From assembly GCA_043814765.1 (NCBI GenBank), contig JBDRJQ010000035.1, forward strand, positions 1 through 52,704: 52,704 nt of DNA, read 5' to 3'. The notes beneath the pieces were generated by a model that ran no database searches, was not told the DNA's origin, and worked only from the letters and a program-made list of their open reading frames with translations. Origin of the DNA: Nanobdellota archaeon. GTDB taxonomy: Archaea > Aenigmatarchaeota > Aenigmatarchaeia > QMZP01. Made by a program: the position numbers and the translations under genes. This document shows positions 1-52,704 of the stretch, one piece after another. The stretch's first letter is position 1. Every line of letters starts with the position of its first letter.

Positions 1-2052
1 GTCTTCTGGTATTTCCCGGTAGGGCAGGCATCCCCTGACGCTGTAATAGTCATTCTAACTGCCCCAGAAAGCAATCAAAACATAACTAACACCTCTGCGT
101 TTATTTTTAAGGCTACCACAAATATGAGTGCTCCTGACATGACATGGCAGTATTATTCAGATGGTGTTTGGTCTGATATTACAGTGAATGGAACAACTGG
201 TATTAACAACACATATTTTAACAAGTCTATAACACTTAATTCTGGTTTAATACCAGATGGTAACTACACGGTTAGAGCGGTTACAAACAATACAGGTATA
301 CCAAGCAACTCTTCTAATATAACATCTGTCACTTTTGACTTCAACCCTCCCGCAGTAACCATAGGCTCTCCTTATGCAGACCAGAATGTAACAACCAACA
401 CAACACCTGTATTCACTTTCAGTATGGTAGACCATGTTGTAAATGCCGTATACTCTTTATTTAATTGCCAGCTGTTCATGAATGACACGATGTACGCGGC
501 AAATACAGTTGTTGCTAATAGTACAAACACAAACATGCAGGTCAACACATCTCTACCAAGCGGCGGCTACGTTAATGAAATAAATTGTACTGATTATGCA
601 GGCCTTGAGGGAACATCAACAAGATACATAACCATTGACGTTAGTGACGTGCAAATGGTAATAAGCGTTCCTGCAGATAACTGGAAAACAAGCAACAGCA
701 CCGTAGCGTTTAGTTTCACTCCCACAGATGATACTGATGCAAGCTTTACGTGCAATCTTACGGTCGACGACGTCTATAAAAACACAACAAACGCGGTAAA
801 CAATGCCCTGACGACTTTTACCAAAGCCTTTAATGATGACACCTACTACTGGAACATAACCTGTTGGGATAACGTTTCCAACTCCAACACCACAACTACA
901 AGGATGCTTGTAGTGGACACAACAGCTCCAAGTGTTAGTTTATCTGTTTCATCGAGCAGTTTTCATCGAGGAAATAGTGTTCTGATATCTTGCAGTGCCT
1001 CGGACAGCGGAAGTGGCGTGTCAAACACAACCCTAACTATCACAAAACCTGGAGGTACAGCTGTATCTGGTACATGTGGTGAATATTTCACCGATACATC
1101 TGAAACAGGCACTTACAGCGTTTCTTACTCTGCTATAAATGCAGCAAGCAATGCTGCGGGCACGACAGCAAGTTTCACTGCAACATCTACTGGCGGCGGA
1201 GGTGGTGGAGGTAACGATGAAGAAAACTTACCATCAATGACAAAATCGTGGTCTAAAATAGAGCCAGGAGCAGCAGTTATTATGTCAATAACCAAAACAG
1301 ATTTTGGTTTTAGTGAAATACGCATAGCGGTTAAAAACAGAATTAGCAATGTTAATATGAAAATAGAGAAGCTTTCTGGAGAACCGGCTGATGTTACACA
1401 AACTATAACTGGTATAGCTTACCAATATTTCAAATTAACAACATCAAACATATTTGAGAATAATATAGAGAAAGCTACTATAAAGTTTAAGTTACTAAAG
1501 AGTTGGCTTGGTGATCATAATGTTAATCAAAATACTGTCATGCTGTATAGGTATAAAGACAATAACTGGAATGTATTAACAACATCTTACATAACTGATG
1601 ATGATGATTACTATTATTATGAAGCAGACACGCCTGGATTCTCTTACTTTGTAATAGCTGCTGATTTCTTAACAGAACCAGCTTGTACAGCAGCTGAGAA
1701 GAGATGTTATGAATACAATGTAGAAACATGCAATACAGAAGGAATTGGCTGGACAATATCAGATTATTGTACATATGAATGCGACAGCGAAACCTTCACC
1801 TGCACAACAGAACCATCTGTCTGCACACCTGATGAGATAACCTGCATGGGAGACGATGTCAAGAAGTGTAGCAGTAGAGGAAACGAATGGGCAACGCAAG
1901 AAAGATGTGAATTCGGCTGCGAGAACAGCGCTTGTAAGGAAGGCGTACCAATTGACTACACCATATACCTAATAATAGTTATTGCAATAATAGCTATAGC
2001 AGCAGTTCTGTTCTTTTTCAGAGGCAAGATAATCCCAAAGGGCGGCTTTTAG
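1..2052 (+). CDS. Surface protein with Ig-like repeats, poly-Gly linker, PGF-pre-PGF domain, Cys-rich repeats and C-terminal TM anchor; 5' end lies outside the window
   Basis: Frame is open from base 1 to the ATG at 124. N/T-rich beta repeats, GGGGGGG linker, TPGFSYFVI motif, two Cys-rich repeats, hydrophobic helix plus basic tail. Confidence 0.8.
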   Translation, partial: VFWYFPVGQASPDAVIVILTAPESNQNITNTSAFIFKATTNMSAPDMTWQYYSDGVWSDITVNGTTGINNTYFNKSITLNSGLIPDGNYTVRAVTNNTGIPSNSSNITSVTFDFNPPAVTIGSPYADQNVTTNTTPVFTFSMVDHVVNAVYSLFNCQLFMNDTMYAANTVVANSTNTNMQVNTSLPSGGYVNEINCTDYAGLEGTSTRYITIDVSDVQMVISVPADNWKTSNSTVAFSFTPTDDTDASFTCNLTVDDVYKNTTNAVNNALTTFTKAFNDDTYYWNITCWDNVSNSNTTTTRMLVVDTTAPSVSLSVSSSSFHRGNSVLISCSASDSGSGVSNTTLTITKPGGTAVSGTCGEYFTDTSETGTYSVSYSAINAASNAAGTTASFTATSTGGGGGGGNDEENLPSMTKSWSKIEPGAAVIMSITKTDFGFSEIRIAVKNRISNVNMKIEKLSGEPADVTQTITGIAYQYFKLTTSNIFENNIEKATIKFKLLKSWLGDHNVNQNTVMLYRYKDNNWNVLTTSYITDDDDYYYYEADTPGFSYFVIAADFLTEPACTAAEKRCYEYNVETCNTEGIGWTISDYCTYECDSETFTCTTEPSVCTPDEITCMGDDVKKCSSRGNEWATQERCEFGCENSACKEGVPIDYTIYLIIVIAIIAIAAVLFFFRGKIIPKGGF

Positions 2053-2088
2053 TTCTTTATTTTTAAATAGCTAAGCAAAATAAGAGTC

Positions 2089-3018
2089 ATGCTCGACATA
2101 AATCGATTGCTAGAGAAGATAAAGGAACATGGAGCCAAGAGAATCTATCTGCAGGTTCCTGAAGGGCTTAAGATGCAGGTCTATAGTAGGGTAGCCAAAC
2201 AGATTGAAATTATGGGTATAGAGGTGATGGTCTCTGTAGAGCCATGCTACGGTGCCTGTGACATAAGAGAACACGAGGCCAAGGCCCTCAATTGCGACCT
2301 GATCGTCCATATAGGCCATACCAATTTCGGTGTGAAAACTGACATTCCAGTCATATATGAAGAACTTAGAATAAAAACAAATCCAATTCCAGCCCTAGAA
2401 AAACACTGGAATGTTCTGGAAGGCAAATCAATTGGTCTGGCAACCACGTTGCAGTATGTAGATTCTTTGCCTAAGGCAAAAGAGTTTCTGGAGTCTCATG
2501 GAAAAACCATTCTCATTGGTGAAGGCCAAGGAACAGGATACCCAGGCCAGATTCTAGGATGCAATTTCTCCAGTCCGAAGTCAATAGAAAATGATGTTGA
2601 TATATTTTTGTTCATTGGAACCGGAATGTTCCATCCAGTAGAGTTTGCTATTCAAACTGATAAACCAGTTTTTTCCCTGAATCTTGAAAGCGGTGAAATA
2701 ACAAACATGAATGATGAAAAGGATAAAATGCAGAGAATCCGTTTTGCTAACATTGAAAAAGCAAAAGACTGTGAAAACTTCGGGCTGTTTGTTTCAACCA
2801 AGCCTGGCCAGATGTTCATTGAAAAAGCAATAAAAGCAAAAGAGTTTCTCAAAAACAAGAACGCATGGGTTCTGGTAGCCAATGAAATAACACCAGAAAA
2901 AATCCTCGGAATGAAAATAGACTGTCTTGTTAATTGCGCATGTCCTAGAATCCGTGATGATTTCAAGCAGTTCAAGATGCCGATAATAAATGCAGAAGAC
3001 ATGGACAGGATTGATTAA
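2089..3018 (+). CDS. dph2: Diphthamide biosynthesis radical-SAM enzyme Dph2
   Basis: LQVPEGLK, PCYGACD, HIGH, ILGCNF and CPRI motifs with three Fe-S Cys. Confidence 0.93.
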   Translation: MLDINRLLEKIKEHGAKRIYLQVPEGLKMQVYSRVAKQIEIMGIEVMVSVEPCYGACDIREHEAKALNCDLIVHIGHTNFGVKTDIPVIYEELRIKTNPIPALEKHWNVLEGKSIGLATTLQYVDSLPKAKEFLESHGKTILIGEGQGTGYPGQILGCNFSSPKSIENDVDIFLFIGTGMFHPVEFAIQTDKPVFSLNLESGEITNMNDEKDKMQRIRFANIEKAKDCENFGLFVSTKPGQMFIEKAIKAKEFLKNKNAWVLVANEITPEKILGMKIDCLVNCACPRIRDDFKQFKMPIINAEDMDRID

Positions 3019-3179
3019 TATCTTTTTATACCCCAAAAGTAACACTTATGCAACAATCACTATCATGCTACCCTATACATTCACTAATCCCGTAACGCAA
3101 GACATTGCCTTACGAAGGAAAGAGAATTAAAGTGTTTGTGCAGGGTAAATACTAATTCTCGAAAAGAGAGGAAAAGACA

Positions 3180-3779
3180 ATGTCTGAAACAGACACAGAA
3201 TCTCTTAAAAATGATTGGTTAAAAAAACAGCCAAAAACCGAGATGGACTATTGGAGCTTGATAGAAGAACTCGGTGGCCATATCTTTTGGAGCAGACATG
3301 ATATACACCGCGTTCCTGAGGAGAAACGCGATAAAGTATGGGATTTTATTGAAGGCGCTCAAAGGTTTCAAGAATATCTAGTCAATGAAATCGTTGAAAA
3401 ATTTGGAGTCATTCTTCCAAAGGATTCTCCCAATCGCTATGATAAAAACGTCCCGCCTGCCCCGGAAGGAAAGATTTACTATTGGGATTGGTACTCAAAA
3501 ATGAAAAGGGAGTTCTACTCAAAGGAGTATGAAGCAATCATTTGTTCTGCGTGCCCCCTAAGTGATGGGCTTGATAGAGTGATAGTTTCAGGTGATATTC
3601 CATGCAGCGTGTGGCGCGGGGCACTATTCAAACTTACTGTGCCGTATGAATGCGCAATGGTTACTACTGGTACATGGACAGAAAAAAAACTTTTCCAAAA
3701 AATCTTCAAAAAATGCGGAAAGAGCGCTATTACCAGATTTCTGGAGAAGCGCAATTCATTGCGTGCTTCTGTGAACTAA
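3180..3779 (+). CDS. Hypothetical protein with a C-terminal Cys cluster
   Basis: 199-aa ORF, purine-rich leader (GAGAGG), CSACP...IPC...EC; no family recognised. Confidence 0.6.
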   Translation: MSETDTESLKNDWLKKQPKTEMDYWSLIEELGGHIFWSRHDIHRVPEEKRDKVWDFIEGAQRFQEYLVNEIVEKFGVILPKDSPNRYDKNVPPAPEGKIYYWDWYSKMKREFYSKEYEAIICSACPLSDGLDRVIVSGDIPCSVWRGALFKLTVPYECAMVTTGTWTEKKLFQKIFKKCGKSAITRFLEKRNSLRASVN

Positions 3780-3850
3780 AGCACATCATCAGATGCCGAT
3801 TGACTAATCACAATTTCTGATTCAAATTCACCATAAAGGAGTGAGACACA

Positions 3851-4045
3851 ATGGCCGCAAGATGTCCAGTTTGTTTTAGGTTGGTCAAGAAGTTTCCATG
3901 TAAGTGTGGTTGTGAAACCAGCAAAACTTGTCCACACTGTAACCGACCAATGAAAAAATTTCCTTGCAGTAATTGTGGTGCTAAGTCCAAAAAAGACGCC
4001 GAACACTTAACAGCATGCTGGCTTGCCGTTGAAGGTGATGGTTGA
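3851..4045 (+). CDS. Small Cys-rich, internally duplicated zinc-finger-like protein
   Basis: GGAGTGAG SD-like site upstream; CPVCFRLVKKFPCKCG and CPHCNRPMKKFPCSNCG repeats. Confidence 0.7.
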   Translation: MAARCPVCFRLVKKFPCKCGCETSKTCPHCNRPMKKFPCSNCGAKSKKDAEHLTACWLAVEGDG

Positions 4046-4084
4046 TAATTATATACACAACCTAAACAGTTGCGTCAGAGAATA

Positions 4085-4109
4085 AAAAAACCACCAAGTG
4101 TGGTTTTTT
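4085..4109. terminator. Bidirectional hairpin terminator-like element between convergent genes
   Basis: AAAAAACCAC-CAAGT-GTGGTTTTTT perfect inverted repeat with T-tracts on both strands. Confidence 0.55.
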
Positions 4110-4135
4110 GTTGTATCTGTCAACTAAAAGAGGTA

Positions 4136-5008
4136 TCATTGTTTAATCTCGTTCTTTACGAAATCAATTATTTTTTTTGCGACGTTTGTGTTGGTGGCCT
4201 TCTCAATGCCCTCAATGCCTGGATTTATGTTGACTTCTATTACCTGAACACCATCTTTTCCCTCTATCATGTCTACTGCGCAGATCTCTGACCTTATAGC
4301 CCTTGCGCATTTGAAGCATATGTCTTCCATTTCATCACTGAGCTTGAATGCTACTCCTTTGCCGCCAAGCTTTATGTTAGCCCTTCTTTCGCCTTCTGCT
4401 GCAATCCTCTTAAATGATGCTATGATTTCATCGCCTGCTACAATGCCTCTTATGTCCTCGCCTGGGTTTTCAATATATTTTTCAATAAGCACTTTCTGGT
4501 TCAGAGTCTTCATTGTGTCCAGCGCTGTCTGTGCTGCTTCCCTGGTGTCCATGACCATGACGCCACCGCCTCCGAACCCTGAAAGTAATTTCAATATAAC
4601 AGGAAGCTTCTGCTTGTCCAGTATCTTGTTGGCAGTCTCTTTCGAAGATGTCATGTAGGTTTCAGGCACATTTATCCCGTTCTTTACAAACTGTTCCAGT
4701 GTCAGGAACTTGTTGTGAGCTATGAGAATAGTCTCTGCAGGATACGGCTTCTTGACTTCCATATGGTCAAGAATCCTGACTACGGGATATCCTATCTCAG
4801 CCCTTTTGGAATCTATGCGCGTGAGTATGTAATCGAATTCTCCAAGGCTCTCCTTCTCATAAACAGCATCAAGTTTTTTGTCTATCCTCAACTCGACATC
4901 TACCAGAGGAATTTGCTTAACTTGCATCTCTTTTCTAGCCTCTTCAATAAGCCTTTTAGTTGTGTAAGCGCTAGCAGCTTCCCTGGGACCCAATAAAGCC
5001 ATTCTCAT
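4136..5008 (-). CDS. RimK/LysX family ATP-grasp ligase
   Basis: HNKFLT, VPET, KLLSGFGGGGV, EDIRGIV, RANIKLGG and EVNINPG motifs. Confidence 0.88.
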   Translation of the reverse strand: MRMALLGPREAASAYTTKRLIEEARKEMQVKQIPLVDVELRIDKKLDAVYEKESLGEFDYILTRIDSKRAEIGYPVVRILDHMEVKKPYPAETILIAHNKFLTLEQFVKNGINVPETYMTSSKETANKILDKQKLPVILKLLSGFGGGGVMVMDTREAAQTALDTMKTLNQKVLIEKYIENPGEDIRGIVAGDEIIASFKRIAAEGERRANIKLGGKGVAFKLSDEMEDICFKCARAIRSEICAVDMIEGKDGVQVIEVNINPGIEGIEKATNTNVAKKIIDFVKNEIKQ

Positions 5009-5044
5009 AACAAAACCTAGGATGTCAAATATTTAAAAGACGCG

Positions 5045-5422
5045 TTAAAAATCAGATTTTTTGTATTTTTCTTGTTTTATCATTTCAATATTGGAGTTTT
5101 CATTAATTATGTCCTCTTCTTTTGTTTTTAAGATAATCTTGACCTCTACAAGACCCAGTTCTATCTCTCGTGCAGTTTTCTTTTTTTGCATTATTCCTAA
5201 TTTTTGCTCTTCTAATAATCGCAAATTCATTTCTATTCTATCAAGCTTTTCAAGAAGCATCATCCTGACTTGTTTTTTCTTAGTCAGAGCCTCTTCTCTT
5301 GCCCTGTCCCAGTTTCTTCTCAGACGCCTAACTTTTCTACTCCATCCAGGTATTTTTAAAACAAGCCAGTCGAAGACCATAATTATAATTGCCTTTTCTT
5401 CTTTAAATTGTTCCGCCGCCAA
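5045..5422 (-). CDS. Hypothetical basic helical protein
   Basis: 125-aa ORF co-oriented with the RimK-like gene; start codon uncertain. Confidence 0.55.
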   Translation of the reverse strand: MAAEQFKEEKAIIIMVFDWLVLKIPGWSRKVRRLRRNWDRAREEALTKKKQVRMMLLEKLDRIEMNLRLLEEQKLGIMQKKKTAREIELGLVEVKIILKTKEEDIINENSNIEMIKQEKYKKSDF

Positions 5423-5431
5423 TAATAGTCT

Positions 5432-6685
5432 ATGTCGTTTGTGACTTTTACTGCTTTAGGTGGCTGTCAAGAGGTTGGAAAAAACGCCTTTCTTTTCGAG
5501 TCTGATAAAGGAAAGTACTTGATGGATTATGGCCTACAGGTGCAAGACTCTCTTATTCCAATGAAGCCACCAGACGGCTTGGACGGTGTTTTTCTTAGCC
5601 ATTCACATTTAGATCACTGCGGTGCAATCCCTGTTCTGTATAAACAGGGATACAAAGGCAAAGTTTATTTGACAGCGCCCACATTATCACTAACAGAAAT
5701 GCTGCTCAAAGATTCTATAAAAGTTCAGGAACGTCGCGGACAAATACCTCATTTTCTAATGCCGGATGCTAAAAGATTTATGAAAAATCATTACAGAGCC
5801 AACTACAAACAATCAATAAAACTAAATGGCGCCAGAGCAGAATTTCACGACGCCGGTCACATACCAGGATCATCTTTAACACTTCTCGAAACAGGTGGAA
5901 AGAGAATACTATATACTGGCGATATTAAGTTTGAGGATACTGTTCTAATGAGCGGAGCTGATACGAAAATAAAGAATGTTGATGTTTTAGTTTCAGAAAC
6001 TACTTATTGTTACAAAAATCATCCTAAAAGAAGCGAGCTTGCAGAAGAGTTAAAAGAAAAGATACAGGAAATACTTTACAACAACAGTATAGCTGTTCTT
6101 CCAAGTTTTGCGGTAGGACGAACGCAGGAATTGTTACTTTTAGTTTACAAACTTGGTTTCCCTGTTTATATGGATGGCATGGGCATAGAGGCTACCCAGA
6201 GAATATTACTGCACCCCAGGTCTATAAAAAATCCACAAGAGCTCAGAAAAGCATTTAGCAGAGCGCATAAAATAAAGCATTCTCGCCAAAGACAGAGTGC
6301 TATTAAAAACCCATCTATTGTGATTACAACAGCAGGAATGCTCCAGGGCGGACCGGTTAATTATTATATAGAAAATCTTTACAAAAGACCGGGATGCTCT
6401 CTAATATTGACAGGATATCAAGTTGAAGGCACGGTCGGACGAACATTAATGGATACAGGCAGATACATTAATGAGGGCATTGATGAAAAACTTAAAATGA
6501 AACTCGAGTTTATGGATTTTTCTGGACATGCTGGTAAAAATGAGCTTATAAAATTCTATGAAAAAATCAATCCAAAGAAGATAATACTGGTGCATGGTGA
6601 ACATAGTGATGAGTTTGTAAATCAGGTAAAAGGTAAGGGTTTTGATGTTATAGCACCAAAGAACGGGCAGAAGATAAAACTATAA
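5432..6685 (+). CDS. Beta-CASP metallo-beta-lactamase ribonuclease (stand-alone aCPSF-type)
   Basis: GGCQEVG, SHSHLDHCG, AGHIPG, TGD, ETTY, FAVGRTQE, SGHAG and VHGE motifs. Confidence 0.92.
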   Translation: MSFVTFTALGGCQEVGKNAFLFESDKGKYLMDYGLQVQDSLIPMKPPDGLDGVFLSHSHLDHCGAIPVLYKQGYKGKVYLTAPTLSLTEMLLKDSIKVQERRGQIPHFLMPDAKRFMKNHYRANYKQSIKLNGARAEFHDAGHIPGSSLTLLETGGKRILYTGDIKFEDTVLMSGADTKIKNVDVLVSETTYCYKNHPKRSELAEELKEKIQEILYNNSIAVLPSFAVGRTQELLLLVYKLGFPVYMDGMGIEATQRILLHPRSIKNPQELRKAFSRAHKIKHSRQRQSAIKNPSIVITTAGMLQGGPVNYYIENLYKRPGCSLILTGYQVEGTVGRTLMDTGRYINEGIDEKLKMKLEFMDFSGHAGKNELIKFYEKINPKKIILVHGEHSDEFVNQVKGKGFDVIAPKNGQKIKL

Positions 6686-7435
6686 TAACTTAGCCTCTTT
6701 CCATAATTGATCAAAGACTTGTTCGAATGTTTTGGAAAAAATTTCATCTTTTATCAAAAAACTTCTTGGTGTTTTTCCTGTTATGTATTGTATATACAGA
6801 TTGTCCTTTATTATTCCCCATTCCGCCTCGTTTTTAAGTTGCATAAAACGAATTTGTGTAATATTATTTTTTCTTTTTCTGGCAATTGTAGTATTCTTTT
6901 CATCAAATATCATCTGGCACTTAACTCCTTTCTCTTTCCTTAATTTATGATGATTTTCATATGAAGCCAAAAGCCTTTCAAAACTTCCCTTTCCAACTGT
7001 ATAGTATTTATTGACAGAATTTTTATCCATCAGATGATTTATCTCATGCCACATTGACTTGACACCATTAAGCCCTTCGAAATATTTATAATTAGAAAAT
7101 GGCATTTTCTGAACACCTTTTGTTTTCATGTTTATTATGAGCTTATTGAGTTCCCTTCTTTCCTCATCAAGGCTCTTTTGCTTTTCTAAAAAAATGTCAT
7201 TTAAAATTTCAGGCGTAGAAGGCAAGAATGTCTTTACATTATTTTGAATTTTGTAGTTGACAAGGCCTTTCTTGATAAGCGAGTCGAGAACATTGTATAT
7301 GTTAGAGCTTGCAATCTTGGTATTTTTGCACAGTTGTCCAGTCTGCGATTCCTGCAATTCCAACAATGATTTGTAGACTCTTGCTTCTTGTTTTGTCAGG
7401 CCTACCTTCACCAAAATCTCTTCCAGCTTATTCAT
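6680..7435 (-). CDS. TrmB family transcriptional regulator
   Basis: GLTKQEARVYKSLL...IYNVLDSLIKKGLV winged HTH followed by an effector domain. Confidence 0.88.
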   Translation of the reverse strand: MNKLEEILVKVGLTKQEARVYKSLLELQESQTGQLCKNTKIASSNIYNVLDSLIKKGLVNYKIQNNVKTFLPSTPEILNDIFLEKQKSLDEERRELNKLIINMKTKGVQKMPFSNYKYFEGLNGVKSMWHEINHLMDKNSVNKYYTVGKGSFERLLASYENHHKLRKEKGVKCQMIFDEKNTTIARKRKNNITQIRFMQLKNEAEWGIIKDNLYIQYITGKTPRSFLIKDEIFSKTFEQVFDQLWKEAKLL

Positions 7436-7510
7436 ACTACTATATTGTTATAGTAGTATGAATATTTAAATACAATAGATACCATTAAAAAGTAGTTAAA
7501 AAAATAAAAT

Positions 7511-8185
7511 GTGATAAAAATGCTTCGAATAAATACGGTTAATAAAATAACGTCCGCAGTTATAGCAAGTATAACAGCCCTAGGTTTAGCAACGTCAAAG
7601 CCCGCCTTCGCAAGTGATAATGAAAGCAAGATAGAATTAGGATATAATGCCCTTGAAACAGGAGTTTCAGAAGATTATGCTAGAAACAGGCTGTTTACAA
7701 ATGCAACCGTTGAAATAAACGGTTGGGAAGTAGGTTTTCAGGGCCTGAATGAAATCAATGATTTAGATTTTGACACATACTTCGGAAGAAACAGGCTGTA
7801 TTTGGGTCCCGAAGACTCAGAAAACTATTTGCTGATAGATACAATAGCCAACAGTGGTGGAATTATAGATACAAGATATGGCATAAGAAATATGAGCTTG
7901 ATGAGATATTTGGGTGGTTATGGCTATGTTGATATGGAAACCAATAAAGACCTTGTAGGAATTAATGCCTTTTATGGAAAACCTGTTAAAGAAGGCAGCC
8001 TGGAGATTCTACAATCAGTCAATTTCCCGTTCCAAGCAAGGCCAAACTATTATACTGAATTGCAATTTAACAGAGCAATTGATGGAAACCCAGACTACAA
8101 CGGCTTCTTCAGAATAGAAATGTCCAATTTCGATGTCAAAGATTCTACATACCTAATCGGACTTACATACAATTTGGGTAACTGA
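7511..8185 (+). CDS. Secreted beta-rich protein resembling a membrane beta-barrel
   Basis: Signal peptide ending AFA-SD; amphipathic beta strands; C-terminus YLIGLTYNLGN. Start is GTG 7511 or ATG 7520. Confidence 0.6.
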   Translation: MIKMLRINTVNKITSAVIASITALGLATSKPAFASDNESKIELGYNALETGVSEDYARNRLFTNATVEINGWEVGFQGLNEINDLDFDTYFGRNRLYLGPEDSENYLLIDTIANSGGIIDTRYGIRNMSLMRYLGGYGYVDMETNKDLVGINAFYGKPVKEGSLEILQSVNFPFQARPNYYTELQFNRAIDGNPDYNGFFRIEMSNFDVKDSTYLIGLTYNLGN

Positions 8186-8254
8186 TAATATGGCAAACCG
8201 ATTTAAATGATCAAAACAGCAACTTATTCATTACTTCTACTACAAAATAAAACA

Positions 8255-9271
8255 ATGATAGAAATAGACGGCTCCTATAAAGAAGGTGGCGGCCAGGTAC
8301 TCAGGACAGCGACTGCCATGTCTGTCATAACAAAAAAACCAATTCATGTTTTCAACATCAGGAAGAACCGCTCTCCGCCTGGCCTCAAGACGCAGCACCT
8401 TGAAGGCCTAAAGGCTGTGACAGATTTCTGCAGCGCGAAATTAGAAGGCGCTAAGATGGCTTCGACTGAAATAACATTCGAGCCCGGCGCCTCGTTCAAA
8501 AAAGAGCTGAATATAAAAATCCCGACAGCAGGCTCTATCGGCCTTTTGTTCCAAATACTAAAGCTGCCGCTCGCTTATGCAAGACATCCTGTCACAGTCA
8601 GTATAGAAGGCGGAGCAACATTCAACAAATGGGCGCCTCATATTCCCTACATACAAAATGTCCTTCTCCCAACAGTTGCAAAGATGGGATATAAAGCAGA
8701 CATAAGCATAGAAAGACACGGCTTCTATCCAAAAGGTGGGGCTAAGGTTAAGATAATTGTGCACCCCTGTAAATCATTCAAACCCCTTAAATTTGAAAAC
8801 AAAAAAACAAAAAATATTTTAGGTCTCTCTATCACAACAACACATCTGAAAAAAGCAAGAGTTGCTGAAAGGCAGAAGGAAAGCGTCCTTAAAATCTTAG
8901 GAACAAATTATGACGTAAAAATAAAGACGCAATACGTCGACGCTCTGTGCCCTGGCTCTGGTATTGTTTTGTGGGCAGAAACTTTTGGCGCATGCGGACT
9001 TGGTGAGAGAGGAAAACCAGCAGAGGCTGTTGGAAAAGAAGCAGCAGAAGAGTTTTTGAAAACACTAAGAGCAGAAGCTACAGTAGATGAACATTTATGC
9101 GACCAGCTTCTTCCATTCATGGCTCTGGCCGACGGTGAATCCATGATAACAACTCCAAAAATAACCGCACATACAGAAACCAATATATGGGTGATAAAAC
9201 AATTTTTGGATGTTTCTTTCGATATTGAAAAAACTAAAAAGAATTTTAAACTCACTTGCTCTGGTTCGTGA
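8255..9271 (+). CDS. rtcA: RNA 3'-terminal phosphate cyclase
   Basis: IEIDGSYKEGGGQVLRTA, RKNRSPPGL, GFYPKGG and VDEHLCDQL (catalytic His). Start re-assigned to ATG 8255. Confidence 0.95.
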   Translation: MIEIDGSYKEGGGQVLRTATAMSVITKKPIHVFNIRKNRSPPGLKTQHLEGLKAVTDFCSAKLEGAKMASTEITFEPGASFKKELNIKIPTAGSIGLLFQILKLPLAYARHPVTVSIEGGATFNKWAPHIPYIQNVLLPTVAKMGYKADISIERHGFYPKGGAKVKIIVHPCKSFKPLKFENKKTKNILGLSITTTHLKKARVAERQKESVLKILGTNYDVKIKTQYVDALCPGSGIVLWAETFGACGLGERGKPAEAVGKEAAEEFLKTLRAEATVDEHLCDQLLPFMALADGESMITTPKITAHTETNIWVIKQFLDVSFDIEKTKKNFKLTCSGS

Positions 9272-9824
9272 CGAATCTATTAACCACGTAAACCAAGGAG
9301 ACAAAAAAGACAGTAGTGAAGAGACTGAAATATGTCACAAAATCAACATAAGCTCTGGGAATAAACCCCACTATGCCTACAATGTAGTCCATAAAATCAT
9401 TCAACAAGAACCAGGAAAGTACCAACAAAAAACCTTTAAACTTTGTTTTGGAAAAAAACATGAGCAAAAAACCACCTAGAACCATCAAGGAGTGTGGTAG
9501 AGCAAACATAAAGATACTACCATTGTTTAATATTGTTACAAGAATTGTCCATAAACCATATTTAATCAAACCAACTGACACGATGTTGTTAAGCAGGCTA
9601 TTGGTTCTTCCTCCCATTCTCATTGCAACTATAACAGAAAACAAAATAACGTATAGCGGACAGTCTATAACGAAAATCCAAAAATATAATGGCGTTGAAA
9701 ATAATTGGCCTAAATAGAAATACAATCCTGCTAAGAAGCCCAATACACTTATAATTATTATCAGTATTGGTATCAGTTTTATAGAAAATGCTTTCTCTTT
9801 TAATTTGTTAATTTTCTTCAGCAT
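9252..9824 (-). CDS. DUF1405-like integral membrane protein
   Basis: Multi-TM; FVIDCP, LIKYGLWT, HSLMV and WFLLNDFMDY motifs. Confidence 0.75.
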   Translation of the reverse strand: MLKKINKLKEKAFSIKLIPILIIIISVLGFLAGLYFYLGQLFSTPLYFWIFVIDCPLYVILFSVIVAMRMGGRTNSLLNNIVSVGLIKYGLWTILVTILNNGSIFMFALPHSLMVLGGFLLMFFSKTKFKGFLLVLSWFLLNDFMDYIVGIVGFIPRAYVDFVTYFSLFTTVFFVSLVYVVNRFVTNQSK

Positions 9825-10329
9825 GCTGACCTAATATTTTTATTGGAACTCCGCCCACAAAAGAGTTTTTTGGTACGCTCTTGTTTACAAGAGAGTAAGC
9901 TGCAATAGTCGAATTATCGCCGATTTTAACGCCAGGAATTACCAAAACCATTGTTCCTATTAGGACGTTTTTACCTATTTTAATGCCTCCATTATGCCAT
10001 TCGTTCTGCAGGAACTCGTGTGTTATGAACATATTGCTCTGTCCTATTATTGTGTTGTCGCCTATCTCTATCAGCTCAGGAAAAAATATATCAAAGTTGC
10101 TTCCGAATATAGAAACATTTTTACCTATCTTCATACCTATTCTGCGATACAGTTTGTTTTTGAATTCTGAGGCAGGAAGACGCTTGCATAAATTTATGAT
10201 AAGGAAATTTCTCATAATTATAGGAGTGCTTCTTATTTTGCGCCACCTTCTAAGCTCGGTCTCACTTCCAGCGTACTTGAACGCGTGAATCATTCTTTTC
10301 ATCAATTGTGTCGGTTTTGTAGTTTTCAT
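9808..10329 (-). CDS. Hexapeptide-repeat acyltransferase
   Basis: IEIGDNTIIG, IKIGKNVLIG, VKIGDNSTIA and VGGVP motifs. Start re-assigned to ATG 10329, just after the stop of the upstream small ORF. Confidence 0.85.
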   Translation of the reverse strand: MKTTKPTQLMKRMIHAFKYAGSETELRRWRKIRSTPIIMRNFLIINLCKRLPASEFKNKLYRRIGMKIGKNVSIFGSNFDIFFPELIEIGDNTIIGQSNMFITHEFLQNEWHNGGIKIGKNVLIGTMVLVIPGVKIGDNSTIAAYSLVNKSVPKNSFVGGVPIKILGQHAEEN

Positions 10330-10331
10330 AA

Positions 10332-10532
10332 TTATCCCGTAGACGAGCTGTATTCTGATGGCTGGTTCATCCACCAGCACCAATAACCAATTTCCTCAAG
10401 TTCTTTTTGCCTTTTTTCCTCTTCCAGATAGAAAATACAACTATTATATCCATTATTGCAAAGACGGTACCTGCATGGACCTGCATCTAGAATTTCATCG
10501 CACTGGCCTATGTATGGACACACAGAACCCAT
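10332..10532 (-). CDS. Small Cys-rich hypothetical protein
   Basis: 66 aa with five Cys in the N-terminal half; stop lies 2 nt before the acyltransferase ATG. Confidence 0.5.
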   Translation of the reverse strand: MGSVCPYIGQCDEILDAGPCRYRLCNNGYNSCIFYLEEEKRQKELEEIGYWCWWMNQPSEYSSSTG

Positions 10533-10565
10533 GTTTAATAATTGTATCAGACAAATAAAAAATAG

Positions 10566-10627
10566 AAAATCAGATTGCCCGTCATAATCATCTGCCGAGG
10601 CTCATACAACTAGCTTTCATCATCTGC
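10566..10627 (-). ncRNA. Box C/D guide sRNA; D guide predicted for 16S C1402 (E. coli numbering)
   Basis: C ATGATGA (10623-10617), 11-nt guide, D' ATGA, C' ATGATTA, 11-nt guide TGACGGGCAAT, D CTGA (10573-10570). The guide is complementary to the conserved GCCCGUCA. Confidence 0.85.
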
Positions 10628-10665
10628 TTTAGAATTGACTTTTGTGTTTATATACTAATTTCTAG

Positions 10666-10799
10666 TGGACCCGGGGGGATTTGAACCCCCAGCCTCTTGC
10701 ATTTCGTAAACCTCTGGAAGCGTAAGCTCCTTTTGGATTAAACCTTTTCTTGAAAAAGGTTTATGCCGAGCAAGTGATCTACCGTTGATCTACAGGCCC
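10666..10799 (-). tRNA. tRNA-Ala(GGC) with a 62-nt intron at 37/38 (10702-10763); C at position 33
   Basis: G3:U70 acceptor pair, CTTGC/GCAAG anticodon stem, GTTCAAAT T-loop, BHB-like junction. Confidence 0.88.
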
Positions 10800-10839
10800 A
10801 TGTAAAGAAATATGTTGAATAGTATTAAAATAGAAGCAA

Positions 10840-10912
10840 TGGGTCCGGCAGGATTTGAACCTGCGACCCCCGCCTTGTAAGGGCGGTGTCATAACCACTA
10901 GACCACGGACCC
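10840..10912 (-). tRNA. tRNA-Val(TAC), intronless
   Basis: GGGTCCG/CGGACCC-A acceptor; CCGCC-CT-TAC-AA-GGCGG. Confidence 0.97.
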
Positions 10913-10922
10913 GGGATGCTGA

Positions 10923-10948
10923 GACGACTATATTCAGTATAAGTCGTC
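10923..10948 (-). repeat. tRNA-leader hairpin (family B)
   Basis: GACGACT-N12-AGTCGTC ending 10 nt upstream of tRNA-Val(TAC). Confidence 0.65.
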
Positions 10949-10991
10949 AACCATGATATAACAATTCAATATAATGATATAAATATATCGA

Positions 10992-11237
10992 TTATATTAT
11001 GAAAACACAGCTAGGCATAGTGATCATGCACATTCCTCTAATAAATGTCCTCACTATCCTTAAAACAAAAAAATCATTGCCAGACAGATAAAGTTTTTCT
11101 CCCTGCATGCCCATTACAAGCGGCTCGAAAGCGTCACCAGCACTGCCCACCTTGAAAAGAAATCCCATAAGCACTATTAGTACGATGAATATAAGCATTA
11201 AGATTACTCCGCCAAAATAACCTGAAACAATACCCAT
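10992..11237 (-). CDS. Small hypothetical membrane protein
   Basis: N-terminal TM helix; co-oriented downstream of the MazG-like gene. Confidence 0.5.
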   Translation of the reverse strand: MGIVSGYFGGVILMLIFIVLIVLMGFLFKVGSAGDAFEPLVMGMQGEKLYLSGNDFFVLRIVRTFIRGMCMITMPSCVFII

Positions 11238-11266
11238 AGAAGATAATTGTTTTTCAGAGATAAAAA

Positions 11267-11578
11267 CTATCTCATGTGAAATCCGCCTTTTGCAAGTCTT
11301 TCATTAACTTTCTCAAATTTATCCAAAATAACTTTCTTTGGATCAACTCCAAGTTCAGAAAGCAAAAGAAATGCATAGGTTATTACATCAGCAGCTTCCT
11401 CAGCCATGTCTTCCTTTTCAAGTGGAAAGTCACCTCTTTTTATTTTTTTCAATTTGTTTAACAGCTCTCCGCATTCACCACTCATTGCTATTAGGAAGTA
11501 TTCCCAATTGAACCTACTGTCTTTATCGTTAAGTTTTGCGCGGTCATGGTTCATCTTTGCGAAATCATTAATGTCCAT
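11267..11578 (-). CDS. MazG-like nucleotide pyrophosphohydrolase
   Basis: SGECGELLNKLKK and EEAADVITY motifs. Start re-assigned to ATG 11578 because the longer ORF runs through a repeat and a tRNA. Confidence 0.85.
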   Translation of the reverse strand: MDINDFAKMNHDRAKLNDKDSRFNWEYFLIAMSGECGELLNKLKKIKRGDFPLEKEDMAEEAADVITYAFLLLSELGVDPKKVILDKFEKVNERLAKGGFHMR

Positions 11579-11580
11579 AT

Positions 11581-11636
11581 TTACCTCAGGAAGCGTTAGC
11601 TCCTTTTTGTTTAATCTTTTTCTTGAAAAAAGATTA
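11581..11636 (-). repeat. Extragenic copy of intron repeat family A in the 3' trailer of tRNA-Ser(GCT)
   Basis: TAATCTTTTTTCAAGAAAAAGATTAAACAAAAAGGAGCTAACGCTTCCTGAGG, with compensatory changes relative to the Ala intron. Confidence 0.85.
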
Positions 11637-11637
11637 G

Positions 11638-11721
11638 CGTCGGGGAAGGGATTCGAACCCTCGAGTGCAGATGCACACACGGTTAGCAACCGTGCTCCTT
11701 AAGCCGCTCGGACACCCCGAC
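11638..11721 (-). tRNA. tRNA-Ser(GCT), intronless
   Basis: GTCGGGG/CCCCGAC-G acceptor, CACGG-TT-GCT-AA-CCGTG, long variable arm. Confidence 0.97.
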
Positions 11722-11804
11722 AAATTTTTCTATACTAAAGGTTTATAAGTCTTATTTTTATATTGTTTTATAGTCAGGTTTTCTATTAAAAAAGGGGTGG
11801 TTGT

Positions 11805-12110
11805 ATGGTCAAGGTTGTTAGTGTTTCAGATACATGGCAGAAAGACGTTTTCACTACATCTGGACTTTATTGCGGTAAAGTTGAAGATGTTGAGTGCGAT
11901 TTAAGGAGATTTAAGTTAAGGGCTTTAATCGTAAAAGCAGTTAAAGGCTCCTACATGACAGATATGTTGGGATCAAAAAAGGGCATGATAATTCCTTTTC
12001 CAATGGTAGAAGCAATAGGAGATGTAATACTCATAAAACACGTAACTACTCCTATGCAAGATGAAATGGTAGAGCCAATGGAATCAGAAGCTCCTAGGAA
12101 GTACAGATAA
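11805..12110 (+). CDS. PRC-barrel domain protein
   Basis: KDVFTTSGLYCGKVEDV...IIPFPMVEAIGDVILIK. Confidence 0.85.
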   Translation: MVKVVSVSDTWQKDVFTTSGLYCGKVEDVECDLRRFKLRALIVKAVKGSYMTDMLGSKKGMIIPFPMVEAIGDVILIKHVTTPMQDEMVEPMESEAPRKYR

Positions 12111-13103
12111 GATTTTAGGTTTGTCCTTTCTTACAAGGACCATATCCTCTATCCTACAGCCACCAAAACCCTTTATGTATACCCCCGGTTCCACTGTTAA
12201 TATCATACCTGACTTTAGTTCTCCGTTAAACGGTCCTTCATGCACGTTAATACCGACACCGTGACCAAACGAATGAAAAACCTGATATCCTTTTTTATTC
12301 ATCAATTTTTTGTAGTGATTATCCACGTTCTTCATGTTGACCCCTTCTGTGATTTTATCGATTACAGATTTCTGCGTATCAACAACATCCTCTAAAATCA
12401 GTCTCTGTTTTTTGTCTGGTTTTTTACAGAACATTCTTGTCATATCAGCACAATAACCGTTTACCTTAGCACCGCAGTCAATTAGAACCATATCATTTTT
12501 CTGTATCTTTTTATTTTGTGGCGTACAGTGTATGAGAGCAGTTCTCTTGCCAGAAGAAACAATTGTTTCAAATGCGTTGAGCGCTCCTCTTTCCCTGAAG
12601 CCATAATCAACATCAGCTGTTGTCTGGAACTCTGTTTTGCCACCAAACTTAATATTTTTCAAAACACTTTCAGTAACCTTTATAGCTTTGGTTATGCTGC
12701 TTATCTCAGTGCTATCCTTTATCTCACGAGGTTTTCTGGTGATATCTCCGGCAGGATAAAATCTAACGCCCTTAATATTAAGTTTTTTGTAAAGGTTTAC
12801 GCTAATGCTTCGTTCATCATATCCAATTTTCTTATGTTTAGCTATCACTTTTTTCAAATCTTTGAAATTATTTAAAAAATGAATATTTGCCGTTTTAAGA
12901 CCCTCTAAAAAATTGACAAGTGGCGATACGAACAAATCAATATTACCTGATTTTGAAATTACAAGAAATGCTCTCTCTCCCTGCAGCATCTCAGCTCCAG
13001 TGTAGTAGAGTATATTGTTTAAACTAGTAGTCAAAACAGCGTTTAAACCAGCCCTTGACATCAACATCTGTACTTCCTTTAAGCGTTTGTTGAAGGGGTT
13101 CAT
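12084..13103 (-). CDS. Xaa-Pro peptidase (M24B)
   Basis: IHCTP, LIDCG, YCADMTR, HSFGHGVG and TVEPG...RIED metal ligands. Confidence 0.92.
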   Translation of the reverse strand: MNPFNKRLKEVQMLMSRAGLNAVLTTSLNNILYYTGAEMLQGERAFLVISKSGNIDLFVSPLVNFLEGLKTANIHFLNNFKDLKKVIAKHKKIGYDERSISVNLYKKLNIKGVRFYPAGDITRKPREIKDSTEISSITKAIKVTESVLKNIKFGGKTEFQTTADVDYGFRERGALNAFETIVSSGKRTALIHCTPQNKKIQKNDMVLIDCGAKVNGYCADMTRMFCKKPDKKQRLILEDVVDTQKSVIDKITEGVNMKNVDNHYKKLMNKKGYQVFHSFGHGVGINVHEGPFNGELKSGMILTVEPGVYIKGFGGCRIEDMVLVRKDKPKILSVLPRSF

Positions 13104-13134
13104 AATATATAGTTTGTTTGAGAGTAAATAAAAC

Positions 13135-13692
13135 ATGACTCTAGAAATTTCAATGGAAATAGTTATTAAAACAAAAAAGGAGATGATTGAAAAAATAAAG
13201 TCAGGAGATGTTTTTATTTACCCGACTGATACTGTTTACGGTCTTGGCTGCGATGCAACTAATGCTCATTCAGTCCAGAGAATTAAGGATATAAAATGTT
13301 CTGATCATCCGTTTTCTGTTATAGCTCCTTCTTTAGAGTGGATAGACAAAAACCTTACCGTAAGCCACGTTGAATTCCTCAAAAGACTTCCAGGACCATA
13401 CACCTTAATAATGAAAAAGAAAAAACCAGGCGATATGATATGGGTTTCAGAAAACGACAAACTTGGCATAAGGATACCCATGCATCCGTTTACTGACATA
13501 ATTCAAGCTTCTGGAAAACCGTTTGTTACAACAAGCCTAAACATTTCCGGTAAGAAAGTTTTAACGGATCTTAAAGACCTTACAAAATCAATGGTGGAGA
13601 GCGTAGATGTCATAATAGATGCAGGACTGCTAAACAACCCTAGTTCTGAAATTTTTGATCTGTCTGGTGCTAATATTAAAAAAATAAGATAG
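13135..13692 (+). CDS. L-threonylcarbamoyladenylate synthase (SUA5/YrdC domain only)
   Basis: YPTDTVYGL, PGPYT, GIRIP and TTSLNISG motifs. Confidence 0.9.
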   Translation: MTLEISMEIVIKTKKEMIEKIKSGDVFIYPTDTVYGLGCDATNAHSVQRIKDIKCSDHPFSVIAPSLEWIDKNLTVSHVEFLKRLPGPYTLIMKKKKPGDMIWVSENDKLGIRIPMHPFTDIIQASGKPFVTTSLNISGKKVLTDLKDLTKSMVESVDVIIDAGLLNNPSSEIFDLSGANIKKIR

Positions 13693-13937
13693 CGCCGAGG
13701 ACAGGATTTCCGTTCCATGAAAGGCTTCAGCCTTCTTTTGGATTAAACCTTTTCTGAAAAAGGTTTATTTCGAACCTGCACGCCCAGAAGGGCACCAGAT
13801 CTCTCACTAGCTAAACTTTTCATATCCGCCGATCAAAGTCAAGCCAAATAATCACCTGAGTGCCAACAAAAGCTGGCATCATCATAAGATCTAGTGAAGA
13901 CTCAAGTCTGGCGCTTTAGCCATTCAGCCACCTCGGC
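13693..13937 (-). tRNA. tRNA-Ser(TGA) with two introns: 100 nt at 37/38 (13801-13900) and 62 nt at 59/60 (13707-13768)
   Basis: GCCGAGG/CCTCGGC-G acceptor, CCAGA-CT-TGA-G|A-TCTGG, long variable arm; TTCG/CGGA central helix at the T-loop BHB. Confidence 0.9.
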
Positions 13938-13981
13938 ACCATACTATGTTATTTTTAAATGATGCTATTTAAACATTCTCC

Positions 13982-14647
13982 ATGAAACGCGTTATTTTCG
14001 TGCCAACTTCTCATATAGCAGAGCAAAGTTTGATAGCTGTTCAACATGCGATAGAAAAGGAGAATCCAGATTGTGTGGCAGTTGAATTGGACAAGAACCG
14101 ATATTATACTCTAAAAAGTCAATTTAAATCTTCTAACATGGAAGCACTAAAAACGTTAGGTGTCATAACCTTTTTCATATATTTCTTCATGAAATCAATT
14201 CAATCATGGTTAGGTGCAAAGGTGGGCATCTTTCCTGGAACAGAGATGATAAGTGCAGTTGATGAATCTGTTAAAAGGAAAATACCCGTAGTCTTTATAG
14301 ATCAGGATGTAAGAGCAACTTTCTTCAAGATAAAGAACATTCCGAAAAAAGAGAAACTAAAGCTTCTATGGTTTTTGATAAAGGTTCCTGTAATTATACC
14401 ACTATCCAAGTTTTTCAAATCATCAAAGAAAATAGATCTCAGAAAAGTTCCTAGCAAAGAAATAATTAGCGAAGCAATGCAGCTTTTTGAGGATGAATTT
14501 CCTGTGTTCTACAAAATACTCGTCACAGACAGAAACATTTACATGGCGAATAATGTAAAAAAGCTATTAGAGCGATTCGATAGCATAGTTGTAGTAATCG
14601 GCGCAGGGCACTATGTTGGTATGAAAGAAATTCTTAGCAGGAACTAA
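13982..14647 (+). CDS. TraB/GumN family protein
   Basis: TSHI, VAVELD, PGTEM, FIDQD, DRNIYM and VIGAGH motifs. Confidence 0.88.
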   Translation: MKRVIFVPTSHIAEQSLIAVQHAIEKENPDCVAVELDKNRYYTLKSQFKSSNMEALKTLGVITFFIYFFMKSIQSWLGAKVGIFPGTEMISAVDESVKRKIPVVFIDQDVRATFFKIKNIPKKEKLKLLWFLIKVPVIIPLSKFFKSSKKIDLRKVPSKEIISEAMQLFEDEFPVFYKILVTDRNIYMANNVKKLLERFDSIVVVIGAGHYVGMKEILSRN

Positions 14648-15177
14648 TCTTTACCATTGCCTTCGAGAACATCAAATATCTCGTTTATGTCAGCATCAGT
14701 ATCCAAACAGCCATCTTTTTTTAGTTTTACAGTTTGGGTTGGTAGCGGTATGTTTTCAACAGCCATTGTGAGTTCTTTCAAGCAAGCGACACCAAAGACA
14801 GCTTTTGGTTTATGTTTTTTAATTAGCTTCTCAATCATTGATCCTCCAGGTACAATAAAAACTTTGTATCCCATATTTTCTGCACGTTTTGTTATTTCAG
14901 AAATTTTACACGCACCGCAATGGACACATTTATGCCCATCTTCTGTTAGAATACCTTTGCATTTTTTCGAGTTCTTTAAGCATTGTGGAAGAAATACAGC
15001 TTTGTCTTTGTTTTTAATTTTCAAGAATTTGTCTTTGTTAACAGCATTATTCACTTCTATGTAAATTTTATCAATATTCTCTTCTTCAGCACCAATAGTT
15101 TTTAGAGCAACTTTGAGGGCTTTTTTAGTACTGATGTTGGCACCAATATTTATCAATCGTTTTATTACCTTATTCAT
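14644..15177 (-). CDS. DUF116 family protein
   Basis: FLPQCLK, CVHCGAC, IVPGGS, GVAC and GCLDT motifs. Confidence 0.85.
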   Translation of the reverse strand: MNKVIKRLINIGANISTKKALKVALKTIGAEEENIDKIYIEVNNAVNKDKFLKIKNKDKAVFLPQCLKNSKKCKGILTEDGHKCVHCGACKISEITKRAENMGYKVFIVPGGSMIEKLIKKHKPKAVFGVACLKELTMAVENIPLPTQTVKLKKDGCLDTDADINEIFDVLEGNGKD

Positions 15178-15187
15178 TCAAACTACC

Positions 15188-16006
15188 TTATATTTCAATA
15201 GCCATATTTTCTAACATTGCTATCCTTTTTTCCATGGGTGGGTGAGTTGCAAACAAGTTACCAAAGCTATCCCTTTTAAATGGATTAGCTATCCACATAT
15301 GTGATGTTGCGTTAGATCCTTTGAGAGGTCTCATTTTAGCCATGGCTTCTATTTTTCTCAAAGCAGAAGCAAGACCCATGGGATTTTTTGTAAGCAGTGC
15401 TGCTTTTCTGTCAGCTTCATATTCTCTTTTTCTTGATATAGCCATTCTTACCAATAGTGCTGCTAGAGGTGCAAAAACAATCATTAATATCAATCCTAAT
15501 ACGCTACCCTCATTTCTGGAGTTTCCCATAAACATCGACCAATAACCAATATGCGCCATGTAAGCTATTGCACCAGCAACAGTTGCAGCAACTGCTGAGG
15601 TTAACATATCATTACTCTTAATATGGCCAATTTCGTGTGCCAGAACACCTTCTATCTCTTCTTCCTCAAAATTTAACAAACCGTCTGTTATAGCAACAAC
15701 AGCCTTTTGTTTACTCCTGCCTGTAGCAAAGGCGTTTGGAGCCTGTGTAGGAACAGTATATACACGAGGCTTTGGTATTTTTGCTTCATTAGCAAGTCTT
15801 TCTACGATATTATTCAAGAATTGGTTGTTGGATGGTTTTGCCTTGTACATTTTAAGAACAATTCTATCTGAATACCAGTATGAAGCAAAATTAATTATCA
15901 CAGCAAAAACCAGAGCAAAAGTCATACCAACCGGACCTGCAATTAACCAACCTATTGCTAATAAAATTGCAGTTAATGTGCCCAAAAGTATAACTGTGTT
16001 GAACAT
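15188..16006 (-). CDS. htpX: HtpX-like M48 zinc metalloprotease
   Basis: PNAFATG, HEIGH, SRKREYEAD and FATHPP motifs. Confidence 0.92.
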   Translation of the reverse strand: MFNTVILLGTLTAILLAIGWLIAGPVGMTFALVFAVIINFASYWYSDRIVLKMYKAKPSNNQFLNNIVERLANEAKIPKPRVYTVPTQAPNAFATGRSKQKAVVAITDGLLNFEEEEIEGVLAHEIGHIKSNDMLTSAVAATVAGAIAYMAHIGYWSMFMGNSRNEGSVLGLILMIVFAPLAALLVRMAISRKREYEADRKAALLTKNPMGLASALRKIEAMAKMRPLKGSNATSHMWIANPFKRDSFGNLFATHPPMEKRIAMLENMAIEI

Positions 16007-16022
16007 ATAACCAATTTTTACT

Positions 16023-16496
16023 TTACTCCCTTTTAAGCTTTATTTTAGCAATTTTTACTGTTTCCTGGACAGTTTTTCCAGTAGTATCAATTTCAATTAT
16101 TTTTTTACTCTTTTCAAGCGCCTCTTCCTTAATGACGTCCATTATCTCTGCTTCAATGTTTTCTTCAATTTTTTCCTCAAACCAATTGCGTTTTTCCATG
16201 CGTTTTCTTAATTCTCTTGGATTGCATCGCAAAATTATGACAACGTCGCAAGGCAAGTCATGAGAAAAATGTCCGTCTAGAACAATATCCTTTAACTTTC
16301 CCATTATTTCTACTTCTTCAGCAAGCCTATTCATGTCAACTATCTTACATTTTCTTTCTTTGTCATAACCTTCATAGAGATCGTTTTTTTCTGCTAACAC
16401 GTTTAAATTAACAAATTTCCAGTCTAGTTCTTTAGCCAGCAGTTTAGCTACCTCACTCTTACCTGTACCAGGCGTACCTGTGACTGCTATTATCAT
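16023..16496 (-). CDS. AK6/Fap7-type nucleoside monophosphate kinase
   Basis: VTGTPGTGKS, LDGH and KIEENIEAEI motifs. Confidence 0.85.
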   Translation of the reverse strand: MIIAVTGTPGTGKSEVAKLLAKELDWKFVNLNVLAEKNDLYEGYDKERKCKIVDMNRLAEEVEIMGKLKDIVLDGHFSHDLPCDVVIILRCNPRELRKRMEKRNWFEEKIEENIEAEIMDVIKEEALEKSKKIIEIDTTGKTVQETVKIAKIKLKRE

Positions 16497-16547
16497 ACAG
16501 ATATCTGAATAATCAATACTTAAAAAACATTCATACCATTATTTCTT

Positions 16548-17498
16548 ATGACTATTGAAATTTGGACAGAAAAATACAGGCCTAGAAAGCTAAACGATGT
16601 CATTAATCAAAAACACGTTGTTGACAGGCTTAAAGTTTGGGTAAAAGAGGGTTCTATACCGAACATGCTTTTCGCTGGTTCTGCTGGCGTTGGTAAAACA
16701 ACAGTTGCGCTTGCGCTTGCACGAGAACTTTACGGTGATAACTGGCATCACAACTTTCAGGAAACTAACGCCTCTGATGAGAGAGGAATTAATGTTGTAA
16801 GAGGCAGAATAAAGGATTTTGCTAAAATGAAACCTTTGGATGCTGATTTCAAAATAATATTTCTAGATGAAAGCGATGCTCTTACGCCAGAAGCACAGCA
16901 GGCTTTGAGGCGCACAATGGAAAAGTTTTCCAATGTCTGTCGTTTCATATTGAGTTGTAATTATTCAAGTCGCATAATTGAACCGTTACAATCTAGAACA
17001 GCAGTCTTCAGATTCAAATCACTAAAAGAGGAAGATGTGCTAAAGTATCTAGATCGGATAGTAAAACAAGAAAAAATACTTGCAGATAAAGACGGATTAA
17101 AAGCTGTTTTTGAAATATCAGGCGGAGATTTGAGAAAATCAACAAATGTTTTGCAAACTTCTGCTACCATGGGTAAAATAACAAGAGAAAATGTATATGA
17201 TGCCACTGCGCAGGCAAAACCAAAGGACATAAGAGATATGATTGATTTTGCCCTTAATGGAAATTTTCCGGGTGCAAGAGATAAGTTGTACCAACTGCTT
17301 TTACATCAAGGCCTTTCGGGAGAAGACATAATAAAAGAGATGCACAAACAGGTCTTTGAATTGCCTATTCAAGAAGGCAGTAAATTAGAGCTCATAGAGA
17401 AGATAGGAGAGTTTGAGTTTAGGCTCAATCAGGGCGGATCAGAAGAGATTCAACTAGAGGCACTTCTTGCACAATTTCTGAAAGTGGCCAAACCTTAA
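16548..17498 (+). CDS. rfcS: Replication factor C small subunit
   Basis: WTEKYRP, GSAGVGKT, NASDERG, DESD and SRT motifs; no intein. Confidence 0.96.
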   Translation: MTIEIWTEKYRPRKLNDVINQKHVVDRLKVWVKEGSIPNMLFAGSAGVGKTTVALALARELYGDNWHHNFQETNASDERGINVVRGRIKDFAKMKPLDADFKIIFLDESDALTPEAQQALRRTMEKFSNVCRFILSCNYSSRIIEPLQSRTAVFRFKSLKEEDVLKYLDRIVKQEKILADKDGLKAVFEISGGDLRKSTNVLQTSATMGKITRENVYDATAQAKPKDIRDMIDFALNGNFPGARDKLYQLLLHQGLSGEDIIKEMHKQVFELPIQEGSKLELIEKIGEFEFRLNQGGSEEIQLEALLAQFLKVAKP

Positions 17499-18036
17499 TA
17501 ATTTCTTCATATCTTTCAGGCTCAAAGAATTTTATTATTTCTAGGGACTCTGGTATTGATACAAATGTACTAACATGTTCGAGACAATAATCGTGAGAGG
17601 GTCTGTAAAAACTCCTAAAAAACGTAAACCTTTCTGGATATATTTCATCTAGAACTGTTTGTAGTGGTTGTTCTAAAACATCTTTACATACAATTTCACT
17701 AGATATTTCTAATTTTTTACATGCTTCTAAGTATGGACAGAAATTACTTGACTTTATATCTAAACCAAAAATTCCAGAATCCATATCATGATTAATAGAA
17801 ATATCATAAGAGTATTTAGGTACACCCATGTATAATTCAAAAAAAGCACGTATAAGAGGGTATACTCCAGCAACCCCATAATCACCTTTAATTTCTTCAA
17901 AATCGTTTCTATATTTATCAATCCAATTTAATCTTTTTTCGGTTACTATAAATTCCAATTCCTTTATTGGATAACGACCTAAAAGCGTAGCCTTCTCCTC
18001 TATAGCTGCTTCTTGTTGTGCTGTAAACTCTTTCAT
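17425..18036 (-). CDS. Hypothetical protein, weakly V4R/ATC-hydrolase-like
   Basis: CPYLEACK...VCKDVLEQP...YC pattern; 74-nt convergent overlap with rfcS. Confidence 0.5.
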   Translation of the reverse strand: MKEFTAQQEAAIEEKATLLGRYPIKELEFIVTEKRLNWIDKYRNDFEEIKGDYGVAGVYPLIRAFFELYMGVPKYSYDISINHDMDSGIFGLDIKSSNFCPYLEACKKLEISSEIVCKDVLEQPLQTVLDEIYPERFTFFRSFYRPSHDYCLEHVSTFVSIPESLEIIKFFEPERYEEIIKVWPLSEIVQEVPLVESLLIRPD

Positions 18037-18110
18037 AAAAATAAATTGGAAAAAAACTTTAAAGATGCGTATACGCTAATAATTTATACTTGATGTTGCA
18101 AATAGTACTT

Positions 18111-27853: not shown

Positions 27854-27939
27854 AACTTCCCTCGTCTTTTTTAAATTAGAAAAGGAGTTTAATAATATAA
27901 TATGCTGGGGTGGCGGAACGGTAACGCACTGGTCTCGAA
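27843..27939 (+). repeat. 97-bp perfect direct repeat, copy 1
   Basis: Identical to 29059-29155; covers the ttuA start, the intergenic promoter and the tRNA-Ser 5' exon. Confidence 0.92.
27904..27939 (+). pseudogene. Truncated tRNA-Ser(CGA) 5' half (positions 1-37) followed by a decayed intron-repeat start
   Basis: GCTGGGG...CTGGT-CT-CGA-A then TAAACCTTTCGAAAATAGG; no 3' exon follows. Confidence 0.8.
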
Positions 27940-28016
27940 TAAACCTTTCGAAAATAGGAAAACATACTATCGATTAAAAGAATTAACAATTTATATAACA
28001 GAAAACAATTATAACC

Positions 28017-29000
28017 ATGAAAAAAATCTGCTGTTTTCTTTATTTCCTATTTTTTGCTCTTTTTTTATCAACATCTGTCTTTGCTCAGACCGATGAAGAT
28101 ATATACAATATGCTGGATTGTTGTTCATTGACAACAACATGCTTTACTGAAGGCGGAGTAGCCACATATAATAAAGTGTGCTTAGCCAACGCTTATTTGG
28201 TGGAAAAGCTAGGCATAAATTGCAGGCAAATACAAGAGGCTACAGAGGGAGACAAAGCATTGGAGATAGAGTTGTTCGGTACCCGATGCGCAGTATTTGA
28301 AGCAGAATCTATATCCTGTTATGACGGTACATGCCTACCGCTAGGTTGCTGCCACATATCAAAATACTATAAAAATGATGTCTCAGGCAATAGCTTCAGC
28401 ATGTCAGAAGAAGAATGCTATGATCTAGGAACAAACAGTGAATGGGAAGTTGGGTCATGCGATTGCGAGACAACAAGAGTATGCATAGGAACTAAAATCA
28501 TGAAAACCAACAGTGACTGCACGTTGTCTTCTAGAGACTGCACTGATAATGCCAAAGAAGATGATGTAGTACACGACAATCCACAATGCACGCAATGGAC
28601 TACGCTGCTTGGATTGCAAGATGCAAAATGCGAGTGCAGTGAGGCATCATGGTGCATAAGCCCCACCGAAATAAGATGGCTATCAACAGATTGCAGTGTA
28701 CACATAACTGATTGCTATAACATGAATTATGGTCCGTATATATATTTATGCTTCCCATTAAGCCATGATAAGGCAAGCTGCAAAAGTGTTGTTCTTCCGC
28801 ATGATGAGCAACCAGGTACTATACCAAGCGGCATAGAGGATTCTGCAGAGCCAGCAACAGGATGGGGAGCCTTTCCTCTGACTGATTCAGCTATAGCGCA
28901 AATAAGCATAATAACAATAACCATTTTAGCAATATTGGTTCTTTATGTGACAAGATCTTCAAAAATTTTTGCCGGCAAAGGCAAAAAAAGAAAGAAATAG
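28017..29000 (+). CDS. Cys-rich secreted, membrane-anchored protein
   Basis: Signal peptide (VFA-QT), many Cys, GWGAFPL, TM helix, KGKKRKK tail. Confidence 0.8.
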   Translation: MKKICCFLYFLFFALFLSTSVFAQTDEDIYNMLDCCSLTTTCFTEGGVATYNKVCLANAYLVEKLGINCRQIQEATEGDKALEIELFGTRCAVFEAESISCYDGTCLPLGCCHISKYYKNDVSGNSFSMSEEECYDLGTNSEWEVGSCDCETTRVCIGTKIMKTNSDCTLSSRDCTDNAKEDDVVHDNPQCTQWTTLLGLQDAKCECSEASWCISPTEIRWLSTDCSVHITDCYNMNYGPYIYLCFPLSHDKASCKSVVLPHDEQPGTIPSGIEDSAEPATGWGAFPLTDSAIAQISIITITILAILVLYVTRSSKIFAGKGKKRKK

Positions 29001-29069
29001 TCGTCTCCACAATTTACATGTCTTGCAGACTTCCTGTGCCGAAGGCTCGCCACATTTACATTTCTTCAT
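28959..29069 (-). pseudogene. Internally collapsed ttuA-like remnant (MKKCKCGEPSAQEVCKTCKLWR...)
   Basis: The first codons of ttuA are fused to a homolog of its last 18 codons (16/18 aa identical, mostly synonymous DNA changes). Confidence 0.75.
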
Positions 29070-29155
29070 AACTTCCCTCGTCTTTTTTAAATTAGAAAAG
29101 GAGTTTAATAATATAATATGCTGGGGTGGCGGAACGGTAACGCACTGGTCTCGAA
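29059..29155 (+). repeat. 97-bp perfect direct repeat, copy 2
   Basis: Identical to 27843-27939. Confidence 0.92.
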
Positions 29156-29320
29156 AAAACCCTTTTCAAGAAAAGGTTTAATCCAAAAGGAGCTAACGCT
29201 TCCAAAAAGAGAGAACCAGCGCCCTCTGGGCTTGCAGGTTCGAAATAAACCTTTTCCAGAAAAGGTTTAATCCAAAAGAAGGCTGAAGCCTTTCATGGAA
29301 CGGAAATCCTGTCCCCAGCG
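29120..29320 (+). tRNA. tRNA-Ser(CGA) with two introns: 58 nt at 37/38 (29156-29213) and 62 nt at 59/60 (29245-29306)
   Basis: GCTGGGG/CCCCAGC-G acceptor, CTGGT/ACCAG stem, long variable arm; both introns carry repeat A. Confidence 0.9.
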
Positions 29321-29380
29321 TATTTATGTCTTTTCATCGAATTGATATAATAGTTGATGGCGAATGCTGTCTAGGTTGTA

Positions 29381-29560
29381 GGGTCCGTGGTCTAGTTGGT
29401 TATGACATCGCCTTGACGTGGCGGGGATCGCCGGTTCGAAATAAACCTTTTTCAAGAAAAGGTTTAATCCAAAAGGAGCGAACAGCATGACGGCTTTATT
29501 CAATCGATATAAGCCGTCCAATTATATTCGCTTCCTGGGGACGGAAATCCGGCCGGACCC
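29381..29560 (+). tRNA. tRNA-Val(GAC) with a 106-nt T-loop intron at 59/60 (29441-29546)
   Basis: GGGTCCG/CGGACCC-A acceptor, TT-GAC-GT loop, GCCGG-TTCGAA|T-CCGGC. Confidence 0.9.
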
Positions 29561-29650
29561 ACTTCTTTTATAAATTATATAAGCTCTATATTGGAAATAA
29601 TAGATATGCTAATGACTTACATCGTTTTAATCTAGTCATTTCAACTGTAT

Positions 29651-29777
29651 GCCCCTGTAGTGTAGTCCGGCCCAGCACTTCGGGTTTTCGAGCTATGTTC
29701 GAAAACGTTGAGACAACTTGCGTTGTCGATGATAGCGAAAATACCCGACAACCCGGGTTCAAATCCCGGCGGGGGCA
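29651..29777 (+). tRNA. tRNA-Glu(TTC) with a 52-nt intron at 37/38 (29691-29742)
   Basis: Clean BHB: TTTT/GAAA central helix and GCTAT/ATAGC outer helix. Confidence 0.92.
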
Positions 29778-29818
29778 TATTTATTCTTATAAACCAAAAA
29801 CGATATTATCCTACATAT

Positions 29819-29983
29819 GCGGGAGTTTCCGAGCGGCCAAAGGAGCAGGGCTTAGGACCCTGTAGCTTAGTGCTTTCGCAGGTTCGAATCCCAATCCCTT
29901 TCTTTAAAAAGAAAGGTCTAGGGCTTACCCCCAAAGAAACAATCTACCAAGATTGATCGGGGACGGAAATCCTGCCTCCCGCA
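29819..29983 (+). tRNA. tRNA-Leu(TAG) with an 81-nt T-loop intron at 59/60 (29889-29969)
   Basis: GCGGGAG/CTCCCGC-A acceptor, CAGGG-CT-TAG-GA-CCCTG; the intron ends GGGGACGGAAA. Confidence 0.9.
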
Positions 29984-29985
29984 TT

Positions 29986-30831
29986 TTATATTTTATAGAT
30001 ATTGTGAATGCTTTCCAAGTCCTTTATTCTTTTCTCTGCAGAAATAGCTGTTCTGAAGAAATACCAAAACATTTTTTGTAGCCACTCTATCCATTCAGGG
30101 TCATAGATTTCATAGAATAATAGAAGATAATCATCCAGTTCGCCTTTAGCATAATCAGTCGGGTCTTTCATCTCCCTGAATCTGGCTTTATTATCATCGA
30201 CAATAAATCCTCTCAGAGGATGCTCCCTGTGACGTATTTCTATAACAGTCTTGCCAAGCTTTTCGTTTATCTTCAATGCCTTCTTAACATTCTTCATGCT
30301 ATCGATTGTTACTCTTGTTAGTATTTTAACCGAAACATTGTTTTTTGCCAGATCTTCCAAAACATCTATAATTTTTTTGCCTCCTTCATCCAAATTTATC
30401 CATGAAAGATTTCCTGAAAAACTTAGAACCTGTTTTTGTGCAGTTTCCAAATGATCTTTAAGAATATCGTTTACCTTTTCCTTTCTCTTGTTTATCATAA
30501 CCGCATTTCTTTTGCTGTTATCGACATACTGGTAAATGTCAAACGGAGAGAAATCCATTTTTTTACTGCGTTCTATCTTTTTGAGCAGCTTTTCCTGAAA
30601 CTCAAATGAATGAATCTTTTCAATATTATTCCAATACACTATTTTTAGCGCTCCTTTAGTGCCTCCTCTAAAAGTTCTTACAGAAAGACTTCCCTTCTCC
30701 TTTGCAATGTTTTCTACATATCTGTCAGCAGTACGCCAGTTCTTAGAAATGAGTAATGCTACCTCTTGCACTGTTCTCGGTTTCAAATAAACAAAATCGT
30801 TTATCTTCTTTACGATTTTAGAGTCTAGCAT
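29986..30831 (-). CDS. Putative TrmB-like regulator (N-terminal HTH, PLD-like C-terminal domain)
   Basis: PRTVQEVA...WRTADRY helix-turn-helix; SFSGNLSW and RGFIVDD motifs. Confidence 0.65.
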   Translation of the reverse strand: MLDSKIVKKINDFVYLKPRTVQEVALLISKNWRTADRYVENIAKEKGSLSVRTFRGGTKGALKIVYWNNIEKIHSFEFQEKLLKKIERSKKMDFSPFDIYQYVDNSKRNAVMINKRKEKVNDILKDHLETAQKQVLSFSGNLSWINLDEGGKKIIDVLEDLAKNNVSVKILTRVTIDSMKNVKKALKINEKLGKTVIEIRHREHPLRGFIVDDNKARFREMKDPTDYAKGELDDYLLLFYEIYDPEWIEWLQKMFWYFFRTAISAEKRIKDLESIHNIYKI

Positions 30832-30924
30832 CAGTATTATAATTATCTTTAAGATTTAAAAGTACAACACTATGAATAAATTCTGTCATTAATTGTGATA
30901 AAAAATACAACAGTATAACAAATC

Positions 30925-31824
30925 ATGGAACTAAAATCTGCTCTTTTGGAACAGAAGCCCACCACTTCTTTTGGTTCTCACTTGGTTGCGGGAGAAATGG
31001 GTGATCTGATAAATATACACGAATACAACTTCACTGTTAATAAAATGAGAGAATTCTTTATCTCAAGAGGATTCGTTGAAGTACCTGTTCAATCCAGGTT
31101 GTCTATACTAGCCGCTTGCGAAGACCCTGAAACAGTTAGAACATTTGAATTTGGTAATGCTGTCTGGCCGTTGCCACAGACAGGTCAAGTGTGGCTTGAA
31201 TATGAATTACTAAATAACCCAGATGTTAATGGAGTTTTTTGCATATCTACAAGCTATAGAGATGAACAAAATCCTATAGAGGGCAGACACGATAGGATAT
31301 TTCCTATGTTTGAGTTTGAGAGCAGAGGAACAGTTCAAGATCTAATGCAACTGGAAAAAGATCTTCTAACGCATATGGGCTTCACTAGTTTCATGAAGCA
31401 GGTAAGCTACAACGATGCAGCAAAATTCTACGGTGCTGAAACAGTAGAGGCAGAACATGAAAATAAAATGACAGCAGATTTTGCTCCGATAGTATTCCTT
31501 ACAGACTTTCCAATGAGAAGCCATCCGTTCTGGAATATGAAGCAACTGGATGCAGATAGGTTCGCAAAAGTCGATGTAATTCTACATGGAATGGAGACAA
31601 TTGGAAGCGCTGAAAGAAGCTGTAATCCAGAAGAGATGAAAAGCAACTTCCACAGCGTCAGCAACGGACAGTACGCAAATCTTCTGTTCAGCCAGTTCGG
31701 CAAGGAAAGAGTGCAAAAAGAACTGGAATCGTATCTGAAGCTGGCAATGACCCCGCGCTTCGGTGCAGGTATCGGCGTAACAAGAATGATAAAAGCACTG
31801 AAGACAGAAGGCGTACTTAACTAG
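30925..31824 (+). CDS. Class II aaRS (Asn/Asp/Lys)-like catalytic domain without an anticodon-binding domain
   Basis: Motif 1 FFISRGFVEVP, motif 2 YRDE...RH..FPMFEFE, ETIGSAERS, motif 3 GAGIGVTR; 299 aa. Confidence 0.85.
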   Translation: MELKSALLEQKPTTSFGSHLVAGEMGDLINIHEYNFTVNKMREFFISRGFVEVPVQSRLSILAACEDPETVRTFEFGNAVWPLPQTGQVWLEYELLNNPDVNGVFCISTSYRDEQNPIEGRHDRIFPMFEFESRGTVQDLMQLEKDLLTHMGFTSFMKQVSYNDAAKFYGAETVEAEHENKMTADFAPIVFLTDFPMRSHPFWNMKQLDADRFAKVDVILHGMETIGSAERSCNPEEMKSNFHSVSNGQYANLLFSQFGKERVQKELESYLKLAMTPRFGAGIGVTRMIKALKTEGVLN

Positions 31825-31918
31825 AATTTTCATTTTTAAACTATGCTTCACTATTTTTAGCTATGTATCGGTTTTGGGGTTCAGACCTTTTAATCCCATA
31901 TAACCGAAAAGGGTTGAT

Positions 31919-33001
31919 ATGAAAGCATATGTAGCTAGCTGTATTGTAGGTGTTTTTGCCTATGACGAAAAGGGTAACTTAATAGACAAAGTGTTATTTC
32001 CAAAAAAGATTGACGAAATAGCCGATAGACTTAGAAAAATCAAGGAAGGCGAAATGGTAAAGGAAGAGCATAAACTAGCAAAAACTCTTGGAATGGCTGG
32101 TTACGATGAAATTGTTTGGAACAAGCACTGCGAAGTTTCTGGTATAACTTGCATGTTTGAAAAGGATCATCTGGGCGAAGAGAAACTTCAATCAGAATTC
32201 AGAGAGTATGCTATAAAGTATAAGTGGTCAAGTACACAGGCAGAGATAAACGAAATTCTAACAAAGGTTAACATTGCACTAACTAAAACAAAACTACAGG
32301 AAGTTAAGAAAGACAGAATAATAATGCAGTCTATAAGCGCGCTAGACGAACTTGACAAGACAATTAATATTTTTTCAGAACATCTTACAGAGTGGTATGG
32401 TTTACATTTCCCTGAGCTCTTCAGACTGGTAGGTTCTCATGAACAGTATGCTAAACTGGTATTTGAAAACGGTGACAAGAAAAACATTCCAAATCCTAAA
32501 CTCAACAAAATAGCTGAGAAATCTGGTGGAATGAGTTTCAGTGAAGATGACTTGAAAAGCATCCAAACTTATTCTAAATCCATATTAGATATGTTTGGAA
32601 TGAAAAAGGAGATTACAAAGTATATAGAAAAAGAAACTCAGGAAAATTTTCCTAATATTTCAGCAATCGCAGGACCACTATTGGCTGCAAGGCTTCTGAA
32701 TTATGCTGGTGGATTGGAAAGAATGGCAAAGATGCCTTCATCCACTATTCAGCTTCTAGGAGCTGAGAAAGCACTGTTCCGCCATCTCCGCGGAGAAGGC
32801 AAGGCACCAAAGTTCGGCATCATATTCGGCCATCCTTACATCCAGAAAGCAGACAAGGACAAGAAAGGCAAGATATCTCGTTTGATAGCATCAAAATTGA
32901 GCCTTGCGTCAAGGTTTGATTACTTCTCCAAGGAAGACAAATCCAAGGAACTGGCAGAAGAATTGAAAAAACAAGTTGAAAGGATTTTTGGGAAAGAATA
33001 A
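31919..33001 (+). CDS. nop5: Box C/D RNP scaffold Nop5 (Nop56/58)
   Basis: EWYGLHFPEL, LAARLL and PSSTIQLLGAEKALF...PKFG motifs. Confidence 0.95.
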   Translation: MKAYVASCIVGVFAYDEKGNLIDKVLFPKKIDEIADRLRKIKEGEMVKEEHKLAKTLGMAGYDEIVWNKHCEVSGITCMFEKDHLGEEKLQSEFREYAIKYKWSSTQAEINEILTKVNIALTKTKLQEVKKDRIIMQSISALDELDKTINIFSEHLTEWYGLHFPELFRLVGSHEQYAKLVFENGDKKNIPNPKLNKIAEKSGGMSFSEDDLKSIQTYSKSILDMFGMKKEITKYIEKETQENFPNISAIAGPLLAARLLNYAGGLERMAKMPSSTIQLLGAEKALFRHLRGEGKAPKFGIIFGHPYIQKADKDKKGKISRLIASKLSLASRFDYFSKEDKSKELAEELKKQVERIFGKE

Positions 33002-33074
33002 AAGAACTGCTAACCAAGTATAATTCAATAGAATTTTTGGTGTTTTTATAGCAAAGAAAAAAATTTCGCTTGAT

Positions 33075-33545
33075 TTGAAGAATGAACGTAAATTTCTAGT
33101 ATTCTTTTTAGCAACATTCTTCTTATTGTTTTTCAGTTTTTTGTCATATTCAGGTACAATGGAAAATATAGGTATGGGTATAAAAGTTTTTGAAACCGAA
33201 TACCCCAATGATTTTACTTATATGAAAAATCCAGCTGCAGTTTACTGCCACGAGATACTGGGATATGAATACAAAACAATTGAAGAGCCAAATGGTCAAA
33301 GAGGAATATGCATAATGCCTGACAGTAGTGAGTGCCCTTCTTGGCAATTTTTTGCTGGAAGATGTGGTGATGAATTTTCTTTTTGTGCTGTTAATGGTTA
33401 TGACACCATAACAAAGACTGATGGCAAAAATCCATTTAATCATGAATACGCTTTTTGCCTTTCAAGTAATGGCAAAGAAATAGGATCAGCTACAGATCTT
33501 TCTAATATGGTTGAAATAATAGCCGATTGTACAGGAGGTGTTTGA
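33075..33545 (+). CDS. Secreted DUF333-type Cys-rich protein
   Basis: Signal/TM helix; NPAAVYC...GIC.MPD..EC..W motif. Confidence 0.75.
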   Translation: MKNERKFLVFFLATFFLLFFSFLSYSGTMENIGMGIKVFETEYPNDFTYMKNPAAVYCHEILGYEYKTIEEPNGQRGICIMPDSSECPSWQFFAGRCGDEFSFCAVNGYDTITKTDGKNPFNHEYAFCLSSNGKEIGSATDLSNMVEIIADCTGGV

Positions 33546-35155
33546 TGCGCTTAATTATTATAGCATTCATGGTATGTTTGATAGCTTTACCTATTGCCTT
33601 AGCCGACGATAATACAATCTCATCAAGTTTTGATTGGAGAGATTGCAAAGGCTATGATTGGATGACAACTGTAAAAGATCAAAGCACCTGTGGTTCCTGC
33701 TGGGCATTTGCTGTTGCTGGAGTAACCGAGGCTTTGCAGAATATCCGAAACAAAAATCCTAACATAGACCCAGATATATCAGAAGAATATTTAGTTTCTG
33801 ATTGCTATGCATCAGGTACTTGCTGTGGTGGCTCGCCATCAGGCGCTTTTAAATATATAATTGAGAATGGCATTTCTGACGAGTATTGCATGCCTTATGG
33901 CGAGTATGGTTGTAGCTGTGGAAATCAATGCAGTAGTTGTGGTTATCCCTTTATCTGTAGCAACAGAATATGCTCTCTTAACAGATGCAAAGATTGGTGG
34001 AACAGGCTTGAGTGGATAGATTCTTATGGAAAAGTTCCAAATGATCAAGGAAAAATAAAAGCAGAACTTATGATCAATGGGCCTCTTCTTGCTGTATTTT
34101 CAATGGAAGGCAGTTTTGATGCTGATACTTATATTTACAGATGTGATGAAGAGATAGCCCCTATTAACCATGCAGTTGTTATTGTCGGGTATGATGATAT
34201 AGGTGGTTACTGGATTGTAAAAAATTCATGGGGTGATGACTGGGGTGCAGACCATGACGGCTACTTTAAAGTAGGGTATGGGGAATGTTTTATAGAAGAA
34301 AATGTTCTCTATGCTGATGTGGAGGTGCATAATACTGGCGCATGCGAAGACATAATAAGAATCCAATACGCTAAACATATGGAAAAATACTGGAAAAATA
34401 CACCAGATGCAGTTGGCTTTTTTTCGGGGTTTCCCCAAAAGTTTCTGATTGATTTTCCTGATATAGAACTTGATAATTTCTACATTCTCTCATCACAAGG
34501 TAAATACGAAAACAAAGAATATGAACAGGGAACGATATTCGCCATTTATAATAACCAGCTACTGATATCTAACCTGCAATCTGTTAAACTTAAAAGTGAT
34601 TATGACAGTCCAGAAACAACAGTTCAAATCGAATATAAAACAGCAGGCTATGATTATCCGATTGTTTACATTTATGAGTGGCTGCCGGATTGGGGCCTGA
34701 ACGTTTTTGATGTAAAGGCTTCATTTTTCTTTTTAACTGTTGTTGAGCCTGAAGCATCAGGCGGGCTTGCAGTACTACCATGCAGTCCTCCGTACAGCTT
34801 TACCGTTGCACCATACAAACAGAGCGATTATGAGGCAGGCAATTACATAACAGGGCTTTCTGATATAATAATATCAGCAAAAGATTATAAGCCATCAGGC
34901 AATCTGGTTTTGGAAGGTGGAAGGATTTTTTATAGAATTGATGGTAGTCAAACCGAGTTTGGAAGCCCCTATGGCAATGAAAAAAATAAATTCAAGATAA
35001 TTGGATGTTGCAACATTCATACCATACCAGGCACTTTATGGGGTTGGGCAGCAGGACCTTTAGGAGGATCCTATAGTTTAATTCTTACAAGTATGTTAAT
35101 AGTAATATCAACTCTAGTGTTTAGTTTTGGTTACCTGTACAGAAAAGTTAAATGA
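33545..35155 (+). CDS. Papain-like C1A cysteine peptidase, secreted and membrane-anchored
   Basis: DWR, QSTCGSCWAF, NHAVVIVGY and KNSWG; C-terminal GWAAGP motif plus TM helix. Start at ATG 33545, overlapping the upstream TGA. Confidence 0.92.
   Translation: MRLIIIAFMVCLIALPIALADDNTISSSFDWRDCKGYDWMTTVKDQSTCGSCWAFAVAGVTEALQNIRNKNPNIDPDISEEYLVSDCYASGTCCGGSPSGAFKYIIENGISDEYCMPYGEYGCSCGNQCSSCGYPFICSNRICSLNRCKDWWNRLEWIDSYGKVPNDQGKIKAELMINGPLLAVFSMEGSFDADTYIYRCDEEIAPINHAVVIVGYDDIGGYWIVKNSWGDDWGADHDGYFKVGYGECFIEENVLYADVEVHNTGACEDIIRIQYAKHMEKYWKNTPDAVGFFSGFPQKFLIDFPDIELDNFYILSSQGKYENKEYEQGTIFAIYNNQLLISNLQSVKLKSDYDSPETTVQIEYKTAGYDYPIVYIYEWLPDWGLNVFDVKASFFFLTVVEPEASGGLAVLPCSPPYSFTVAPYKQSDYEAGNYITGLSDIIISAKDYKPSGNLVLEGGRIFYRIDGSQTEFGSPYGNEKNKFKIIGCCNIHTIPGTLWGWAAGPLGGSYSLILTSMLIVISTLVFSFGYLYRKVK

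Positions 35156-52704: not shown

Follow-up and report, generated by a model that had tools for sequence, protein, structure and literature searches.

A tRNA-Ser(UGA) intron of a DPANN archaeon as a predicted, circularly permuted box C/D RNA with candidate guides for 16S A1408 and for its own host tRNA

The window analysed here is a stretch of 52,704 nucleotides (contig JBDRJQ010000035.1, assembly GCA_043814765.1) from a genome of the Aenigmatarchaeota (DPANN), and it carries on its minus strand a tRNA-Ser(UGA) gene with two introns (13693–13937; exons, as read by eye, at 13937–13901, 13800–13769 and 13706–13693). Intron 1 (13801–13900, minus strand) is conserved in relatives and comprises 100 nt at position 37/38, inserted between G37 (13901) and A38 (13800); the initial annotation, which had recognized a 100-nt tRNA-Ser(TGA) intron here, is exact base for base. 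Intron 2 (13707–13768, minus strand, 62 nt), located in the T-loop at 59/60, is a member of a dispersed repeat family and lies outside the guide RNA. Removal of both introns leaves an 83-nt tRNA-Ser(tga) that is accepted by ARAGORN. The unspliced gene was missed by ARAGORN and by Rfam, and intron 1 itself matched no Rfam family at either gathering or permissive thresholds (the best hit being SNORD105, at 15 bits and E = 2.8). In such genomes, tRNA and guide RNA both escape standard tRNA and snoRNA finders. The genome encodes fibrillarin, Nop5, L7Ae, RtcB and a 406-aa EndA, and the gene for Nop5, which forms the core scaffold of box C/D RNPs, is found at 31919–32998 on the plus strand (Pfam Nop, E 5.8e-63, with a Nop5 N-terminal domain).

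The canonical archaeal box C/D sRNA follows the linear order 5'-C-guide-D'-C'-guide-D-3', closed by a terminal stem, with textbook boxes C (RUGAUGA) and D (CUGA) whose GA dinucleotides are invariant, and with guide spacers of about 12 nt both from C to D' and from C' to D. Intron 1 departs from this linear order, its succession being a 9-nt guide, D, a hairpin, C, a 12-nt guide, D', a loop and C', and every box, stem, guide and loop listed by the initial annotation was found at its minus-strand position. The putative D guide CUAGAUCUU (13886–13894, intron nt 7–15) leads into box D, AUGA (13882–13885), for which the family consensus is NNGA with a GA invariant in 46 sequences. A closing hairpin, UGAUGCCAGC-UUUU-GUUGGCA(C)UCA (13857–13881; as DNA, TGATGCCAGC/GTTGGCA-C-TCA, 13881–13857), stands where the C/D kink-turn would otherwise have its terminal stem (C-stem), and since box C, GUGAUUA (13849–13855; family consensus AUGAYUU), is preceded by a single nucleotide, G13856, three nucleotides lie between the stem and the box C GA. 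Next come the 12-nt D' guide UUUGGCUUGACU (13837–13848; as DNA, TTTGGCTTGACT, 13848–13837) and box D', UUGA (13833–13836), which in relatives reads CUGA, CGGA, CCGA or CAGA. The D'/C' loop UCGGCGGAU (13824–13832; as DNA, TCGGCGGAT, the 9 nt between UUGA and AUGAAAA) includes CGGCGG, of which GGCGG is a near-invariant motif, and box C', AUGAAAA (13817–13823), has the family consensus AUGARGA. The element ends in a 3' tail, GUUUAGCUAGUGAGAG (13801–13816), within which CUAGUGAG pairs with intron nt 3–10, and whose GAG (-5 to -3) is able to pair with C32, U33 and U34 in the central helix of the bulge-helix-bulge; in the circle this tail is the connector from box C' to the D guide. All four boxes of this genome (GUGAUUA, AUGA, UUGA and AUGAAAA) are degenerate by comparison with the textbook forms, and the GA of boxes C and D is (nearly) invariant among 46 homologues.

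Comparison with about 100 relatives places these elements in an evolutionary context. The core occurs as a single copy in 63 of the 91 genomes of the order, where a reversed control pattern gave 0 matches, and it is also present in further families of the class, a distribution well beyond what chance would give. The spacer from C to D' measures exactly 12 nt in all 47 aligned homologues of the permuted type. In a pattern scan of all GTDB genomes, the matches listed were mostly chance bacterial ones. Within 46 homologues, the proposed positions are paired in 93.2% of cases; the figure was 76.2% for shuffles and did not exceed 47% for slid controls. The covariation score of 0.491 (versus 0.172) was matched by 0 of 500 shuffles.

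A kink-turn consists of a canonical stem, a 3-nt bulge and tandem G-A pairs, and in the C/D motif position 6 of box C pairs with position 1 of box D. The intron family follows this geometry at the sequence level: in 47 homologues the hairpin starts right after the box D GA and ends 3 nt before the box C GA, while its own sequence is completely variable and fully covarying. Its outermost pair is unbroken in 43 distinct sequences (GC 20, UA 14, AU 3, CG 2, GU 2, UG 2), and the pair between box C position 6 and box D position 1 is AU in 34 cases, UA in two and GC in one. For the corresponding pair, C' position 6 and D' position 1, 40 of 43 distinct sequences have CG; this genome has UA, with A6:U1 in place of the usual G6:C1, a compensatory change. 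The earlier suggestion that both box pairs can form K-turns thus agrees with the placement of the hairpin and with covariation in C/D and C'/D', which point to two candidate modules. The GGCGG loop showed no covariation, and its spacing to C' is variable. In a relative of the same genus (G001), the 16S guide and C'/D' are gone, and the other guide, D, the hairpin and C are retained. A guide-agnostic search of the class for the frame alone found no element in lineages whose 16S differs at 1408–1412, and the guides of two genomes (G060 and G037) proved to be decayed.

Box C/D guides form at least 9–10 bp with rRNA or tRNA and place their target at N+5 from D or D'; the D' guide of intron 1 offers 10 bp and its D guide 9–10 bp. 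Positions 2–11 of the D' guide form 10 contiguous Watson-Crick pairs with 16S nucleotides 1405–1414 in helix 44 (segment GUCAAGCCAA, contig C29:1278–1287 of this genome), and from this duplex the N+5 rule therefore selects A1408 (E. coli numbering; C29:1281), so that the guide is predicted to direct methylation to the decoding centre. On the stable-RNA set, a 10-bp Watson-Crick run was reached by about 2% of shuffled or random 12-mers. This statistic was used instead of a scan tolerant of G-U pairs, which proved too permissive, 55 of 200 shuffles equalling the observed run; with G-U pairs admitted, this genome alone offers about 40 sites that match the 12-nt guide over 10 bp or more. The guide core GGCUUGACU is kept in nearly all homologues, and most of the class shares the 16S segment GUCAAGCC. 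Guide position 11 covaries with 16S 1414: the pair is U:A in eight of the nine genomes of family f1 for which both sequences are known, in the other families checked almost every genome has A:U, and Nanoarchaeum has G:C. The pattern represents no more than a few evolutionary events, and G019, G043 and G129 depart from it. Families f21 and f22 encode this guide together with D' inside the rRNA operon, about 100–190 nt downstream of the 16S decoding region. The nucleotide equivalent to A1408 is a predicted methylation site in S. acidocaldarius (PMC4644070).

The initial annotation had directed this guide instead to a 5' motif of the SSU rRNA, with pairing of about 8 bp. That target was not upheld, as UAAGCCA provides only six Watson-Crick pairs and a wobble, and the motif (in this 16S, GACUAAGCCAUGC) leaves guide position 11 unexplained, for which reasons helix 44 was preferred. 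The search of host rRNA and tRNA that the annotation had called for thus returned targets in 16S helix 44 and in the host pre-tRNA in place of the one originally named. The GGCGG loop is complementary to 16S 1399–1403 (CUGCC), immediately 5' of the guide target, and may add pairing there. Reading GGCGG as a canonical guide, with C' acting as its D box, was rejected because anything between 0 and 3 nt separates it from that box. The window also encodes a further, canonical sRNA whose target, C1402, falls within this 16S stretch.

The D guide finds its complement in the host transcript. It pairs with intron nucleotides -3 to -1 plus A38–G43 (9–10 bp to pre-tRNA-Ser over -3 to 44), placing U39 (13799) at N+5, and on this basis U39 of its own host tRNA is the predicted methylation target. 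Between seven and nine pairs are retained in 47 of 47 homologues, with an invariant spacing to box D and with U39 always at N+5. Covariation is seen for guide position 7 with nucleotide 41 (AU 23, GC 17) and for guide position 3 with intron nucleotide -1 (AU 27, CG 14, UA 1), and the helix is present in the minimum free energy fold of the whole pre-tRNA (z = -4.6). Four D-guide nucleotides can be sequestered in a hairpin of 7–8 bp with the 3' tail. Some sister families carry a U34 guide beside a 3'-terminal box D, which is absent from the 3' tail in this genome. An alternative kink-turn, combining the 5' NNGA with the conserved GA at intron -3/-2 and using the helix of guide and junction as its stem, has less support than that of D, hairpin and C, and requires a 4-nt bulge in the covarying register.

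Joining nucleotide 100 of the intron to nucleotide 1, at the predicted junction ...GCUAGUGAGAG/UCUUCACUAGAUC..., gives C-guide-D'-C'-(tail + guide)-D-stem, so that in the circle the permuted order becomes the canonical one. With the gene arranged from guide-D to C', the canonical C'-guide-D link would therefore arise only after excision by EndA and circularization by RtcB. The resulting C'-to-D spacer, which exists in the circle only, would be 31 nt long here and 13 to >30 nt in relatives. Relatives carry either introns of canonical layout, stem-C-guide-D'-loop-C'-guide-D-stem (families f4, f26, f30 and f32), or introns that begin with the hairpin, so that related families display three cut points of one circle, one within the terminal stem, one at the border of D and hairpin, and one between C' and the D guide. 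The proposal of a circularly permuted box C/D RNA is accordingly borne out by comparison, through conservation, kink-turn covariation and the non-permuted relatives. The further idea that the second guide spans the splice junction and is complete only in the circle survives in part: the link to C' does need the circle, although the portion that pairs with the target consists of the 9 nt preceding box D and belongs wholly to the 5' part of the intron.

We consider it likely, from sequence and comparative data, that intron 1 is a box C/D small RNA guiding 2'-O-methylation with L7Ae, Nop5 and fibrillarin, its two guides addressing A1408 and U39. In the proposed mechanism the RNA would assemble with these three proteins, boxes D and C forming a kink-turn across the internal hairpin that stands in for the terminal stem, and boxes D' and C' forming an internal K-loop. 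The spacer between C and D' would pair with the start of 16S helix 44 and place a methyl group on A1408 of the decoding centre, while the D guide would pair with its own pre-tRNA and place one on U39, matching the role of the euryarchaeal tRNA-Trp intron; both nucleotides follow from the N+5 rule. The conformer engaged in U39 guidance would compete with the anticodon stem and the bulge-helix-bulge conformer needed for splicing, and therefore U39 methylation would either precede splicing or act in trans. EndA would then excise the intron and RtcB circularize it, establishing the C'-guide-D connection, and the circle is probably the mature, stable RNP directed to rRNA. A more far-reaching version, to which we give some credence but short of an even chance, holds that the circular intron RNP is the functional entity and a by-product of tRNA-Ser splicing, that Um39 or Um34 is coupled to Am1408, and that the contact of GGCGG with rRNA extends the guide across the D' box; selection on the circle would then have let the splice sites slide, so that three permutations coexist in one archaeal class.

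How much of this depends on the circle may be questioned: even in the linear RNA, each of the two kink-turn modules is an uninterrupted stretch. The RNP might form on the pre-tRNA or on the linear intron, with each guide serving as a half-unit, an account that we regard as possible though rather unlikely. It draws on the wholly 5' intronic position of the pairing part of the D guide, on G001, which keeps only guide, D, hairpin and C and so has no C' to link, and on the C'-to-D spacer, whose range of 13 to >30 nt differs from the fixed spacer of ~12 nt in canonical archaeal sRNAs. Yet related families hold three linear orders of one circular arrangement, which are most simply accounted for by selection on the circle; hairpin-first relatives (L074) can form the C/D kink-turn only with their ends joined, and circularization is documented for archaeal tRNA introns and for C/D sRNAs (PMC7994747, PMC3491384). 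Doubt may also fall on the D guide alone, in that only the 16S guide would methylate and the 5' element would act as a structural switch, covering the anticodon stem and setting the timing of splicing. The helix does compete with the anticodon stem and bury the 3' splice site, the 5' element mimics exon 1 nucleotides 27–31, and sister lineages carry a U34 guide instead, from which it follows that U39 methylation is not universal. We nevertheless think this switch improbable, as the spacing between pairing register and box D GA is invariant in 47 of 47 homologues with U39 always at N+5, G001 retains exactly the guide module and its kink-turn, and position 39 is also methylated by the guide of the tRNA-Trp intron (PMC7994747, citing Clouet d'Orval 2001).

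A different role at the ribosome, in which the guide and the GGCGG loop pair with 16S 1399–1414 as an rRNA-folding chaperone and no methylation occurs, would make sense of the bipartite complementarity to a continuous 16S stretch (1405–1414 for the guide, 1399–1403 for GGCGG), and within this stretch C1402 is already the target of a separate canonical sRNA in the window. The odds against it appear high: the duplex covers positions 2–11 of a spacer of 12 nt, just as in a methylation guide, a fibrillarin gene is present, and the N. equitans homologue, sRNA13, is a dual guide of standard type. As for an ordinary bulge-helix-bulge intron, in which boxes and complementarities would reflect chance or splicing signals only, the degenerate boxes of this genome and the lack of an Rfam C/D family at threshold are what it would lead one to expect. 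We give it almost no weight, because box positions, spacer length and guide core are conserved class-wide, covariation extends to every helix and both box pairs, and the splicing motif accounts for nucleotides -5 to -1 only.

One conserved element unites three features so far known apart, namely intron-encoded tRNA guides, permuted or circular C/D sRNAs, and RNA topology restored at a bulge-helix-bulge. If it works as predicted, a tRNA intron of genome-reduced DPANN archaea supplies the guide for ribose methylation of A1408, a decoding-centre nucleotide of the small subunit, and also marks its own host tRNA, which would link tRNA processing to ribosome maturation in organisms with very few genes. 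The natural series of gene orders (canonical, hairpin-first, permuted, and the half-unit of a sister species) allows one to ask whether the active RNP is circular or linear.

The closest known counterpart is the tRNA-Trp intron C/D RNA of Euryarchaeota (Haloferax volcanii; sR50 in Pyrococcus), likewise a box C/D guide in a bulge-helix-bulge intron at 37/38. In both, a guide addresses the own pre-tRNA near 34 and/or 39, more precisely the 3' exon and splice junction, selecting position 39; guide and splicing conformers are alternatives; and the excised intron can circularize (a prediction for intron 1). Intron 1 differs in its host, a tRNA-Ser(UGA) of DPANN, in a permuted order that begins with guide and box D, and in its second guide, which matches 16S rRNA (A1408) and not host nucleotide C34, so that only one of its guides falls on the host. 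At the 16S target the counterpart is N. equitans sRNA13, an abundant free-standing C/D sRNA with the predicted target CGUCAmAGCC (PMC3491384 supplement). It shares the D' guide core and box, as GGCUUGACU-CUGA, and the same 16S nucleotide (the A1408 equivalent), and the 5' end of its guide fits its own 16S (G11:C1414); unlike intron 1, it stands outside any tRNA, has the canonical C-guide-D'-C'-guide-D order with a 3-nt D'/C' loop, lacks the GGCGG motif and carries another D guide.

Permutation itself has precedents in N. equitans sRNA24 and Pyrobaculum sR56/sR57, in which box D also lies upstream of C and the correct order exists in the circle only (PMC3491384; PMC6009581); circular molecules of sRNA24 have been detected (PMC3491384). 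These, however, are independent genes whose route of circularization comes without a defining splicing motif, whereas the permuted RNA described here is a bulge-helix-bulge intron, so that its circle would come from the tRNA splicing endonuclease and RtcB, as a side product when the tRNA matures. Restoration of topology via a circle, by bulge-helix-bulge cleavage and ligation, is further known from the permuted SRP RNA of Thermoproteus and from permuted tRNA genes (PMC4731332; PMC3218864). The SRP RNA belongs to another RNA class, and the kink-turn modules of intron 1 would form already when linear, leaving the C'-guide-D link as the only feature for which the circle is needed. The intron RNA of N. 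equitans elongator tRNA-Met is, again in DPANN, a documented stable C/D-like RNA from an intron outside tRNA-Trp (PMC3491384); it differs in host tRNA, in having a single C and D box with an undemonstrated target, and in that permutation has not been described for it (PMC3491384).

The 100-nt intron 1 of the tRNA-Ser(UGA) gene (minus strand, 13900–13801) had been read in the initial annotation as a permuted box C/D RNA, and every element named there was found in its place on that strand. From its 5′ end, the intron consists of a lead UCUUCA (13900–13895), a D guide CUAGAUCUU (13894–13886), box D AUGA (13885–13882), a hairpin UGAUGCCAGC-UUUU-GUUGGCA(C)UCA (13881–13857), a single G (13856), box C GUGAUUA (13855–13849), a D′ guide UUUGGCUUGACU (13848–13837), box D′ UUGA (13836–13833), a loop UCGGCGGAU (13832–13824), box C′ AUGAAAA (13823–13817) and a tail GUUUAGCUAGUGAGAG (13816–13801). 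The permuted reading is borne out by conservation, by kink-turn covariation and by conserved guides in relatives, and on these comparative sequence grounds intron 1 is a genuine box C/D guide RNA, conserved and with a permuted gene order.

A BLAST search of 60 relatives with the gene found the intron kept at ~70% identity throughout the family. Its core pattern TGGCTTGACTNNGA...GGCGG occurs as a single copy in 63 of the 91 genomes of the order, among which the reversed control pattern had zero matches. The pattern is present also in other families of the class, and a frame pattern with the guide left open recovered the same loci; at all loci inspected, including every one from this order, the element lies in the 37/38 intron of tRNA-Ser(UGA). 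Parsing of boxes, hairpin and spacers in 47 homologues with the same gene order found the boxes kept throughout. Box D is NNGA in all 47 and is followed directly by the hairpin, which differs wholly in sequence between homologues and varies in length from 8 to about 56 nt, while the 7-nt box C (consensus AUGAYUU) begins one nucleotide past the 3′ strand of the hairpin, leaving a stem-to-GA gap of exactly three nucleotides that matches the kink-turn requirement. Downstream follow a 12-nt spacer, box D′ (CUGA, CGGA, CCGA or CAGA; UUGA in the source genome), a loop with GGCGG, and box C′ (consensus AUGARGA, with AUGAAAA in the source genome).

Fixed-length segments of 46 sequences were aligned without gaps over 66 columns, and pair counts on this alignment found 93.2% of cells paired for the proposed pairs, versus 76.2% in shuffles and at most 47% when slid, with a covariation score (0.491, control 0.172) reached by none of 500 shuffles. 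The outermost hairpin pair is unbroken throughout (GC 20, UA 14, AU 3, CG 2, GU 2, UG 2), position 6 of box C and position 1 of box D form AU 34 times, UA twice and GC once, and the corresponding C′/D′ positions form CG 40 times and UA once. Since this sole UA case is the source genome itself, its unusual AUGAAAA and UUGA constitute a compensatory pair. Covariation and stem spacing thus lend strong sequence-level support to a predicted C/D kink-turn closed by the internal hairpin and a C′/D′ K-loop, consistent with the earlier suggestion that both box pairs can form K-turns.

The host gene (minus strand, 13937–13693) is interrupted by two introns, the first between G37 and A38 and the second (13768–13707, 62 nt) in the T-loop between positions 59 and 60, and for this reason its unspliced form is undetected by ARAGORN and Rfam; removal of both yields an 83-nt tRNA-Ser(tga) with a long variable arm (ARAGORN). 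The source is a DPANN archaeon, and numerous tRNAs of its assembly (859 kb, 37% G+C; the window is contig C35) contain introns. Intron 2 is one member of a dispersed repeat family (AAUAAACCUUUUUCAGAAAAGGUUUAAUCCAAAAG...) with the look of a mobile intron or MITE-like element; copies of 85–95% identity occupy introns of other tRNAs (Ser-CGA, Ala, Trp, Val) as well as additional loci. The members, intron 2 included, lie in the window at 13707–13768 (minus), 29245–29306 (plus), 29430–29478 and 10727–10764, and on other contigs of the genome at C29:68256–68337, C8:23244–23316, C27:15686–15766 and C20:14181–14253. Many relatives carry extra introns in this tRNA-Ser gene, bringing its total to as many as three or four, located in the D-loop, anticodon stem and T-loop (loci L010/L061 in genome G011, L024/L059 in G033, L032 in G030, L027/L063 in G015, and L066–L068, L077 and L078).

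The D guide, a 9-nt segment that directly precedes box D, pairs with the last three intron nucleotides and A38–G43 of exon 2, in a register whose distance to the box D GA is identical in 47 of 47 homologues and which places U39 opposite the fifth guide nucleotide upstream of the box (N+5), the position selected for 2′-O-methylation. Guide position 7 and nucleotide 41 form AU 23, GC 17 and GU 3 times, guide position 3 and the last intron nucleotide form AU 27, CG 14, UA 1 and GU 1 times, and both covary repeatedly, within families and between them. When the complete pre-tRNA is folded (RNAfold), the minimum-energy structure includes the helix between intron nucleotides 6–15 and −3 to 44 (z = −4.6). 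This helix displaces nucleotides 27–31 and covers the 3′ splice site, and so does not belong to the splicing motif, in which C32 U33 U34 instead pair with intron nucleotides −5 to −3 and a 3-nt bulge lies at the 3′ site. With good comparative support, the predicted D guide target is thus U39 of the host tRNA, and the guide is specific to tRNA-Ser(UGA), since the anticodon stem of the tRNA-Ser(CGA) in the window is different. In G001, a genome of the same genus (L239, G001:C21:7100–7600), the intron is reduced to guide, box D (AAGA), hairpin, box C (AUGACUA) and AUUAGGAG, with the 16S guide, D′, loop and C′ deleted, which argues for a function of the retained module in its own right; this gene has an additional intron in the anticodon stem.

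For the D′ guide, a search of host rRNA and tRNA gave as best match the 16S segment GUCAAGCCAA (C29:1278–1287, E. coli 1405–1414, at the start of helix 44), to which guide positions 2–11, the pairing register of archaeal C/D RNP structures, form ten contiguous Watson–Crick pairs that place A1408 opposite the fifth nucleotide upstream of D′. The 5′ SSU motif proposed earlier, GACUAAGCCAUGC, is present but was rejected as target, offering only six Watson–Crick pairs and one wobble versus the ten at helix 44. The match itself is only moderately significant, being reached by ~2% of shuffled or random 12-mers against the rRNAs and tRNAs of the source genome, and with wobbles allowed many mRNA sites fit the guide; the assignment to A1408 is made on comparative arguments. 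Almost every homologue keeps the GGCUUGACU core, even between families whose introns cannot otherwise be aligned, and the 16S segment GUCAAGCC is conserved in most of the class. Position 1414 is A in all family f1 genomes with a recovered 16S (one reads AG, not AA, at 1414–1415), and eight of the nine with both guide and 16S known have U11 in the guide; other families have U1414 and A11 in nearly all genomes checked. Guide position 11 thus appears to track 16S position 1414 across families, with exceptions (genomes G019, G043 and G129). Nanoarchaeum equitans sRNA13, an abundant free-standing C/D sRNA with a GGCUUGACU-CUGA module and a published predicted target CGUCAmAGCCACCC (PMC3491384 supplement), has G at position 11, facing C1414 of its 16S, and Dennis et al. 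include the A1408 equivalent among the sites predicted for N. equitans and S. acidocaldarius (PMC4644070). In families f21, f22 and f19 the A1408 guide, with CUGA, a 3–5 nt loop (f21, f22) and a canonical C′ (AUGAUGA), lies downstream of the decoding region of 16S, at a distance of roughly 100–190 nt (e.g., G164:C50:10326–10349 and G248:C1:384987–385009), and is a predicted C/D sRNA of the rRNA operon spacer, co-transcribed with its own target. Taken together, 16S A1408 is the predicted D′ guide target, with good comparative support. In two genomes of one genus (G060:C51:3478–3518 and G037:C36:3376–3416) the whole box frame is kept while the guide has decayed (CAUAACUUGACU, CAUAAAUUGACU) despite an unaltered 16S, and it may be in the course of being lost.

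The nearly invariant GGCGG of the loop is complementary to 16S 1399–1403 (CUGCC in the source genome, CCGCC elsewhere), directly 5′ of the D′ guide target. In two f7 genomes a second copy is placed as a genuine D guide and has C1402 at N+5; the loop copy has variable spacing to C′ and is therefore not a canonical guide, and accessory pairing to rRNA is a reasonable idea of its role. A canonical free-standing box C/D sRNA in the window (minus strand, 10627–10566; AUGAUGA-AAGCUAGUUGUA-UGAG-CCUCGGC-AUGAUUA-UGACGGGCAAU-CUGA) indicates that the organism uses ordinary C/D guides as well; its D guide UGACGGGCAAU pairs with 16S 1400–1408 and selects C1402, with guide A3 opposite a lineage-specific U1400. 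This U, at a position where C is nearly universal, occurs within ACACUGCCCGUC (C29:1269–1292) in all 16S recovered for the order; other families of the class mostly retain C1400. The 16S gene lies in two parts at contig ends (C29:1–1402 and C37:1–945), and in its 3′ domain an insertion of ~875 nt, probably an rRNA intron, separates model positions of about 1162 and 1248.

Different gene orders are found across the class. Families f4, f26, f30 and f32 have the canonical stem-C-guide-D′-loop-C′-guide-D-stem, with the intron ends as terminal stem. A hairpin-C-guide-D′-loop-C′-guide-D order is found in f9, part of f11, f12 and one f7 genome, with box D placed one nucleotide ahead of the 3′ splice site and a D guide UUAAGU that pairs with nucleotides 31–37 and selects U34; here the C/D kink-turn could form only once the intron ends are joined. 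The source genome and part of f11 have guide-D-hairpin-C-guide-D′-loop-C′, and loci L036 and L072 combine a 5′ U39 guide with a 3′ U34 guide. All these linear orders are cuts of one predicted circular arrangement and, as archaeal tRNA introns and C/D sRNAs are known to circularise (PMC7994747, PMC3491384), the excised circular intron is likely the mature form. In the source-genome circle the C′-to-D spacer would be 31 nt, and a 7–8 bp hairpin within it shares four nucleotides with the U39 guide.

The source genome encodes fibrillarin (C29:87582–88214, minus), Nop5 (window 31919–32998, plus), L7Ae (C28:61847–62218) and an RtcB ligase (C20). The genes for Nop5 and fibrillarin, as a rule neighbours in archaeal genomes, are on separate contigs here. 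The only tRNA-splicing endonuclease domain found in the genome (C37:39348–39605) resides in a 406-aa frame far longer than a single alpha subunit, suggesting a fused multi-unit, broad-specificity endonuclease that would fit the many non-canonical introns.

A literature search found no account of tRNA-Ser introns that contain a C/D RNA, of guides in tRNA introns with rRNA as target, or of tRNA-intron C/D guide elements in Aenigmatarchaeota. A close known system is the archaeal tRNA-Trp intron, a guide for Cm34 and Um39 whose arrangement is the same as that of the U39 guide/splice-junction helix of intron 1 (PMC7994747).
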